From positions 1 through 63,364 of the forward strand of contig JBHLMQ010000007.1 of the NCBI GenBank assembly GCA_048938005.1: DNA of 63,364 bases. The letters run 5' to 3'. The position numbers and the translations under genes are program-made. The notes beneath the pieces were generated by a model, which was not told the DNA's origin, searched no databases, and saw nothing but the letters and a program-made list of their open reading frames with translations. This DNA comes from Promethearchaeota archaeon (GTDB lineage Archaea; Asgardarchaeota; Lokiarchaeia; Sigyniarchaeales; SOKP01). Below are positions 1 through 63,364 of this stretch, in pieces. Positions within the stretch are counted from its first letter, which is position 1; the number at the start of each line of letters is the position of its first letter.

Positions 1-528
1 GATCCTCAAAATTTAGATGTAATTAATAGAATTTATGACATTAAATTTCGTGATAGATCAAAAGGATTATTATTATTACTTTCAGATTATGAAGAAGCTA
101 CTAGGATTGCTGAATTCAATGATATTGCGAAAAAACTGGCAAATCAATATTGGCCAGGTCAATTAACATTGATATTGAAAAAGAAAGAACCAAGTTTTAT
201 CCCTCCAGAAGTTACAGCATTCCAAGATACAATAGGCTTACGCGTTCCTAAAAATGAAATAATATTGAAAATTCTGCAACTTTTGAAATCAGAGGGACAT
301 TTTGGTGGGATTATTGGCACTTCAGCTAATTATACGGGAGAACCACCCTCAATAAGTGGAGAAGAAGTAACAAAGAAAATAATAAGTCCTATAGATTTAA
401 TTATTGATGGCGGTAAGTCAAAATCGAAACTTCCAACTACTATTATTGATTGTTCATCTCAAAAGATTGATTTTTTACGAATTGGGGAGATTTCTGAGGA
501 AGAAATATTGGAATTTTTATCAAAATGA
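1..528 (+). CDS. sua5: Sua5/TsaC threonylcarbamoyl-AMP synthase (5' truncated by window edge)
   Basis: Frame is open from base 1: IYDIKFRDRSKGL...YWPGQLTLIL...TIGLRVP...GTSAN...PTTIID, which are YrdC/Sua5 motifs. Confidence 0.9.
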   Translation, partial: DPQNLDVINRIYDIKFRDRSKGLLLLLSDYEEATRIAEFNDIAKKLANQYWPGQLTLILKKKEPSFIPPEVTAFQDTIGLRVPKNEIILKILQLLKSEGHFGGIIGTSANYTGEPPSISGEEVTKKIISPIDLIIDGGKSKSKLPTTIIDCSSQKIDFLRIGEISEEEILEFLSK

Positions 529-542
529 AAGGAGTGATATAA

Positions 543-1058
543 ACGAAGAATTTTAATCTCTTAATCTCAACTTCTCGATATAACGAAACTAATGCAAAAT
601 CAGAATTATGGTTTACATTATTGATGTGTGGTGATATATACCCTATCATTTCAGGAATTCAGTTTCCAGGATTAGTTACTGCGTTAACAAACCTAGAGCT
701 AAAAAAAGTTATTTCTAAAATAAAAAAAATCCTAGTAAAAAATCCAAAATTTTTTCAATTTATTTTAAAAATTGTCCCTATTGATTTTATCTGTGAAACT
801 AATACTAAAACAATAAAAAACATAATTCAAGACAATTTTATGGAATTTATTAATGATAGAGATACTTTTAAAATAACTTTAAAACGTAGAAAACACGAAA
901 AAATAGAAAGATCCAATTTTATAGAAGAAATTGCTAAAATTATCGATAATAAAGTCAATCTTGAAAATCCAGATAAAATTATTCGTATTGAAATTCTAGG
1001 AAATATTAGTGGTGTGTCAATTTTAAAAAAAAATGAAATGATCAAAGTGAAAAGATAG
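543..1058 (+). CDS. THUMP-domain protein
   Basis: C-terminal KVNLENPDKIIRIEILG THUMP motif; frame extends upstream of the track start (621) through NFNLLISTSRYNE to an ACG at 543; true start uncertain. Confidence 0.8.
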   Translation, partial: TKNFNLLISTSRYNETNAKSELWFTLLMCGDIYPIISGIQFPGLVTALTNLELKKVISKIKKILVKNPKFFQFILKIVPIDFICETNTKTIKNIIQDNFMEFINDRDTFKITLKRRKHEKIERSNFIEEIAKIIDNKVNLENPDKIIRIEILGNISGVSILKKNEMIKVKR

Positions 1059-1069
1059 ATATCTTCTTT

Positions 1070-1750
1070 TTATTCTATCTTAATTTTTTCGAGACTTAAG
1101 AGAGCCATTTTTTCACAAATTAGATCATACAAAGCTGAAAACATTGAGCTTAAATCAATTTTTGCTTTTTTTATTTTAATTCCATATGATCTTAATATAG
1201 GGAGAAGTTGATTTTCAGATATATTAAAAAATTCTTTAATTGAATTAAACTTAGCACGGGATTGATTATTGATTGTAAATTCAATTTCTTCGGCATTCAA
1301 CATTCTTATTACATTATTATTAATACTATTTAGATTATTTACTGGCGAGATTATACAAAATGTTAAGTTATTTTTGATTAAATCGGAGTAATCAATGCCA
1401 AATGCTTCAATACTCTTATTAATTTGCCGATTAGTTGTTAAATATAACAATAATTCAATATTTTTCTTGTTTGATATGTTATATTTCCGTAAAAAGGCTT
1501 TTTGTAAATAGTAGCATGCGGTAAATATGTGGTCTTGATTTAAGATATATATATCTTTAAAGAATTGTATTACTGAATTTTCATTTTTATTTTGGATTTC
1601 TTCAATAACATTAAAGAAGTGATTTAAAATATCTCCTTTATTATCTGTTTTAGAAAAATCTAAAAATTTTTCTAAATCCATTTTAATCTGATTAATCCCA
1701 ACAAAATAATCTAAATTTAATTCTTCTATGTTGAATTTTCTTATAATCAA
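1070..1750 (-). CDS. cgi121: KEOPS complex subunit Cgi121
   Basis: HIFTACYYLQKAF...NISNKKNIELLLYLTTNRQINKSIEAFGI and EKMALL motifs; likely TTG start overlapping the ecfT stop. Confidence 0.8.
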   Translation of the reverse strand: MIIRKFNIEELNLDYFVGINQIKMDLEKFLDFSKTDNKGDILNHFFNVIEEIQNKNENSVIQFFKDIYILNQDHIFTACYYLQKAFLRKYNISNKKNIELLLYLTTNRQINKSIEAFGIDYSDLIKNNLTFCIISPVNNLNSINNNVIRMLNAEEIEFTINNQSRAKFNSIKEFFNISENQLLPILRSYGIKIKKAKIDLSSMFSALYDLICEKMALLSLEKIKIE

Positions 1751-2514
1751 ACAGGCAAACTCCACATTAAAAATTCTGGCATTGAATTAAATTGAACTCT
1801 TATAAAAATTGAAAAAGCAAAGAACATTAATAAATAAATTGTAAAACCCCAATCTTTTAGTGAATATTTAATTCTATAATAATAAGAACGCTCTTTTCTA
1901 CTACCAAATGCTCTTGATTCAAGAGCTTCGGCAACATTAAAAGCTCTTTTGATAGAACAAATTATTAATGGAATTAGTAATGGAAAAAGATTCTTTATTT
2001 GACTGATTAATCCCTTTTTTTCCATTTCATAACCTCTACTTTGTTGAGCATCTAAAATGTTTTGAGCTTCAATTGCAATAGTGGGGATAAATCTAAATGC
2101 TAAAGAGAACGAAAAAGCAAATTCATATGGAAATTTCATTGAAATCAAAGATAGGGCTAAATCATTTGGATCGACAGTTAAAAAAAAGATTGAAAAAGCA
2201 GATACCATGATGTATATTCTTAATATCATTGCGATAGCGAATGATAAGGAAATAAACAATGTGTTTAAAATAACTATGAAAAGAATTAAGAATGATAAGC
2301 TACGAATACTTTTAATCCATTGTTTAAATAATTTACCTATAAGAACCAAAGGAATCAAACTCAAAAAAATGAATAATAATGGGATAATTTCAGTGAATAG
2401 TAATGCACTTATAGTATATACAATCGAAAACACTAATTTTGCCCTTGGATCTAAGTTATGCAGAAAAGACTTTTTTTTCATGAATTTAAAAGCATTTAGA
2501 AATTCTATTGACAT
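1747..2514 (-). CDS. ecfT: ECF transporter transmembrane component T
   Basis: LHNLDPRAKL, LAFRFIP, AQQSRG, ALESRAF motifs. Confidence 0.92.
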   Translation of the reverse strand: MSIEFLNAFKFMKKKSFLHNLDPRAKLVFSIVYTISALLFTEIIPLLFIFLSLIPLVLIGKLFKQWIKSIRSLSFLILFIVILNTLFISLSFAIAMILRIYIMVSAFSIFFLTVDPNDLALSLISMKFPYEFAFSFSLAFRFIPTIAIEAQNILDAQQSRGYEMEKKGLISQIKNLFPLLIPLIICSIKRAFNVAEALESRAFGSRKERSYYYRIKYSLKDWGFTIYLLMFFAFSIFIRVQFNSMPEFLMWSLPV

Positions 2515-2529
2515 TTTCCTGTATCCCTC

Positions 2530-3384
2530 CTAGGTTTTTGAAGATTTGTCTTTTATAAAATTTCGTAAATAAATAATCATATCCTCTTTAGAGATTATAT
2601 CAGAGGCTTCTTGAAAATCACTCTCTTGTAACGCTAAAAAAAATTGGCGAATTTGCGGTAAAATTAAAGACGTTTGTTTAATTAAAAACTCATTGTTTAA
2701 TATTTCCTTTGTTGGACCATCAGCAAATATTTTTCCATCTGCCATTAGTATTGTACGAGGCAAATATTCGTAGGCAAACTCAATATTATGAGTAATTATT
2801 ATTATTGTTTTCCCTTTTTTTCTCTCATTCTTAATTAAATTAATAAAAAATTCAATTTCTTTTGCATCTTGACCTAAAGTAGGTTCATCGAAAACTAAAA
2901 TTTCAGGATCCCGGCAAATTATTGAAGCTGTAGCAAGTTTTTTCGATTCTCCTCCAGATAAATTCAGGGGAGATCGTTTTCTGTATTTTTGAAGATCAAA
3001 TTCAAGTAATATTTGATCTGTTCTTATTTGAACTTCTTCTTTATTTAAATTAAAACTTTTTAATGAAAACTTAATTTCTTCCTCTACTGAATTAGCAAAT
3101 AATTGATGGAAAGGATTTTGAAAAATTATTCCTACTTTTTTAGATAAAGTTGCAATGCTTTTAGATTTAATATTTTCATTATTAATGTAGATATTGCCAC
3201 GTGTTGGTCTTATTAACCCGTTTAAGGTTCGAATAAGGCTAGTTTTACCAGCTCCATTTTTCCCCATTATCCCAATTAACTCTCCTTTAAAAATGTTTAG
3301 ATTTATTTCCTTAAAAGCTACTGTGCCATTAGGATATGTGTATTCTATATCTCTAATCATAATTATTGGAGTTTTTTTAAACAT
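2530..3384 (-). CDS. ecfA2: ECF transporter ATPase (EcfA2)
   Basis: GKNGAGKT, FQNP, LSGGE, FDEPT, ITH. Confidence 0.9.
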   Translation of the reverse strand: MFKKTPIIMIRDIEYTYPNGTVAFKEINLNIFKGELIGIMGKNGAGKTSLIRTLNGLIRPTRGNIYINNENIKSKSIATLSKKVGIIFQNPFHQLFANSVEEEIKFSLKSFNLNKEEVQIRTDQILLEFDLQKYRKRSPLNLSGGESKKLATASIICRDPEILVFDEPTLGQDAKEIEFFINLIKNERKKGKTIIIITHNIEFAYEYLPRTILMADGKIFADGPTKEILNNEFLIKQTSLILPQIRQFFLALQESDFQEASDIISKEDMIIYLRNFIKDKSSKT

Positions 3385-3408
3385 ATGTATCTCCTATTTA
3401 ATTTTCTT

Positions 3409-4248
3409 TTACAATTTTAAAGATTTTATCGCTTCAGGAATGGAATTAGGAATATTTTGATTAAATATATTTTCTTTTTTGAGTTTATTAAAGATCGAAT
3501 AAACAACAGGTTTGTTTACTCTTAAATTTTGGAAATTATCACCATTAATGACTTTTTCACGAGACTCATGTTCAACTATCCTACCATTCTGCATTAAAAT
3601 TATTTGTTCGGTGAATGGGAGAATAAGATCAAGTCGATGTTCGCTAATGAGAATTGTTACATTTTTTTCAATGTGTATCTCTTTTAATAAGTTTATTATT
3701 TTTTTTGCCATATACGGATCCAATAAAGCCGTAGGTTCATCCAGGATTAAGACTTTAGGTTCTAAAACCAAAATAGAAGCTATTGCAACTCGTTGCTGTT
3801 CTCCACCACTCAGTTCAAAAGGAGCTTTATCAAGAATATGTTCAATTTCCGTTAATGATGCGCTCTCCTTTATTCTTTTTGAAATTTCTTTTGGTGGGAC
3901 ACCAAAATTTTCTAAACCAAAGGCAATTTCATGTTCTACATTCATTGCAATCAATTGATTTTCTGGATTCTGAAATACTATTCCTACTTCAGTAGATAAA
4001 TTGGCTATTGATGTTTCAACTGTGTCTTTTCCATTGACAAAAACTTTACCTTTATAAAAACCAGTATAAAATTGTGGAATTAAACCATTCATACACCTAA
4101 TTAAAGAAGTTTTGCCACTTCCAGTTTCTCCACACAATAAAATGAATTTACTATAATTGTCTTTAATCTTTAACCTAATATTATTTAGAGCATATTCTTC
4201 ATTGCCCTTATACCGATAATAAAAGTTTTCAAATTTTATTAAATCCAT
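3409..4248 (-). CDS. ecfA1: ECF transporter ATPase (EcfA1)
   Basis: GETGSGKT, FQNPENQ, LSGGEQQR, LDEPT. Confidence 0.9.
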   Translation of the reverse strand: MDLIKFENFYYRYKGNEEYALNNIRLKIKDNYSKFILLCGETGSGKTSLIRCMNGLIPQFYTGFYKGKVFVNGKDTVETSIANLSTEVGIVFQNPENQLIAMNVEHEIAFGLENFGVPPKEISKRIKESASLTEIEHILDKAPFELSGGEQQRVAIASILVLEPKVLILDEPTALLDPYMAKKIINLLKEIHIEKNVTILISEHRLDLILPFTEQIILMQNGRIVEHESREKVINGDNFQNLRVNKPVVYSIFNKLKKENIFNQNIPNSIPEAIKSLKL

Positions 4249-4310
4249 ACTAAGATTTAACCTTTTGAAGATCTTGTTTTTAAATAATTTTTGATTATTT
4301 AAAACTTAGA

Positions 4311-5318
4311 TTATAAATATTGTTTTATTCTTTCAATAATTTGTGTGATAATATAATCAGTTTCTTTATTAATCATTAAGGATGCCGCTCCATCATGACC
4401 ACCACCACTTCCTTCGTACTGTTCGGAGATTTCTTCTAAAATTTTTCCTAAATGCAATCCTGTTTTTATACAAACTCCTTTTTTAGCTCGAGTATTAATT
4501 CTATATTGGTTTGCTTCTTTTGAGAGAACAATGGCGATATCAAATCCCAACTTTAATAGCATTGTGGCAACACTTGCTCCAAAACTACTAACATTTGTAA
4601 TTCCAATTAAAAGTTCGCCTTCCCGATTCAACTCAACTCTCTGTATGCCTTTTATTCTAGCTATTTTTTCTGAAATATCTATATCACTTTTAAGAAGAAA
4701 AAGTACATCCTGAATGTTTATATCTTCACACAATAATTTTGATACGTTTTGAATAGTTTTGTTGTTGCCATGCTTAAAGAAACCTGAATCAGTTAATATT
4801 GCTGCTATAATCAGAATTTTCAAGGGAATGGTTAATTGGATGCTATAAATTTCAAATAAATCTAAAATTATTTCTGCAGTGGAGGAATAATTTTCAAAGG
4901 TTAAATTTGATGTTCCCATATCTCTAATTTCTGATTTCTTTCCTAAATAATGATGATCAATAAAGATATAAGGAATTGCTAAACGTGAAATATCAAAATT
5001 ATCATTTAATTTAATTTGGTTTAAGTTGGTTGTATCTACTATTAAAATGGTATTAATTTTTGAAAGATTAATATTTTTCTGATAAGCAAAATTGAATTTA
5101 GGAAATTTTTCAGAAAAATTTTTTATGAAATCTTTTGTTGATTTAGAGAGTTCTGAAAAATATATTGATATCTCTTGATTTTTAAAATATTGATTTAAAA
5201 AAAATTTTAGAATAAAACAAGAGACTAAACCATCAATATCTACTAAATCATGAGTTATAATTAAAATATTTTTATTTTTTATGGAAACTAAAAAATTTTC
5301 AAATTTAGATTTCATCAT
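4311..5318 (-). CDS. DHH/DHHA1 family phosphoesterase
   Basis: THDLVDIDG, IDHH, TDSG, GGGHDGAA; usual position at the end of the archaeal exosome superoperon. Confidence 0.88.
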   Translation of the reverse strand: MMKSKFENFLVSIKNKNILIITHDLVDIDGLVSCFILKFFLNQYFKNQEISIYFSELSKSTKDFIKNFSEKFPKFNFAYQKNINLSKINTILIVDTTNLNQIKLNDNFDISRLAIPYIFIDHHYLGKKSEIRDMGTSNLTFENYSSTAEIILDLFEIYSIQLTIPLKILIIAAILTDSGFFKHGNNKTIQNVSKLLCEDINIQDVLFLLKSDIDISEKIARIKGIQRVELNREGELLIGITNVSSFGASVATMLLKLGFDIAIVLSKEANQYRINTRAKKGVCIKTGLHLGKILEEISEQYEGSGGGHDGAASLMINKETDYIITQIIERIKQYL

Positions 5319-5326
5319 AAATATTT

Positions 5327-5689
5327 TTATGAATTTTGTTTTTGAAAATCAGCCTGGAGAGATTTTCTTATTGTTTCGATTTGATTTTTAACCCGTTCTT
5401 CTTTTTGCTTTAAAGTTTTTAAACGCATCTCCAATGTGACTTTTAAACTTTTTTTCTCATCAAGTAATTTATTTTTTTCACTTTTAACTAAAATTCCTCC
5501 TATTGCCTTATATACAATATCTTCAGGTCTTATTTTTTCCAATTCTTCAATTGCTAATTCTGTTTCTCTTAATGTACTCTCTATTTGTAATCTTTGAGAA
5601 GTAATAAATTCAAAAGACTGTTGGAGATTATTTAGATTTAGTATTTTCTTCTTTTGTTCCTCGCTTAAACTGTCAAGGTTTATGGTCAT
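5327..5689 (-). CDS. pfdB: Prefoldin subunit beta
   Basis: Coiled coil around the VYKAIGGILVK hairpin; conserved gene context. Confidence 0.93.
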   Translation of the reverse strand: MTINLDSLSEEQKKKILNLNNLQQSFEFITSQRLQIESTLRETELAIEELEKIRPEDIVYKAIGGILVKSEKNKLLDEKKSLKVTLEMRLKTLKQKEERVKNQIETIRKSLQADFQKQNS

Positions 5690-5755
5690 GTTAACTCTAC
5701 AAATTATTGTGTTTTTTTTATAATTTATTTTATATAATAAATAATATATTTCTTT

Positions 5756-6028
5756 CTAAGAATTATCGACTATTTTCAATGAATTTGCAATTACTTTCCC
5801 AAAACTAATGATTTCATTAATAGAAGCACGAAAAGCAGTAATATCGCTACTATTTATCTTAAAAATTATAGAATAATCATTCTTTTTTTTCATGAAAACC
5901 TCAGATCGTTTAGTTTGTAGTTTATTAAACTCTGGTAAAAAAGATTTGTAAGAAATATCTCGTATTTGAGTGGTATTAAATTGTAATTCTATTGTTGATT
6001 TTATAGAAAAAGCATTATTTTGACTCAT
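5756..6028 (-). CDS. pcc1: KEOPS complex subunit Pcc1
   Basis: RSEV...INSSDITAFRASINE; lies between rpl37ae and pfdB. Confidence 0.85.
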   Translation of the reverse strand: MSQNNAFSIKSTIELQFNTTQIRDISYKSFLPEFNKLQTKRSEVFMKKKNDYSIIFKINSSDITAFRASINEIISFGKVIANSLKIVDNS

Positions 6029-6315
6029 TATTCTTCTGAAACTTCCAATTCTCGTTGTTTGCGTTTCGAAATACGGAAAGATTCAGCCCCTCGTGGTGTT
6101 TCAATATAATAAGCACCACCTGTAAATCGTGCTTCACATTTTTTACAGTGCCATATACCAGTTGATATTCTATGAATAGTTCCTTTTGTCTCACATCTAG
6201 GGCATTTAATGTCCCCTTTCATCTTTTCAAGAATTAGACGAGCCCTTTTCCGTAATGTACTTCCATAACGTGCGCCGTATGTGGCAGTAACTCCTACTTT
6301 CTTAGTTTTACCCAT
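6028..6315 (-). CDS. rpl37ae: 50S ribosomal protein L37Ae (eL43)
   Basis: KKVG..YGARYGSTLRK, CPRC...GIWHCKKC...FTGGAY. Confidence 0.97.
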   Translation of the reverse strand: MGKTKKVGVTATYGARYGSTLRKRARLILEKMKGDIKCPRCETKGTIHRISTGIWHCKKCEARFTGGAYYIETPRGAESFRISKRKQRELEVSEE

Positions 6316-6525
6316 TTTAATCGAAATTAATATTGAATAGTTGATGTTATATTAAAAAATAGGATAAACTATAAATTTTTCTAAATTAGAAAATATTTCA
6401 TTAAATTTTCTCGTTTTTTAAATTTTAGTGTAAATTGCCCATAATGAGAATTTTTAAATTAATTAAAATCAAAACATTAAATTATAAATTTTGTAATATT
6501 TTACTCTCAATTGAAAGTGTAGTAT

Positions 6526-6731
6526 ATGGCTGAAGAAGAATCTCTTATTGTGATTTTAAGAAAAATAACTCATAAATATAAAGAAGTGGGGAGTAATGCT
6601 GCAAATTTTGGCAAATTCAATCAATGGGAAGTTATGAATTAGATGAAATAAATGGAGGTTACGATGCTTTTGAAACACTCAGGAGAGTAAAAAATTAAGT
6701 CCTTGTAAAGGAATATCTAACAGTAATTTAA
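6526..6731 (+). pseudogene. Possible degraded ORF remnant
   Basis: 38-codon ORF MAEEESLIV... followed by a shifted frame (ELDEINGGYDAFETLRRVKN*VLVKEYLTVI*) in a 470-bp gap inside a normally compact operon. Confidence 0.25.
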
Positions 6732-6782
6732 ATTAAAAAATTGAATTGTTTTAACAAAAAAAGAAAAAAAAATTTTAAGATA

Positions 6783-7616
6783 TTAAACAATTTTACTTAA
6801 ATATTGTAAAAGATTTAATTTACTTCTTAATTTATTGCCTATTTCTAAAGATTTATTGCATAACATTTTTATCTCTTCAATTGAAAAAGTAGACGCTCCA
6901 CTCTTTTGAATTGAAGTAATTTTATCTTCCGTAACTGAAATCGAAATTTTGCCATCGCATACTAATTCTTCAGGTAAGTTTGGATCCAAGAAGATTATAT
7001 CATCAATTTTCCCATATGTTAATACAAAAGGTAATTCATTTACAATAGTTTCTCCTGTTAAATATTTTCCTGTCCATTCAACCTCACCTTTTTCTTCATT
7101 CCACTTACCTTCAGGAATATGGGCAGAAATTAAGCTAGTTAAGGCACTTACCCCACCTGCATCAATTAAATTGCCAGCATGATTAATTACATACATATCA
7201 ACGAAAAGTATGTATACAAGCGTATCTTCTTTAATACATAGTTTTTTTGTTTGGACACAGTCTGCATGTCGAATACCTCGATCCACTACGCGAGCTAATT
7301 CAATAGATTGCTCATCTGGAGGTCCTCTTTCAAATAAGGGAGATGCTATTGGAAGCAATTCTGCCATAACAGTACAAACACCTTCATTAGGGAGATCTGG
7401 AAATGGTTCACCAACTTCGTACTTTAAGCCTGTTATAATTCTGGTGTCTCCTAAATAAACATCTGCAGACCCTTCTGCTGAAGAAATTATATCACTATTT
7501 ATTTGAAATTCACGGTATTCCCAAAGTCCTCTATCATCTATTCTTTCTTCTTTTTTCAAATTTGTAAGTATATAATTTCTTTCGATTTTTGAAATAATTC
7601 GTTTAACATCCATCAT
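6783..7616 (-). CDS. rrp42: Exosome complex protein Rrp42
   Basis: RIDDRGLWEYR, AEGSA, ELARVVDRGIR, GNLIDA. Confidence 0.95.
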   Translation of the reverse strand: MMDVKRIISKIERNYILTNLKKEERIDDRGLWEYREFQINSDIISSAEGSADVYLGDTRIITGLKYEVGEPFPDLPNEGVCTVMAELLPIASPLFERGPPDEQSIELARVVDRGIRHADCVQTKKLCIKEDTLVYILFVDMYVINHAGNLIDAGGVSALTSLISAHIPEGKWNEEKGEVEWTGKYLTGETIVNELPFVLTYGKIDDIIFLDPNLPEELVCDGKISISVTEDKITSIQKSGASTFSIEEIKMLCNKSLEIGNKLRSKLNLLQYLSKIV

Positions 7617-7618
7617 TT

Positions 7619-8404
7619 TTACTCATCACCTTTTTTATCTCCTTCCTCCATTTTCTTGTTTGTAACTTCTTGTAATTTAATATATTTTCTTTTTAATGCA
7701 TCTAATTGGATTTGATGAATCCTCTTTAATGCTTCTCCTGCAAGATCTAAGAATTCATTCAACTCATTTAAATCCATATCTCCATCAAATTGTAATAATG
7801 AAATTTCCTCGTTATACCATGTGATTGCGATAGGTAAATCTGCATCTCCTGCTTTGTCTTCAATTCCAGAAAGATCAACTACTTTCTTTCCATCAATTTT
7901 TCCTACAGCAATTGCAGATACCAAGCTTCTCATTGGAATTCCTGCATCAGCTAAAGCTAACGCAGCTATTGTAGTGCTTGCGCATCTCGTTCCACCATCT
8001 GCATCCATAACTTCAATAAAAACTTCAAAACTAGTACCAGGATAAAGTTCAAGAAAAAGTACAGGTTCTAAACAATCCGCAATAATCATCGAAATCTCTT
8101 TTTCACGGCGTCCAGGTGCTGGTCTTTTCCTATCAAACACCGAAAAAGTAGCCATTCTATAGAATACTCTCAAAATTCCTTTATCTGGTTTTGATAAATG
8201 ATGTGGGTGTACTTCTCGTGGTCCATATACCGCAGCAAAGATTTTGTTATTGCCCCATTCTAAATATGCGGATCCATCTGCATTTTTTATAATACCAACT
8301 TCCATTTTTATAGGTCTTAATTCATTATTATCCCGACCATCGAGCCTTTTTCCATCTTTACGAAATAAAGTCTCAGGATATTCGTCTTTAATAATTAATG
8401 GCAT
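7619..8404 (-). CDS. rrp41: Exosome complex exonuclease Rrp41
   Basis: RLDGR..ELRP, ADGSAYLEWG, VYGPREVHP, ADGGTRCAS. Confidence 0.96.
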   Translation of the reverse strand: MPLIIKDEYPETLFRKDGKRLDGRDNNELRPIKMEVGIIKNADGSAYLEWGNNKIFAAVYGPREVHPHHLSKPDKGILRVFYRMATFSVFDRKRPAPGRREKEISMIIADCLEPVLFLELYPGTSFEVFIEVMDADGGTRCASTTIAALALADAGIPMRSLVSAIAVGKIDGKKVVDLSGIEDKAGDADLPIAITWYNEEISLLQFDGDMDLNELNEFLDLAGEALKRIHQIQLDALKRKYIKLQEVTNKKMEEGDKKGDE

Positions 8405-9202
8405 TTATGCGATACCTCTCTTCTTTTTTTCATTTATTATATAATCTTGCATTCTATCTGTTAAACCAACTGTATGGGCTTCAGAAGCAATTTTATGAAT
8501 TGATTCAATAAGCAATCTTTCATGAGCAATATCTTCACCTTTCAGCCAAATGCGGCCGTTCTGTGTAACGAATATATTACACTTGGTTAAATTTTTTAAC
8601 ATTTTTATCATTGATCCGTTTCTACCGATTACTCTTGGAATTTTAGGTGGATCTATCGAAATTACGATACCACCAATTTTCTTTCCTAAATACTTTCCAA
8701 TAGTAGTTAATTCAGGTTTATTTAAACGATCTGCGGAGAGAATTTTTACAACTAAGATATCTCCTATGTCAAATTTTTCAGTACTTAAATCTTCCTCATG
8801 ACCACCGCCTCCTCTGAATCCTCTTATCTTACCCCTTTTAACGGTATTCTTAGGCTTAAGTTGGCCAAAATCTTTAGCATTAATATCACATTTATATTTA
8901 ACTGGGTTTTTATCGACCACTAAAGCTATGACCTTATCCCCCGGACGAGGAGTATAAAACCCCCTAAGAGGAATTACATTAATATAATTCTTTTTTATTT
9001 GCTTTAATCCAATATTTAAAGATATTATTTTACTTTTCTCTTTATTTAAGATGGTTCCCCTTCCGGGTAAATACTTTTTAACATCTTCAGTTAAAACTTC
9101 TCCAGGTACAACAATATCTCTTGAAGCTTCTTCATCATCTTCAAAATCTTCGAATTCATCAGATACAGTCTCTTCATCATTTTCTTCCATAAAACTACTC
9201 AC
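8405..9202 (-). CDS. rrp4: Exosome complex RNA-binding protein Rrp4
   Basis: IVVPGE, S1 domain, KH motif IPRVIGRNGSMI, AHTVGLTD. Confidence 0.95.
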   Translation of the reverse strand: MSSFMEENDEETVSDEFEDFEDDEEASRDIVVPGEVLTEDVKKYLPGRGTILNKEKSKIISLNIGLKQIKKNYINVIPLRGFYTPRPGDKVIALVVDKNPVKYKCDINAKDFGQLKPKNTVKRGKIRGFRGGGGHEEDLSTEKFDIGDILVVKILSADRLNKPELTTIGKYLGKKIGGIVISIDPPKIPRVIGRNGSMIKMLKNLTKCNIFVTQNGRIWLKGEDIAHERLLIESIHKIASEAHTVGLTDRMQDYIINEKKKRGIA

Positions 9203-9280
9203 TTCTTTTCTAGAATTTATTTATTCTCCTAACCTATACGAAAAAATAATATAAATGAGAAGAAATTTAAAACTTTTAGG

Positions 9281-10072
9281 CTAAGTTTTTAATATTTTTG
9301 TCTGAACTCTTCCATGAGTTAATTTATTTAATTTATCAATCAATTCCATTTGTAATCCTGCTGGTAAACTTACAACTGCTACCCATGAACCATCAGATTG
9401 CCATTCTTCTTTCTTAATTTGCACGTATTGAGCGACTATATTATATCCTTTTGCGGTAAAAGCTGTTGGAATCTTAATTGCCATTTCTACCTGTTCTATT
9501 TTAATAGGAATAATAGCTCGAATACTTTTAACAACATCATCAACTTGCTCTTCAGCACTCCTCATTAAGTCTATTTTAACTTTTGCCTCCTCAATTGCTT
9601 TTTCAATTCGCTGATAAGGATGAGGTTTTTTATTCTGTGGATTTATAGCATTTTTACTTATAATTGTTATTATTTGCTTTAATTTCTTTTGCTTTTCCTC
9701 TTCTCTTTGGGCTTTTGTCCAATGTATTTCTCCTTCTAAGAGAACATATCCCGCAATTATCATTCCATCTGAAGTATTAAATACTGCTTCCATATCTCCA
9801 TCCGTCGCCTTTTTTCCTCTCCTTAAATCTTCAAATACAGTAAAGCTCTCAAATATAAGTTCTAAATCAATTTTTTGATCATTTAATAACTCTTCTACTG
9901 TAAATCGAGACTTTTCTTTACCCGCTTTTAACCGTTTATTGATTTCTTCTCGAATAAATTTTTTAGCTTCCCATGCTTTTTCGGGATCCATTAACATTTC
10001 GAAAACTCTGCCTGATTTCTCAATACGTCCAACGATGAATCCGCCCAAATCAATCCTTGCCCGATCAATCAT
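9281..10072 (-). CDS. Ribosome maturation factor SBDS/Sdo1
   Basis: INPQNKKPHP..RIEKA, KEEWQSDGSW, LNKLTHG. Confidence 0.95.
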   Translation of the reverse strand: MIDRARIDLGGFIVGRIEKSGRVFEMLMDPEKAWEAKKFIREEINKRLKAGKEKSRFTVEELLNDQKIDLELIFESFTVFEDLRRGKKATDGDMEAVFNTSDGMIIAGYVLLEGEIHWTKAQREEEKQKKLKQIITIISKNAINPQNKKPHPYQRIEKAIEEAKVKIDLMRSAEEQVDDVVKSIRAIIPIKIEQVEMAIKIPTAFTAKGYNIVAQYVQIKKEEWQSDGSWVAVVSLPAGLQMELIDKLNKLTHGRVQTKILKT

Positions 10073-10186
10073 GGTATAATTTCACAAATTAACTGATTGA
10101 ATTAAATCGATTTTTATCCTTTCCAATTCTTTTGTCTTTCCGTTTAAGAGATAAATATAAAGGCAATTACCTTGATTTCTAGAATA

Positions 10187-10912
10187 TTAGGAAGTCAACT
10201 TATTCAATAATTCTTCCTTCTCTTCCAAACTTAATAGTTTGAAAGTTTTATCTTCCTTTAAAATAAAAGCTATATCACATGTATTTTTATTTAAATTATC
10301 ACCCATTAATTCTTTTAATGTTGTTAAGGGCAATAATTTCAATTCTTCATCACTCATATCTTCTTTATAATGTTCCTCAAGGTAAGCTCTTGCTTCTGCG
10401 GCACCAGAGCCAATAGCAAAAGCTTTATAACCCCACATTGCTCCACTTGGGTCTGTTAAATATAAGGAAGGTTCATTATCCGAATCAATTCCAGCTATCA
10501 GAAAAGAAACACCAAACGGACGAACTCCAGCATTTTGAGTAAAAATTTGTTTATATTCGCAAATATTTAGAGTGCTATCTTTAACAGAAATCTTTTCATC
10601 ATAATTTAATATATTAACCTGAGCTTGAACCCTAGCTCGGTCAATAAGCACTCTCGCATCAGCTGTAAGTCCCGCAATGGCCACTCCAATATGATCATCA
10701 ATTTTAAATATTTTCTCCGAACCCATTGCTTGCTCTTGAAGTTCAGAACTTTTCTTTTCAACCGCAAATACTACTGAATTTTTATTTCTACACACTATTG
10801 CGGTTGTACCTCTTCGGACGGCTTCAATTGCATATTCAACTTGAAAAAGCCGACCCTCAGGTGAAAATTGGGTTATGGCCATATCATAACCTCTTCCTGC
10901 TTGCTGAAACAC
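10187..10912 (-). CDS. psmA: Proteasome subunit alpha
   Basis: GYDMAITQFSPEGRLFQVEYA, GVRPFGVS. Confidence 0.97.
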   Translation of the reverse strand: MFQQAGRGYDMAITQFSPEGRLFQVEYAIEAVRRGTTAIVCRNKNSVVFAVEKKSSELQEQAMGSEKIFKIDDHIGVAIAGLTADARVLIDRARVQAQVNILNYDEKISVKDSTLNICEYKQIFTQNAGVRPFGVSFLIAGIDSDNEPSLYLTDPSGAMWGYKAFAIGSGAAEARAYLEEHYKEDMSDEELKLLPLTTLKELMGDNLNKNTCDIAFILKEDKTFKLLSLEEKEELLNKLTS

Positions 10913-11093
10913 TTAGATCCACCTTAAAAGTTGTTAATATTTATCTATTTATATTATTTTTTATTTTTATTTTACGTTAGTTAAAAAGTAGTAATAAATA
11001 ATATAATAAATATTTTTTTTATATATTTTAAAAAACGGGGATTAAAAATAGATTAAAGAATGTTTATATTAATATTCTTCGTAGCATAATTAT

Positions 11094-11465
11094 TTATGAC
11101 CACGCAACTTTATTTATAAAAATAGACCACTCTAATAAAATCAAGCCTTCATCTCTGGTATGAGCAACTAGATAATCCCCTTCTTTTGTAATCGAACCAA
11201 TGATATTACCTTTCCCAGCACCAATATTTTTTGCAGCCAATTGAATTTCATCATTTTTTAAAATTGCAAATCGATAATTCTGAAATGTAAGAGCAGATTC
11301 TTTTGTTTTCCAAGCGCTTAATATTGCCTTAGCTTCCTCGCTTGATAAAGGGAAATCTTCGGATTTAAATACAATATCTCCTTCGCTATTTAATAGAAAA
11401 ATTTCCTCTACTCCTTCATACTCATTTAGAGCATTAACTAGCTGATTAAATCTTTGTTTTTCCAT
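11094..11465 (-). CDS. Profilin-like protein (Asgard type)
   Basis: 123 aa; pattern IFLLNSEGDIVF...LTFQNYRFAILK...LAAKN..GKGNII recalls Asgard profilins. Confidence 0.65.
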   Translation of the reverse strand: MEKQRFNQLVNALNEYEGVEEIFLLNSEGDIVFKSEDFPLSSEEAKAILSAWKTKESALTFQNYRFAILKNDEIQLAAKNIGAGKGNIIGSITKEGDYLVAHTRDEGLILLEWSIFINKVAWS

Positions 11466-11643
11466 AATTCTCCATCTTTCCCAAAAATCTGTTTTTAATT
11501 TTATTGAAAGATAAAAATTTTGAAATTTAAATCTTTTTAGAACGATAGTTTCTGCATTCTAAAATTTGAGAAAAATATTTTACTTTAAAGATATTAAAAT
11601 ACTTAATTTTTTTTTATAGATATTTGTAATTTAATGTTTTCTT

Positions 11644-12435
11644 ATGGCACAAAAGTTAGTTTTATTTGATAAAATTTATAATGTATCAAACCGAGGAAAG
11701 AAAGAAGATATTTACCTAAGATTTCTTAAATATTTAAAAGAACGTATCAAGGGATTTCCAGACACTTCCATAAATATTAAAAAGTTAAGAAAGTTTGATA
11801 AAAGGTTTGAAATTATCATCAATGGTCCCGAAGAACAGTTCATTTTTAATCTTTTAAAAAAAGAAATCGGGACTATAAATGAATTTAAAGACATTAGGAT
11901 TGGTAAGGAATATCGTGGATCACTTATAGATGTAGGAAAAGTTGGATTTGGATTATTCGTTGATTGTGCTATTTTGAATCCACATGCAGATGTACTTATA
12001 AACCTGCATACTCTGCGAAAACAATTATGTGAAGGGAAAGAGAAATCATTAAAGGAAATTATTGAAGCTTATGATTTTATTGATCATTTTCCTATAAATG
12101 TTAAAATCACTGAAGTAGATACAATCAATAATAAACTTCTTGGTGAGTTAGCGAAAAAGAGTTTAAATTTCTTTAAAAAAATATTGGAAGAGAATATTGA
12201 AGGCGTGTTTTTAAGCGGAGAAACTAAAGGACAATTCAAGAAGGTAATCACTAAAAAAGGACATTTCCGAGATATTATAACTATAAAAAGATTTGGATTT
12301 TTAGAAAACATCGTTTTATTAAAACAGGGATCTGATGCTCCTGGAATTATCTCTCATATTGGCAATGAACTTAGAAATTGTAAATTAAGCGCATTACGTC
12401 CTGAAAAAATAAAAAAACTAGTTTCCAAGAATTAA
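11644..12435 (+). CDS. DUF2110 family protein (S1-like, archaeal)
   Basis: YRGSLIDVGKVGFGLFVD, GHFRDII, DAPGIISHIG. Confidence 0.75.
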   Translation: MAQKLVLFDKIYNVSNRGKKEDIYLRFLKYLKERIKGFPDTSINIKKLRKFDKRFEIIINGPEEQFIFNLLKKEIGTINEFKDIRIGKEYRGSLIDVGKVGFGLFVDCAILNPHADVLINLHTLRKQLCEGKEKSLKEIIEAYDFIDHFPINVKITEVDTINNKLLGELAKKSLNFFKKILEENIEGVFLSGETKGQFKKVITKKGHFRDIITIKRFGFLENIVLLKQGSDAPGIISHIGNELRNCKLSALRPEKIKKLVSKN

Positions 12436-12439
12436 AGAA

Positions 12440-12515
12440 TGGTGGGCCAGGAGAGGATTGAACTCCCGACCTTCGCGGTGTAAGCGCGACGTCATAACCA
12501 CTAGACCACTGGCCC
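12440..12515 (-). tRNA. tRNA-Val(TAC), CCA encoded
   Basis: GGGCCAG acceptor stem; anticodon arm TCGCG-CTTACAC-CGCGA; GTTCAAT T-loop; ends ACCA. Confidence 0.95.
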
Positions 12516-12524
12516 TTAATTAAG

Positions 12525-12607
12525 CGCAATCGGTGGGATTTGAACCCACGCATCCGTTGGACACCGGTTTAGCAGACCGGCGCTCTACCAGGCTAAGCGA
12601 CGATTGC
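12525..12607 (-). tRNA. tRNA-Ser(GCT)
   Basis: GCAATCG/CGATTGC acceptor stem; CCGGT-CTGCTAA-ACCGG; long variable arm; G discriminator. Confidence 0.95.
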
Positions 12608-12724
12608 ACACTTAATTATGATTTGATATGATACAATTTCAATATAACGATTCAAAATTTTAATATTTTATTATAAGCATCAAAAAAATAAAGGATAAAG
12701 TAAATTTAAATTATTGAATTTAAA

Positions 12725-13240
12725 TTATTCAGATATTATTTCGAAGACCATTTTCTCAATGATAGGTTTTTTTGTATACCGCTTGTCGTAGTACCAGCCA
12801 ACAAGATGCGCTTTTTGCTCTGGAGTTTTATCTGGAACTGGTGGAATTACTATTATCATAACACCATTTGATAAATATTTTAATATTCGTTTATCAATTG
12901 TGTGAAGTTTTTCATTTCCTGAAGGGTGACTATGCCACATATAGACAATATCCACTCCCATTTCAGCTTTAAACTTACGCATGTTATAAATTTTAGATTT
13001 TTTGTACCGCATCCAACTTCTTGGTTTTACATGGACTTTACTTTTATGTAAATCAGGATTCATAATAAATTTTGTACAGATTCCGAAGTTTTCTTTTCTA
13101 TCGGCAAAGAGCCATCCATGAACTATATGGGGATACTCCTCTGCAGCTTTTTGGGTAATCTCTTTGAATAAACTTTCCGGTATTAAGTAGCGAAAATCCT
13201 TTGCCCCACTCATTTCTTCACCATCTCTTTTTAGTGTCAA
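12725..13240 (-). CDS. JAB/MPN (Mov34) domain protein, atypical
   Basis: WHSHPSGNEKLHTID = HxH-x10-D; start may be the ATG at 13213. Confidence 0.7.
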   Translation of the reverse strand: MTLKRDGEEMSGAKDFRYLIPESLFKEITQKAAEEYPHIVHGWLFADRKENFGICTKFIMNPDLHKSKVHVKPRSWMRYKKSKIYNMRKFKAEMGVDIVYMWHSHPSGNEKLHTIDKRILKYLSNGVMIIVIPPVPDKTPEQKAHLVGWYYDKRYTKKPIIEKMVFEIISE

Positions 13241-13389
13241 TGTAGCATAAAATTTATATTTTACTTATAATTACGGTGGAGCGCAAGAGTGAAGAGAGAA
13301 AAATAAAAAAAAATTTAATTCAGTAAATATACTCTAATTTAATACCCATAATTTATAAATAATTCAATAACTGTATAACTTATAATCAA

Positions 13390-13494
13390 GCAGACGTAGC
13401 CTAGTTGGTAAGACGCCGGCCTTGAGATTTTTATGATCTGAGCAAGTTAGCCGGTGCGCGTAAGCGCTCGGGGGTTCGAGTCCCTCCGTCTGCG
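13390..13494 (+). tRNA. tRNA-Ser(TGA) with 22-nt intron at 37/38 (13427-13448)
   Basis: GCAGACG/CGTCTGC acceptor stem; CCGGC-CTTGAG[intron]A-GCCGG; BHB helix CTTG/CAAG; long variable arm. Confidence 0.9.
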
Positions 13495-13528
13495 TTTATT
13501 TATAATATTATGGGGAAATTTACATCAC

Positions 13529-13632
13529 GGGCTATTGGCGCAGGCAGGTAGCGCAACCGGCTCTTAACCGGCAGGTCGGGGGTTCAATAGGATGCGTGAT
13601 TCGCGCTCCATGAGCATATCCCTCATAGCCCG
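13529..13632 (+). tRNA. tRNA-Lys(CTT) with 30-nt non-canonical intron at 58/59 (13588-13617)
   Basis: GGGCTAT/ATAGCCC acceptor stem; CTCTTAA anticodon loop; T-loop TTCAA[intron]AT; BHB helix GTTC/GAGC. Confidence 0.88.
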
Positions 13633-13684
13633 CAAATATTTTTAAACTGAATAATTTTAAGGCTTTATATTAGCTGAAAAGATG

Positions 13685-14575
13685 TTATAAGTATTGAAAA
13701 ACCACTTCAAAGTCTGAAAAATCAAATGGTTTTAGAATATATCCATCAGCTTTGGTTTCACTCATCTTTTTTTCTACTTCTGAACCAGGGATTGCGGTTA
13801 ATAAATAGATGGGTATTTCGTTATATTTCTTATGATCTTTAATCATCTTACAGATCTCATAGCCAGAGATGTCCGGTAATATGATATCTAATAAGATTAG
13901 TTTCGGAATACCACCCCTCAGTTCCTCTAAGCCTTTTGTTCCGCTCACTACTCCCTTACATTTGAAATCCCTACTTTCGAAATAACTCGTGAGCAAGTGT
14001 ATAGTTGCTAAATCGTCCTCTATCAGGAGGATATCATACTGAGGAGGAGGTTCTACTAGAGCAATATTATCTAAGATGTTAATAATTTTGTTTTCAAGAA
14101 GTAAGCTTTGATCGAAGATGTTCTTAATTTTCACTAATACTTCTTCATCCAAATCATCTTTATAATTTTCTAAAAGTAATTGGCTAAATCCTTTTATTGT
14201 AGTAAGTGGTTCTTTTAATGCATGAGAGATATTAGAAATTGTTTTTTCGTCCATTCTTTGTAAACCCTCACCAAATAGATCTGATTTTTTTTCGATATAA
14301 TAATCAACACTCTCTCTAATCAGAGCAGAAATAGTTGAATATTCATGTGAGTCCTTAAAATCTTGCCAACGTTGTTTTTTTTCTTCAGATATATATAATG
14401 AAATTCTTTCTTTATCTCTATCATAAATTTTTTCACCTTTTAACCATTTTTTAAATCCTTCTGTAATAGATCCACGCCAAATTGCATACTTGTCAGTTTC
14501 CTCCTGATATTCTTTCATCAATATCTTAACTTCTTTACTTTCCAAATCTAGTTTAGCGATTTCCTCATCAGTCAT
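13685..14575 (-). CDS. Response regulator: N-terminal domain + RHH-like + HisKA + receiver
   Basis: ERISLYISEE..ISALIRESV (RHH-like); ISHALKEPLTTIKGF (H-box); LIEDD, ILLDIILPDISG, YILKPF (REC). Confidence 0.8.
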   Translation of the reverse strand: MTDEEIAKLDLESKEVKILMKEYQEETDKYAIWRGSITEGFKKWLKGEKIYDRDKERISLYISEEKKQRWQDFKDSHEYSTISALIRESVDYYIEKKSDLFGEGLQRMDEKTISNISHALKEPLTTIKGFSQLLLENYKDDLDEEVLVKIKNIFDQSLLLENKIINILDNIALVEPPPQYDILLIEDDLATIHLLTSYFESRDFKCKGVVSGTKGLEELRGGIPKLILLDIILPDISGYEICKMIKDHKKYNEIPIYLLTAIPGSEVEKKMSETKADGYILKPFDFSDFEVVFQYL

Positions 14576-15179
14576 ACTTTTTCTTTCATTATTTAATTCT
14601 TTATCTTGCTCATTCCTTTTAGAGTGATTGTTTTTGTTTGAAATTTTTTCATCCCTCTTTTTTTTATCAAATACCCATTATTTTGTAAAAATTAAGTAAT
14701 ATTTATACAAAATTCCTTTCAATATTTAGATTTCATATAACAATAGTATACATTAATGTGTAATTTTTTATCCATTTATAAATCTTTTTCGTTATAAAGG
14801 GATTGTGTTATCGAGATTATGCCCAAATATTTTAAATATTAATTTGTTATTTCTTATACCATTATTGCACATTATAAGTTTTGCTTGAAACCAATATAAA
14901 AAAATTATTATTTAATGTTTTTTGATTTTTTTTATTTATTTATAAACGTAAATTTTTGTGTTAAAAAAATTTAAATTTCATTCTTTATTGTTCTATTATC
15001 CGACAAATTTGATAAATGTTATTTATATCTATGTTGGTTCTTACAACAAAATATATATATGGATATTATATAGATTTTATAAAAACTCTCTAATAATTTT
15101 TATTAACAAAATATTTCACACACGAGACTTACACATATATTTAAGCATAAGTAATGCATATTTAAGAAATGGTTATGAC

Positions 15180-15195
15180 GAAAAGATTTATATAT
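15180..15195 (+). promoter_or_regulatory. Candidate BRE/TATA upstream of tfb
   Basis: GAAAAGA-TTTATATA about 115 nt before the ATG; AT-rich background makes this weak. Confidence 0.3.
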
Positions 15196-15308
15196 GACCT
15201 TGCGAATTATTATAACAACAAATAAAGGTTTTTACAACAAAAAGAATTTTTCCATGTGGTGTGTGTTCAAAAAACTAAAATTTTACATTTTTATTAGGGT
15301 TTTGGTTC

Positions 15309-16205
15309 ATGGTTGTTGAAATATCACCTCAAACAGGCTCTTGCCCTGAGTGTAGGGGTTCCACAATTGATAGTCATCAAAGAGGGGAGATTGTTTGTCA
15401 GCATTGTGGTTTGGTAATTTCCGAGAAGGCAGTAGATATCACTCACAGTGGTATAAGGGCTTATTCAAAACAAGAGAAAGATAAAAAAGAAAGAACGGGA
15501 TGCCCAATTTCAATTTTAATGCCCGATATTGGTCTTAGTACAATCATTGATAGGACAAAAATAAAGAATCCTGATTTAAGAAGGGCAGCAAAATGGAATA
15601 CTCATTTATCTTGGGAAAAGCGAAATATGCTTATTGCCATAACTGAATTAAAGAGAATCGGCAGCAATTTAAATTTTCCAGAGAGAGTAAAGAAAGCAGC
15701 TGTTCGCCTTTATAAAGAAGTATTTAAAAAGAATCTCCTAAGGGGCAGATCTATAAATGGTATGATTGCTGCGTGTGCATATTATGTATGTAAGCAAGAA
15801 AAGGTTCCTATTACACTTCAAGAAATCTTAGATGAAGCCTCAATAAACGATAATATTGTAAAAAAATGCTATAAGATCTTGGTAAGAGAATTAAATTTGA
15901 AATCACCACATATTGATCCCGTATCCCTTATACCACGCTATTGTGCCGATTTAGGGCTAAATATCAATGTAGAGAAGCAATCCATAAAGATGTTAAAAAG
16001 TTTCATTGAAAATACGTCCATATGTGGTAAAGATCCAAAAGGGTTGTGTGCAGGAGTGATTTATTTAGTTTCGAAGTTGAAGAATTACAAGGTAAGTCAA
16101 AAAGACATTTCAAAAGTAATAGGAGTCACTGAGGTGACACTTCGCTCAAGGTATAAGGAATTTTTACAAAGTATAACATTTAATTTCAATGTAAATTTTC
16201 ATTAA
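15309..16205 (+). CDS. tfb: Transcription initiation factor IIB
   Basis: CPEC..GEIVCQHCGLV zinc ribbon, two cyclin repeats (LLRGRS, GKDPKG), GVTEVTLRSRYKE. Confidence 0.96.
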   Translation: MVVEISPQTGSCPECRGSTIDSHQRGEIVCQHCGLVISEKAVDITHSGIRAYSKQEKDKKERTGCPISILMPDIGLSTIIDRTKIKNPDLRRAAKWNTHLSWEKRNMLIAITELKRIGSNLNFPERVKKAAVRLYKEVFKKNLLRGRSINGMIAACAYYVCKQEKVPITLQEILDEASINDNIVKKCYKILVRELNLKSPHIDPVSLIPRYCADLGLNINVEKQSIKMLKSFIENTSICGKDPKGLCAGVIYLVSKLKNYKVSQKDISKVIGVTEVTLRSRYKEFLQSITFNFNVNFH

Positions 16206-16454
16206 GCTAGATTTTTCTTTTCCAAAATAAACTGTTAAGGGTTGAGAGGGTGCAATCTCTTAATTTCTTTAACATTTTTGTTACATACTTTTGATATTTG
16301 AAATTACAATGATGAAATTATAGAGTTAAAGAAAAAACCAAGAAAATAGAAAAAAATTTATTCTACTCTTTACATCATCAATAAGATTTATATTATATAC
16401 AACATACTTTTTTGTTAATTTCTAATAAATTTATTGTGTAGAGGGAAAGATTAA

Positions 16455-16844
16455 ATGAGTCCAGAAATATTAAAAACGTTAAAAATTACAGTTCTTATAC
16501 AATTTGTAATGTTTCTTTTATTCGGGATTTTACTTACATTCTTCGTTGACTTTTTTGTAGGTTTATTTAATTGGCCCGGCTGGGACCTTACAGCAGGTAG
16601 ATACATTGGAATTATTTATCTATGCTTTGCGTTTGTATCATTTTTAGTTTATAGAGAAGATGAATGGGAGAAAATTGAATTAGTAATAGTTTTAGATATC
16701 CTTATATGTGTATTAGGAGCAATTATTCATTTATTGGGAGTCTTCCTTGATGCAACTGGTTGGGCAGGTTGGCTTTTTTTCGCTATCCACTTAGCATTTT
16801 TTGTAGCATTTTTGTACTTCTATATTCAACAGGTAAAACGATAG
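16455..16844 (+). CDS. Four-TM membrane protein, unknown function
   Basis: Four hydrophobic segments; purine-rich RBS-like sequence upstream. Confidence 0.75.
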   Translation: MSPEILKTLKITVLIQFVMFLLFGILLTFFVDFFVGLFNWPGWDLTAGRYIGIIYLCFAFVSFLVYREDEWEKIELVIVLDILICVLGAIIHLLGVFLDATGWAGWLFFAIHLAFFVAFLYFYIQQVKR

Positions 16845-17076
16845 AGTTTGAATTTATAATTTAATTTAAACTTTTTATTTTATACTTAATTTTTACGATT
16901 TGTACTTATCAGTTTTGTAATACGAAATTACTTAAATAAAATATAAACATTAATTAAAGTATAATATTAGTAGAAAACCTCTTGTAAATAATCCACAAAT
17001 GATGAAGAATATAAATAATTTACAGATGGGCAGTATAATAATTAATTAAGAAGTAGAGTTTTTTAGAAAGAGAATG

Positions 17077-17808
17077 CTAATTCTGGTGGCCGGTTCTCCT
17101 AGCTGCTATTTGCCCAACTTTTCTACCTGGAGGACGATCTCTGCTAGTTGTAGTGGATTTATGAGGAGATTGCTTGGCACCTCCTCCATACGGATGAGAC
17201 ACAGCATTCATAGCAACCCCTCTAACTACAGGCCATTTTTTCGCTTTTGATTTTTTATAATGAAATTTATTACCTGCTTTTAAGAATGGTTTATCCGTTC
17301 TCCCCCCACCAGCTACAACACCGACCGTAGCTAAGCAATTCTGGTTAATCCATTTTGTCTTTTTTGATCGAAAGAGAAGTTCAACTTTATTTCCAGATTT
17401 ATTTCTTACTATTGCCGCAACGCCAGATGCCCTTGCGAATTTACCTCCGTCTTGAGGAGTGGCCTCTATATTAAATACTAATGTCCCGATAGGTATCTTT
17501 TTTAGAGGTAAAATATTCCCAACTTCTATAGACTGCCCATATCCTGTTTTGGATTGTAAAAATTCTTGTCCAATAAAAATTCCTTCTGGAGGGAGCCATA
17601 AAGTTTTTTCTTTTGTATCCTCAAATTGTATAAGAGCCACAGGAGCACCTCTTCCGGGAGAATGGATGAGATCTATTACTTTAAATTTAAATAATTTCTC
17701 ATTTTTTTTGAATGGACGATATTTCACTTCTCCTACATGTCTATGACTTGGAGATCTAAAACCAAGAACGCCTCTGCCTTTTCTTTGGGCTAGAATTCTT
17801 TTTCCCAT
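17077..17808 (-). CDS. rpl2: 50S ribosomal protein L2 (uL2)
   Basis: MGKRILAQRKG, WPVVRGVAMNAVSHPYGGG, PPGRKVGQIAARRTG. Confidence 0.98.
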   Translation of the reverse strand: MGKRILAQRKGRGVLGFRSPSHRHVGEVKYRPFKKNEKLFKFKVIDLIHSPGRGAPVALIQFEDTKEKTLWLPPEGIFIGQEFLQSKTGYGQSIEVGNILPLKKIPIGTLVFNIEATPQDGGKFARASGVAAIVRNKSGNKVELLFRSKKTKWINQNCLATVGVVAGGGRTDKPFLKAGNKFHYKKSKAKKWPVVRGVAMNAVSHPYGGGAKQSPHKSTTTSRDRPPGRKVGQIAARRTGHQN

Positions 17809-17938
17809 TTACTTCACGATTTTTTCTGTGTATGAACCTAAATTATTCAAACTTTAAATTTTTTATCATTTTCGTTGAAAATTTATAGTTTATTGAAAAT
17901 CATGATTTTTCAGTATAATAAAACGTGATTTAAGTAGT

Positions 17939-19297
17939 TTAGAGCTTATTATTTTTAAGTAACTCATCAATATTATAATTGAAAGCAATTGGGATTTCTC
18001 TGTCAATAAATTCACCAGCGATATTTTTCATTAATAGGTCTTTAATTTCTATTGGATCGCTAGTTTGTCCTAAAACCCAGCCTAGTTTTACATATCCAAC
18101 CTCTGGTAATAGATTTCTTCCTGGAATTACACCTATATTTTGCAATTCTCGTCCTGTAGAGTATACATTCATACCTACAAAACCATGAAGGGTTTGTGTA
18201 GTCATAAGAATGGTGATACCTTCTTGGACGGCTCTTTCTATTGAATCATAAATAGTGGTGGGTAGATGTCCTAATCCAGTTCCAGCAAATACAATTCCTT
18301 TATATCCTTTATCAATATAAAAATCAATTAGCTCATTATCTATTTCAGGATAAGAATATATTAAGGCGATTTTCTTTTCGAATTTAGTTATTGCCACAGT
18401 TTTTGATTTTGATCTTTTTCGATAATCTTGAGTAAACATTTTTATTTCTCTATTTTTTACCATTCCAAGAGGAATACTATTTATTGTTCGAAATGTGTTT
18501 CTCACAGATGAGTGCATTTTTCTTACTAAAGTACCTCGATGGATTAAACCATAATCATGAGATGTAGATCCAAGCATTGAAACAACCACTTCAGCGATAT
18601 CTGAGGTACATACTACAGCAGCATTAATTAAATTTAAAGCAGCATCAGAAGAGGGTCTATCGGAGCTTCTTTGACTCCCAACTAATACAACTGGGATTGA
18701 TAAATCTTTTAACATAAATGATAAAGCAGCGCTAGTAAAAGACATTGTATCCGTACCATGTCCAATCATAACACCATCAATTCCGGAATTCGCTGCTTCT
18801 GCGACTTTTTTCGCTAATTTTTGCCAATATTCATGTTTCATATTTTCTGACAAAATCTCAAAAACCATCTCACATTCAAGGTTACATACTTCTGCTAATT
18901 CTGGGACAGCACTAAATAATTCTCCTGGTGTGAAAGAGGGAATTACCGCTCCTGTCGTATAATCTAATCTTGAAGCGACTGTTCCACCAGTTCCTAATAA
19001 TGTAACTTTAGGGAGGTTTTTGTTAATTGGAAATTTCTTTTCAGGGATTTTATAGGAAGCTTCTCTTTTTCCAATTTTTATGATTTCTTCTACGTCAGAT
19101 ACTTTTATTCCGATGTTATAATTATTCTCTAATTTAATATTTATGAAATTTGGGGCGGAATATTCGCTTCTGGGTAAAATTATCCCTTCATAACTGGTTT
19201 TTTCTGTTTTAATTTGAACGATATCCCAAATTTCTATATTATATTTTTCTAAGAGTTTTTTTCCTTCTACTTTATAACCTTTTAATTGTTCATTCAT
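17939..19297 (-). CDS. gatD: Glu-tRNA(Gln) amidotransferase subunit D
   Basis: TGGTVASRLDY, HGTDT, GSQRSSDRPSSD; adjacent to gatE. Confidence 0.97.
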   Translation of the reverse strand: MNEQLKGYKVEGKKLLEKYNIEIWDIVQIKTEKTSYEGIILPRSEYSAPNFINIKLENNYNIGIKVSDVEEIIKIGKREASYKIPEKKFPINKNLPKVTLLGTGGTVASRLDYTTGAVIPSFTPGELFSAVPELAEVCNLECEMVFEILSENMKHEYWQKLAKKVAEAANSGIDGVMIGHGTDTMSFTSAALSFMLKDLSIPVVLVGSQRSSDRPSSDAALNLINAAVVCTSDIAEVVVSMLGSTSHDYGLIHRGTLVRKMHSSVRNTFRTINSIPLGMVKNREIKMFTQDYRKRSKSKTVAITKFEKKIALIYSYPEIDNELIDFYIDKGYKGIVFAGTGLGHLPTTIYDSIERAVQEGITILMTTQTLHGFVGMNVYSTGRELQNIGVIPGRNLLPEVGYVKLGWVLGQTSDPIEIKDLLMKNIAGEFIDREIPIAFNYNIDELLKNNKL

Positions 19298-21223
19298 CTA
19301 TTTCAACTCCTTTAGTTTTTCTTTGATTGAATTTTCTAATTCCTTAGATACAATAGCACCATCAATTTTTCCGCGTACTTTTTTCATAACTTCTCCCATT
19401 AAGGGACCTTTAGCTCGCATTTCTTTTTCTTTTATCATTTTAGAGTTATTGTTTACTATTTCGGTTATCAATTGTTTAAGATCATCTATGGAAATACTCT
19501 CGATTTTTAATTTCTTTCTAATTTGACCAATAGAGAGTTCTGGAGTATCCGCTTTTAAGCTCATTATTTCTTCGATTGCTTCTTTACTAATTTTTTTTTC
19601 TTTTAAAAGGTTAAAAATTTCCACAAAATCGGTGTTAGTAATATTTTCGATGTTTTTCCCGTCCCTTCTAAGAGCAGTTGTGGTTTCTAGTATAGTAGTG
19701 AAAACTAATGAAGGATTCTCAGGATACAATTTTATTAGATTATCAAATAGTTGTAATTTTCCTGTAAAAATTAAATCTTTAATGATTCTTTCTTCAATTT
19801 TATATTTCTTAGAATATTGTTTAATTATTACCCACGGATATTCTGGAAGGCTTTTTTTAATTTCAGTAATTTCTTCTTCAGTGTTAAATATAGCTTCGGT
19901 ATCAGTATCAGGATATAGCCTTGCTCCTCCATGAAGTTCTCTTAAAAATTCTGTATTACCATTCTCAAGAGCTCTTCTAGTCTCAGGGGGGACCCCCTTG
20001 AAAGCAAACTTAACTCTATTGATTATGACATCGATAGCTTTATTCACTTCTTTCCTGGATCCTAAAACTAATATAAAACAATCAGGTTCTTTCGATTCCA
20101 ATTTCTTTTTGATTTTTTTAATATCATCATCTGAAAAATTATATTTACTTAAATCTTCATCTGAGTGAATAATGCCTTTAAGACCAGAAATCAGTTTTAC
20201 TTTACTACTAACTTCAGTACCAAATCTATAGTCTTCCATTAATTCTTTTCCAAATAAGCCCTTAAATCCACTGAAATTAATCCCAAATAATAATTTTCCT
20301 GATTTAATACCCTTAGATATAAAATTGGATTTGGTTTTAGTTAAAGAATCAGTTAAATTTACGGGATTATCAGGAATGTCTTTTTCGTTTAACTTTCTTT
20401 TTTCAAGTTCTTCCTTAATTTCAAGCAATTTTAATTGTCGTGAAATTTCATGATTGATTAAGATAGGGATCCATCCTAATTTTTGAACTCCTTTTATTTC
20501 AATCCTGGTCCCTGCTTCAATACTGACATTAACATCTTGTCTAATTGATCCAAGAACTTTTTTTACGTTTGTTGACCATAATAGCAATCCTATTCGTTCA
20601 GCACATTCTCGACATTCATAGGGCGTATTTATATCAGGTTTGGTTGTAACCTCTATCAATGGAATTCCTAAGCGATCTAGACGAAAAAAATTCATCTTAT
20701 TTTCTGTTTTAATTTTTCTTGCGGCTTCTTCCTCTAAACTTAAGATATCTAATCGAATTTTTTTACCACTTTCTAAAGTTACGTAACCATCAGTCCCAAG
20801 TATCATCGTACGTTGAAAACCGCATGGAACACTTCCATCAAGGTAGTTTTTTCTACAAACATGCATTTCTTCAATTATATTGGCATTTAGGAGCATAGCA
20901 ATTTGTAAGGCAATTATTCTAGCATCTAAATTGCATGAAAAGGGAGGAGTATCATCAAGTTCATAAGTACACACTACATCATTGTATCCTTCATATATAA
21001 TTCCCATTCCCTTTTCGTATTCTGTAAGCATTGCTTTGTCAAAAGTGCCCATTTCACCTAAAACGGGTCGCATTTTTCTCCTTATTGTAAAATCTGGTTC
21101 TCTAGTTCCCTGTAGTTTCGCAGGGCATCTACAAAATAATTTTTTTTCTGTGTCAAGCTGTTGATGGATCTCAAGCCCGCATTTAAGCCCCAGTTTTTCA
21201 TAATCGTATTCTTCCATATTCAA
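19298..21223 (-). CDS. gatE: Glu-tRNA(Gln) amidotransferase subunit E
   Basis: GLKCGLEIHQQL..KLFC, GFQRT, LDRLGIPLIE, IRQDVNVSI, GVPPETR. Confidence 0.97.
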   Translation of the reverse strand: MNMEEYDYEKLGLKCGLEIHQQLDTEKKLFCRCPAKLQGTREPDFTIRRKMRPVLGEMGTFDKAMLTEYEKGMGIIYEGYNDVVCTYELDDTPPFSCNLDARIIALQIAMLLNANIIEEMHVCRKNYLDGSVPCGFQRTMILGTDGYVTLESGKKIRLDILSLEEEAARKIKTENKMNFFRLDRLGIPLIEVTTKPDINTPYECRECAERIGLLLWSTNVKKVLGSIRQDVNVSIEAGTRIEIKGVQKLGWIPILINHEISRQLKLLEIKEELEKRKLNEKDIPDNPVNLTDSLTKTKSNFISKGIKSGKLLFGINFSGFKGLFGKELMEDYRFGTEVSSKVKLISGLKGIIHSDEDLSKYNFSDDDIKKIKKKLESKEPDCFILVLGSRKEVNKAIDVIINRVKFAFKGVPPETRRALENGNTEFLRELHGGARLYPDTDTEAIFNTEEEITEIKKSLPEYPWVIIKQYSKKYKIEERIIKDLIFTGKLQLFDNLIKLYPENPSLVFTTILETTTALRRDGKNIENITNTDFVEIFNLLKEKKISKEAIEEIMSLKADTPELSIGQIRKKLKIESISIDDLKQLITEIVNNNSKMIKEKEMRAKGPLMGEVMKKVRGKIDGAIVSKELENSIKEKLKELK

Positions 21224-21363
21224 TCGAATTTACTTTTTTTAAAGATTTGAACATACAATAAATATTCAAGTAAGAAATGTTATAATTATTTTCAAAAAAA
21301 TTTTGGGATATTTATTTGAAGAAAATTAAGAAATCAATATATGACTAAACTGCTTATTTTTAT

Positions 21364-22437
21364 TTATTTTAGATAAGTAATTCCTTCACTTTGCGAAATT
21401 TCTGAATATTGCGAAAGATAATTTATTAATAATTGTTTTTGTTCATTATCCCTTTCGATGGATTGCTCAATTCGAAATGAAAGGTCATTTAAGTTTTCAA
21501 TTCTAATCCAATGTATCTTTGCAAAGAAAAGTAATCTTTTTTTTAGAAAATCTTCCTGAGCACCAAATTTCTTTAAATCTTCGTCTAGAATTTTAATCCA
21601 TCTATTAAAAACACTTTTACTCTTAAATCCTACAAATAATTCGTTATCTCCAGCTAAAGTCATCCATAAATACTTATCTTTATCATCGAGCATTCTATGA
21701 TAATTTACTATGTAATTTACATTTTCTTTTAGGATTTTCAATCTTTCTTTCTTAGCTAATTCTTTTTTAAAAAGAAGATCTGTCTCTAATAAGTCCAATC
21801 TACAATAATAGTCTGTTGGTGAATATATAAAATCTGTCACTTTTACTCCCAACATTCCAAGTACGGCTGCAAAGAATTTGCAATTTTCATAATGAAGATT
21901 TCTGTGCATTCCAATAAATTCTAAAACTCCTCGTGCAGGTCCGTAATTTTCATCAGGAATAATTTCCAATCTCCAATCTTTAGAAATAGTGGAAAGATTA
22001 ACTCTAGTTCTTAATCTTTCAAATAGTATTCTAAGATCATCATAATTATGTGATCTAAATTGTCTTTTCAAGAAATTTAGATAAGTTAATAAAAAATGAG
22101 TCGTAAATTCAAAAGAAAAGTGTGTATATCTATTAGATTCTAAAAACATTTCATAAAGAGGTATTATGGCGCGAAAAGTGAATTTTTCGAAGAAATCTTT
22201 AACCTCTTTATCTTCTATTCTCGCAAAATCATCAATTGTTTTACCTTTCCTAAATAATTCCATAATATTCTCCATAATATTGTTATAAAAAGCTGATATG
22301 CTTTGAAATCTTTCATCATTTGGATTCTTTTTGTGATTAACATTTACATATCTTTTTATCCAATCTTTGAGAGCTGGTGATATTGATATCGTTTGCTGGC
22401 TAGTTTTCTTGTTTGAAAGATATTTTTTTGAAGTCAT
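21364..22437 (-). CDS. Hypothetical protein with N-terminal RHH-like motif (paralog of 22809-23894)
   Basis: QQTISISPALKDWIKRYV...SISAFY; aligns over its full length with the neighbour. Confidence 0.7.
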   Translation of the reverse strand: MTSKKYLSNKKTSQQTISISPALKDWIKRYVNVNHKKNPNDERFQSISAFYNNIMENIMELFRKGKTIDDFARIEDKEVKDFFEKFTFRAIIPLYEMFLESNRYTHFSFEFTTHFLLTYLNFLKRQFRSHNYDDLRILFERLRTRVNLSTISKDWRLEIIPDENYGPARGVLEFIGMHRNLHYENCKFFAAVLGMLGVKVTDFIYSPTDYYCRLDLLETDLLFKKELAKKERLKILKENVNYIVNYHRMLDDKDKYLWMTLAGDNELFVGFKSKSVFNRWIKILDEDLKKFGAQEDFLKKRLLFFAKIHWIRIENLNDLSFRIEQSIERDNEQKQLLINYLSQYSEISQSEGITYLK

Positions 22438-22708
22438 AATATTTTGAATTTTATTTAATTTTTAAATTTATGTTAGTTGAAAAATTCAAATATATAAGCC
22501 TTTATCAATCATAGAAGAGAGAGATTGTTCAGTTATATTTTTACAAGATACATTTTTTCCTAAATCTCCATATTTAATCTTTTCCTTCCTTAGTTTTGTT
22601 TTAAAAACATTTAATTTCGAAATTAAAAGAATCAGATATTAGTAGTACAGTTTATATATGAAGAAAAAAAGACATTTTTGGGCAATTTTTTGCGATAAAA
22701 ATCAAGGG

Positions 22709-22790
22709 TATGACAGGAGAGTCCTGCCATAAAGGTAAGAAAAGGGGGAAAATAACGGGGGTAAGGAGGACGAGATCCTTCCTTTTTTTT
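22709..22790. other. GC-rich double hairpin ending in a T8 run (terminator or small RNA)
   Basis: TATGACAGGA-GAG-TCCTGCCATA and AAGGAGGA-CGAGA-TCCTTCCTT followed by T8. Confidence 0.4.
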
Positions 22791-22808
22791 AAAAAAAATT
22801 GAATTCGA

Positions 22809-23894
22809 TTATTCATTTAGTATTTTTAATTTATATCTACCATTTTTTTGAGAAATCTCCGATTTTTTTGAAAGAACTTCAAGTAAATATTCTCTTTCAT
22901 GTTGATATTTGGATTTTGATAATCTAATTTGGAATAATAAATCAGTTTCACTTTCAATTTCAATCCAATGTAATTTTTCAAAAAGTTTCAATATGTTAAG
23001 ATGATATTCTTCTTTATCTCCAAATTTTTCAATTTCTCTTTCTATCAAATTTATCCAATCTTTTTTGGCCTCTTCATTATTGAAATTGATAATAATATTT
23101 TTATCGTCAGCCATATTCATCCAAAGATAATAATCTTTATCTTTGATTATTCTGTTATAATTGATAAAATAAGAAAGATTGTTATTCATAAGCTTAATCC
23201 TCTCTTGTTTTGCTAACTCCTTCCTATAAAACAAATCTGTAGTTTCTAAATCTAGTCGATAATAAATCTCTTTTTCTGAATATAAAAAATCAATTAATTT
23301 AACACCTAACAAACCAAAAAAAGCAACTGTATATTTACATGTTTCAAAACATAAATTCTTGTAATATCCTGCATATTCAAAGATGCCTGTCAATTTTTTT
23401 CTACTCTTTCCAGCAAAAAGATCCAAGCTAAATTCTTTAGTAAGATTTTGTGAAAATATATAGTTTCTCACTCGATCAAATATGGTTTTTATGGTTAAAC
23501 TATCATAAGGATCTATTTGAGACATATATAGTCTTCTTAGTGTTAAATAAAAAAAAGGATTTTTTTCAAATGTAGGGCTTGTAAAACGATTTGTACTTAT
23601 AGCGTTTTCGTAATATGGAATTAAAGCACTAAAAGATATTTTTTGGAAAAAATCTTTTATTTCAGAGTCGGGGAATGCTTCCAGGTCATTAAGCGTTTTA
23701 CCCTTTTCGAAACAATCCATAGCCTTCTCCAAAACATAATTATAAAAAGCAGAAATGCTTTTGTATCTTTTATCATCTGGATACAGTTTATTATTTTCAT
23801 TTACATATCTCTTGATTTTATTTTTAAGGGCTGGTGAAATTGAAATTGTTTGCTGTGTAATTTTTTTTTTCGATAAAGGTCTTTCTGAAGTCAT
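22809..23894 (-). CDS. Hypothetical protein with N-terminal RHH-like motif (paralog of 21364-22437)
   Basis: QQTISISPALKNKIKRYV...SISAFY; shared YRLDLET.DLF.KELAK.ER and YLWM.MA.D blocks. Confidence 0.7.
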   Translation of the reverse strand: MTSERPLSKKKITQQTISISPALKNKIKRYVNENNKLYPDDKRYKSISAFYNYVLEKAMDCFEKGKTLNDLEAFPDSEIKDFFQKISFSALIPYYENAISTNRFTSPTFEKNPFFYLTLRRLYMSQIDPYDSLTIKTIFDRVRNYIFSQNLTKEFSLDLFAGKSRKKLTGIFEYAGYYKNLCFETCKYTVAFFGLLGVKLIDFLYSEKEIYYRLDLETTDLFYRKELAKQERIKLMNNNLSYFINYNRIIKDKDYYLWMNMADDKNIIINFNNEEAKKDWINLIEREIEKFGDKEEYHLNILKLFEKLHWIEIESETDLLFQIRLSKSKYQHEREYLLEVLSKKSEISQKNGRYKLKILNE

Positions 23895-23985
23895 TCTAAT
23901 TCATTACTCACAAAATTTGATATTCATATCGTAATTTTTAGTATATACAAAATTATATTAAGATAAACTAATTTTAAATTTTAGT

Positions 23986-25614
23986 CTAAAGAACTTTAGA
24001 TACATACACACCATCTAGCTTATATCCCATTCCATAAAACCAATCCCTTGCTCCGATTCCGCTTATAACAGCTAATTTTTTTGCATCATACTCTTCAAAT
24101 GATATCTTTTCTGCATTTTCCATTAATAATCTTCCAAAACCTCTATGTTGAATTTGAGTATATCGATCTGGTTTTAAATCTTTTGGAACAAGTTCGCCAA
24201 CTACTTTAATTTCTCTTACTATCATTGTTTTTCCATCGTTCAATTCTGGTCTATGAGCGAATATTGAAGGTTTTCTTAGACGTAAATATCCAATTAGATA
24301 ATCCTCTTTTTTATTCTCATACGACAAGAATATTTCTTTCCCTTGAGAAGCATCATAATCCAAACGATACAGTTTTATTTCATCCAGAGATTTTTCATCG
24401 ATAATTTCTCTTCTTTTACTTATCCCATATTCCCTACATCTTATACACTTACATGTTTCATCTATCTCTTTTAATCTTTCTTGTACTAACTGCCTTAAAT
24501 TGCTATTTTTACATCCTGCTTCGATTAAAGTAGCGGGTATATCTCTCATGATTCTTTGAATTCTAACATATGAAGGAAGATCAATTTTAACCTTTGCTAT
24601 TAAATCTATTAACTCTTTATCAGAATAAGGAGTATATTTACCGTTTTTCCACCAATTGTATAATTCAGTGCCTTTTATTACTAGGGTGGGATAAATCTTT
24701 AACATATCAGGTCGATATTCTGGATTAGAGAACAAGTTATTAAATAATTCTAAATCTTTATCTATACTTGAACCCGGTAAATTTGGCATTATGTGTGTAT
24801 TAATTTTTAATCCTGCATCTTTAGCAATCCTTATCGATTCAATGCTATCGGCGGTAGTATGCCCTCTCTTTACTAAATTATAGATATCGTTATAAATAGT
24901 TTGGATACCGATTTCAACTCGAGTAGTTCCAAGGTTTAGCATATCATCAATATGCGTTTCCTTGCAATAGTCTGGTCTCGTCTCAATGGTAATACCTATC
25001 ACTCTTCTTTTGGATTTTTCTGCTAGTATCTTAGCTTCTTCTAAATTGCCTGTTTTCTGTTCTATTATTCCCTCTAATGCCCCTTTAACGAATTCTGATT
25101 GATATCTCTGATCAGTTGATAAGAATGTCCCGCCCATTATGATTAATTCTATCTTATCTACAATATGACCTATAGACTCTAAATCATTTATTCTACTTTG
25201 AACTTGTAAGTAAGGATCATAATTGTTATGAATAGATCTCATAGCTGCTGGTTCTTGGCCTGTATAAGATTGGGCTACTTTTTCTCCAGGCTGAGAATCT
25301 TGACCTGGACAATATATACAAGTTCCAGGACAAGGAAGAGGTTTTGTCATAATAGCTATAACAGATACACCAGATAAAGTTCTGGTTTTTCTTCTCTTAA
25401 GAATCCGAGTTATTATTAATTTTTCTTGTTCTATTGCAAAATCCAGGATTGTTGCATTTTTAATGACTTTATTATATCTATATTTTTTTCCTATTCTACC
25501 TTTTATATTAGTAATTCTTTCTCTTGGAGTTTCTGGATTTTTTATTAAATAATCTATGATCTCTCTTGAAATAAGTTTAATTTTTTCAGGAAATTCTGTT
25601 TTTTCTTGTACCAT
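23986..25614 (-). CDS. elp3: tRNA uridine(34) acetyltransferase Elp3 (radical SAM + GNAT)
   Basis: RTLSGVSVIAIM..PCPGTCIYCPG, QSYTGQEPA, ETRPD, QHRGFG, VISGIGAR. Confidence 0.96.
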   Translation of the reverse strand: MVQEKTEFPEKIKLISREIIDYLIKNPETPRERITNIKGRIGKKYRYNKVIKNATILDFAIEQEKLIITRILKRRKTRTLSGVSVIAIMTKPLPCPGTCIYCPGQDSQPGEKVAQSYTGQEPAAMRSIHNNYDPYLQVQSRINDLESIGHIVDKIELIIMGGTFLSTDQRYQSEFVKGALEGIIEQKTGNLEEAKILAEKSKRRVIGITIETRPDYCKETHIDDMLNLGTTRVEIGIQTIYNDIYNLVKRGHTTADSIESIRIAKDAGLKINTHIMPNLPGSSIDKDLELFNNLFSNPEYRPDMLKIYPTLVIKGTELYNWWKNGKYTPYSDKELIDLIAKVKIDLPSYVRIQRIMRDIPATLIEAGCKNSNLRQLVQERLKEIDETCKCIRCREYGISKRREIIDEKSLDEIKLYRLDYDASQGKEIFLSYENKKEDYLIGYLRLRKPSIFAHRPELNDGKTMIVREIKVVGELVPKDLKPDRYTQIQHRGFGRLLMENAEKISFEEYDAKKLAVISGIGARDWFYGMGYKLDGVYVSKVL

Positions 25615-25645
25615 TTCATGCCATATTTAATTTATATTTAATTTT

Positions 25646-26497
25646 TTATAACTCTACTTTCCTCCCAGTAAAATCTCTTTTGAATTTTCCAAAATCTTCC
25701 ATCTTCTTTAAGGTTTCAGTTTTAAAAACAGGTCCATCTTTACAAACTAGTAATCCTAAAGGATCAATTACGCATAATCCACACAATCCACACCCACACC
25801 TCATTATTCGCTCAAGACTTGCATGAAGTTCTATCTCCCATTTTTCACATATTTCATAGATTGAATAGATCATTTTCTCAGGGCCGCAAGCATAAACTAT
25901 TGCTTTTGAAAGAAGTCTTTTTGAGTAAGTTTCCAAAATTCTTTCAAAAACCTCAGTTGCAATGCCTTTAGTTCCAAAACTCCCATCTTCAGTACAATAA
26001 AAAATATCATTAGAATTCTTATCCAACATTTGTATTTGAGTTGTAAACATTAAGTCGCTTTTAACTTTTGCACCTTGAATTAGAATAAAAGAAATTTTAC
26101 GTTTATATAGTTCTTGGGAAAGAAAGCGAAGAGGAGCCATACCTATTCCTCCACCGATTAAAAATATATTTTTAGATTTTTCTTCTGGAATTTCAAAATA
26201 GTTACCCAAAGGTCCTCTAACACCTATAAAATCGCCCTGTTTTAGGTTAAAAATTGCGTTGGTGCATTCACCAACTTTTTTTACAGTAATCGCCCAATTT
26301 CCATTATCATCACAACCAGATAGGGACATTGGAATTTCATCAACTCCAGGAACCCACACCATAATAAATTGCCCTGGTTTGGGAATGGTATAATTTTCAA
26401 TGGTTTTGTTTTTCATATTAAAAACAAGAGTTCTAACCTCATTACATTCATCAATTATTTCTTGAACTTTCACTGTTTTTATCGTATTTTCAGTCAA
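25646..26497 (-). CDS. pyrK: Dihydroorotate dehydrogenase electron transfer subunit
   Basis: PGQFIMVW, RGPLGN, GGGIGMAP, MRCGCGLCGLC...VCKDGPVF. Confidence 0.93.
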   Translation of the reverse strand: MTENTIKTVKVQEIIDECNEVRTLVFNMKNKTIENYTIPKPGQFIMVWVPGVDEIPMSLSGCDDNGNWAITVKKVGECTNAIFNLKQGDFIGVRGPLGNYFEIPEEKSKNIFLIGGGIGMAPLRFLSQELYKRKISFILIQGAKVKSDLMFTTQIQMLDKNSNDIFYCTEDGSFGTKGIATEVFERILETYSKRLLSKAIVYACGPEKMIYSIYEICEKWEIELHASLERIMRCGCGLCGLCVIDPLGLLVCKDGPVFKTETLKKMEDFGKFKRDFTGRKVEL

Positions 26498-27416
26498 AAT
26501 CAGGCACCTCTTGAGTTTTGAACTGATGAGCTAATCCTTTTATATCATTTATAGAATTGTATTTATTATCTTTTAGATATTGAGTTATTCCATGATTAAT
26601 TTCAGTAAGGATTTCTACCCCCTTATATAAAGCAGTCCCAATTTGTACTGCTGAAGCTCCAGCCAAAAAGAATTCTATAACGTCTTGCCAAGAATCTATT
26701 CCTCCGCATCCAATTATTGGGATTTTTAAGGCTTTATATAAATCATATACTTTTTTTACAGCTATAGGATGAATTGCCTTCCCAGAAAGCCCCCCACTTC
26801 CATGTGATAAGATTGGTCTCTTTGTATTTACATCTATTTTCAATGCTGATAAAGTGTTTATGGCGACAACTGCGTCGGCACCCCCTTTTTCAGCTGCTAA
26901 AGCTATTTCTACTATATTTGTTACATTTGGGTTTAATTTTACAAAAAGAGGGATATTAAGCTTGTTTTTTAGAAATTTAACAATTTTAAAAGTTAAATCT
27001 TTATCAATACCTATACAAGATATTTCAGCATGAGGACATGAGATATTAATTTCAATTGCATCTGCTCCTGCATTTTCAGCTTTTTTAGCTACATCTAAAT
27101 AAACCTCATTAGTATTTCCAAAAACACTCACTATTAATGGAATGTTATTTTTTTTTATTTCTTTTATTTCTGAGATAAATTCGTTAATCCCAGGATTACC
27201 GAGACCAACACTATTCATAAAGGTGCCCGGGTAGATCTCAATTATAGATGGATTTTTATATCCTTTTCTTGATTTTGGTCCGATAGATTTTGTTGTAACA
27301 GCACCAGCTCCAGCATCAATTACTCTTTTCATTGAAGAAAAAGCAACTCCTAAAATTCCAGAGGCTAAAATAATAGGGGATTTTAATTTTAAACCAGAGA
27401 GATTTATTTCAAGCAT
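26490..27416 (-). CDS. pyrD: Dihydroorotate dehydrogenase (class 1B) catalytic subunit
   Basis: LASG, NSVGLGNPG, EINISCPH, AINT, GGLSG. Confidence 0.95.
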   Translation of the reverse strand: MLEINLSGLKLKSPIILASGILGVAFSSMKRVIDAGAGAVTTKSIGPKSRKGYKNPSIIEIYPGTFMNSVGLGNPGINEFISEIKEIKKNNIPLIVSVFGNTNEVYLDVAKKAENAGADAIEINISCPHAEISCIGIDKDLTFKIVKFLKNKLNIPLFVKLNPNVTNIVEIALAAEKGGADAVVAINTLSALKIDVNTKRPILSHGSGGLSGKAIHPIAVKKVYDLYKALKIPIIGCGGIDSWQDVIEFFLAGASAVQIGTALYKGVEILTEINHGITQYLKDNKYNSINDIKGLAHQFKTQEVPDFD

Positions 27417-27493
27417 TTTTTTAAGAAAATAATGATTATAATTTTATAATAATTATCAATGATGGTAAAACAAGTTTAAATTAACAAATAAAA

Positions 27494-28699
27494 ATGAAAT
27501 CTTATATAGCAGATACTTTAATTGGAATTTTGGCATTTGATGAAACTGGAAATATTTTAAATTTCATTGATTTCAATGATGATATTGTTAAAATTATTGA
27601 ATTTTATGATGCATTAGAGAATGATGTCATTCAAAAAGATTTTGAGGATTTTTTATTAGATTTGAAAAATTCAGGATTTAGTGAATTTCTATTTGATAAT
27701 AAGAAATTAGAATCATTAACTGCAAAAAAATTAGGTTATAAAACAATTTTTGAAAGAAATTCGGTGGAGCTTAAATCTATACGTTTAAATTTAGATGACC
27801 ACTTAAAAAAAATTGGTATAAATAAAACACGAGAAGAAATTCTAGCGCAATACAAAAAAGTAAGTGTAGAATTAACTAGAAGAAAAGTAAGTCAAGTTAG
27901 TGGTCATACTGACAATATAATTACGCAAATTATTACAGTCTTGGATGTAATAAAAAAATCAATTAGTTTATTTTCAAGTCATCTTCGAGAATGGTATGGC
28001 CTACATTTCCCTGAATTAACTGATGAAATTATTGAAGACAATATTATCTTAGCAAAATTGGTTTCAATTTTAGGATCTAGGGAAAATTTTACATTTAAAA
28101 ATATTGAAAACAATTTTGATATAAAAGAACATAAGATTAAAGCATTGGAACAATATGCATTAGATTCAATGGGAGCAAATATTGATCTTAATATCTTACA
28201 AAATTATGCTGAGCAAATTATTTCTTTAGATACTTATCGAGAGCAATTGGAGAATTATTTAGAAACAATGATGGAAAAAGCTGCTCCAAATGTCAATGCT
28301 CTTGTTGGTTCTTTGATAGGAGCAAAATTAATAGCTAAAGCAGGCGGTTTACAAAAATTAGCTTATATGCCTGCCTCCAGAATTCAATTATTAGGGGCTG
28401 AAAAAGCATTATATCGTTTTCTTAAAACCGGTGAAAAAAGACCTAAGCATGGCTTAATATTTCAATGGAATCAAATAAGATCAGCTAAAATTTTTCATAG
28501 AGGAAAGATTGCACGTGTAGTTGCAGGGAAAATTGGCGTTGCTGCTAAAGTAGATTTCTTTAAAGGTGAATTTGTAGGAGATTCCTTAGCAAAAGAGATT
28601 GAATTAAAAATAAAAGAAATTGAAGAGAAATATCCATCTCCCCCTAAAAAAGTACAACCAGCAAAGGGCAAGAAAAAAAAATCGAAAAAAAGAAAATAA
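27494..28699 (+). CDS. nop5: Box C/D sRNP protein Nop5 (Nop56/58)
   Basis: LREWYGLHFPEL, PASRIQLLGAEKAL, PKHGLIF, basic tail. Confidence 0.95.
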   Translation: MKSYIADTLIGILAFDETGNILNFIDFNDDIVKIIEFYDALENDVIQKDFEDFLLDLKNSGFSEFLFDNKKLESLTAKKLGYKTIFERNSVELKSIRLNLDDHLKKIGINKTREEILAQYKKVSVELTRRKVSQVSGHTDNIITQIITVLDVIKKSISLFSSHLREWYGLHFPELTDEIIEDNIILAKLVSILGSRENFTFKNIENNFDIKEHKIKALEQYALDSMGANIDLNILQNYAEQIISLDTYREQLENYLETMMEKAAPNVNALVGSLIGAKLIAKAGGLQKLAYMPASRIQLLGAEKALYRFLKTGEKRPKHGLIFQWNQIRSAKIFHRGKIARVVAGKIGVAAKVDFFKGEFVGDSLAKEIELKIKEIEEKYPSPPKKVQPAKGKKKKSKKRK

Positions 28700-28716
28700 T
28701 ATTGAAATGTTAAAAT

Positions 28717-29412
28717 ATGTCTAAAATTGAGATTAGAAATCATCCCAAATTCTATAATGTCTTTATTTCTGGACCCCAAGAAAAGTTAAGGCTCTATACA
28801 AAGAATTTAATTGAGGGGAAAAGAGTATATGGAGAGAAATTAATAAGACATAAAGGTACAGAATATAGAGAGTGGGATCCATTTAGAAGTAAATTAGCAG
28901 CATTGATTCTGGAAAATCCTTTAACAAATTTTTTTTCAGATAATTTCAATTGTTTGTATTTAGGAGCATCTTCTGGTACAACTATATCCCACCTTTCAGA
29001 TATCATAGATACAGGAATAATTTATGGTGTGGAATTTGCAGAAAGAAGCATGAGACAATTAATTCAAAATACTTCAAAAAGGATAAATATCATTCCTATT
29101 TTAGCAGATGCTCGCTTTCCAGAAAGTTATGCTAAATATATTTTTACGGGTATAGATTTAATTTATCAGGATGTTGCCCAACCCCAACAAGCCAATATTG
29201 CAGTTGAAAATTGTAATTATTACCTAAAGCATGATGGTATTTTAATTATAGCTATCAAATCTCAATCAATTGATAGTATTCAAAAATCTGAATATATTTA
29301 TGCACAAGAGAAGAAGATCCTAGAAAAAGCAGGATATCAAATCATAGAAAGTATAAATATCCATAAATATGCTGCTAATCACATTATGTTGATAGCTAAA
29401 AAAAGCAATTAG
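28717..29412 (+). CDS. flpA: Fibrillarin-like rRNA/tRNA 2'-O-methyltransferase
   Basis: VYGEKL, EYREWDPFRSKLAA, LYLGASSGTT, YQDVAQP. Confidence 0.96.
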   Translation: MSKIEIRNHPKFYNVFISGPQEKLRLYTKNLIEGKRVYGEKLIRHKGTEYREWDPFRSKLAALILENPLTNFFSDNFNCLYLGASSGTTISHLSDIIDTGIIYGVEFAERSMRQLIQNTSKRINIIPILADARFPESYAKYIFTGIDLIYQDVAQPQQANIAVENCNYYLKHDGILIIAIKSQSIDSIQKSEYIYAQEKKILEKAGYQIIESINIHKYAANHIMLIAKKSN

Positions 29413-30101
29413 TTAAGAAACTCTGTAATTTTTCTGTTAGATAATTCTTCCCTTATTATTCTTTTAGTTGTATCCCACGACTTCCTAGCAAAAATAGGTG
29501 GCTTTTTATTTTTTTTTACATATTCTCTCAGGAATTCTATTGTTCTAACATCAGAAGGGTATCCTGAACCAAAATTTCCATGTTTATTTTGGAGTTCTTC
29601 TATTAAGGCATCTCTTCTATCTTTAGCTATTATGGAACCTGCTGATACTATTGGATATATGTCATCAGCTTTATGTCTAGAGATTATTTTTTTGGGGGCA
29701 TAATTTAATAAACTTTTAATAGATTTTCCGAATCTTTGTTCATTTACATCAGCAGCATCTATATAGATTATATCTGGTTTTAAACTGTTAATAATATCTG
29801 CCATCTTCATTTCTTCAAGTCGATTCATTGTAATTTTTTTAATCTCTCTCGCATCAATTTCCTGAGGACTAATAACAGCGATTTTATGGGAATAACAATT
29901 ATTCATTAATATCTTGGCTAATTCACTCCTCTTTTTAGGAGATAATCTCTTTGAATCTTTGACCCCTATTTCAGATAAATAGCCTAATTTTGATTTAACA
30001 AAACATACTCCACATAAAACCATAGGACCTAAGACAGAGCCCCTTAACATATAATTCGAATTGAATTAAATTCTACCAGCCTCGTCTATCCCACAAATCA
30101 A
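29409..30101 (-). CDS. rnhB: Ribonuclease HII, interrupted by a 30-nt insert (exons 30101-30073 and 30042-29409)
   Basis: TTG ATT TGT GGG ATA GAC GAG GCT GGT AG|insert|G GGC TCT gives MICGIDEAGRGSVLGPMV; also VKDSKRL, HKADD..PIVSAGSIIAK, GSGYPSD and a C-terminal PIP-like KITEFL. Confidence 0.92.
30043..30072 (-). other. Candidate BHB-type intron in rnhB mRNA
   Basis: AATTTAATTCAATTCGAATTATATGTTAAG contains an in-frame TAA, folds into a hairpin, and is flanked by two 3-nt bulges (AG|A, AG|G) around a 4-bp UGGU/GUUA helix. Confidence 0.7.
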
Positions 30102-30114
30102 TTCTTTTTTATCC

Positions 30115-31116
30115 TCATGATTCTTGGATGAGTTCAATGAATTCTTCTTCATCATCCACTTTTTCTAAATTATTAATTTTAACAATAGGAATATTTCCTT
30201 TTTTAAATGTTTCAGGAATTTTTATATCTTTACCAATAATTAACAATGAAGTCTTTTGAAATAAATCTGCGAACATTTTTAGACATTTGAAACTCATTTC
30301 ATTGACGTTTTCTTGTTCTTCTGAAATACCAGAAAAAAGAGGATAAAATCCTTCTAACTCTCTTTTTTCAGATGGAGAGTATAAAGATAATTTGAATGGT
30401 ATTGACCCTTTCTTATACCAATATGAAGAGAGACCGATATCCTTTATTATATTTTGAACATGGGATTCAAATTCACTTAACTCTTTCTCTTCAAGGATTT
30501 TTTTATCATCAAAAACATTCTCAAGGGGCCATCCAAAAACGTTTATTTTTTTGAAAAGATCATTATTTTCTAATATCTCTAATATCTTTTCAGCCATTTT
30601 TTCAGATGGACGCATAGATTCATTTTCATATGCACACAAGGTCCTTTTCGTTACACCTAGACTTTCTGATAGTTCTTTTCTTGTTATTGAATTATTTTCT
30701 CTCAATATTTTCATTAAAGCCCCATTTAAAAATACTACTCCACCACCTCTTCTTGCTAGGATATAAGGATATCTGTCGTGAAGAATATTCTCAAATGTAT
30801 TAAGAGTAATAAAGGGCAAACCTTCTCTTATATAGATTGTGTTGTCATCTAATTTTTGATATCGATTCCTTAGTCCAATTAATAATGGCTTTGATTTAAG
30901 AATTGTAGATAAAGATTTGATATCTCGAATTATATCTGGGTTTAAATTATCAATATTAGGAAATACTTTTACACTAAATATCTGATCTTCTTTTTTAACT
31001 AAGAGATCAAAACAGAATTTGTTTTTCTTAGTGGCAAAATTTCCCAATACCAATGTTTCATAATTAGCTTTCTTTAATAGAACGTCAATTCTTTCAAGAA
31101 TCTTTTCAGTCATCAA
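30115..31116 (-). CDS. Archaeal HTH (XRE-type) transcriptional regulator with N-terminal nuclease-like fold
   Basis: CFDLLVKK..KVFPNID, ARRGGGVVFLNG, ITRKELSESLGVTKRTLCAYE. Confidence 0.8.
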   Translation of the reverse strand: MMTEKILERIDVLLKKANYETLVLGNFATKKNKFCFDLLVKKEDQIFSVKVFPNIDNLNPDIIRDIKSLSTILKSKPLLIGLRNRYQKLDDNTIYIREGLPFITLNTFENILHDRYPYILARRGGGVVFLNGALMKILRENNSITRKELSESLGVTKRTLCAYENESMRPSEKMAEKILEILENNDLFKKINVFGWPLENVFDDKKILEEKELSEFESHVQNIIKDIGLSSYWYKKGSIPFKLSLYSPSEKRELEGFYPLFSGISEEQENVNEMSFKCLKMFADLFQKTSLLIIGKDIKIPETFKKGNIPIVKINNLEKVDDEEEFIELIQES

Positions 31117-31229
31117 ATCTAATCTTTAATAAATATTATTCTATAAAAAAATTATTCTTTTTTCTATTAGGTAATATCACTCTACAAATTTATTGCGTTT
31201 ATCTTAAAAAATTGAAAAAATTCAGAAAT

Positions 31230-31805
31230 TTACATATTTTTTTTATTAGATATTCTAAGAAGATCAGAATCAGTAATTATTCCAATATAATCATTGTTTT
31301 CTTTTACCAAAACAGCAGGATACTTCAAGAGTAAATCAGATATATCCTTCACATTCCAATTTTTATCAATTTCAGGGAAAGGTAATTCTTTTATAAGAGA
31401 TATATCCATATTGATAATTTCTGGATTATCTGTTACGTATTTCTGTATTTTTTTAGATGTTATACTACCAAAATTCTGATTATTCTCTATTATTGGTAAT
31501 TGTGAGATTTCGTGGTTATTCATTAGATCTACTGCTTCTCTTATAGTAGAATTAGGTTTTATAGATTGAATCTTGATAGTCATAATATCTTCGGCATGTT
31601 TTTTAGATTTTTCTCGTATCTTCCTTTCATTCTCTAGATATTCATAGATTTTTTTTAATTTTGAATATGGAGGATCTATGGTTCCATTTTCAATTCTAGA
31701 AATTGTAGATTGTGGAATATTTAATATTTCTCCTAGTTCTTTTTGATTGATATTCAATTTTTTCCTTAAATTTTTAATATCGCTCAAAGAGGGTAATATT
31801 TCCAT
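31230..31805 (-). CDS. XRE-HTH + CBS-pair transcriptional regulator
   Basis: LRKKLNINQKELG...QSTISRIENG..DP; SQLPII, GIITDSDLL. Confidence 0.88.
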   Translation of the reverse strand: MEILPSLSDIKNLRKKLNINQKELGEILNIPQSTISRIENGTIDPPYSKLKKIYEYLENERKIREKSKKHAEDIMTIKIQSIKPNSTIREAVDLMNNHEISQLPIIENNQNFGSITSKKIQKYVTDNPEIINMDISLIKELPFPEIDKNWNVKDISDLLLKYPAVLVKENNDYIGIITDSDLLRISNKKNM

Positions 31806-31992
31806 AGTTTAACAAGAATATTTTATGCGTCTTATGCATATTATAATTACAAAATATTTATAGATTATTAATTATAATCCAATATGAAATGCAATGACTG
31901 CATTTTTCATTTAATAAGGAATTTAACTGATAAATAATTTAAAAATATATTTAAAAGAACTATTTATACAACTAAGAAGTTGGTTAAATGCT

Positions 31993-33237
31993 ATGTTAAA
32001 AATTACGAAAGCCAATTTTTTACCAATAGAACAAAGTGAATTCCCAGAACTCTGTGAAAGGAAGGGGATTGGACATCCTGATACTGTTTGCGACGCTGTT
32101 GCTGATGCTTGCTCCAGAGCTTTATGTGCTTATTATCTTGAAAATTTCAATAGAGTATATCACCATAATGTCGATAAGGCTGCCCTCGTTGGAGGTACTG
32201 CGAAACCAGAATATGGTGGAGGTCAAATTATCCAACCACAATATTTTCTCATTGTTGGAAGAGCAATAAATCAAATTCTTACAGAATGTGGCGATGGTAC
32301 AAATAAACTCGAGTATGTTCCTATTCCAACTATTTGTTTAGAAACCCAACGTGAAGTTCTTTCCAATATTTTTAGAAATCTTGACTTAAATAAAGATATC
32401 CAGTTTGATTATGCAGTTCGTCCGGGATCAATAGATTTAACAGGAGTTTTTGATGAATCCCATCATACTGAAGAAGTTCCACTTGCTAATGATACAAGTT
32501 TTGGTGTTGGTTATGCCCCATATTCGGATGTAGAGAGAATTACTTTAGAAGCTGAGAAATTAATTAATTCAAATAAATTTAAAGATAAATGTATTGCCTC
32601 TGGGGAAGATGTGAAGGTTATGACAGAACGAATAGGGAATAATATTGGAATAACAGTAGCTGCTGCCATGATTAGTAAATATGTAAATGATGCTAGTGAA
32701 TATGTTAATTACACTAATCAAATTAAAGACACTATTTTGGATTTAGCCGCAGATGTTATACCAGAACGAGATGTAACATGCCAAGTAAATGTAGCAGATA
32801 ACATTGAAAAAGGGATCTTATATTTGACCATTACTGGCACATCTGCTGAAGCTGGTGATGATGGAGAAGTAGGCCGTGGTAATAGGTCAAATGGACTAAT
32901 AACTCCTTGCAGACCTATGAGTTTGGAGGCGGTTTGTGGAAAGAACCCAATTAACCATGTGGGGAAGCTTTATAACGTTCTTGGAACAGAGATCGCAAGA
33001 GAAATTGTAAAAAGAGGACAAGGAGATATTATAGAAGCACATGTTAAGCTCTTATCTCAGATTGGAAGACCAATAACTGATCCATGGGTAAATTCAATTG
33101 AACTAATTCCTGCTGATAATGTAAGCTTTAATTCAGTAAAGAAAATTGCAGAAGAAGTATCTGATGAAAAGCTTAGTAAAGAAAGCTTTTTTGATTTAAG
33201 AAAGAGACTTATTGCAGGGAAAGTCCAAGTATTTTAG
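31993..33237 (+). CDS. mat: Archaeal S-adenosylmethionine synthetase
   Basis: [49 protein letters not shown]. Confidence 0.96.
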
Positions 33238-33366
33238 TAGTTATAATTGAAAAACAAATTTTTATTTTTTCCTCTTTTTTTATTTATTGGGTTTCAAGTT
33301 TGAGAAGAAATTATTCAAATTTATTTTAAAGCTTCCTTAAAATTAGATTTCTAAGGTGATTATCGA

Positions 33367-33633
33367 GTGAGTTTAGACAAGTGGCTTAAGTCGGAAGATG
33401 TTACAAAAAAATCAAGGAAAAAAAAGGAATCACCAATTCAAGCTAAAAAAGGTAAAGATGAACAAATACAAAATAAAGATCTTCAACGACTATCAATTAA
33501 ATTAACTAAATATGTGCTTGTTTGTCCAAATGCAAAATGTAAATATCAAAAAACAATCATGAAAAAGCAACTCACTGATGATGATAAAACTTGCCCTAAA
33601 TGCAATAAAAAAATGAAAACTAAGGTGGCGTAA
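33367..33633 (+). CDS. Small basic zinc-ribbon protein
   Basis: CPNAKC...CPKC; AGGTGA RBS before the GTG start. Confidence 0.7.
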   Translation: MSLDKWLKSEDVTKKSRKKKESPIQAKKGKDEQIQNKDLQRLSIKLTKYVLVCPNAKCKYQKTIMKKQLTDDDKTCPKCNKKMKTKVA

Positions 33634-33642
33634 ATTTACATT

Positions 33643-33885
33643 TTAAGCCAAAATCTGATTAATACTTCCTTTATGTGTGGGAAGGTTATCTAAATCAAAA
33701 ACAGATTCACAATTGGGACAGGTGTTAGGTTTTTTACTGTATTTTAAGATAAAATAAATTATAAACCCCAAACCTAAAGTTAGGATAACCATAAAGCAGA
33801 GTACCTCGTGGTAAACGTGCTCGAAATTCTTTCGACGTAATTCAACCTCCTTTTCGCAAGTTGGACAATAAACAATATGACCCAT
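33643..33885 (-). CDS. LITAF-like zinc-ribbon membrane protein
   Basis: CPTC - hydrophobic segment - CPNC arrangement. Confidence 0.65.
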   Translation of the reverse strand: MGHIVYCPTCEKEVELRRKNFEHVYHEVLCFMVILTLGLGFIIYFILKYSKKPNTCPNCESVFDLDNLPTHKGSINQILA

Positions 33886-33941
33886 TTGTTAGTTTTCCCA
33901 GATTCTTTTATAATATTTAAATTTAAGATGATGCCATATAA

Positions 33942-34685
33942 TTATTTTTTGTTTAATATAAAATTATTATCAATTTTATTCCATTTTTTCGCGGGTCGCC
34001 CAAAATGTATGAAATTCTTCTCAAGTCTTTGGTTTATATTAGTATAACTTCCCATTCCTAAAATTGCTCCTTCTTCTACAATAGTTCCTGGAGCAATCAC
34101 ACTATATGCACCAATTGTGCATCCATCCTTTAAAATTACTTTTTTCACTAAGAGAAAATCTCCTAAAATTAATGAACTCATAATTATTGACCCTTCACCA
34201 AGAATACTGTTATTACCAATTTCTATAAAATCAGAATCAATAAAACTGTCTAATACTCCCGTATTAGAGAGAATTTTTATATTAAATAGTTTTAAGGCTA
34301 ATATTTTTGCCCAAGGCAATGGAAAGTAGTTAAATATTTTTAAAACAAAAGTTTTTAAAGTTCTTCTGAATAGAAAGAAGAAAAAATCCCTATCATGCAA
34401 ATTTCTCTGAAAAATTCCCTCTTGCGGGGTATGAATTAAATTAGCTAGGATTAAAATTAATTTAGCAAATAATAGGAGTAAAAGAATAAAAATAGAATAG
34501 TAAATAACAAGTGAAATTGGTAAAAAGCATATTATTATTATCGGATCAATCCAAAAGGAAAAAATTTGGAAGAATAATATAAAAATTAAACAAGTAGGAA
34601 AAAAAGAAAGCCAAATTAAGATTGGATAAAGCCAAAAGAATTTATTTTTATTTAACACATTATTCGTTACTATTATAGAATTCAA
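33942..34685 (-). CDS. Membrane-bound hexapeptide-repeat (left-handed beta-helix) acyltransferase-like protein
   Basis: Two TM helices, then IEIGNNSILGEGS...IGAYSVIAPGTIV...GRPAK. Confidence 0.75.
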   Translation of the reverse strand: MNSIIVTNNVLNKNKFFWLYPILIWLSFFPTCLIFILFFQIFSFWIDPIIIICFLPISLVIYYSIFILLLLLFAKLILILANLIHTPQEGIFQRNLHDRDFFFFLFRRTLKTFVLKIFNYFPLPWAKILALKLFNIKILSNTGVLDSFIDSDFIEIGNNSILGEGSIIMSSLILGDFLLVKKVILKDGCTIGAYSVIAPGTIVEEGAILGMGSYTNINQRLEKNFIHFGRPAKKWNKIDNNFILNKK

Positions 34686-34707
34686 CTCAGTTATTAAAAT
34701 CGCCCTC

Positions 34708-36318
34708 CTATTTTAAACAACCATTAATTTGATTATTTTTGAGAAATAAATCATGCATGTCCAGGTTAAAAGAATGAATTAATTCAGTATTGGAAATTTT
34801 CATTAAGGGTGCATTGTAATAAACTGAATTAGACGTTAATTTTTCATACTTAGCAATTACTGATAATGGAAGTATCGATACATTTTGCTCAATCTCCGCT
34901 CCTGGAGAAATGCAACAATTATCTGAAATAACTACATTATCTCTTATAACAATGCCTTTTACGGTTAAGTTTTTGTCCCATAAATGATTAGTTAATAATA
35001 GTTTTCCTAGGTATACGTTATTTCCTAATTCTAAATCCTCCTTAGCTAAATAGGAATCCTCGATAACTGTATTTTTGCCAATCCGACAATTCCCTAATAT
35101 ATTGAACGCAAAATTCACTAACCATGGAAAGAGACTTTTATGTAATTTCCATTTGAAATATCTCAATAAAAAGGAGCGTCTAAAGTAATACTTGTACTCC
35201 TTATTCTTATTTTCCCAATGGAAAATCCCTTCCTTAACAGGATTTAAAGATTGGATAATGTTGTAAAAGATTTTTGTAAGAACAATTAAAGAAATTAGAT
35301 TTGTTAAAGATAAAACGATAATAATTAAGGGAGAGGTTAGAAAAATTACAAGAGAGGGGATATTTGTAAAAAGAGAAAAAAAATTTGGTATTTGCAAAAA
35401 ATATGGAATGAAAAGCTCAATACTAAAGTAAATAACTCCTAGCACTGGAATCAAATTAGATAAAAAGTATATAATTCCAAATATAAATAAACCAAATTTT
35501 AAATTCTTGACAAATTTCTTTTCTTGGAACCTTAATTTTTGTGATTTATTCTTATACTTAATGCTTTGATTGAAAATATTATTATTAAATATAGTTTCTT
35601 TTAGTTTTTGAATTGAGGGTATTGTATTTATTTCGGTTTTATATTCTTCAACAGGAAAACCGAGATATATGGAATTTGGTTTTAATTTCTGATTATATTT
35701 TGTAACAGACATTGTCCCTATAATTGAATTCTTACCTATCTGAGTTCCTGGACTGATAAATGAATTTGAGCCAATTATTACATTTTCTCCAATTTTTACT
35801 TTTTTAATAATTAAATAATCTCCAAAAATCATACTAGCTTTTATGGAAGTTCCTTTCCCAATAGAAACATTTTTACCATATTCAATAAATCCTGCATCAT
35901 TATCAAACCATCTAAAAATTAACTTATGTATAAATGGCAAGGGAATAAATTTAGAAATCCATATTGGCCATTTTTTTATCACTGCTCTTAAACTCCAAAA
36001 GTAATAGTTACGATCTTTTTTTTTTCTCTTAAAAACGCCCTCCTCAGGTTTGTGAATGAGATTGATTATACTTAGAAATATTTTTGCCAAGAGAATAGAA
36101 CTTAAGACTAAAATTTGATATCCAATATAAATTTGAATTGGAAATAAGACAATAGAGAAGAATATATTATATTCTATAATTTTCCAGAATAGATATAATT
36201 CTAAAAGTAATGGTAGTATCGAGCCCCAAATAATTACGAAATAAAAAATAAGAAATTTTTTTGATGCTAATGTGTTAGTTGTAAAGGGACCATCAAAAAC
36301 TGAGACAGGAGTAGACAT
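34708..36318 (-). CDS. Membrane protein with two TM-pair + hexapeptide-repeat modules
   Basis: Two copies of TM-TM-PxEGxF-beta-helix (IGENVIIGSNSFISPG; IRDNVVISDNCCISPG). Confidence 0.75.
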   Translation of the reverse strand: MSTPVSVFDGPFTTNTLASKKFLIFYFVIIWGSILPLLLELYLFWKIIEYNIFFSIVLFPIQIYIGYQILVLSSILLAKIFLSIINLIHKPEEGVFKRKKKDRNYYFWSLRAVIKKWPIWISKFIPLPFIHKLIFRWFDNDAGFIEYGKNVSIGKGTSIKASMIFGDYLIIKKVKIGENVIIGSNSFISPGTQIGKNSIIGTMSVTKYNQKLKPNSIYLGFPVEEYKTEINTIPSIQKLKETIFNNNIFNQSIKYKNKSQKLRFQEKKFVKNLKFGLFIFGIIYFLSNLIPVLGVIYFSIELFIPYFLQIPNFFSLFTNIPSLVIFLTSPLIIIVLSLTNLISLIVLTKIFYNIIQSLNPVKEGIFHWENKNKEYKYYFRRSFLLRYFKWKLHKSLFPWLVNFAFNILGNCRIGKNTVIEDSYLAKEDLELGNNVYLGKLLLTNHLWDKNLTVKGIVIRDNVVISDNCCISPGAEIEQNVSILPLSVIAKYEKLTSNSVYYNAPLMKISNTELIHSFNLDMHDLFLKNNQINGCLK

Positions 36319-36456
36319 TGTTGCATCAAATTGAAATTCATATTAAGATGTGAGAATAGTATATTCTTTAAAAATTAAGTTTTTTGAAACATGATTTAGT
36401 CAAAATGCATGGAATATACTTAAATTTTTAAGAAATCAATGAGATTTTTTATGAAA

Positions 36457-36612
36457 TTATTTAAATCCCCTATAAACAGGTTTATCTTCCGGTTTTTTCT
36501 GTTTCTTTTCACCAGTCGTCAATATATCCCAGGTACTATTGACTCCCAAGTCTTTTAATTTCTTGCGCTCCTCATCCAATGACATCTCATTTTCATTTTC
36601 ATCTTCACTCAT
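36457..36612 (-). CDS. Small hypothetical protein (51 aa), not in ORF track
   Basis: MSEDENENEMSLDEERKKLKDLGVNSTWDILTTGEKKQKKPEDKPVYRGFK; more GC-rich than the flanking intergenic DNA. Confidence 0.55.
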   Translation of the reverse strand: MSEDENENEMSLDEERKKLKDLGVNSTWDILTTGEKKQKKPEDKPVYRGFK

Positions 36613-36820
36613 GAGATACAATTATGAAATCTTTAATTTTAATTAACTAATAAACTTCAGATTAATATATTTTACTTAATTTAACATTAATAAGTCCCAT
36701 GAGAGAACACTAAAGACTTCAAGAAAAATAATAAGAAAAAAGAAGGTCAATAAAATTTTAAATCTTTAATTTTATAATTTATTAAAAAAGTATTTCTTTT
36801 AAAAATTAAATTTATTATAA

Positions 36821-37798
36821 TTGGTAGTTATTATGGCAAATTGTGCTCATTGTGGAGAAGAAATAGTTGGAGAGCCTTTTTATTGTAATGAATGTGGATA
36901 CAATTATTGTATAAGACATAAAGAACCAATAAATCATGATTGTAATATTATAATAGACAGTTTAAGAATACAACAATCCTCAACAACTCCAACAATTTCT
37001 CAAGAACAGATGTATCAACAACCAGTTACCCCCGGAGAAATACGAGGGACTACAGATGGAACATATACTTGGTATCGCCAAGAAAGTCAAATACCAGTGG
37101 ATGCCTTTGATCCTGATTCAGGTATTAGCTTCAAAGGAATCTTATTGCCCCACAAATCAGAATTATTTCATTTTATAATTGGAGTATCGCTGATTTTTAT
37201 TATCGGCCTTTTAACTTTCTATCCTAGTTTAATAAATACTGGATATGAGTGGGCAATTATCATGCTAGCAGGTTTTTATGCTACAGCTTTTCTCTTTCAT
37301 GAATTAGGGCATAGACAAGTAGCGAAACATTTTAAACTTCAAACAAAATTTAGGTTATTAACTTTTGGAATGATATTAACGGTTTTTGGTGTTGTTTTTA
37401 ATATTTATTCTTTAATATCAGGTGGAGCAAGTTTCCCATCCCTAGCCTTACCAGGCGCTGTTGTTGTTTTAGGCTTAAGTAAAATTGATAGAACTACTGG
37501 TTTATGTAAAGCAGCTGGACCTACAGTTAATCTTGTATATGGCACCATCCTCTTCATAGTTTCTTTCATAATCCCATCTTATTATTATCCACTCAACATG
37601 TTAATTGGATTAGCTGCAAATCTAAATTTTATGTTAGGTACTTTTAATATGATTCCCGTTGGCATCTTAGATGGGCAAAATATTTGGAAATGGAACAAAA
37701 AAGTATATATAACTCTATGTGGTTCATTATTAGTGCTACTAATATTAACATATATGCTTATTTATGCTCCAATCGGTTCTAATCCTTATTTTCCATAA
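36821..37798 (+). CDS. AN1 zinc finger + site-2 (M50) membrane metalloprotease
   Basis: CAHC..FYCNECGYNYCIRH..PINHDC; HELGH, AAGPTVN, FNMIPVGILDG. Confidence 0.88.
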   Translation: MVVIMANCAHCGEEIVGEPFYCNECGYNYCIRHKEPINHDCNIIIDSLRIQQSSTTPTISQEQMYQQPVTPGEIRGTTDGTYTWYRQESQIPVDAFDPDSGISFKGILLPHKSELFHFIIGVSLIFIIGLLTFYPSLINTGYEWAIIMLAGFYATAFLFHELGHRQVAKHFKLQTKFRLLTFGMILTVFGVVFNIYSLISGGASFPSLALPGAVVVLGLSKIDRTTGLCKAAGPTVNLVYGTILFIVSFIIPSYYYPLNMLIGLAANLNFMLGTFNMIPVGILDGQNIWKWNKKVYITLCGSLLVLLILTYMLIYAPIGSNPYFP

Positions 37799-37991
37799 AA
37801 GTGAAAGAGAATTTGGAATCTTAATTGAAATCTTTTATTATTTTTAAAATTTTGAAACTTTCCGGATTAAATAAGAGAAGGGGAAAAAAATAAAAAGTAA
37901 AAATTATGAAGGATGATAATTTTAAATTATTATACTTTAGATTCTTTGATAAAGATATTGAAATAATTTATTGCTTTCTTGGTGAATTAAA

Positions 37992-38930
37992 CTGACATAT
38001 TGTGAATTTTGCGGTGTTCAAATTAGTTATTTACCATTTACTTGTAAATACTGTGCAGGAACTTATTGTAAAAAACACCGTTTACCTGAAAACCACGAAT
38101 GTACATTTGAGTTAAAGCATGTGCCAGTTATTCCAACTACACAAAGAGAATCCCGCGGAAGATCGAAAGATGTTGTCTCACAAAAGCCACTACCACGTGT
38201 TTATTTAGATGAAGGTCCCAAGACTTTTAAGAAATACTTAAAAAGACAGGATAAACAAAGAGAAAGATTATTACGGAGCTTCGAAAAACCTTATACAAAA
38301 ATATCCCAATATCAAGGTACTAAGATTTTATTTATCATGATTATGTTATTTTCAATTATTGCTTTAATTTTTTATTATAATGAAATCCCTCAATATATAT
38401 ATTTGAGTTTGAACGGAATAGTGTATCAGTTTACATATTACACTATTTTTACTAGTCTTTTTGTTAGCTCTGGTGATATTTTAAGTCTTTTTTTCTTGTT
38501 TATTATGTTGTATATTTTATACTTTATGGCAAGAAATATTGAAAAGAGTTATGGTACTAAATTTTTAATTAAAATATATCTTATAGGATGTTTATTCTCA
38601 GCTATTTTTTACGTTTTACTAAGAGTTTTATTTATATTTTACCTTCCCCTAGATTATGCCGTTCTCGTAGGATTAGCTTGGGGTGGAATATTAAGTCTAA
38701 TATCATATTCAATATTTCCAATAATGAACCAACAAATTACTGCATTAATGTATTTTCTTCCCATTAGAATGAAAGGAAGATCTTTTTTAATAATGATTAT
38801 ATTATTCCGATTAATTCCTGCATTATTATATGCGCTATATGAACCAATATATATAGTATTTTATTTACCTGAATTGGGTGGCGTTTTAGGAGCTTATATT
38901 ATATATAAGTATAAATTTAGGAAACCATAA
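37992..38930 (+). CDS. AN1 zinc finger + rhomboid-fold membrane protein (catalytically inactive)
   Basis: Frame is open from a CTG at 37992 after a GGTGA RBS: TYCEFC..LPFTCKYCAGTYCKKHRLPENHEC; TM region YTIFTSLF..LFFLF..ARNIEKSYG. Confidence 0.75.
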   Translation: MTYCEFCGVQISYLPFTCKYCAGTYCKKHRLPENHECTFELKHVPVIPTTQRESRGRSKDVVSQKPLPRVYLDEGPKTFKKYLKRQDKQRERLLRSFEKPYTKISQYQGTKILFIMIMLFSIIALIFYYNEIPQYIYLSLNGIVYQFTYYTIFTSLFVSSGDILSLFFLFIMLYILYFMARNIEKSYGTKFLIKIYLIGCLFSAIFYVLLRVLFIFYLPLDYAVLVGLAWGGILSLISYSIFPIMNQQITALMYFLPIRMKGRSFLIMIILFRLIPALLYALYEPIYIVFYLPELGGVLGAYIIYKYKFRKP

Positions 38931-38993
38931 ATCCTACTTTAATTTTGTATCTAAATAAGTAAAAATTATCTAAGAATAAGGTTATTTCTAATA

Positions 38994-39650
38994 ATGTCTG
39001 AAAAAAAAATTTCGCGAATCATTGAGTTAAATGAAGATTTGATTGAAAACAACGATAGATTGGCAGAACGGAATAAACAACTATTAAAAGAGAAGAATAT
39101 AAGAGCTTTCGATTTTGTTGGAGCAATAGGAGCAGGAAAAACGGCAATTATAGAATGTATTTCTGAAAAAATAGCAGATGATTATAGAATTTTTGTTATT
39201 AATGGTGATGTTGCTACTAGAATCGATGCTGATAGAATTGAAAAACATGGAGTTAGTACAATTCAGATTAATACTGGTCGGGAATGTGCCTTGAATTCAT
39301 ATCATATTTCCCAAGTTTTGCAAAATTATGATTTAAATGGAGTCGATATTCTTTTCATAGAAAATGTGGGGAATTTGATTTGTCCTTCTGATTTTATTCT
39401 TGGTGCTGAGAAAAGGATTGTAGTAGTTTCCATAACAGAAGGACCTTGGGTAATACGAAAGCATCCTATGTTATTTAAATATTCTGACATTGCCGTTATT
39501 AATAAAATTGATCTAAAAGATATTATGGATGTCAACATTGAAGATATGATAAAGGATGCAAAAGAAATTAATCCAAATCTTAAAACTATTGTTACAAGCG
39601 CTGCAACAGGGGAAAATATCTCCAAACTTATAAATTATATTTTAAATTAG
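38994..39650 (+). CDS. hypB: Hydrogenase nickel incorporation GTPase HypB
   Basis: GAIGAGKT, GDV...DA, QINTGREC, FIENVGNLICP, NKID. Confidence 0.92.
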   Translation: MSEKKISRIIELNEDLIENNDRLAERNKQLLKEKNIRAFDFVGAIGAGKTAIIECISEKIADDYRIFVINGDVATRIDADRIEKHGVSTIQINTGRECALNSYHISQVLQNYDLNGVDILFIENVGNLICPSDFILGAEKRIVVVSITEGPWVIRKHPMLFKYSDIAVINKIDLKDIMDVNIEDMIKDAKEINPNLKTIVTSAATGENISKLINYILN

Positions 39651-39714
39651 TTAAATTAAGAATAAAAGCTAAAGAGCATAATATTATAAATAAGTAAAAA
39701 AGTTCTGATGGATC

Positions 39715-40143
39715 ATGTCAATAAGGCAATATAATACTGAATTAGGGACTTTAATTGATAAAATTGTTAAAGTATATATTGATCAAGATAAATTCTTTGT
39801 CGGACAATTAAAGGGGATCTCAGAAGATTCAAATATAATTCTCATTAACGCCAAAAATGAAAAAAACAAATCCTTTCCTAAATTATTTATAAGAAATAGT
39901 TTTTATAACTTTGTAAGTTTGGAAGAAGAACCTTTCCCTATGCAAGCTTTAGCGGATAGAATAGCAACAATTTTTTCGAAAGGACATGTAGATTATATTG
40001 AAGACCAAAATATAATATCAATATTAAATGGTAAAATTATTGTTGATGAAAATGGAGTCCGAGGAGAAGGACCTTCAGCAGATAGAGTAAGAAAGATCTA
40101 TGACCAATTTAAAATGGATTTAGAAAATCCTATAGAAGAATAA
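39715..40143 (+). CDS. Lsm/Sm-like protein with C-terminal domain (SmAP3-like)
   Basis: LIDKIVKV...FVGQLKGI..NIILINA...KLFIRN Sm fold plus about 70-aa extension. Confidence 0.75.
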   Translation: MSIRQYNTELGTLIDKIVKVYIDQDKFFVGQLKGISEDSNIILINAKNEKNKSFPKLFIRNSFYNFVSLEEEPFPMQALADRIATIFSKGHVDYIEDQNIISILNGKIIVDENGVRGEGPSADRVRKIYDQFKMDLENPIEE

Positions 40144-40170
40144 CTTTTTTTTCAGATTTTTTTGCTATTT

Positions 40171-40668
40171 TTATTTTCCAAATAAATTCAGTAAGTTCTT
40201 TAATTCAAGATCTACGATAATATTTTTCATAACAGCTTTTCCTAAAGGTGCTATTTTAATTATTCCTAACTCATCGAAGTTTCTTATATAATCATTATCA
40301 ATTAAAAACTGAATATCTGTATCCCAATTTTCACTGAATATTTCTTTTAAATCCTCAATTTTTATATTCTCATCAACTTCTTTACTTAAAGCAATTATTA
40401 AAGCTAAAGTACCATATTGAGAGGGGGTAATATTATCATCTTTGCCATCAGAAGTTAAAATATAAAATTGCTGATCGAGAAATTTAGTTTTGATAAGTTC
40501 AAAACCAACATTTCTTAAATTAAGATAGACATTGCTCATTATTTCTTCAAAATTAGCTTCTTTGCTTAGATTTTTAAGATCTTCTTCCCTGATAATTTTT
40601 TGAGGATTTGTTAAAATTAATTTGGTGATATTTTTTACTATCTCATCAATTTCAGAATATTCACTCAT
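40171..40668 (-). CDS. Tandem winged-helix (KITE; MAGE/Nse3-like) protein
   Basis: FEEIMSNVYLNLRNVGFEL...FYILTS...PSQYGTLALIIAL resembles the MAGE homology domain; lies directly after the SMC-like gene. Confidence 0.5.
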   Translation of the reverse strand: MSEYSEIDEIVKNITKLILTNPQKIIREEDLKNLSKEANFEEIMSNVYLNLRNVGFELIKTKFLDQQFYILTSDGKDDNITPSQYGTLALIIALSKEVDENIKIEDLKEIFSENWDTDIQFLIDNDYIRNFDELGIIKIAPLGKAVMKNIIVDLELKNLLNLFGK

Positions 40669-42322
40669 TAATATCTTCAACCTCATTAATGGTTATGATT
40701 TTCAACTTTTCAATTTCTTTTTTTAATTCTAAGTTTGGGAGGATAAAAATTAAATTAAATTTGGATAAATCCTCCTCTCTTTCAAAAAGTGGCAAAATTT
40801 TTCTTATTGTTCTGTAAATAGAACCTGCTTTATTATATTTACTCAAGAATGATTTATTTGAAAAAATTATATTTTCTACTTTAAAATAGATCTTAATAGT
40901 AACATAAAAAGCTATAATGAAAAATATTTTTTCTGGAGTAGTTAATTCTTCAAAAAGTACTTTTTCTTTATCCTTTCTAATGAATTCAATATTAATGAAA
41001 AAAGATTTATTATCATTCTTTACTATGATCCTAAATTGAGATTTTAAATTTATCTCTAGCAAAAATTTATTTGTTAAAGATTCGATATTGTTCAGGATTT
41101 GCTCCAATTCTCTAAATCCTTGTAGACATTCAGAAATTTCTTTTTCATTTATATTGATAATAATATCGGAACTATTTTTCGTTAATTTTTCATTAAGTTC
41201 ATTTAATTTTTGAATAATTTGAGACAAATCCTTAGGATTCTGAGGATTATAATAATTTTTTTGAATTGTGATTTTTTTTAATTTCAAATCTGTTTTTTCA
41301 ATATCTTCTTTAATTTCTTTTATAGGTCTCAATAAATTTATATCAAAATCATTAATTTTTTCTTTTTGTGCAAGATCCTCATCCTTTATTTTATTTTTAA
41401 GTTCAGATTGCAGATCTTTTATTCTCTTTTCTTCAGAATTTATCATATCCAAAATTCTTTGATAATCCTTTTTATATGTTTCAAAAATAGGAATAAGTTC
41501 ATCCAATTTTATTTGAGTTTGATTTTTCTCTGATGTAATACCATTAATTTCAAATTGAATTTCCTTTGCTTTCTTTTGAAGATTTTTAATTTTTTCAGCG
41601 TTTGTTAAATTGCTATCAGACTCTATCACATGAAAATTTGTCTTATTTTTTGAGTTTTGAGTATCTCCTGACATATTTCTAGTGATTCTATTAATATCAC
41701 TAAAATATTTTTTTTTTTGGGCGATTAATTCTTGGATCTTTTTATTATAATTATTTATTGTTTTTTTAATCTCGTTAGTCTGGTTTTTCAACTGGAAATA
41801 ATCTTCTTCTAAATACTCCAATTTAATTTTATTTTCAGCTAAGGACTCATTCAATTTTTTCAATAAATCAGTTCTAGCTATAATATCGCTCGATTTTTTA
41901 TATTGGGAAGACAATTCAAGTTCTCTTAAAAGAGATTGCTTTTTTTTTAAAAGTCTATTATATCTAAGAATATATACTAAAATTTTCATAATTTTATTTA
42001 ATTGAGAAGAAAAATCTATATTATTAGAAATTATTTTACGGTAATCGTGTATGTAATCCAAAAGATGATTTGATTTTAATAATCGAGGAGAGTTTTCAGT
42101 TTCTACTTGTAAAAGATCAATAAATCTTTCCAAACTAATTAGATTTAAATCTTGAGAAATTTCGAGAAATAAATCATTTTTATAATTATTGATTGAATTC
42201 TTTTTGATTTTTCCCTTAATTAATGTGAATCTATCTCTAATTAATACTTCCTTCGAGCCAATGAACACCTTAAAGTTATTTTTTGAAATACTTATTCCTC
42301 CTTTTTTTCTATGTATTTGCAA
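40661..42322 (-). CDS. SMC-like coiled-coil protein with degenerate ABC head
   Basis: NNFKVF..KEVLI..FTLIKG (Walker A lost); long coiled coil; EELTTPEKIFFIIAF in place of LSGGEK. Confidence 0.6.
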   Translation of the reverse strand: MQIHRKKGGISISKNNFKVFIGSKEVLIRDRFTLIKGKIKKNSINNYKNDLFLEISQDLNLISLERFIDLLQVETENSPRLLKSNHLLDYIHDYRKIISNNIDFSSQLNKIMKILVYILRYNRLLKKKQSLLRELELSSQYKKSSDIIARTDLLKKLNESLAENKIKLEYLEEDYFQLKNQTNEIKKTINNYNKKIQELIAQKKKYFSDINRITRNMSGDTQNSKNKTNFHVIESDSNLTNAEKIKNLQKKAKEIQFEINGITSEKNQTQIKLDELIPIFETYKKDYQRILDMINSEEKRIKDLQSELKNKIKDEDLAQKEKINDFDINLLRPIKEIKEDIEKTDLKLKKITIQKNYYNPQNPKDLSQIIQKLNELNEKLTKNSSDIIININEKEISECLQGFRELEQILNNIESLTNKFLLEINLKSQFRIIVKNDNKSFFINIEFIRKDKEKVLFEELTTPEKIFFIIAFYVTIKIYFKVENIIFSNKSFLSKYNKAGSIYRTIRKILPLFEREEDLSKFNLIFILPNLELKKEIEKLKIITINEVEDINE

Positions 42323-43349
42323 AGTGATCTTTATATTCCTTATACTCTTTTTCTTTTTTCTTCTTTCTCTCTCTAATTAAATCAAGCGGATCCTTATCCT
42401 CGTCCTTTTGAATCATATATTTTTCATGAAAGCTTTTTTCAAATTGAGACTTAAATTTTTTAATTTTTTTAGATACTTCGTCACTAATCTCAATTGAAGG
42501 TTTTTCAGTTGAATCTTCAGTAATATCAGTTAATTTTTCTCTCCTCTTCTTCCGCCTTAACCTTTTAAATTCTGTATCGGAGAGCTTCAAATATTCTTCA
42601 TATGTTTTCTTTTGCTCCTCTTGTTTCTTTTTTAATTTTTCTAATTCTTCTTTCTCTCTTAATTTTTTCAAAAGTTGTTTTTTAATACTTAACTCTTTTT
42701 GAGATAAACCTTCTTCGATTGTTTTCATAAATTCGTTAAATGTTATTTTAGGATTCTCTTTGAAAATTCTTTCATATTCATTTATTAAAAGTGGATCTAT
42801 ATCTTTGGGGATTCTACTTAATTCTTTTTTAAGTTTCTGTTCTAGTAAATTTAGATAATAAATTTTCATTCTAGCTATTGATTTTAAAAAAACTGTATTA
42901 TAATTCAATGAATCTAGAAGGTTTAACCATTGCGAGATTCCAATTGAAGGGAGAAATGATACATAATCGATGATTTTACTAATTTTTCTGTCTTCAATTA
43001 GAGATAATCCTATTTTTTTTGTTGATTCTTTATTAATGTCTAAATTTTTTAAATTATCTTTAAAATCTTCTTTATATTTTGTGATTAACAGGTCCTGAAA
43101 GTTTAGGAATTTATTGAGATTTTCTTTCGTAAATTTCTTTAATTTTTTATTTATCCCTTCGAGCAATTCTTTTACGATAGATATTTGAGAGAGAAAGTTC
43201 TCATCAAGAAAATATTTTTCAATGTTATGTATATTTTTAACAGCATTTAATGAGCTACGATTTAATAAATCCAATTCTCCCTGTAGATCATCTATTGGAT
43301 TAAACAATTCCTTTACTTTTTCTAAATTAAATATCTCGTTATTATTCAT
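42309..43349 (-). CDS. Hypothetical helical/coiled-coil protein
   Basis: 346-aa ORF, K/E-rich C-terminal half, overlaps the next gene. Confidence 0.7.
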   Translation of the reverse strand: MNNNEIFNLEKVKELFNPIDDLQGELDLLNRSSLNAVKNIHNIEKYFLDENFLSQISIVKELLEGINKKLKKFTKENLNKFLNFQDLLITKYKEDFKDNLKNLDINKESTKKIGLSLIEDRKISKIIDYVSFLPSIGISQWLNLLDSLNYNTVFLKSIARMKIYYLNLLEQKLKKELSRIPKDIDPLLINEYERIFKENPKITFNEFMKTIEEGLSQKELSIKKQLLKKLREKEELEKLKKKQEEQKKTYEEYLKLSDTEFKRLRRKKRREKLTDITEDSTEKPSIEISDEVSKKIKKFKSQFEKSFHEKYMIQKDEDKDPLDLIRERKKKKEKEYKEYKDHFANT

Positions 43350-43369
43350 AAATAGTTAAGAGATTTTTT

Positions 43370-44479
43370 TTATATTTCTGGAGGCCCAAGGCTCCCTTTT
43401 TTATTTTTTTCATAATTAATTGCATATCTTGAGATTTTTTTAGTGTTACTTAAAATATCCTGTCTCTCAACATGAATAGCAGTACCACCGACTAACTTTA
43501 AAGATTGATAAAAATTATCATATGTTAATAATCCTGTATTTATTGATTTTAATAGAGCAACCCTAGTACCTCGTTCAATGTCTGATCCAGAATAGCCATA
43601 TGATAATTCTAAAAGACCACCTACTTTATTCCTTTTTTTGAATTCTTCCCATAAAATTCCATTATCAAATTCAGAGACATTTCGTCCTAACTTTGCTTCT
43701 AAATTTTTTGATACTGTTTGAACTTCTTTATATTCATTTTTTAAATTTGCTAAAATTGAATCATCAACTCCGATTTTTGCATTTTTTATCTTGTTGATAA
43801 AAGATTCAATAATTTTTTTTCTTAAATGAAAATCTGGAAAATCAAATTTAAAATGGAATGTAAATCGTCGCCAGATAGCTGAATCTAATTGATTTTGATG
43901 ATTTGTAGCTCCAAAAATGGCAAGAGGTACTCCCTCGTAATTTATTTTATCAATAACTTGGAGAAAAGAAATTACTGCTCTTTTAATTTCTCCTACTTCA
44001 TGAATATTCGATCTCTCAGAACCAATAGCATCAATTTCATCAAAAAATAAAATAAAAGCGCCTCTTTCTTTAGAAATTTCAGCAGCTAATTCAACAACAC
44101 CACGAATATTCTTAATGGTATCTCCTAGTAAAGGCGAAACAAGCCTATCGGATTCTACAACGCATATTGGGATATCAAATTTCTTAGCAAAACCTCTAGT
44201 TAATGAGGTTTTTCCTGTACCTGGAGGGCCATAAAGAAGAACAGTTAGATTTGGAGCTAATTTAGTATTTTTTAAATTTTCAGTAAATTCATCATACTTT
44301 TTTAAGGCTTTAAAAAAATCATCCAAAATCTCTTTTTTAACTTCATTTCCTAAAATATCATCTATTGTTTCTTTAATATCTGAAGGAAAGTAAATTGCTC
44401 CATATTTTCCAATTCGGTCTTTTATTATGTCATCAGAGTATGTTAATTTATCTTCCTTCTCAATGTTAGATTTGGGCAC
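43370..44479 (-). CDS. Single-ring AAA+ ATPase
   Basis: GPPGTGKT, FFDEID, ATN..LDSAIWRRF, GYSGSDI. Confidence 0.92.
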   Translation of the reverse strand: MPKSNIEKEDKLTYSDDIIKDRIGKYGAIYFPSDIKETIDDILGNEVKKEILDDFFKALKKYDEFTENLKNTKLAPNLTVLLYGPPGTGKTSLTRGFAKKFDIPICVVESDRLVSPLLGDTIKNIRGVVELAAEISKERGAFILFFDEIDAIGSERSNIHEVGEIKRAVISFLQVIDKINYEGVPLAIFGATNHQNQLDSAIWRRFTFHFKFDFPDFHLRKKIIESFINKIKNAKIGVDDSILANLKNEYKEVQTVSKNLEAKLGRNVSEFDNGILWEEFKKRNKVGGLLELSYGYSGSDIERGTRVALLKSINTGLLTYDNFYQSLKLVGGTAIHVERQDILSNTKKISRYAINYEKNKKGSLGPPEI

Positions 44480-44505
44480 ATTTTTTCAACTCTTTTCTTT
44501 AAATT

Positions 44506-45807
44506 CTAATTTTTTTTATTTTTAAAATTCTTACAATAAATTGCGATTTCATTAATAAAATCTTTAAGATTATCAATTTGTGAACCAATAAAATTAAAAA
44601 TTTCTTTACGATATTGAATTGAATCTCTTATTTTCATCTTATCTAATCCCAAATAATTAGGAAAGCATATTAATTTCATTAAATATGGAAGTACCTTTTC
44701 ATTTGTCTGTAGATCATTAAAGATAGCGTAAAATATATTTTCATCAGATAATTTCCATTTCAAAATTCCCATATATATAAGGAATGCAAAATTCATGGAA
44801 ATCCAATTAACCAACTCTTTTGATAAAAAGCCTCGTCTTTGAGAAGCAAAAGCTAAGTAATATAATACTAATGTTTCATTGCTAAATTGTGGATAGAGTC
44901 TCACTGTTCCATCTGATTGTTTATTATCTCGCAAGAAGTTATTTTCCAATAATATTTCTACAAATCCTTCCTGAGGTGCTAGGAATATCCCATCAATTAG
45001 ACGTAAGCCAATGCGTTCTGCAATTTTCTCTATAGCTTCTTCTTCTGCATTCGCAATTGAGTCAATGTAGGGTAGAAAGACATCATTTTTTAAGATCATT
45101 GGAAGTTCATAGTTTTCTTTTTCGGGGAACTCCCCAAAATTAGGATCTAAGTTATAAAGTGAAGTTAAATTGTTAATAATTTGATAAATTTTGGGTGATA
45201 TACCAGGAATTTCAAAATAATCTGAGTGTTCTAAATTTTCTCGATAATATGTATGAGGCTGTAAAAGATGTCTTTGACACTCATAGAAATCAGTAGATTC
45301 CTTTAACAAATTTTCATATATGATTTTAAGATTTGCTCCTCTTGGGAAAAGTCTATCTTCAATAAATTTAACTAATTGAAATAAATAAGTACTTTCTATA
45401 TTTATTTCATCAGGGTTCGTTATATGGCGTAAAATATTTAATGCATCGATAGATTCATGAAGAAATTCTACAATATAATCTTTTATATCTATAATAGGGA
45501 TTTTTTCCCGATATTTAATAATGAAATCTTTAATAATTTCATAAATATTCGATCTATACATAGCAGAAAATTCTGATAAAGCTCTAACCTTACGAATATT
45601 TCTTTTTTCTTCTTCTTGACGTATTTTATCTAAAATTTCGGTATCTAGTAATAAATCTGCATCTAAATCAATAATTATTCTTCTTGTTTCTCTAAGAATT
45701 GGGCGCATATGGCTTAAAAAAGTTAAATATCTTGGTAAAATATCTGTCCATTTCTCTCTTTTTCTTCCTGGTTTTACTATTCTCGTAGATTTTTTCTTAT
45801 AACTCAT
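44506..45807 (-). CDS. Hypothetical protein
   Basis: 433-aa ORF in a tightly packed operon; no family recognised. Confidence 0.75.
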   Translation of the reverse strand: MSYKKKSTRIVKPGRKREKWTDILPRYLTFLSHMRPILRETRRIIIDLDADLLLDTEILDKIRQEEEKRNIRKVRALSEFSAMYRSNIYEIIKDFIIKYREKIPIIDIKDYIVEFLHESIDALNILRHITNPDEINIESTYLFQLVKFIEDRLFPRGANLKIIYENLLKESTDFYECQRHLLQPHTYYRENLEHSDYFEIPGISPKIYQIINNLTSLYNLDPNFGEFPEKENYELPMILKNDVFLPYIDSIANAEEEAIEKIAERIGLRLIDGIFLAPQEGFVEILLENNFLRDNKQSDGTVRLYPQFSNETLVLYYLAFASQRRGFLSKELVNWISMNFAFLIYMGILKWKLSDENIFYAIFNDLQTNEKVLPYLMKLICFPNYLGLDKMKIRDSIQYRKEIFNFIGSQIDNLKDFINEIAIYCKNFKNKKN

Positions 45808-45832
45808 TTTATTCTCTCAAATTATAGATATT

Positions 45833-46972
45833 TTATTCTTCATCATAACCTACTAGAATTTCAGTAAATATATTAGATATCTCAATAAATATGGGGATTT
45901 CAACTCGGCATAAGTTACCTAATATCCATTTATTAACATCCTTGAGAAGAAATCTTATCTGGTTATGAATTTTTTTGTTTATTTCTGAATCGATAACTTT
46001 AGACAACCACAAGCCTCCTCCTATTCTATAAGCAACAATTTTGATGAGCGGCTCAAATAATGGTTCTAACACTTGTTTCATCATCCAAGATTTTGGGATC
46101 ACACTCATATTTTTTTCATTAAAACTAGGATCGTTTAAAATTGGATTGGTTTCATCCACTTTTAATTTAGGCATGAAACTGAGTAATAAAATTAAAGCAA
46201 ATATGGCTGAAATCCCATTAATTGTATAAGAGCCACCGATTTTTTCGATATCATCTCTATTTATAGCAATATTTGCTAAAAACATGCAAATAAAAACATT
46301 TCTATCAAAATTTTCTGAAACATAAGCATATCCTAATTCTTCATCAATGATTAAATATTTTTCTTCAAGAATCTTTATTATATCATCTGGAAAGGAATAG
46401 AAAGTGTAAACTTTTTCTTCACTCCTTCTCACATCCTTTTCAATTACAAGTTTTTTAGATACAAGGCCAAACATTTTAGCAAGTTCTTGAAGCTGGTTTT
46501 TCACATAATGACGTGGTTTATTTGGATCTCCAAACATAGCAAAAAATTGATGATCAACGATATGGAAGTCATTTCTCTTGCTAAATGCCTCAACCATTCT
46601 ATCTATTATTGGCCCTTGAGTTCCAGATGCAATAGCTTTCGCTTTTGAGGTTATAAATCCATTCAACAGTTCATTTATAATAAAATCTTGCTCGTGAGTT
46701 CGTGAATTTAAAATTTTTTCAAAAGCATCGGAAAAATTCTTGGTGTTTGGAAAAAAAGCATTCTGTATTTTATCGTTGATAGATTTTAATAATATATCTC
46801 CATTATTTTTTGGAAAATGAAGCTTCATATTACTTAATCTTTGTATTAAAGCTTCTTTAGCACCTGGAATGTTTTCTATATCTCTTTTTTGTAATTCTTC
46901 TATAGCCTTTTCAAGATCTCCTTGAAAATCATTTAATAATCCGTTCCATGTTACATCTTTAGCTTCTGTCAT
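45833..46972 (-). CDS. Hypothetical protein
   Basis: 379-aa ORF; no family recognised. Confidence 0.75.
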   Translation of the reverse strand: MTEAKDVTWNGLLNDFQGDLEKAIEELQKRDIENIPGAKEALIQRLSNMKLHFPKNNGDILLKSINDKIQNAFFPNTKNFSDAFEKILNSRTHEQDFIINELLNGFITSKAKAIASGTQGPIIDRMVEAFSKRNDFHIVDHQFFAMFGDPNKPRHYVKNQLQELAKMFGLVSKKLVIEKDVRRSEEKVYTFYSFPDDIIKILEEKYLIIDEELGYAYVSENFDRNVFICMFLANIAINRDDIEKIGGSYTINGISAIFALILLLSFMPKLKVDETNPILNDPSFNEKNMSVIPKSWMMKQVLEPLFEPLIKIVAYRIGGGLWLSKVIDSEINKKIHNQIRFLLKDVNKWILGNLCRVEIPIFIEISNIFTEILVGYDEE

Positions 46973-46999
46973 GGTATTTACTCAATTTCTATATATGTT

Positions 47000-47968
47000 T
47001 TAGCCCTCTTTTGTCCATTTTAATTCAATTGATATGGTTTTTAAAGCATTAATTAGAGGTCTAATAAGCTTCTTATTATAAATATTTGGAGATGAAATAC
47101 CTTTCTGGGCTTTCCATCCCATTTGAGTGCCATTTCCCATATCTCTTTGTCCATATTTCAAAATATTACTCAAATCTCGGACCCACCAATAAAACCTTAA
47201 CCATTTTTTATTTGGATTATCCTTAGAATAAATCACTACTATCGCTTTCCATTCACCCATCAACCATTTAAGAGTTATCCCACTTACCGGCAAATAAAAA
47301 TTAATTGGAAAATTTGCATGAAAATGCAAATCTAGGTCTTCTGGAAGTATATTAAAAATCGGTTGGTTGTATCCTTCTAATATAACAATTTCCCCACAAT
47401 GTTGGCATTCATAATGGGATTTCATTTTATCCATTTTATTCTGACATTTAGGACATGTTTTATTTTCAATTATCCTATATTTTATAATCTCTAAATTCTT
47501 TTCTTTTTCTAAATCTTCTTTTGTTTTAGCATCTTGTTTTCCATATTTTCCACTCCAACCCCACATATCATCAAAAAAATTATCAGTCTTCCCCAAAGCT
47601 TCAATAAGATTATTTAAAACATATTTATCATAGATTTTGAACATACCAGCATGTTGATAATTTTTCCACCAAGATAATCTCACATATTTCTCTTCCTTTA
47701 AATAAGCGCTATGGCAAATTAATGCAGCAAATAATCGATTTTCAGTTTTTTGTATCGTAATACCTTTTTCACAGATTTCATATTGTTTATTTAAGCTTGC
47801 ATTTTTATGAAAATATTCACCCTCTTGAAATTTACCCTTCTCAGTATCCTTTTTTTCTTTTGTTTTTGCTTCTTTTTCCTTCTGTTTGATAATTTTTTTA
47901 CATTGAGGACACTGAAAAATACCTGCTATTAAAGGTTCCATCTCAATATCACACGCTGGACATTTCAA
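47000..47968 (-). CDS. Protein with two (zinc ribbon + PC4-like) modules
   Basis: CPAC..CPQC and CPKC..CQHC, each followed by GIT..YVRLSWW / GIT..WLRFYWW...WKAQKGIS. Confidence 0.55.
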   Translation of the reverse strand: MKCPACDIEMEPLIAGIFQCPQCKKIIKQKEKEAKTKEKKDTEKGKFQEGEYFHKNASLNKQYEICEKGITIQKTENRLFAALICHSAYLKEEKYVRLSWWKNYQHAGMFKIYDKYVLNNLIEALGKTDNFFDDMWGWSGKYGKQDAKTKEDLEKEKNLEIIKYRIIENKTCPKCQNKMDKMKSHYECQHCGEIVILEGYNQPIFNILPEDLDLHFHANFPINFYLPVSGITLKWLMGEWKAIVVIYSKDNPNKKWLRFYWWVRDLSNILKYGQRDMGNGTQMGWKAQKGISSPNIYNKKLIRPLINALKTISIELKWTKEG

Positions 47969-47970
47969 TT

Positions 47971-49110
47971 CTAATTGTCACTACTCATTAATATTAATCT
48001 TCCATAATCCAAGTTTAATAATTTTAATTCTTTTTCTGTTAATTTAGTAATTTTTTCATTAATTTTAACTAACTTCTTTCGTAATTCAATTAAAGAATTT
48101 TGAATATTGTCAATAATCCCATCTTCATTAAAGGAAACTTTTTCAATAAATTCTAAATAACTAAATTTTTTGTTCTTACCTGAGTAATTCATTTTCAATT
48201 CTTTTAAACTATTTTCAATTTCTTCGAGTTGGTGCCTATATTTTAATATTGACAATAAGTGAGAATTCCATTGTTTAAAGATGTCATCATTTTTATCAAT
48301 CTTATCAAAATCGAACTTATCAGAAAGTTCCACTTTCTCATCTTTAAGATATTGTATGATATTTTTGCTCTCTTCAATTGCCTTGTTAATTTTATTAATT
48401 GTTAGTTTTGCATTTAATGCAGGATCAAAAATTTTAATGAAACCAGTAATTTTTTCAAGAATTTCATTAAACCTCTGATAAAATCCTTCAATTATTACTT
48501 CAATTTTGATTGCTTGATAAATATTTCCATACTTATCTAAAATATAATAAAAATCATCTGATAATGTATAATCATGTTCACCAATTCCAAGAATTAATGG
48601 ATGAACAACATTACTTTTCTCACATCGTACGCCCTTTAACCTAGTTAGAGCTAAGTTGAAATTTCTTCTCGTTAAAAATTTAAATTTCTTATTTATAATT
48701 AAATATAATGTATCATCCGGAATAGAGATCGTATCTTTTTCAATGGTTATAGTTTCTTCTCCTAACTTTAAAATAAAATCATCATCTTTTTGTTTAAACT
48801 CTCTAATACTCCGAATATTTTTAATTAAGCCTAAATCTATATATATTTCGATAAATTCTTCATCCCAAAATTTCACAAGGTTGTTCTTATAAATTTCATC
48901 TAACATTAGTACTCTCTCATAGGAATCATTAAGATTTTTGATAGATAAATCTTTAAATAAATCATTTCTGATGATATATAAGAAAAGAATTATGTATCTC
49001 ATATCTATATTATCAAGAACGTTATCGATTAAGTTTTTATCATATTCTAACGTTAAATTAATATGTTCCAAGCCTAAAATCCACTCATTTTTTTTAAACT
49101 GCGAAGTCAA
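47971..49110 (-). CDS. Hypothetical protein (winged-helix-like + helical bundle)
   Basis: 379-aa ORF; LTRRNFNLALTRL...HPLI..DYTLSD followed by coiled coils. Confidence 0.65.
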   Translation of the reverse strand: MTSQFKKNEWILGLEHINLTLEYDKNLIDNVLDNIDMRYIILFLYIIRNDLFKDLSIKNLNDSYERVLMLDEIYKNNLVKFWDEEFIEIYIDLGLIKNIRSIREFKQKDDDFILKLGEETITIEKDTISIPDDTLYLIINKKFKFLTRRNFNLALTRLKGVRCEKSNVVHPLILGIGEHDYTLSDDFYYILDKYGNIYQAIKIEVIIEGFYQRFNEILEKITGFIKIFDPALNAKLTINKINKAIEESKNIIQYLKDEKVELSDKFDFDKIDKNDDIFKQWNSHLLSILKYRHQLEEIENSLKELKMNYSGKNKKFSYLEFIEKVSFNEDGIIDNIQNSLIELRKKLVKINEKITKLTEKELKLLNLDYGRLILMSSDN

Positions 49111-49270
49111 TTCAGTTAAAAAGAGTAAATAAAATAATTAATCATTCCTAAAAAATTTTACTAAAATCTATTAACACATTTAGGATAAAAGCAAAAATAT
49201 TTTAGTTTTTATTTCTTTTTATTCTCAATAAAAATATACCAATTTATAAAAAAATAATTAGGTGCTTCTA

Positions 49271-49849
49271 TTGGGAAGGAGAAAACGTAAACAAGTATCC
49301 CCAAAACGGGTAAAAAGGGTTCCAAAGATCTTCACATGCCCAGAGTGCGGTGAGAAAAGCGTAAAAGTGACAGAGCTTAAAAAGAAAGGAGCCTTTGCCA
49401 CCGTTAAATGTGGGAATTGCGGGTTGACAAAAGAAGTACTAGTAAATTCAATTTCAGAACCCGTTGACGCTTTTGGAGATTTCATTGATATCTATTATGC
49501 TGATCAAGAACTACAAAGATTAGAAAGAAGAATAAAAAAATTAAAGGAAGAACATGAATGGGGAGAGCTTGCATTAGCCTACTCTATTTTATCAGATCTA
49601 TGCAAAACAAAGGCTGCGATATTATTAGAGGAGGAAGATGTCAATTTGGATGAAGTTAATGATTGGAAAATGAAAGCTGAAGAATATAAACAACTTGAAA
49701 AAGATACAATCTTAAAATTAGATACAGAAGAATTAGAACGAGGGGTTAAGACTGATGAAGAATCTTTATTTGCTGAAAGTGAGACTAAGATAAAAAAAGA
49801 ACGAAAAATTGAAGATATTTTTGATGATCCTGGGTTTTTAGAGTTTTAA
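49271..49849 (+). CDS. elf1: Transcription elongation factor Elf1 with long C-terminal extension
   Basis: MGRRKRK...FTCPECG...CGNCG...EPVDAFGDFID; TTG start after an AGGTG RBS. Confidence 0.88.
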   Translation: MGRRKRKQVSPKRVKRVPKIFTCPECGEKSVKVTELKKKGAFATVKCGNCGLTKEVLVNSISEPVDAFGDFIDIYYADQELQRLERRIKKLKEEHEWGELALAYSILSDLCKTKAAILLEEEDVNLDEVNDWKMKAEEYKQLEKDTILKLDTEELERGVKTDEESLFAESETKIKKERKIEDIFDDPGFLEF

Positions 49850-50001
49850 TTGTACTAATTTTTAACCAATATAAAATAGTACTTTCTTTTCTACTTCTTA
49901 TTGAAGTTTATTTCAAAATTGAAGATAAATAGATTTAAAATTAAATTGATTTTTAATTAATAGAAAAAAGGGGAATACCATTTAGTGTTTGGCAGTGCAT
50001 C

Positions 50002-50463
50002 TTAACCAGATTGGCTTTTACGCTTAGCAAACAATTGTTTAAGTTCCCCCATTATTGCCCCTCTTAGAGATACAGGACTTGTAGGACGATTCGACGCAGG
50101 AGTGGGACCTGGCCCTCGTGGAGCGCCTGGGGGACCTCCAGGTGGCGGAGGTGGACCTCCAGGAGGACCGCCAGGGGGACCTCCGAGTGCACGCGCTGGA
50201 GTGGGGGTTACTGTTGCTGGAGCTGCTGTTCCAGGAGCGCCTCCAGATCTTACAGATGAAATTTGATTATTAAGGGAATTAATTTGGTTTTGTAAATTTG
50301 ATACTTTCTCGTTTACCGCGCTAAGTGATTGATCAACTAAATCCGGTATACGTAAGACAATTGACATTATCTTTTCAATGATATCGCCAAAGGCATTTAA
50401 TTTCTCTTCCAATGGCGCTTTTCGAGTACTATCTAAGAAATCTGCAAATTCTTCGGCACACAT
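50002..50463 (-). CDS. Coiled-coil + polyproline + WH2-like helix protein
   Basis: GGPPGGPPGGPPPPPGGPPG; C-terminal SLRGAIMGELKQLF. Confidence 0.6.
   Translation of the reverse strand: MCAEEFADFLDSTRKAPLEEKLNAFGDIIEKIMSIVLRIPDLVDQSLSAVNEKVSNLQNQINSLNNQISSVRSGGAPGTAAPATVTPTPARALGGPPGGPPGGPPPPPGGPPGAPRGPGPTPASNRPTSPVSLRGAIMGELKQLFAKRKSQSG
50125..50184 (-). repeat. Coding GGPP/polyproline repeat
   Basis: GC-rich 60 nt encoding GGPPGGPPGGPPPPPGGPPG with varied codons. Confidence 0.85.
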
Positions 50464-50590
50464 TTTAAATCTTTATATCTATTATTTTTTTATATTTTCT
50501 AATAATTTAATGGATTTTTGTTTAATAAATTTAAGTCTAAGCTTAATTATTTTTTGTAAAAAAATATAAAAAATGAAAGAAAAGTTTTAT

Positions 50591-51214
50591 TTAGCTTAGT
50601 TCTGTTACAGTATCTTTTAATTTAATCCATAGGGAATTAATTTCATTTCTTACTTCAATAAATTGATGTATTTTTTTAAGGAATATATCTCGGGCTCTAT
50701 CAAAATCTCTTTGAACATCATTTAATTGTTGGTCGAGAATGTTTAATTTATCGCCTTCAATTAATTTATTCTTAGCTTTTTCGACATCTAATGCTTTTTT
50801 TATTACTATAGATCTTCTATTAGCAACATCAGCTAATGCATCGACAAATTCTTCCTTTTTTTGAACAAAATATTCTTTTTGTACAGCCAAATCTTTAATT
50901 GCATTTAAATATTTATTATTAGCTTTTATATAATCATCATTTTTATTAATTATTTCTTTATACAGGTTTACTTCTTCATCTTTAATATTAGATCTATGTT
51001 CTCGCGCAAGAGTTTGCATTTGTTTTAACACATCTCGAAAAGTCCGATTTAACATATCCCTAGTATTATTTACATTCATAATATTATCCGCGTATTTTTT
51101 TTGGGAACTTATCAGTGCGTTTTGGGTCCTCGCCAGTTTCTTTAATTGGGAGACTAATTCTTTTTCCATTTTAGCGAGTTCTAATTCATCCTCATGAGTT
51201 ATAATTGGACTCAT
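50591..51214 (-). CDS. All-helical coiled-coil protein, BAR-domain-like
   Basis: 207 aa of long heptad helices; C-terminal DKLNILDQQL..VQRDFDR...KIHQFIEVR recalls SNX/Vps5 BAR helix 3. Confidence 0.45.
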   Translation of the reverse strand: MSPIITHEDELELAKMEKELVSQLKKLARTQNALISSQKKYADNIMNVNNTRDMLNRTFRDVLKQMQTLAREHRSNIKDEEVNLYKEIINKNDDYIKANNKYLNAIKDLAVQKEYFVQKKEEFVDALADVANRRSIVIKKALDVEKAKNKLIEGDKLNILDQQLNDVQRDFDRARDIFLKKIHQFIEVRNEINSLWIKLKDTVTELS

Positions 51215-51308
51215 ATCAAACCATACTCTTTAACTTTTTAAAGTAATTTGAGAAATATCTTATATGATTTACTTATTTTGATTAATATAATTATTTTTAT
51301 ATTTAAGT

Positions 51309-52343
51309 TTATATTGAAAAAGATGCTGTTAGAATATTATCTTTATAATTGGCTTTAATAATTCTTACTCTAATTTCTTTTCCTATTAATTTTTCAGGAT
51401 AATTGATATGTTTATTTAAGATTACTTTTATACCAAAATTATCATTTAATTTACCAATATATTCTCTTTTCCATCGACCTTGAGAGATAAGTTTTAATTT
51501 AACTTGATCATTTTTTTTTAAATTCAGGGATGCTACAGTTTTTCTTTTGTGAATACCAAAGTCATGTGGTCCCAATTTTAATTTAATATTGTATTTTTTT
51601 TCAAGAATAGATAACTGGCTATAGAAATAACCCCAACTTTTTGGTCTAATCTTTTTCAATCTTCTCCCTTGTTTATATATCAAATATTTTTGAATACCGA
51701 TTTGAATTTTCTTTTCAGAATAACCCTTTTTTCTTAATGAAAGGACATAGTTAATGATATCTTCAATATCTTTATCATTTTCTCCTGGAAACCAGACAGG
51801 GGCAATCAATATTTCAATTTTTGTTTTTAACAAAAGTGATATATTGTTCATTAGAGTTTCTACATCGTAATTTTTACAATCACATAAGAAATTAGCCTTT
51901 TCTTGATTTAACGAATTTAAACTGATATTAATTCTTGTTATTTTAGATTGTTCCAATCTTTTAATTATTTCTTCATTAAGTAATAATCCATTTGTTTGTA
52001 TTGATATAATTTCAATTCCGTCTATTTTCCATAGTTCCTTAATTAATTCAAATAATTTTGGATAAAGTAAGGTTTCTCCATATGGAGCAAAATGAATTTC
52101 AATTTTGTAGTGTCCCTTGATTTCAATGATTTCTATTAATTTCTTAAGTAAGAAGTATGGATCAACAAGAAAGTTATTATCGTAATCACCAGCACTCACA
52201 AAACAATATTTACATTTCAAATTACACAAAGTTAGAGGTTTTAATTCGATAACATTTGTTCCTCTGTCAATAACACCGATAAAATCTATACCATATAAGG
52301 GAATTTCTGATTTTTCATCCACATAAATAATATTATTGACCAT
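51309..52343 (-). CDS. Radical SAM protein with C-terminal TRAM-like domain
   Basis: IPLYG..FIGVIDRGTNVIE, CNLKCKYC, QTNG. Confidence 0.85.
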   Translation of the reverse strand: MVNNIIYVDEKSEIPLYGIDFIGVIDRGTNVIELKPLTLCNLKCKYCFVSAGDYDNNFLVDPYFLLKKLIEIIEIKGHYKIEIHFAPYGETLLYPKLFELIKELWKIDGIEIISIQTNGLLLNEEIIKRLEQSKITRINISLNSLNQEKANFLCDCKNYDVETLMNNISLLLKTKIEILIAPVWFPGENDKDIEDIINYVLSLRKKGYSEKKIQIGIQKYLIYKQGRRLKKIRPKSWGYFYSQLSILEKKYNIKLKLGPHDFGIHKRKTVASLNLKKNDQVKLKLISQGRWKREYIGKLNDNFGIKVILNKHINYPEKLIGKEIRVRIIKANYKDNILTASFSI

Positions 52344-52352
52344 AATTATTTC

Positions 52353-53447
52353 TCATAGTTTATATCGTAAAATTCCTATTATTGAACCAATATCTACTAA
52401 TTGTTCTCCTGTAATATTCTCTGTACTCATTATGTTTATTTCTCCACCAGACTTCTCAACATTTGTTATAATTTCCTCAATTTTTAACTTTTTTTCTTTT
52501 GAGGCTCCTCTAATTAAAACATCTGCAATGAATAGTTGTTTGACTGCACCTTTTTCAGAAGCTTTAGACACTTCATCAAAACCAATAACAATAAGATCAG
52601 CATCATTGGCAAACAATGTCATTATATTTTCGATTTTCTCAGTTTCTTTTAGAACTTTAATTTTATTTTTAAGATTAGCTAACTTTTTTGATCTTAAAGT
52701 TTCTCTAATTGCACTTTCAGTGCCAGAACTTGCATGGCAAGTTTCAATATTGCCTCTGAAAGCAAAATTAGCAGTTTTTCGAAGAAAATTTATGAAATTA
52801 TTTTTAGTATTTCCAGGACCGCAAAACACCAATAAATTTATATCAATATTTTTAATATTTTCCATAATTACTTTTTGTATCTCTCCAAAGAACTCTTCCA
52901 AGGCTTTATTTCGATAAGTTTGTTTATATCTTTTACCAGGTATATTTTTTTTAATAGTGGCAATTCTATTATGGCTAAAATTTGTAATAAGTGCTAATGT
53001 TGCTAGCCCTGTTTCAATTGCAGTAATTAATATAATAAAGTTAGATTCGAATTTTGAGATCTCTTTTAATCGCTTTAATTCGTGTTTTAACCAGTGTTCT
53101 TTAATAATTGTCAATTTTTGAGATACTTCTATGTTAAACGTGTGGTAAGTTCCAAAGCTGACAAAATCTTCAGGACCTTCTAAAATTTTACCTTTTATTC
53201 TTAATCGATTTGAAAATTCATGAAAGGAGACAGTTTCAACTTTTAATTTTAATCTCATTAATTTACGTTCACCTTTAGTTCCCTCTTTAAGAACAACTCG
53301 TCTATGAGTTAGAGCAGTAACTTCGTCATCTTTATTAATAACATTATAAAGAATCCACAAATCGTAAAGATTATCAGTCTTAACTGTAACCTCTTCATTT
53401 TTTTGATTAATATCCAGAATTTTCAAATCCTTAAACAGACTCCTCAA
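52353..53447 (-). CDS. pelA: Pelota (Dom34) ribosome rescue factor
   Basis: DLWILYNVI, FHEFSNRLRIKG, GTYHT, IPGK, GPG, GEQL..IGSIIGILRY; start may be the TTG at 53426. Confidence 0.94.
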   Translation of the reverse strand: MRSLFKDLKILDINQKNEEVTVKTDNLYDLWILYNVINKDDEVTALTHRRVVLKEGTKGERKLMRLKLKVETVSFHEFSNRLRIKGKILEGPEDFVSFGTYHTFNIEVSQKLTIIKEHWLKHELKRLKEISKFESNFIILITAIETGLATLALITNFSHNRIATIKKNIPGKRYKQTYRNKALEEFFGEIQKVIMENIKNIDINLLVFCGPGNTKNNFINFLRKTANFAFRGNIETCHASSGTESAIRETLRSKKLANLKNKIKVLKETEKIENIMTLFANDADLIVIGFDEVSKASEKGAVKQLFIADVLIRGASKEKKLKIEEIITNVEKSGGEINIMSTENITGEQLVDIGSIIGILRYKL

Positions 53448-53578
53448 AAATTATTGTTATTTAAAATAATTTAAAATTAAAGAAAAGCTTAATTTAATTC
53501 AGCCTGAATATAAAGCTAAGTAAAAATAAAATAAATAAAAAAAGATAAAAATTAACTCAAATAAAAATGTATAACTTG

Positions 53579-53731
53579 TTATTTTTCTCCTAAAGCTTCT
53601 TTTACTTTTTCTAGTTCTTCCATCCGTTTCTTTTTCTCTTCTTCTCGTCTTTTTAGCTCTGCTTCATCAACTTTTTGGAGTGTCACACCTTTTTTTATTT
53701 CCTCTTGAAGTTCCTTATCTACTGGAGCCAT
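53579..53731 (-). CDS. 50-aa WH2-motif microprotein, not in ORF track
   Basis: MAPVDKELQEEIKKGVTLQKVDEAELKRREEEKKKRMEELEKVKEALGEK; AGGTG RBS upstream. Confidence 0.75.
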   Translation of the reverse strand: MAPVDKELQEEIKKGVTLQKVDEAELKRREEEKKKRMEELEKVKEALGEK

Positions 53732-53817
53732 TTTTTATCAACACCTTTTATTTTGAATTGATCAAAAATAATCAAATTGATATTTACAGATATTATAATA
53801 GAATTTATTTATAAGTT

Positions 53818-54270
53818 TTAGTTTATAAAGAGTCTATATAAATAAGCACTTTCTCCAGATTGATAATAATTTTCCAAAATCGTTGGATCTCTTTTGAAAT
53901 TAAATTTTTCGTATAATTTAATGGCAGTGGAATTACTTAATTGGACATTTAAGACAATTTTTTTAATTTCCATTGACTTTTTTACTTCATCTATAGCTTT
54001 TTGAAGTAGATATGAACCATATCCTTTATTTTGAAATTTTGGTTTAATGAGAAAATTAATAATATTGACTCTATCCTTTTTATCTTTTATACCTATTATA
54101 AAGCCGATTAATTGGTTCCTAATTTTACCAATTTCCAACTTTAAAAAGAAATTATTGTTTTGTATTAATTTTTCAATTAAATTTTTTGAAAATGCATTCT
54201 TTTTAAAAATTTTTTGCTCGAGATTTACAATTTTATTTAGATCTCTTGGATTTACATTTTTAATTTTCAT
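53818..54270 (-). CDS. RimI-like GNAT N-acetyltransferase
   Basis: FQNKGYGSYLL, LNV..SN..AIKLYEKFNF, NYY..GESA. Confidence 0.88.
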   Translation of the reverse strand: MKIKNVNPRDLNKIVNLEQKIFKKNAFSKNLIEKLIQNNNFFLKLEIGKIRNQLIGFIIGIKDKKDRVNIINFLIKPKFQNKGYGSYLLQKAIDEVKKSMEIKKIVLNVQLSNSTAIKLYEKFNFKRDPTILENYYQSGESAYLYRLFIN

Positions 54271-55411
54271 TAAAACCGTATTCTTTTTTAAATACTTTAA
54301 TGGGAGTTTTTTCCGTTATTTGTTGATATTTTAATAGTCTAAAAGGTGTTGTTTCGATAATATAACCTTTTAAGTCATAAGCTTCTAATAATGATATAAT
54401 TTGTTCTTCAATTACAATATAAAATGGTATTTTAATTTTTATTTTATCGTATGAGATAAATTTTTCATGAACTTTTAAATCAGAGACTAAGATGTTATAA
54501 AATTTATCCAGTTCTTTTGTTTCCCCCTCTATTTGTGCGAATACTAAAAGTCCTTCTTCAGTAATTACTTCAAATGGCAATTTAATATTTTTAGCTCTAC
54601 GGATATATCTATTTTTTAACTGGTAGTAATCTTTAGCTTTTATGGAACAAAAATGCATCTTTATAGATGTTTTGGGACCTAGTTTTTGAATTAAATCAAT
54701 GGCACTTTCTTGACTATTGACTACAGAGGCAATTGAACCTTTTTTCAATTGGAAACCCCTTTCCTTTAAAGATTGACTATTAGGAAAGCAATATTCAAAT
54801 TCATTTAAATTAACAAAATCTGCGCCTATGGTGTTTAAATAAATGATTAATTCCTCGAGATTTTCTAAATATTGTTTTTCTGGAATAACTGGTACTTCTA
54901 CCCCTACTAACATTTTTTTATTTAGAGCTTTTTCAATATGTCCCCAATTTTCTTTAGCAGGATGGAATCTTATTTCATCTAATCCCACAGTAGATAATAT
55001 ATCAGCTTTAGTTTCATTAAAATTGATGCCGTTTGTATACAAATGAATATGAAACCTTTTTCCTTTTTTTAATTTAACATACTTAATATAATCAATTGTT
55101 TTTTCAAAATTTGTTTCTAAAAGTGGTTCTCCCCCGGTAATACTCATTCCATTGGCGTCAATAATATTAATTTCTTGAAGCAGTTCTTCTTTAGTATTAA
55201 TTTCTATTTCATTAGCAAATGTAAGATTTTTTCCTCTCCTTTCTTCTGAAATTGGACAATACCAAGAACAATGATCAGGTTTTTGGCAGATCCCATTCAA
55301 AAATAAAACTAGTTTACTTCCCTTTAAGCAATATTTACACCCTTTAGGTATACTCCTTCCTTTTATATAATAAGTTTCTTCCTCTGATTTAGTTAAAGTT
55401 ATTTTTCTCAT
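54260..55411 (-). CDS. Radical SAM protein (conserved archaeal family)
   Basis: PKGCKYC..G.KLVLF, CQKPDHCSWYCP, SITGGEP, HLYTNG, LDEIRFHP. Confidence 0.85.
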   Translation of the reverse strand: MRKITLTKSEEETYYIKGRSIPKGCKYCLKGSKLVLFLNGICQKPDHCSWYCPISEERRGKNLTFANEIEINTKEELLQEINIIDANGMSITGGEPLLETNFEKTIDYIKYVKLKKGKRFHIHLYTNGINFNETKADILSTVGLDEIRFHPAKENWGHIEKALNKKMLVGVEVPVIPEKQYLENLEELIIYLNTIGADFVNLNEFEYCFPNSQSLKERGFQLKKGSIASVVNSQESAIDLIQKLGPKTSIKMHFCSIKAKDYYQLKNRYIRRAKNIKLPFEVITEEGLLVFAQIEGETKELDKFYNILVSDLKVHEKFISYDKIKIKIPFYIVIEEQIISLLEAYDLKGYIIETTPFRLLKYQQITEKTPIKVFKKEYGFNEN

Positions 55412-56121
55412 TTTTTAAATAATTTCTTTCTTATAATAGATTTCTTATTAGCCAATTTTTTTAAAACATCTTCAGTGGTTTCGTCAATCTGGAATTGCCT
55501 TTTTAAAAACACTCCAGTCCTTCCATGTTTTTCTCTTCTTAGGAGCACTTTTTTTCGCTCATTTAAAGTACTAAGACTAATTCCAACTTCTTTTGCAGCA
55601 CTAGTCTCATTTCCAATAATTGAGATTTCTTGGTGTCCTTTGGGATCTGGTTTGATTAATACCAATCTCTTATCTATACCAGCTACTCGTAAATCTGATT
55701 TCAATTGGTTAAGGCTAATTTTTCCTCCAAAATCATAAAATTCTAAAAGCTTTTTATCTAATTTTGTTAATGGTATAGTAATACTCTCTAGTTCACTTAG
55801 ATGGATATAAAGTTTTATTGCATCTAGAGGAGTTGCCATAATGATTTCTCTAAAATAATTTTCAAAACCATGTTTATTTAAAATGAGTTCAATCTGAAAT
55901 GATGGTACTTGTTGAATAAAGATAATATCAATATCACTGGTTTCATGGACGTCTCCACGGGCGACACTTCCGTGAATATATGGGTTGAAGCCTTCTTTTG
56001 TGAATATTTCTAGTAATTTAATAGCATTATTTCTTTTATCTTTTAATAACGTCCAATTTTTCTTAGAATAAATTATTTCTTCATAATGATCTCTGAAAAT
56101 TTTCTCTTTTTTCATGAACAA
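55408..56121 (-). CDS. Nucleotidyltransferase-domain protein
   Basis: HGSVARGDVHETSDIDI, EFYDFGG, RVAGIDKRL, GRTGVF. Confidence 0.85.
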   Translation of the reverse strand: MFMKKEKIFRDHYEEIIYSKKNWTLLKDKRNNAIKLLEIFTKEGFNPYIHGSVARGDVHETSDIDIIFIQQVPSFQIELILNKHGFENYFREIIMATPLDAIKLYIHLSELESITIPLTKLDKKLLEFYDFGGKISLNQLKSDLRVAGIDKRLVLIKPDPKGHQEISIIGNETSAAKEVGISLSTLNERKKVLLRREKHGRTGVFLKRQFQIDETTEDVLKKLANKKSIIRKKLFKK

Positions 56122-56136
56122 AATTTATTCTTTCGA

Positions 56137-56961
56137 TTATAATAATTTATTTTCAATAATATCAATAATTAATCCCAAAACAATAGTCTCATAATATTTA
56201 AATGAATTTTTAGCTTTATCTAAAGTGTATATTTTTAATCGTATTAAGTCTTGAGATGGAAATCTTGCTATTAAACATTTTAAGTTTCTATTAGGTAAAA
56301 TAAATATAGATCTTTTACTAAAAATTGTATACAAATAATTATCTAGAAGATTATTATCAATAATATTCTGATAATTTATCAAATTTTCTTTATTTACTTT
56401 TGGATTAATTAAAATGATTCCCTTATTTTTATTATCTGTTAATATTGCTCTAAAGTCAAAAGAAGATTTTAAATGATTCAATAAAATATAATTTTGATTT
56501 TTTACTAGATCCTTTTTACTAAAATAGTTTATTATTGCAGAAACAAGAGATTTTAGCTCACTAATTACATGTTTTTCAAATATCTTGGAATCTGGATATT
56601 GCTTAATTTTAATTCGTACATTAATAATGTTGAAACCATAACTACATAGACTCTCAGTCAAAATTCTGAGTAGTTTTCTCTTATAAGTAGTTCTTAAGAC
56701 TAAAATTAAAGGAGATTTACTATGAAGTTCTTTTAAAGAGGAATTTCTAGTTAGGCTCCATTTTTTTGTTCGAAAAAATTGATTTCCAACAATCTTATTT
56801 GCATTTGGGAAGTCCAAATGTTCCAAAGCCTCATTGGAAAAAGTCATTCGCCATCTATGAGTTGATTTGAAAATTTTTACACCAACTAATAATAGAAATA
56901 GTAAAATAATTATAATCGTATCAACAAAAACCCAATCAATTTGAAAAATATCGTTCATCAT
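56137..56961 (-). CDS. Hypothetical protein with N-terminal TM anchor (possibly a degenerate alpha/beta hydrolase)
   Basis: One TM helix, then PLILVL...LCSYGFNIINV...GIILINP. Confidence 0.55.
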   Translation of the reverse strand: MMNDIFQIDWVFVDTIIIILLFLLLVGVKIFKSTHRWRMTFSNEALEHLDFPNANKIVGNQFFRTKKWSLTRNSSLKELHSKSPLILVLRTTYKRKLLRILTESLCSYGFNIINVRIKIKQYPDSKIFEKHVISELKSLVSAIINYFSKKDLVKNQNYILLNHLKSSFDFRAILTDNKNKGIILINPKVNKENLINYQNIIDNNLLDNYLYTIFSKRSIFILPNRNLKCLIARFPSQDLIRLKIYTLDKAKNSFKYYETIVLGLIIDIIENKLL

Positions 56962-56985
56962 GGCCTTATAAGAGTAAATCCAATT

Positions 56986-57309
56986 CTATTCGACAACTTC
57001 TTTAATCCAATTTAAATAGCTTTCAGAACCTTTTTCGATTTTGAATCCAATACATTCTGGAATCTCATAACTATGAATTTCATTGATCTTATCAATTATT
57101 GATTCACTATTTTCTTTAGTTGTTTTGATAAGTAATAAATGCTCGTCGTCTTCCTCGATTTTTCCCTTCCATCTATAGATAGATAAAATGTTCCGAATGA
57201 TATTTACACATGCTGCAAGTTTATTTTCAACTAAAATTTTTGCTATCCGTTGACCTTCTTCAATATTTGGTACAGTTACAAGAAAAATGTAGTAATTCAT
57301 GGTAATCAT
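56986..57309 (-). CDS. cutA: Divalent-cation tolerance protein CutA
   Basis: LVENKLAACVNI..SIYRWKG, HSYEIPE. Confidence 0.95.
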   Translation of the reverse strand: MITMNYYIFLVTVPNIEEGQRIAKILVENKLAACVNIIRNILSIYRWKGKIEEDDEHLLLIKTTKENSESIIDKINEIHSYEIPECIGFKIEKGSESYLNWIKEVVE

Positions 57310-57661
57310 TTTTTAATATTTATAATACTGATTAATGCAATATTTAATATCAACTTTTTTCAGATTCAAGAATTTTCCTTACTCCTTATGAATTTGATTG
57401 AATATTTGTAAGCGGTTTAAGATTTATTTCATTTACAATTAAAATCAAGATTTAGAATTGAATCCATACAAAAAATTAAATATTACAATATCAATATTTC
57501 AAACAGTTGTAAATTTTATAATTTGTAGAGGTTGTGTCTTTACTTTAACACTAAAACGTAGAGTTAAAATATTTTGAAAAAGATAATATAGCAAAATGAA
57601 AATCAAAAATAATTTAGGAGGGAGCACTTCTCTTATTATATCATTTTTTTCTCTTATTATG

Positions 57662-58369
57662 CTATTTTAATCGTTTCTTTATTATAATCGAAACAATACT
57701 AAATATTATACCAAATAATATTAAAATATTATAACCAGGAATCCCACCAATATTACGCGCGTATTGAGAGTATTGGTTAGGCATGATATCATAATAATCA
57801 GTTACATTATCATAATACCAAGTTTCAACAATAAACGTGAAATTGTCTAAAACTTCAAATGCTGCTAGCGGGACGGTAGCTGATATAATCCCTCCTGCTA
57901 TAGAACCGACCGGATCTGAAAGCAGTATATTATTCTGAAACGATGATGTATCATTATCCCAACCTTGATGGGTAAATCCATCGTTATGAGGCACATACTT
58001 TCTCAACTCAACCTTATAATCAGTAAGAGTACGATATATTATACCATATTGCCTTTGGTCCATATAATATTCTAAAGTATTGTATGTCTCGAAGATATAT
58101 ATTGAGATCTCAATCGAACTATGTTCAAAACTTATGCTTTCTAGATCTCCACCTAAAGTTAAATTAAAGTCTTGTCCATCAATATCAAGTTTTATTATAT
58201 CGATCTCATCAATAAAATCACCTTGTTCTTGCGTGCTAAATTTAAGAACGTCGTCTTGGTCATCATTTATCGTTGTTGTTAGACAATTTACCAATGGAAT
58301 CGCTTCTAATGTTAATATAAAAGAAATAATAAAAATACCACTAAGCAAGAAATGTTTAATCTTTTTCAT
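57662..58369 (-). CDS. Secreted/surface protein with Loki-CTERM sorting tail
   Basis: N-terminal signal peptide; C-terminal IPGY + TM + KKRLK. Confidence 0.75.
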   Translation of the reverse strand: MKKIKHFLLSGIFIISFILTLEAIPLVNCLTTTINDDQDDVLKFSTQEQGDFIDEIDIIKLDIDGQDFNLTLGGDLESISFEHSSIEISIYIFETYNTLEYYMDQRQYGIIYRTLTDYKVELRKYVPHNDGFTHQGWDNDTSSFQNNILLSDPVGSIAGGIISATVPLAAFEVLDNFTFIVETWYYDNVTDYYDIMPNQYSQYARNIGGIPGYNILILFGIIFSIVSIIIKKRLK

Positions 58370-58564
58370 TTTTTTTCAACCTTTAATTCTTTATTGAATT
58401 TCTATTTCTAGTTACGCTTTCATTCGAAGAATACTAAATTATAATATCAAACATAATTATTTAACTATTTTGTAAAAATGATATTTTTTAGAGTAGAGAA
58501 AATTAAATATTTCAGTATTAATATTTCAACCAGTAGGAGTTTTTAAAATTTATAGAGGTATTAT

Positions 58565-58735
58565 ATGAATAAATCTCAGGTTTTCTTAAGTTTTATATTT
58601 CTAATCAATCTATCAATTACGTTATATATCATGGCTTTCAGAGTCTTTCGTGATCCTCACTTATATTTTATTGAACTTGCACAAACTGTTATAATAAGTC
58701 TTCTATTGATGTATATGATAATAGAAGAACATTGA
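58565..58735 (+). CDS. Small two-TM protein (56 aa), not in ORF track
   Basis: GAGGT RBS; MNKSQVFLSFIFLINLSITLYIMAFRVFRDPHLYFIELAQTVIISLLLMYMIIEEH. Confidence 0.45.
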   Translation: MNKSQVFLSFIFLINLSITLYIMAFRVFRDPHLYFIELAQTVIISLLLMYMIIEEH

Positions 58736-58911
58736 AAATAAAGTATCTTGGTACATCTTAAGTTATTGTTAAATTTCGAAGAAGACAAGACAAAAATTTC
58801 TAATTAAATTATCAGAAATTATAAATATTAAAAATGTTATTATACTTAAAAATAAGTAGAAAAAAACAAAAATAGATTTTACTCGTCTAGTAATAGAGGT
58901 GAAAAGGACTT

Positions 58912-59637
58912 ATTCTGCATAATGTATATTTAATCCATCAATACACAGGCATTTGCCTTATCCATCGAAGGTATGGGAGCATTGAGTTTAATCAAGATTT
59001 AGTAAGTGGTTTTCTTACAGCCCTAAAGGATTTCTCAGTTGAATTTTCTAAAGGAAGTGGGGAGCTTAAAGTAATAGATATGCAAGTATTCTATTTATTA
59101 CTGGTTTTTAAAGAAGGTGTATTGATAACTGCTGCCGCTGATAAGAATGATGATGCTAAAATAACCCATAAAGCTTTAACTGATATTATTGATAAATTTA
59201 TTACTCAATTTGGGGATCAGCTTGATGGTTGGTCTGGAGATGTCCGAATCTTTCGGGATTTTGAACATATTATAGACGAAATCTTGCAGAGGGGTAGAAT
59301 TGCGGAGATTCAGTTAAAACTTCCTATTTTGTTAATTTTCAAGAAAGATTTTCTCAAATCGCAGAAGCGTATTGCGAAGAAGGGTTTGGTGCTTTCCGAA
59401 GAAGATTTACGTGATGTGAGAGATCAGAAGCCGGAATGGACTGCTAAGCGTCTACCGAAGCAAGTAATCACCCAGGGATTTTTAGATAAGAAAGAGTATA
59501 AAATAGCTCATTTAGCTGATGGATTTCATACGATAGGCGAGATTGCTGAGGAGACCGGTCGACCAGAGGTAGAAATTCAGAGGATAATAGGGAGTTTAGA
59601 CGACTTAGGCTTACTCTCATTTATAGATATAAAATAA
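58912..59637 (+). CDS. Longin-like domain + C-terminal HTH protein
   Basis: Frame is open 56 codons upstream of the track start: ILHNVYLIHQYTGICLIHRRYG...DLVSGFLTALKDFS; C-terminal DGFHTIGEIAEETG...LDDLGLL; start uncertain. Confidence 0.7.
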   Translation: MLHNVYLIHQYTGICLIHRRYGSIEFNQDLVSGFLTALKDFSVEFSKGSGELKVIDMQVFYLLLVFKEGVLITAAADKNDDAKITHKALTDIIDKFITQFGDQLDGWSGDVRIFRDFEHIIDEILQRGRIAEIQLKLPILLIFKKDFLKSQKRIAKKGLVLSEEDLRDVRDQKPEWTAKRLPKQVITQGFLDKKEYKIAHLADGFHTIGEIAEETGRPEVEIQRIIGSLDDLGLLSFIDIK

Positions 59638-59805
59638 AGATTATTTTAGGTTTTTTACTAACTAGTTTTAAATTAGACTTTAAATTTATTTAATTTTTTA
59701 GAACACATCTTAAATTCTAATCCTTTAGCAGATTTTATTTTTACTTGAATTTTTAAAGAATTAAATAAAAATCTTTTTGATAACTGTTTTATTAATAAAA
59801 TTAAG

Positions 59806-61278
59806 ATGAATGTTAATAAGATAGATGACAATATCTACGAAATTCCTCCTAAAACTTTAATGACACGTATTAAAGGGAATATTGAGAAATTTCAGATGCG
59901 GGTTCCGGTAAAAATTTATGCTAACAATTATATCTTGGAAAAAATTCGAGGGGACCGCACATTGGATCAAATATGTAATGTTGCGTGTTTACCCGGAATT
60001 CAAAAACATGCCGTTGCTCTTTCGGACGCTCATCAAGGATATGGTTTTTGTATTGGTGGTGTTGCTGGAACGGATGCTGAGAGTGGAATGATTTCTCCTG
60101 GTGGTGTTGGATATGATATTAACTGTGGAGTTAGGCTACTTAGGACGAATTTATTTCTCAAAGATATTAAAGGAGTATTGCCAAACCTACTAAATAAAAT
60201 ATTTAGTAATATCCCTTCAGGTTTAGGTTCAAAAGGTAAATTAAACATAAGCTATTCAGATTTAGATAAGGTCTTAAATAATGGTGTGAATTGGGCATTT
60301 GAAAAAAATTATGCTATTGAGGAAGACCTTAAACATTTAGAAGAGAATGGATGTTTAAAAGATGCTGATGCGAATTTAGTTTCACAGAGAGCAAAACAAC
60401 GTGCTATTAAACAACTTGGTTCGTTGGGAAGTGGAAATCATTTTTTAGAAATTCAAAAAGTAGATCAAATTTACAATCATGAAATTGCAAAAAAATTAGA
60501 GATCTTTGAAAAGAATCAAATCACAATTATGATTCATACAGGAAGTAGAGCTCTTGGACATCAAGTATGTACAGATTCATTGCGTAATATTGAACAAGCA
60601 ATGAAAAAATACAACATTAAAGTTCCTGATAGGGAATTAGCATGTGTACCAGCAGATACACCTGAAGCTCAGAATTATTTAAAACAAATGGCATGTGCAG
60701 CTAATTTTGGTTTTACAAACCGCCAATTAATAACTCATTGGTTGAGGGAATCTGTTCAGGATATTTTTAAAAAAGATTTAGATGCTTTAGATTTACATTT
60801 GATATATGGTGTATGCCATAATATTCTGAAAATAGAAGAACACAAAATTGATGGCAAAAAAATGAAATTAAATGTGCATAGGAAAGGTGCTACAAGAGCT
60901 TTTCCACCAGAACATCCTGATTTACCATCCAACTATAAATCCATAGGACAACCAGCATTAATCCCGGGAACGATGGGTTCTGCCTCATACCTCTGTGTAG
61001 GTAAAAAAAATGCTATGGACCTATCATTTGGTTCTACTGCTCATGGTTCTGGAAGAGTAATGTCTAGAGCTAAAGCTACAAAAAAATATTGGGGAGAACG
61101 TGTTAAAAATGATCTAAGTAAACAAGGAATCTTAGTAAAGGCTGCCTCGATGAAAGTTATTGCTGAAGAGGCTCCAGGTGCATATAAAGACATAGATCAA
61201 GTTGTTCAAGTTAGTCATGATCTTGGAATCGTTGAAAAAATAGTAAGATTAGTTCCTATAGGTGTAGTAAAGGGATAA
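59806..61278 (+). CDS. rtcB: tRNA-splicing ligase RtcB
   Basis: DAHQGYGF, GVGYDINCG, GSGNHF, HTGSR, HN, HRKGAT, HGSGR, EEAPGAYK. Confidence 0.97.
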   Translation: MNVNKIDDNIYEIPPKTLMTRIKGNIEKFQMRVPVKIYANNYILEKIRGDRTLDQICNVACLPGIQKHAVALSDAHQGYGFCIGGVAGTDAESGMISPGGVGYDINCGVRLLRTNLFLKDIKGVLPNLLNKIFSNIPSGLGSKGKLNISYSDLDKVLNNGVNWAFEKNYAIEEDLKHLEENGCLKDADANLVSQRAKQRAIKQLGSLGSGNHFLEIQKVDQIYNHEIAKKLEIFEKNQITIMIHTGSRALGHQVCTDSLRNIEQAMKKYNIKVPDRELACVPADTPEAQNYLKQMACAANFGFTNRQLITHWLRESVQDIFKKDLDALDLHLIYGVCHNILKIEEHKIDGKKMKLNVHRKGATRAFPPEHPDLPSNYKSIGQPALIPGTMGSASYLCVGKKNAMDLSFGSTAHGSGRVMSRAKATKKYWGERVKNDLSKQGILVKAASMKVIAEEAPGAYKDIDQVVQVSHDLGIVEKIVRLVPIGVVKG

Positions 61279-61308
61279 ATTCTTCTTTTATTGGTTTTTA
61301 TTTTTGAT

Positions 61309-61746
61309 TTAGATGTCAAATACAATATTTATTCTAACTCTATTCTTTTTTTCTTCGATTTTCATAAAAGAATAAGTTATAGCTTTAACTTCGGAACCTG
61401 GTTCATGTTTACGTTTATCAAATTTTTCTCCTTTAACAATAGCTTCTAGATAATATTTTTTCTCAGATTTTTTTATAGGTTGAATAATTATTTTATTGAA
61501 AACTAGTTCATCTACATCAAATAGATAAAGAAATTCAGTTAAAAAGTCAAATAATAAAGCTTCTTTATCTTCTGCTTCAATTGTAATAATTCTTTCAATT
61601 TGAGGAGATATTAATTTTAAACTTGGTGTAATCGTTTCCATTAGGCTATAGGCTGTCTGTTCAAAAGCTTCTTCCAAATTTCTGCCTAAAATTTCAACCG
61701 AAACATCAGCAGTGTGATCCAAAAATCTATAACCTACTTTTTTCAT
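61309..61746 (-). CDS. Archease
   Basis: FLDHTADV, EVKAITY, C-terminal FDI; adjacent to rtcB. Confidence 0.95.
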   Translation of the reverse strand: MKKVGYRFLDHTADVSVEILGRNLEEAFEQTAYSLMETITPSLKLISPQIERIITIEAEDKEALLFDFLTEFLYLFDVDELVFNKIIIQPIKKSEKKYYLEAIVKGEKFDKRKHEPGSEVKAITYSFMKIEEKKNRVRINIVFDI

Positions 61747-61863
61747 CTTAAGTTCGCTTATTTGATTAGAATTCCATGATTAAGAAGACTTAGATATTAA
61801 TAACATAACTCATATTATATAAATTTCTTAGTGGTTTAAATCGATTATGAATAATAATACAAT

Positions 61864-62364
61864 ATGTTCTATACGATAGTGGATGATTTAGTACTTTATC
61901 AATTATTATCATTTATTAAAAAATTTTCAAATTATGAACTTAAATTACGTGAATATTTTTATCAAAAGACTGCTGGAATATATCCAGAGTTTATTGTAGT
62001 AATTAATCAATTTGTGTTTTTTTTTGTCAAAAAGGAGAATTACTTTAGCTCGAAAATGTACTTAGAATCTATTAGAAGGGAATTTACAACGAAAAAGGTT
62101 TTAATTATAAGAGTTGAGAGGATTCTCATTAATTTATTGTTCAGTTTTTTCCCTGATTTAAATATAGATAATATAAAAATAGAAACTGATAAAGCATCTG
62201 GTAAGAGAAAAATTTCTGTATATTTTTTATTTTTTGAAGAAAGGGGGATTGCAATTGGTCGCAATGGAAATTATATTAGAGCAGTAAATGAAATATTTAA
62301 AAAATATGTCGTTTTTGAAACCAAAAGCCTTCCATTAGAAGTAAAATGCAAATTCAAGGATTAA
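61864..62364 (+). CDS. Divergent NusA-like KH-domain protein
   Basis: ERGIAIGRNGNYI KH motif; first KH repeat degenerate. Confidence 0.6.
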   Translation: MFYTIVDDLVLYQLLSFIKKFSNYELKLREYFYQKTAGIYPEFIVVINQFVFFFVKKENYFSSKMYLESIRREFTTKKVLIIRVERILINLLFSFFPDLNIDNIKIETDKASGKRKISVYFLFFEERGIAIGRNGNYIRAVNEIFKKYVVFETKSLPLEVKCKFKD

Positions 62365-62382
62365 TATTAATCTACAGATCTT

Positions 62383-63144
62383 TTACCATGGCACGTTTTT
62401 TAAACCGACTGCATAAGCTACTGTATTCGCAATAATACTAACTGCAGGTGTCAATATTATTAAAAAAGTTATGATAAAGATATCAGGTAGTAAGAATAGT
62501 TTTGGTGATATAAATCCAGGAATTGAAACGAATAATAATGCTATTAATACAAAGTCCAGCTGATCTACGATCCAGAAAGGTGCTCCGCTTTTAATATCAA
62601 ATCTTCTTTTCAGGAAAGATCCAATTAAGTCACCTATTACTGCTCCGTAAGAAGCTAGCACAATTCGTATAATTAATACAAGAAAATTAATAGGAAATTC
62701 TCCACCTATAAAGTAATATTGAAAAATTTTAGGTTCATTATAAAGAAGATATTGTCCTTGAGCAGTGGCATCATTAATAATATCACTAATTGGCATCCAT
62801 AAAATGTTAAAAAGAAGAAAAATGAAAAACGAGATCGGAATTCCGATATATAAAGGCCCTTTTAATCCATTCCATGTTTTATGATCTCCAAGAATTCTCC
62901 TACCATCACGAAAATATCTTCCACCATCAATGGGTTTACCTCCACCAGTGATGACCATAGAAGCATTTGAAATATATGCCGGTGCTATGAATAAGAGACT
63001 AAATATTAAGAGAGCCACCCAATCAGCCCAATTGAAGATGAATGCTATTAATAGGAAGTTTGCTAATATAAAACAAGCAAATATTATAGCTAAAATAACG
63101 GCAATCTTCTTATGTTTCTGAGTTAAATTATTATTAGTAGGCAA
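62383..63144 (-). CDS. carS: CDP-archaeol synthase
   Basis: PAYISN, PIDGG...DGRRILGDHKTW, GDLIGSFLKRR, DQLDF, KNVPW. Confidence 0.93.
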   Translation of the reverse strand: MPTNNNLTQKHKKIAVILAIIFACFILANFLLIAFIFNWADWVALLIFSLLFIAPAYISNASMVITGGGKPIDGGRYFRDGRRILGDHKTWNGLKGPLYIGIPISFFIFLLFNILWMPISDIINDATAQGQYLLYNEPKIFQYYFIGGEFPINFLVLIIRIVLASYGAVIGDLIGSFLKRRFDIKSGAPFWIVDQLDFVLIALLFVSIPGFISPKLFLLPDIFIITFLIILTPAVSIIANTVAYAVGLKNVPW

Positions 63145-63364
63145 TTTATTATTAGGAGTGTTTAATCGCTAAGAAAATAAATAATTAGACAAATATTTAA
63201 TTAAATTAAACTTTTTTTAATTGAAAGGATTGTTAATAAGATCTTAATAAATATTGCTTCATAAATAATATTCTTTTAAAATTCCGACAATAATATTATA
63301 AAATATAGAAAAGATCTGTCAAAATTAGATATTAAAGCTTTAACATTTTTTTATTATATTAAAG

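What the first reader, a model, noticed from the sequence alone, without database searches (positions are those of the whole stretch)
30043..30072. Candidate BHB intron inside the catalytic motif of the RNase HII mRNA
Seen: the minus strand reads MICGIDEAGR-[I*FNSNYMLR]-GSVLGPMV, so a 30-nt insert with an in-frame TAA splits the conserved GxDEAGRG motif, and the track ORF (start 30050) lacks the catalytic D and E. The insert folds on itself (ATTTAATTC/GAATTATAT, 8 of 9 pairs). It is bounded by a 4-bp helix UGGU/GUUA and two 3-nt bulges (AG|A and AG|G), with exon-exon pairing outside (GAGGC/GGCTC, GAC/GTC). Cutting after the second nucleotide of each bulge removes exactly 30 nt and gives GGT AGG GGC = G-R-G in frame. 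Known: archaeal EndA cuts BHB motifs this way and RtcB ligates the exons; the classic mRNA example is crenarchaeal cbf5. I do not know of a reported rnhB intron. Inference: this is a spliced protein-coding intron in an Asgard archaeon, tying RNase HII expression to tRNA-type splicing. Caveat: the central helix is mostly G-U pairs.
Basis: partly seen in the sequence, partly recalled or inferred. Interest (0 to 1): 0.92.

Follow-up and report, generated by a model that had tools for sequence, protein, structure and literature searches.

The report
Short tRNA-type intron in RNase HII
The only RNase HII gene of this Asgard (Lokiarchaeia-type) archaeon, and of 82 related species, is split inside its catalytic motif by a roughly 30-base insert shaped like a tRNA-type intron, most likely cut out of the mRNA by the tRNA-splicing enzymes, which would make it a second archaeal protein gene with such an intron.

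Summary
On the minus strand a 30-nt insert (30072-30043) with an in-frame TAA splits GIDEAGR|GSV in the genome's only rnhB.

It is not an artefact or a pseudogene.
- The same insert sits at the same codon in 83 genomes of one family, in 8 of its 13 genera. A specific pattern found it in 0 of 266 genomes of other families of the phylum.
- All 16 metagenome contigs with matching flanks also carry it.
- Every insert examined (81 of 81) has a stop on read-through. Four are 28, 29, 29 and 31 nt long, which rules out read-through.
- Exon 1 changes only synonymously. Exon 2 has dN/dS of about 0.15.
- Intron-less relatives have exactly the junction that cutting between the 2nd and 3rd bulge nucleotides predicts.

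The 4-bp central helix and the intron hairpin covary. One helix pair shows U-G, U-A, C-G and G-C and is paired in 75 of 76 sequences. The genome has an alpha/beta pair of EndA paralogues and RtcB.

Weak points:
- No RNA data were available.
- The outer exon helix is poor, so the motif is relaxed.
- The canonical fold is never the predicted minimum-energy fold.

Verdict: very probably a real BHB intron in an mRNA. It would be a new member of the kind known from crenarchaeal cbf5, in Asgard archaea, and lost precisely several times. Public gene calls truncate the protein to 213 aa.

The parts
30073..30155 (-). rnhB exon 1. It ends with the first two bases (AG) of the Arg codon and encodes ...ICGIDEAG(R), which holds the catalytic Asp-Glu. 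The start is ambiguous: ATG 30155 or 30152, TTG 30137, or TTG 30101.
   Evidence: in-frame starts 9, 21, 26 and 27 codons before the junction codon; the amino acids C, G, D, E, A, G are invariant in 81 of 81 loci, each with 2-4 synonymous codons.
30043..30072 (-). The 30-nt intervening sequence, the proposed BHB intron. It contains TAA at 30068-30066 and the ATG at 30050-30048 that gene callers use as the start.
   Evidence: Lengths in 81 loci are 30 (77 loci), 29 (2), 28 (1) and 31 (1). All 81 have at least one stop on read-through.
30075..30078 (-). 5' strand of the central 4-bp helix H (UGGU). It is exonic: the third base of the Ala codon plus the Gly codon.
   Evidence: pair 21-48 is paired in 75 of 76 sequences with four pair types; pair 18-51 is paired in 68 of 76 with five pair types.
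30072..30074 (-). 5' bulge AGA. The predicted cut lies between 30073 and 30072.
   Evidence: this bulge is AGA in 71 of 76 sequences. The cutting rule comes from PMC2738675.
30049..30071 (-). Intron hairpin h' (8 of 9 pairs, 5-nt loop).
   Evidence: pair 25-47 is paired in 72 of 76 (AU, UA, GC, UG); pair 32-40 shows U-A changed to C-G.
30045..30048 (-). 3' strand of helix H (GUUA). It is intronic.
30042..30044 (-). 3' bulge AGG (AAA, ACA or AUA in most relatives). The predicted cut lies between 30043 and 30042.
29409..30042 (-). rnhB exon 2: the last base of the Arg codon, then GSVLGPMV... through to the stop.
   Evidence: PF01351 at 1e-41; TIGR00729 at 4e-57; dN/dS median 0.149.
30079..30087 (-). 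5' strand of the exon-exon outer helix h.
   Evidence: C17-G55 is invariant, followed by a G-G mismatch. An alternative register exists.
30032..30041 (-). 3' strand of the exon-exon outer helix h.
59968..61275 (+). RtcB RNA ligase, the enzyme expected to join the exons. It is about 30 kb from rnhB, and no linkage is claimed.
   Evidence: PF01139, 1.4e-170.

Best explanation
The insert is an archaeal bulge-helix-bulge (BHB) intron inside the coding region of rnhB. In the pre-mRNA the last bases of exon 1 (UGGU) pair with the last bases of the intron but two (GUUA). This forms a 4-bp helix flanked by two 3-nt bulges, an intron hairpin and a weak exon-exon helix. The heteromeric (alpha-beta)2 splicing endonuclease EndA cuts between the 2nd and 3rd base of each bulge. 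RtcB then joins the exons. The product is GGU-AGG-GGC, which restores the catalytic motif GIDEAGRG and a protein of about 221-239 aa. What is shown: the insert is conserved, it cannot be read through, its flanks are translated and constrained, the helix pairs covary, and the enzymes are encoded. What is inferred: that cleavage and ligation actually happen, and that EndA and RtcB are the enzymes that do it.
For: (1) Distribution.
- 34 of 36 same-genus genomes have a hit, and each hit either carries in-frame stops or begins after the insert. All 24 hits from other families have none.
- the insert is present in 8 of the family's 13 genera.
- a specific gapped pattern matches once per genome in 80 of 400 genomes of the phylum. 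All 80 are in family f1, 0 of 266 lie outside it, and the reversed control gave 0 hits.
- Three more carriers have variant exon codons or masked bases (G104, G149, G021).
- 16 of 16 metagenome contigs with these flanks carry the insert.

(2) The insert must be removed.
- 81 of 81 inserts have a stop on read-through.
- Insert lengths of 28, 29, 29 and 31 nt occur in four genomes.
- 31 of 81 have no start codon between the last stop and exon 2.

(3) The flanks are coding.
- Exon 1 shows only synonymous change at C, G, D, E, A, G.
- Exon 2 has dN/dS with a median of 0.149, range 0.080-0.227, over 31 pairs. All 49 same-genus exon 2 frames are intact.
- rnhB is single-copy in G000.

(4) Structure.
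-, 34 sequences: 94.1% of cells are paired. Four pairs have double changes, which 0 of 500 shuffles reached. Slid registers pair in only 23-46% of cells.
-, 76 unique sequences: pair 21-48 is paired in 75 of 76 (UG 40, CG 13, GC 13, UA 9; shuffle mean 52.1, 0 of 2000 as high). Pair 18-51 is paired in 68 of 76 (UA 55, UG 5, AU 4, CG 3, GU 1; 0 of 2000). Pair 20-49 is paired in 76 of 76. Pair 25-47 is paired in 72 of 76.
- Length variation falls within the hairpin, not in H or the bulges.

(5) The predicted product exists.
- Intron-less alleles in the same family read GGN-AGR-GGN at exactly this point.

(6) Exonic synonymous sites are constrained only when the insert is present.
- GAG: 81 of 82 with the insert against 22 of 38 without.
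- GGA: 0 of 82 against 17 of 38.
- GCU: 66 of 82 against 11 of 38.
- These counts are descriptive, because related genomes are not independent.

(7) Machinery.
- Two EndA paralogues are 30% identical, and one lacks the catalytic His in the alignment.
- RtcB is present.
- Many tRNA introns in the genome have A-rich bulges, including AGA.
- Asgard EndA is reported as (alpha-beta)2 with the L1 loop for broad specificity (PMC5829648, passages read).
Against: - No RNA data were available, so no spliced junction or circular intron has been seen (one search listed no run).
- In G000 the central helix has one A-U and three G-U pairs.
- Pair 19-50 is unpaired in 11 of 76 sequences and pair 18-51 in 8 of 76.
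- The outer helix closes with a single C-G pair followed by an invariant G-G mismatch. RNAalifold prefers another exon register.
- The strictly canonical 3-4-3 fold lies 2.2-12.2 kcal/mol (median 6.8) above the minimum-energy fold in all 81 sequences. The H pairs have a mean probability above 0.5 in only 17 of 81. The minimum-energy folds often show a 4-nt 3' bulge.
- The G000 fold alone has z = -1.53.
- The shuffle controls ignore the relatedness of the sequences.
Confidence: 0.85

Rival explanations
1. Translational bypassing, as in phage T4 gene 60. The ribosome takes off at the Arg codon AGA, skips about 30 nt that hold a stop and a hairpin, and lands downstream. The mRNA is never cut.
For: A stop follows two codons after the take-off codon, and a hairpin lies in the gap. 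In G000 the would-be landing triplet is AGG, also an Arg codon. Gap lengths that are not multiples of three would be tolerated.
Against: The landing triplet (columns 52-54) is AAA in 54, ACA in 9, AUA in 9 and GUA in 1 of 76 sequences. It is a codon related to Arg in only 3 of 76, so take-off and landing codons do not match. Bypassing does not explain the covariation between exon bases 18 and 21 and intron bases 51 and 48, nor the fixed 3-nt spacings. From my own knowledge, bypassing of this kind is not known in archaea.
Confidence: 0.04
2. The insert is removed from the RNA, but not by EndA at a BHB. Another endonuclease, or self-cleavage, acts on the conserved hairpin.
For: The canonical BHB is thermodynamically disfavoured in all 81 sequences. 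The outer helix is poor. The hairpin and part of its loop are conserved.
Against: The covarying pairs are those of helix H, at exactly the BHB spacings. The junction in intron-less alleles is the one the BHB rule predicts. cbf5 introns are also mostly unconventional BHBs, and heteromeric EndA cuts them (PMC2738675). A 28-31 nt insert is too small for a group I or group II intron. The searches turned up no other archaeal pathway for removing so small an RNA insert.
Confidence: 0.08
3. The gene is simply broken or N-terminally truncated. Either a 213-aa protein without the Asp-Glu is made from the internal ATG, or nothing functional is made.
For: Public gene calls give 213 aa. The ATG at 30050 is present in G000.
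Against: The state is kept in 83 genomes of 8 genera with dN/dS of about 0.15. Exon 1, which this model leaves untranslated, keeps its amino acids through synonymous changes. 31 of 81 inserts offer no start codon. rnhB is single-copy in G000.
Confidence: 0.03

Closest known systems
cbf5 pre-mRNA intron of Crenarchaeota (Desulfurococcales and Sulfolobales; Watanabe 2002, Yoshinari 2006, Yokobori 2009 = PMC2738675)
   Same: Both are short introns in a protein-coding gene. Both have BHB-like, mostly unconventional (relaxed) motifs at the exon-intron borders, with cuts between the 2nd and 3rd bulge residues. Both hosts have hetero-oligomeric EndA. Both introns show lineage-specific loss (PMC2738675, passages read).
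   Different: The gene is rnhB, and cbf5 of G000 is uninterrupted. The phylum is Asgard. The intron lies about 9-27 codons from the start, inside the catalytic DEAGRG motif. Its length is nearly fixed at 28-31 nt. cbf5 splicing was shown by cDNA and in vitro cleavage, and neither has been done here.
Archaeal pre-tRNA BHB introns, abundant in Asgard archaea (bioRxiv 10.64898/2026.10.13.758758; PMC5829648)
   Same: Both share the same motif geometry and the same presumed enzymes, EndA and RtcB. tRNA introns in G000 have similar A-rich bulges, for example AGA in tRNA-Ser(UGA) at window 13390-13494.
   Different: The host RNA here is an mRNA with no tRNA body to help recognition. The intron shows no sequence similarity to anything else in the genome (the only nhmmer hit below E = 1 is the intron itself).
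BHB site in the Haloferax volcanii HVO_1309 mRNA (PMC7714728)
   Same: It is an mRNA substrate of the archaeal splicing endonuclease (passages read).
   Different: That paper reports it as an mRNA cleaved by the endonuclease. From the passages I read I cannot say whether a coding-frame intron is restored there. It belongs to a euryarchaeon with a different EndA type.
Unconventional cytoplasmic splicing of HAC1/XBP1 mRNA in eukaryotes (recalled from my own knowledge, not tested here)
   Same: It is non-spliceosomal removal of a short structured intron from an mRNA, followed by ligation with a tRNA ligase (RtcB in animals). The active protein is made only after splicing.
   Different: The endonuclease is IRE1 rather than EndA/TSEN, and the stem-loop motifs differ. 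It has a regulatory role that is established, whereas any such role here is speculative.

Membership tests
Archaeal BHB intron (EndA substrate) | [quoted passage not shown] | tested here: met
   The geometry is present in G000. It holds in 81 loci with fixed spacing although total length varies from 28 to 31 nt. The H pairs covary: pair 21-48 is paired in 75 of 76 with 4 pair types, and pair 18-51 in 68 of 76 with 5 types. Exceptions: pair 19-50 is unpaired in 11 of 76 and pair 18-51 in 8 of 76.
Archaeal BHB intron (EndA substrate) | Flanking helices h (exon-exon) and h' (intron) close the bulges (strict hBHBh' form) | tested here: inconclusive
   h' is met: pair 25-47 is paired in 72 of 76 and the hairpin covaries. 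h is weak. It has one invariant C-G pair, then a G-G mismatch in 76 of 76, and a competing register exists. This fits a relaxed motif rather than the strict one.
Archaeal BHB intron (EndA substrate) | Cutting between the 2nd and 3rd bulge nucleotide gives the mature, functional sequence | tested here: met
   The cut gives GGU AGG GGC = G-R-G in frame. Intron-less alleles in the family have exactly this junction. The rule is stated in PMC2738675.
Archaeal BHB intron (EndA substrate) | The BHB is a stable or favoured fold of the RNA | tested here: not met
   The constrained canonical fold lies 2.2-12.2 kcal/mol above the minimum-energy fold in 81 of 81 sequences. H-pair probability exceeds 0.5 in 17 of 81. 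The G000 fold has z = -1.53. This is my own yardstick and not a published defining criterion. Relaxed motifs are known substrates of heteromeric EndA.
Archaeal BHB intron (EndA substrate) | The host encodes a splicing endonuclease able to cut relaxed motifs, and an RtcB ligase | tested here: met
   There are two PF01974/TIGR00324 paralogues of 198 and 205 aa, 30% identical, and the second lacks the aligned His. RtcB scores 1.4e-170. Presence of the L1 loop was not examined here.
Archaeal BHB intron (EndA substrate) | Spliced RNA, a circular intron, or in vitro cleavage is observed | not testable with these tools
   No RNA run was listed, so read laying could not be used.
Ribonuclease HII (PF01351 / TIGR00729) | Full-length match that includes the N-terminal catalytic Asp-Glu of GxDEAGRG | tested here: met
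   Read through the insert, the frame matches PF01351 positions 1-199 at 1e-41 with one TAA inside. The ORF from the internal ATG matches TIGR00729 only from position 9. The D-E lies in exon 1.
Programmed translational bypass (T4 gene 60 type) | Matched take-off and landing codons flank the gap | tested here: not met
   The take-off codon is AGA. The triplet at the landing position is AAA, ACA, AUA or GUA in 73 of 76 sequences. The defining feature itself is recalled from my own knowledge.

The most novel reading that the evidence does not exclude
The intron is a working gate and not a passive passenger. Because it sits in the catalytic motif a few codons from the start, active RNase HII is made only from mRNA that EndA and RtcB have processed. 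That would couple a genome-maintenance enzyme to the state of the tRNA-splicing machinery. It would be an archaeal counterpart, in the closest relatives of eukaryotes, of HAC1/XBP1-type unconventional mRNA splicing. Separately, the seven or more precise losses would point to recombination with reverse-transcribed spliced mRNA in Asgard archaea.
Probability: 0.12. Interest if true: 0.9.

Novelty: new member of a known kind. Interest (0 to 1): 0.72.

Why it matters
BHB introns inside archaeal protein-coding regions are known in print essentially from one gene, cbf5 of Crenarchaeota. A 2020 paper still says the motif was found 'in one mRNA' (PMC7714728). My full-text searches found no rnhB intron and no Asgard mRNA intron.

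A second gene in Asgard archaea would show that tRNA-type splicing of mRNAs is not a crenarchaeal oddity. With 83 carrier genomes, clear covariation and repeated precise loss, it would also give a rich data set on how such introns are kept and lost.

There is a practical consequence. Gene callers start this rnhB at an ATG inside the intron, so public databases hold many 213-aa 'ribonuclease HII' entries that lack the catalytic Asp-Glu. Other genes interrupted in this way are probably being mis-called too.

Tried and rejected
**RNA evidence.** The look-up of sequencing runs listed no RNA holder. As a result read laying was never used, and raw DNA reads were not examined either.

**Repeated element.** An nhmmer profile of the intron against the whole genome found only the intron itself (E = 1.9e-9; next best E = 1.5). 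It is therefore not a repeated or mobile element.

**Other mRNA introns in G000.**
- I ran a de novo scan for BHB-like motifs of 12-120 nt whose excision joins two open frames of at least 70 codons.
- It gave 1659 candidates, against 1634 with a parallel-pairing decoy (a first version timed out). There is no excess over the decoy.
- The 105 best-structured candidates look like ordinary gene boundaries.
- The most striking one, C74 22086-22129, is a normal stop followed by an RBS and ATG.
- The scan cannot find introns with a short first exon. It is no evidence that none exist.

**cbf5.** It is uninterrupted in G000.

**Spliced or intron-less copies in metagenome contigs.** 16 of 16 matches have the full gap and none has the joined form. 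This says nothing about splicing, because the collection is mainly DNA.

**Phylum-wide Pfam search.** Its listing was cut at 150 of 450 matches, so it could not be used to count stops outside the family. The pattern search replaced it. That pattern needs GAGGC..AG, so an insert flanked by other codons would be missed.

**Read-through with a reassigned stop.** Rejected. TAA, TAG and TGA all occur in the inserts, and four lengths are not multiples of three.

**Spliceosomal-type borders.** Rejected. The two equivalent cut positions give borders AA..AA or AU..AA, not GU..AG.

**Supplementary files.** Those of the papers were not available. They may list further EndA substrates.
Full report
**What is in the sequence**

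The minus strand between 30101 and 29409 is the genome's only RNase HII gene. It matches PF01351 at 1e-41 over model positions 1-199, with one TAA inside the match. From TTG 30101 it reads (M)ICGIDEAGR, then I*FNSNYMLR, then GSVLGPMV....

The extra 30 nt are 30072-30043. The ORF listed by the mechanical ORF finder (29409-30050, 213 aa) starts at an ATG inside the extra segment. It aligns to the RNase HII equivalog TIGR00729 only from profile position 9, so it lacks the catalytic Asp-Glu.

- a hairpin with 8 of 9 pairs;
- a helix UGGU/GUUA;
- bulges AGA and AGG;
- exon-exon pairs outside these.

Taken alone this fold is unremarkable. The minimum-energy fold of the 71-nt region has z = -1.53, and 13 of 200 shuffles fold at least as well.

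**The insert is real, old and confined to one family**

A Pfam search of relatives gave the first signal. Of 36 same-genus genomes, 34 had a hit. Each hit either had one or two in-frame stops (TAA, TAG or TGA) in a match of about 630 nt, or began after the insert. All 24 hits from other families of the order and class were about 600-620 nt long with no stop.

A family-wide search of 135 genomes in 13 genera found the insert in eight genera. Those were g1, g19, g21, g22, g23, g27, g28 and g29. It was not found in g18, g20, g24, g25 or g26.

A specific gapped pattern matched exactly once per genome in 80 of 400 genomes of the phylum. All 80 are in this family (79 of 134 plus G000). None of the 266 genomes from other families matched, and the reversed control pattern gave no hit.

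Three further carriers escape that pattern: G104 (GAA codon), G149 (Lys codon) and G021 (masked bases). That makes 83 carriers.

Sixteen of 16 metagenome contigs with the same flanks also carry the full insert. An artefact of one assembly is therefore excluded.

Homologues are named Promethearchaeota or Candidatus Lokiarchaeota archaeon by their sources, so the organism is Asgard.

**The insert cannot be translated, and both flanks are**

- All 81 inserts examined have at least one stop when read in the exon 1 frame.
- Lengths are 30 nt in 77 loci, 29 in two (G023, G066), 28 in one (G156) and 31 in one (G157). Read-through, or a reassigned stop, would therefore shift the frame in four genomes.
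- In 31 of 81 there is no ATG, GTG or TTG between the last stop and exon 2. The ATG that G000 offers is thus incidental.
- Upstream of the insert the residues C, G, D, E, A, G are invariant in 81 of 81. Each is written with two to four synonymous codons. That is the signature of a translated exon.
- Downstream, all 49 same-genus exon 2 frames are intact (209-210 codons). dN/dS against G000 has a median of 0.149 and a range of 0.080-0.227 over 31 pairs, with dS between 0.34 and 1.85.

It is not met.

The true start of exon 1 is uncertain in G000. In-frame candidates are TTG 30101, TTG 30137 and ATG 30152 or 30155. Some relatives have a stop just upstream and must start 9 codons before the junction. 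Others lack a start there and must start 13, 21 or about 27 codons before it.

**The structure is a BHB and it covaries**

Registers slid by 1-3 columns were paired in only 23-46%. Four pairs had changes on both sides, a number that 0 of 500 shuffles reached.

On 76 unique sequences from eight genera, anchored from both exon ends so that no alignment was needed, the counts were as follows.

| Pair | Paired | Pair types | Shuffle control |
|---|---|---|---|
| H 21-48 | 75 of 76 | UG 40, CG 13, GC 13, UA 9 | mean 52.1; 0 of 2000 as high |
| H 20-49 | 76 of 76 | GU 33, GC 43 | column 20 is invariant G |
| H 19-50 | 65 of 76 | GU 40, GC 25 | column 19 is invariant G |
| H 18-51 | 68 of 76 | UA 55, UG 5, AU 4, CG 3, GU 1 | mean 55.3; 0 of 2000 as high |
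| h' 25-47 (first hairpin pair) | 72 of 76 | AU 62, UA 5, GC 3, UG 2 | mean 56.6; 0 of 2000 as high |

The bulges are AGA (71 of 76) and AAA, ACA or AUA (72 of 76).

The G-U rich helix of G000 (UGGU/GUUA) appears as UGGU/ACCA, CGGG/CCCG or AGGG/CCUU in other species. The length differences lie inside the hairpin. The helix and both bulges keep their distance from the exon ends.

The shuffles ignore relatedness, so their counts are not probabilities. Even so, four pair types at one position cannot be inherited from a single ancestor, because three of the changes touch an exonic wobble base together with an intron base.

**The predicted product exists in nature**

Published work on cbf5 introns places the cuts between the second and third residue of each bulge (PMC2738675, passages read). 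Applied here, the rule removes 30072-30043 and gives GGU AGG GGC. Because the base on either side repeats, a shift of the cut positions by a base or two gives the same product.

Intron-less alleles in the same family read GGN-AGR-GGN (sometimes CGN or AAA) at exactly this point.

Exonic synonymous sites that would lie in the BHB are constrained only in carriers.

| Codon | With the insert | Without the insert |
|---|---|---|
| Glu GAG | 81 of 82 | 22 of 38 |
| Gly GGA | 0 of 82 | 17 of 38 |
| Ala GCU | 66 of 82 | 11 of 38 |
| Arg CGN | 0 of 82 | 3 of 38 |

These counts are descriptive, because related genomes are not independent.

**The enzymes are there**

G000 encodes two EndA-family proteins of 198 and 205 aa. 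Both exceed the TIGR00324 cut-off. They are 30% identical, and in their alignment the His of the first is replaced in the second. This is what a catalytic alpha plus structural beta pair looks like. The assignment of the catalytic residues rests on my recall of the Tyr-His-Lys triad.

Asgard archaea are reported to have (alpha-beta)2 EndA with the L1 loop, which confers broad specificity (PMC5829648). Pre-mRNA splicing of cbf5 is linked to exactly this enzyme type (PMC2738675).

RtcB lies in the window at 59968-61275.

ARAGORN with introns allowed predicts 21 intron-bearing tRNAs among the 30 it found. The canonical ones have A-rich bulges such as AGA, UAA, AAA and AUA. ARAGORN is a poor tool for archaeal introns, and several of these calls are doubtful.

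**What speaks against a textbook BHB**

- The outer exon helix is closed by one invariant C-G pair followed by an invariant G-G mismatch.
- RNAalifold prefers a register in which GGCU pairs with GGCU/C.
- With ViennaRNA, the strictly canonical 3-4-3 fold is 2.2-12.2 kcal/mol (median 6.8) above the minimum-energy fold in all 81 sequences.
- The H pairs have a mean probability above 0.5 in only 17 of 81, and 0.00 in G000.
- Many minimum-energy folds keep helix H and the 3-nt 5' bulge. They show a 4-nt 3' bulge with a GGC/GCC exon helix.

Measured from helix H, the cut site is the same in both versions. The motif is therefore best called relaxed. The cbf5 introns are also mostly unconventional BHBs.

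**Rivals**

- Gene-60-type bypassing would need matching take-off and landing codons. The landing triplet is AAA, ACA, AUA or GUA in 73 of 76 sequences.
- A truncated or dead gene is contradicted by the selection data.
- Removal by some other nuclease cannot be excluded without experiments. The covarying pairs are, however, those of the BHB.

**History**

A maximum-likelihood tree was built from exon 2 proteins. It had 129 rows: 81 with the insert, 39 without from the family, and 9 outgroup rows. Nine loci were left out because my anchor pattern or length filter failed: L003, L004, L005, L046, L107, L137, L138, L139 and L143.

The tree needs 15 changes of state. At least 7 are forced by branches with SH-aLRT of 95 or more. 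Shuffled labels need 38.9 on average, and 0 of 500 shuffles were as low.

Intron-less alleles sit next to intron-bearing sisters in g1, g23, g27, g28 and g29. The counts cannot tell gain from loss. Because the inserts are homologous in sequence and position, one gain at or near the base of the family followed by repeated precise loss is the simpler reading. The same pattern was reported for cbf5. This was a quick tree of a short protein, so the number of changes is rough.

**Novelty**

Full-text searches were run for BHB or splicing-endonuclease introns in archaeal protein-coding genes, for Asgard or Lokiarchaeota, and for RNase HII. They returned the following:
- the cbf5 papers;
- one Haloferax mRNA substrate (PMC7714728);
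- a 2026 preprint on Asgard tRNA introns. In the passages I read, that preprint mentions protein-coding genes only as neighbours used to match loci.

I found no report of an rnhB intron or of an Asgard mRNA intron. Subscription journals and supplementary files were not searched.

**Verdict**

This is very probably a genuine BHB-type intron in an mRNA, and a new member of a known but nearly empty class. It has strong comparative support and no direct RNA evidence.

Noticed in passing
window 13390-13494 (+): A tRNA-Ser(UGA) gene with a 22-nt intron at the canonical position and a clean BHB (5' bulge AGA). ARAGORN found it only when introns were allowed. The default tRNA scan listed only tRNA-Val and tRNA-Ser(GCU) at 12440-12607.
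   Followed up: partly
window 59968-61275 (+): The RtcB RNA ligase gene (PF01139, 1.4e-170) lies in the same window, about 30 kb from rnhB. This is probably coincidence.
   Followed up: no
window 30101-30155 (-) against ORF 30115-31116 (-): The in-frame candidate starts of rnhB exon 1 at ATG 30155 or 30152 and TTG 30137 would overlap the 3' end of the upstream 333-aa ORF by up to 41 nt. TTG 30101 follows a GAGGA motif. Relatives differ in which start is available.
   Followed up: partly
proteins P0002-P0058 and others: Public gene calls for this rnhB clade are almost all 213 aa (some 204 or 212). They start at the ATG inside the insert and lack the catalytic Asp-Glu, yet they are named ribonuclease HII.
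   Followed up: partly
G000 C57:75780-76121 (outside the window; L111, L112): cbf5 (TruB_N), the classic intron-bearing gene of Crenarchaeota, is one uninterrupted 342-aa open frame here.
   Followed up: yes
G003:C18:144667-145191, G017:C9:18861-19388, G146:C1:1537-2061: Some relatives have a second partial RNase_HII domain (model positions 1-165) inside open frames of 560-590 aa. This may be a fusion paralogue.
   Followed up: no
G100:C7:2-427: One same-genus genome has, besides its intron-bearing rnhB, a second partial rnhB without the insert at a contig end. It could be contamination or a second allele.
   Followed up: no
g22 and g29 rnhB loci (L052, L054, L058, L063, L067, L075): The Pfam match is 645 nt long although the insert is 30 nt. 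About 15 further nucleotides must therefore lie elsewhere in the gene.
   Followed up: no
intron hairpin loop, window 30058-30062 (-) and relatives: The 5-nt loop varies in its first three bases. It usually ends in UC before the closing G (..UUCGAA..), and a minority read UUAG. Whether this reflects shared ancestry or a recognition element was not tested.
   Followed up: no

Follow-up and report, generated by a model that had tools for sequence, protein, structure and literature searches.

A conserved 50-residue microprotein of one order of Loki-type archaea as a candidate, unproven actin regulator of WH2/beta-thymosin-like character

The window, i.e. the whole 63,364-nucleotide stretch of Promethearchaeota archaeon DNA analysed here, encodes a 50-residue microprotein that we propose as a good though unproven candidate for an undescribed archaeal actin regulator. 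Whether the gene represents the free form of an order-specific WH2/beta-thymosin-like module that binds monomeric Lokiactin 1:1 is, in our judgement, an even call. The sequence signals suggesting such a module are individually weak and converge with one another; its strongest support is contextual and comes from relatives in which the module is fused to a profilin-like domain or repeated in tandem arrays. The 50-residue product of 53579..53731 (minus strand) is MAPVDKELQEEIKKGVTLQKVDEAELKRREEEKKKRMEELEKVKEALGEK, and the features of the gene and its immediate surroundings are the following:

53579..53731, minus strand: coding sequence of the microprotein, ATG to TAA, 50 codons, stop included
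53742..53746, minus strand: Shine-Dalgarno-like AGGTG, 10 nt 5' of the microprotein ATG
53690..53716, minus strand: codons 6-14, WH2-like short amphipathic N-terminal helix in the AF2 model, with hydrophobic positions 4, 8 and 12
53666..53689, minus strand: codons 15-22 (G-V-T-L-Q-K-V-D), helix breaker and extended LxKV, non-helical in the AF2 model
53585..53665, minus strand: codons 23-49, long charged helix in the AF2 model, with the conservation block E32, K33, K35, R36, E39 and L40
53530..53578, minus strand: T-rich tract 3' of the microprotein stop, read from the sequence, with T5+ runs in orthologues
53818..54270, minus strand: GNAT acetyltransferase gene, directly upstream of the microprotein gene
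52353..53447, minus strand: pelota/eRF1-family gene on the other flank of the microprotein gene

An earlier note on this DNA had recognized a stand-alone 50-residue frame with an AGGTG ribosome-binding site; this was confirmed to the exact sequence, with the minus strand now added, as the note gave none. Its description of the gene as unannotated is correct for the ORF track of the first stage of analysis, whereas public gene callers have predicted the homologues as 'hypothetical protein', and the expectation that standard gene calling would miss so small a regulator is therefore wrong for the public databases. The microprotein frame is a real small gene under strong purifying selection, because it has 247 homologues, low omega values, a retained ribosome-binding site and start codons that shift without loss of frame. 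The homologues were recovered at E<=0.01 among 248 candidates in a word-seeded search of 5.8 billion proteins; the 120 that were listed are 49-51 aa long and 78-94% identical to the microprotein, and those with names are called hypothetical proteins and come from metagenome genomes of Promethearchaeota/Lokiarchaeota type, apart from a single JGI name that is clearly mistaken. Among 20 pairwise codon comparisons with orthologues, omega was 0.003-0.10 in 14, synonymous sites were saturated in four (pS >=0.75, with pN 0.07-0.10), and two were dropped as being one residue out of register. A regex recovered the orthologous ORF in 23 of 30 related loci, the remaining seven being missed by the pattern rather than absent. 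These 23 begin with ATG (12), GTG (9) or TTG (2) in the same frame; AGGTG stands in the 25 nt upstream of 15 of them and AGGT in that of 20. Each of the 23 is followed by a T5+ run no more than 60 nt downstream, and the T-rich tract behind the microprotein gene is likely an archaeal terminator. In tblastn comparisons across 30 loci of family f1, piece identity was 73-95% for the microprotein as against 58-84% for pelota and 44-73% for GNAT. A search of 53300..54000 with Rfam gave no match inside the microprotein ORF; the sole match at E<=1 was a sub-threshold PGK RNA (E 0.25) at 53364..53445, inside the pelota gene. All 20 sequencing runs listed for the locus are of DNA, which speaks neither for nor against transcription.

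The family is delineated by two profiles, A1 with 25 close members and A3 with 38 diverse members, and is defined by G-x2-L-x-K-[VIP]-[DS] followed by E-x-K-x-K-R-x-E-E-L over ~45 residues, both of which the microprotein carries. Among 301 genomes of the phylum A1 has matches in 70, including 63/68 of family f1 and 6/7 of its sister family f2, and no match outside these two families. The broader picture from A3 comprises 147 of 400 genomes: 143 of the 154 within the window's order (124/134 in f1 in addition to the genome of the window itself, 13/14 in f2, 1/1 in f32 and 4/4 in f33), 0/7 in the remaining families of the class, and 4/246 outside the order, all of them marginal (E 5e-4 to 7e-4). 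The check on conservation across Asgard genomes that had been suggested for this ORF thus came out positively within the order. The microprotein family is hence, as judged by profile searches, a feature of one order of Loki-type Asgard archaea. Lokiactin, by contrast, is present in 61/61 genomes of the class. Given its confinement to one order, the family is no general Asgard actin factor, and convergence or lineage-specific invention is the safer reading of its WH2 likeness. The genome of the window has four actin-family genes, with a Lokiactin of 381 aa (L001:1474-2619); among full-length best matches this Lokiactin is 96-100% identical in f1 and 88-91% in f2, far above the neighbouring housekeeping genes.

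The WH2 consensus comprises a short amphipathic helix whose hydrophobic residues recur at intervals of about one turn, a helix breaker and, a few residues later, an LKKV/LKKT-type motif. The spacing in the microprotein, L8-x3-I12-x2-G15-x2-L18-x-K20-V21, fits this consensus with LQKV as the motif, and codons 15-22 would then be the equivalent of LKKV/LKKT. The residues I12, K14, G15, V16, L18 and K20 are invariant in the 25 close members, position 8 being L or M, and in the 38 diverse members L18 is invariant and G15 nearly so, with LKKV in many of them. By itself the motif could have arisen by chance, a loosely written WH2-like pattern matching 16 of 23,330 six-frame segments of the same genome. 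The best-conserved block of the family sits in the C-terminal charged helix and is without a counterpart in the 28-position Pfam WH2 model.

The exact WH2 match claimed in the earlier note consequently stands in part: the register is real and conserved in the family at L18 and G15, but the microprotein fails the Pfam WH2 model (PF02205), with no match at E<=10. The HMM search that the note had proposed was likewise divided in its outcome. The model has no match in the genome of the window and exceeds its gathering cut-off of 23.1 bits in 0/81 genomes of the order, where two marginal matches lie at other places; three of the 38 diverse members match at E<=10, of which P0145 passes the cut-off with 23.7 bits and P0140 and P0137 reach 16.5 and 14.1. 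P0145 is 62% identical to the microprotein over 39 residues (7-45), which span both halves of the module. The Pfam Thymosin model (PF01290) found nothing at E<=10 in the microprotein, the 38 members, three sister-family forms, P0139 or P0143. Since both model tests fail, we do not file the microprotein as a member of either Pfam family. Matches to DUF3006 (11/38 members) and to the H-NS N-terminal coil (8/38), which arise because of the charged helix, are more frequent than those to WH2 (3/38). A 169-aa repeat protein with the look of a verprolin-type WH2 protein, P0166, was set aside as too weak: its hhalign alignment to A1 has a probability of 26% and E 7e-4 over 18 columns, and it matches Pfam WH2 only at E 0.2.

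Comparisons with proteins of known structure point to WH2 from another side. Against 177,635 PDB sequences A3 gave 15 matches at E<=10, with actin-bound N-WASP tandem WH2 at rank 1 (3m3n_W, E 8.4e-5), a triple Spire WH2-D at rank 2 (3mn7_S, E 0.01) and N-WASP again at rank 5 (2vcp_D, E 0.06). These E-values add up the scores of three artificial repeats in engineered constructs, whereas a single stretch has E 6-23. The remaining ranks are unrelated proteins. With A1, N-WASP is the best natural match (E 0.0063). The nearest named clusters in the ESM Atlas are thymosins both for the microprotein (0.87) and for a sister-family form (0.87, with 185 shared features), which we take as leads only.

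An AF2 model based on the 38-member alignment (pLDDT 87, pTM 0.44) predicts a helix at residues 6-14, a non-helical stretch at 15-22 and a second helix at 23-49, with pLDDT 92-95 in the middle of the latter. This second helix, dominated by E, K and R, bears out the charged helix that the earlier note had seen after the motif. The predicted layout corresponds to that of bound WH2 and beta-thymosin, with a much longer second helix. A Foldseek search of the 50-residue model, too small for such a search to tell much, gave 0 matches in the PDB at E<=10.

A HMMER scan of 1.84 billion representatives identified 50 proteins with the module at E<=1e-3, and together with six-frame genome matches it revealed five architectures:

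(a) free-standing protein of 50-57 residues
(b) 9-10 head-to-tail copies with a period of ~46-48 residues, 479-497 aa, all-helical, no linkers
(c) profilin-like N-terminal domain, module and a further ~50-residue domain, in 52 proteins
(d) Ras/Roc-type GTPase, module and ribbon-helix-helix
(e) leucine-rich repeats, module and ribbon-helix-helix-like domain; also ribbon-helix-helix-like domain plus module

The fused forms surfaced via the profile search and not via the single-sequence search for longer relatives, in which, as a weak negative, none of 618 candidates reached E<=0.001. No gelsolin domain occurs alongside the module in the relatives examined.

The free-standing forms of family f2 (55 residues; L101:1498-1662, L102:1495-1659 and L103:1489-1653) are without the glycine, and their middle reads K-x-K-[LM]-x-K-[VH]-S. 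In all of them, and likewise in P0139 and P0143, the C-terminus is an acidic tail that contains a tryptophan (GKWEE), reminiscent of the A region in the VCA segments of WASP-family proteins.

The arrays are encoded by genes separate from that of the microprotein: the multi-WH2 form, which the earlier note had imagined as arising by oligomerization through the C-terminal helix, exists covalently as 9-10-repeat genes in the sister family f2 and not in the microprotein gene itself. Each of the three single-contig f2 genomes (G317, G213 and G312) has one array gene and one stand-alone gene. In two f2 genomes the tandem-repeat gene (488 residues; L042:3-1900 and L043:3378-5253) lies between a YggS-like (Ala_racemase_N) gene and one for a thermosome (Cpn60/TCP-1). 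Pfam WH2 matches 0/4 Asgard tandem proteins at E<=1 and two of three further tandem proteins weakly (E 0.067 and 0.3).

Of all the contexts, the profilin fusion argues most strongly for a link of the module to actin. AF2 predicts the fusion with pLDDT 76 overall and 82-89 in the N-terminal domain, and a structure search with this domain places Asgard profilins at ranks 1-5 (E 6e-10 to 2.5e-8, TM 0.80-0.88). Four of these are profilin/actin complexes (5zza_P, 5zzb_A, 5zzb_C and 5yee_A) and the one at rank 4 is LokiProfilin1 alone (5yed); Roadblock proteins first appear at rank 40. A precomputed Pfam Profilin match exists for two of the 52 fusion proteins, and two others are sub-threshold (21.6 and 19.1 vs 25 bits). 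The motif in the fusions reads LEKPD, so that an acidic residue and a proline occupy the places of the basic residue and V/T of WH2. Neighbours of the fusion gene are a methyltransferase and a CheB-like gene.

The remaining fusions bring in signalling and DNA-binding domains. Loci combining a GTPase or leucine-rich repeats with the module and a CopG-type ribbon-helix-helix are L038:1767-2717, L040:1668-2723, L039:1311-2150 and L105:1267-2568. Should the module bind actin, these proteins would connect the actin pool with GTPase signalling or with DNA binding; the GTPase, leucine-rich-repeat and DNA-binding fusions would fit an actin sensor but are no argument for one. The layout of leiomodin is likewise leucine-rich repeats plus WH2.

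As for genomic context, the block radical-SAM, GNAT, microprotein, pelota and radical-SAM is kept in 30/30 f1 loci. The f2 stand-alone gene has a convergent ZPR1-like neighbour in the three single-contig genomes and a GNAT gene upstream in one of them (L102:867-1361); acetylation of the N-terminus of the peptide by the GNAT enzyme is a thought that this arrangement brings up. At the loci examined, no actin gene was found adjacent to the microprotein, tandem or profilin-fusion genes.

These contexts bear directly on an alternative that we consider unlikely though deserving of serious attention, namely that the module is a charged helical adaptor for a partner other than actin, e.g. a small-GTPase signalling or translation component, with the WH2 likeness arising by coincidence in an E/K-rich, low-complexity setting. 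The Ras/Roc GTPase, leucine-rich repeats and ribbon-helix-helix fused to the module are none of them actin parts, the C-terminal helix, which is the best-conserved portion, is no WH2 feature, and DUF3006 and H-NS coil matches outnumber those to WH2. The constant pelota neighbour of the f1 loci and the ZPR1-like neighbour of the f2 genomes add to this, since elongation factor 1A has pelota and ZPR1 alike among its partners. However, these neighbours differ by family and ZPR1 lies on the opposite strand, so that no operon is shown; further, the adaptor leaves unexplained the profilin fusions as well as WH2 constructs at the top of the PDB list and thymosins at the top of the ESM list.

Somewhat less probable is a purely structural role, in which the module is a helical-hairpin unit, the arrays form a solenoid or BAR-like scaffold, and the 50-residue unit dimerizes and has no part in binding monomers. 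Such a role would accord with the all-helical tandem proteins and their back-to-back repeats of ~46-48 residues without linkers, with the conservation of hydrophobic positions in both helices and with the confidence of AF2 in each of them. Yet a helix buried in a solenoid would not be expected to consist mainly of E, K and R, as the second helix does; the pTM is only 0.44 and Foldseek is without a fold match; and it is difficult to see why a lone 50-residue hairpin, were it a piece of scaffold, should retain 78-94% identity. Finally, that the frame is a chance opening in AT-rich DNA and no gene, as its shortness and the ~25% G+C of the region might suggest, is vanishingly improbable and refuted by the conservation data, given the 247 homologues, the low omega with near-saturated synonymous sites, the conserved ribosome-binding site and the frame kept through changes of start codon, with no Rfam match within the ORF to set beside them.

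Returning to the WH2/beta-thymosin-like module, for which actual binding of an actin monomer by the microprotein seems to us evenly poised between right and wrong, a mechanism can be outlined in which we infer every step that involves actin. G15 would end the first helix, and the extended V16-V21, with L18 and K20, would take the role of LKKV/LKKT on the actin surface. The helix 23-49 might then run up the monomer like the C-terminal helix of beta-thymosin, resulting in sequestration; alternatively, it might contact a further partner or another copy. Overall, the microprotein would buffer or deliver the monomer pool. In the 9-10-repeat relatives several monomers could be lined up for nucleation or multi-monomer delivery, and the profilin fusions may either hold a single monomer by two of its sites or pass it on.

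A comparison with the eukaryotic counterparts brings out both the parallels and the differences. WH2 (PF02205) occurs in N-WASP, WAVE, WIP, MIM, Spire and Cordon-bleu. As in WH2, a short amphipathic helix, a glycine and L-x-K-V stand at equal spacing in the microprotein, the Asgard module occurs singly as well as in tandem arrays, actin-bound WH2 constructs are its best PDB matches, and one relative is over the Pfam cut-off. Unlike WH2, the microprotein and its order fail the Pfam model, variants such as LEKPD occur, and the microprotein has an extra, better-conserved charged helix of 27 residues. Beta-thymosins are free-standing proteins of ~40-55 residues consisting of a helix, an LKKT-type stretch and a C-terminal helix, and their multi-repeat representatives ciboulot, tetrathymosin and actobindin have 2-4 units in eukaryotes. 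The Asgard family shares with them a free-standing peptide of ~45-55 residues with the order helix, LKKT-type stretch and second helix, along with multi-repeat forms; it differs in having no PF01290 match, in a second helix that is far longer in the microprotein and begins directly after LxKV-D, and in arrays of 9-10 units as against 2-4.

A precedent for joining profilin to a WH2-like element is offered by the trypanosomatid (Leishmania) profilin, for which a solved actin complex is reported, with a WH2-like helix bound in the target cleft of the same monomer (PMC10907219). As in the 52 Asgard fusions, the two elements share one polypeptide; unlike in the fusions, the trypanosomatid motif is reported to be inserted inside the profilin fold (PMC10907219). 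The Asgard fusions, known here from sequences and models, have the module after the profilin domain and then the ~50-residue domain. Within the Asgard archaea, linkers of two-domain gelsolins bear four-residue WH2-like motifs, LRRV, LKHV and LVDV/LKDV, which in the papers searched are the only WH2-like elements so far described in these organisms and which mark the motif-binding actin groove as a working site for Asgard proteins, in complexes solved with rabbit actin (PMC9433394, PMC7444086, bioRxiv 10.1101/2025.11.30.690169). Unlike those motifs, which lie within the linker of folded gelsolins, the module described here is separate and without a gelsolin domain. A free-standing or tandem WH2/thymosin-like archaeal protein was not found in the published full texts searched; supplementary tables may list such proteins.

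Profilins and gelsolins are named as the two recognisable classes of Asgard actin regulators (PMC7444086). Among proteins that co-purify with Lokiactin, the main texts of the published work mention just profilin, gelsolins, an ARF GTPase and two proteins with BAR domains. To the two classes the module might add a third, comprising a peptide buffer, arrays acting as nucleators or carriers, and fusions (with Ras/Roc, leucine-rich repeats and ribbon-helix-helix) through which small-GTPase signalling and gene control would depend on the actin pool, a reading that we advance tentatively and hold at somewhat below an even chance. If it is true, the 50-residue protein would serve archaea as a beta-thymosin-like monomer buffer, its 9-10-repeat relatives would act as nucleators of the Spire/Cordon-bleu kind or as carriers of several monomers, and WH2-type actin handling would exist outside eukaryotes, by descent or by convergence. 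How Lokiactin polymerisation is controlled is a matter that a recent live-cell study defers to later work (PMC13716822). A buffer or nucleator is missing from the picture, and a peptide that binds monomers, or better still an array of such peptides, would fill this place; it would also bear on the question if WH2-type modules are older than the eukaryotes or evolved on two occasions.

Other genes in the same part of the window deserve mention in their own right. At 50002..50463 (minus strand) lies the gene of a protein of 153 residues comprising a conserved helical portion at the N-terminus, a coiled-coil and a G/P-rich tract with PPPPP, the DNA of which has 74% G+C at 50100..50199. Its C-terminal helix is nearly invariant across 16 sequences (S132, L133, I137, M138, E140, L141, K142, L144, K147 and R148). 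The protein is present in 57/61 genomes of the order; neither a Pfam family (at E<=0.001) nor WH2 (at E<=1) matches it. Next to it, at 50591..51214 (minus strand), a 207-residue all-helical protein has FCH/F-BAR as its best Pfam match, which is sub-threshold (E 0.0032, 18.2 vs 27.8 bits). The two genes adjoin in 13/13 f1 loci beyond the window, in one of four f2 loci and in one of f32; at an f33 locus the FCH/F-BAR-like match is weak and lies ~700 nt from the proline-rich gene. The distance from this pair to the microprotein gene is ~3.1-3.6 kb in most f1 genomes as against 55-240 kb in the three single-contig f2 genomes, and the grouping therefore looks like family-level synteny and not a module. 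Lastly, 49262..49849 (plus strand) encodes a protein homologous to transcription elongation factors of the Elf1 zinc-ribbon type (Pfam Zn_ribbon_Elf1, E 1.2e-18) and extended at its C-terminus by an acidic stretch.
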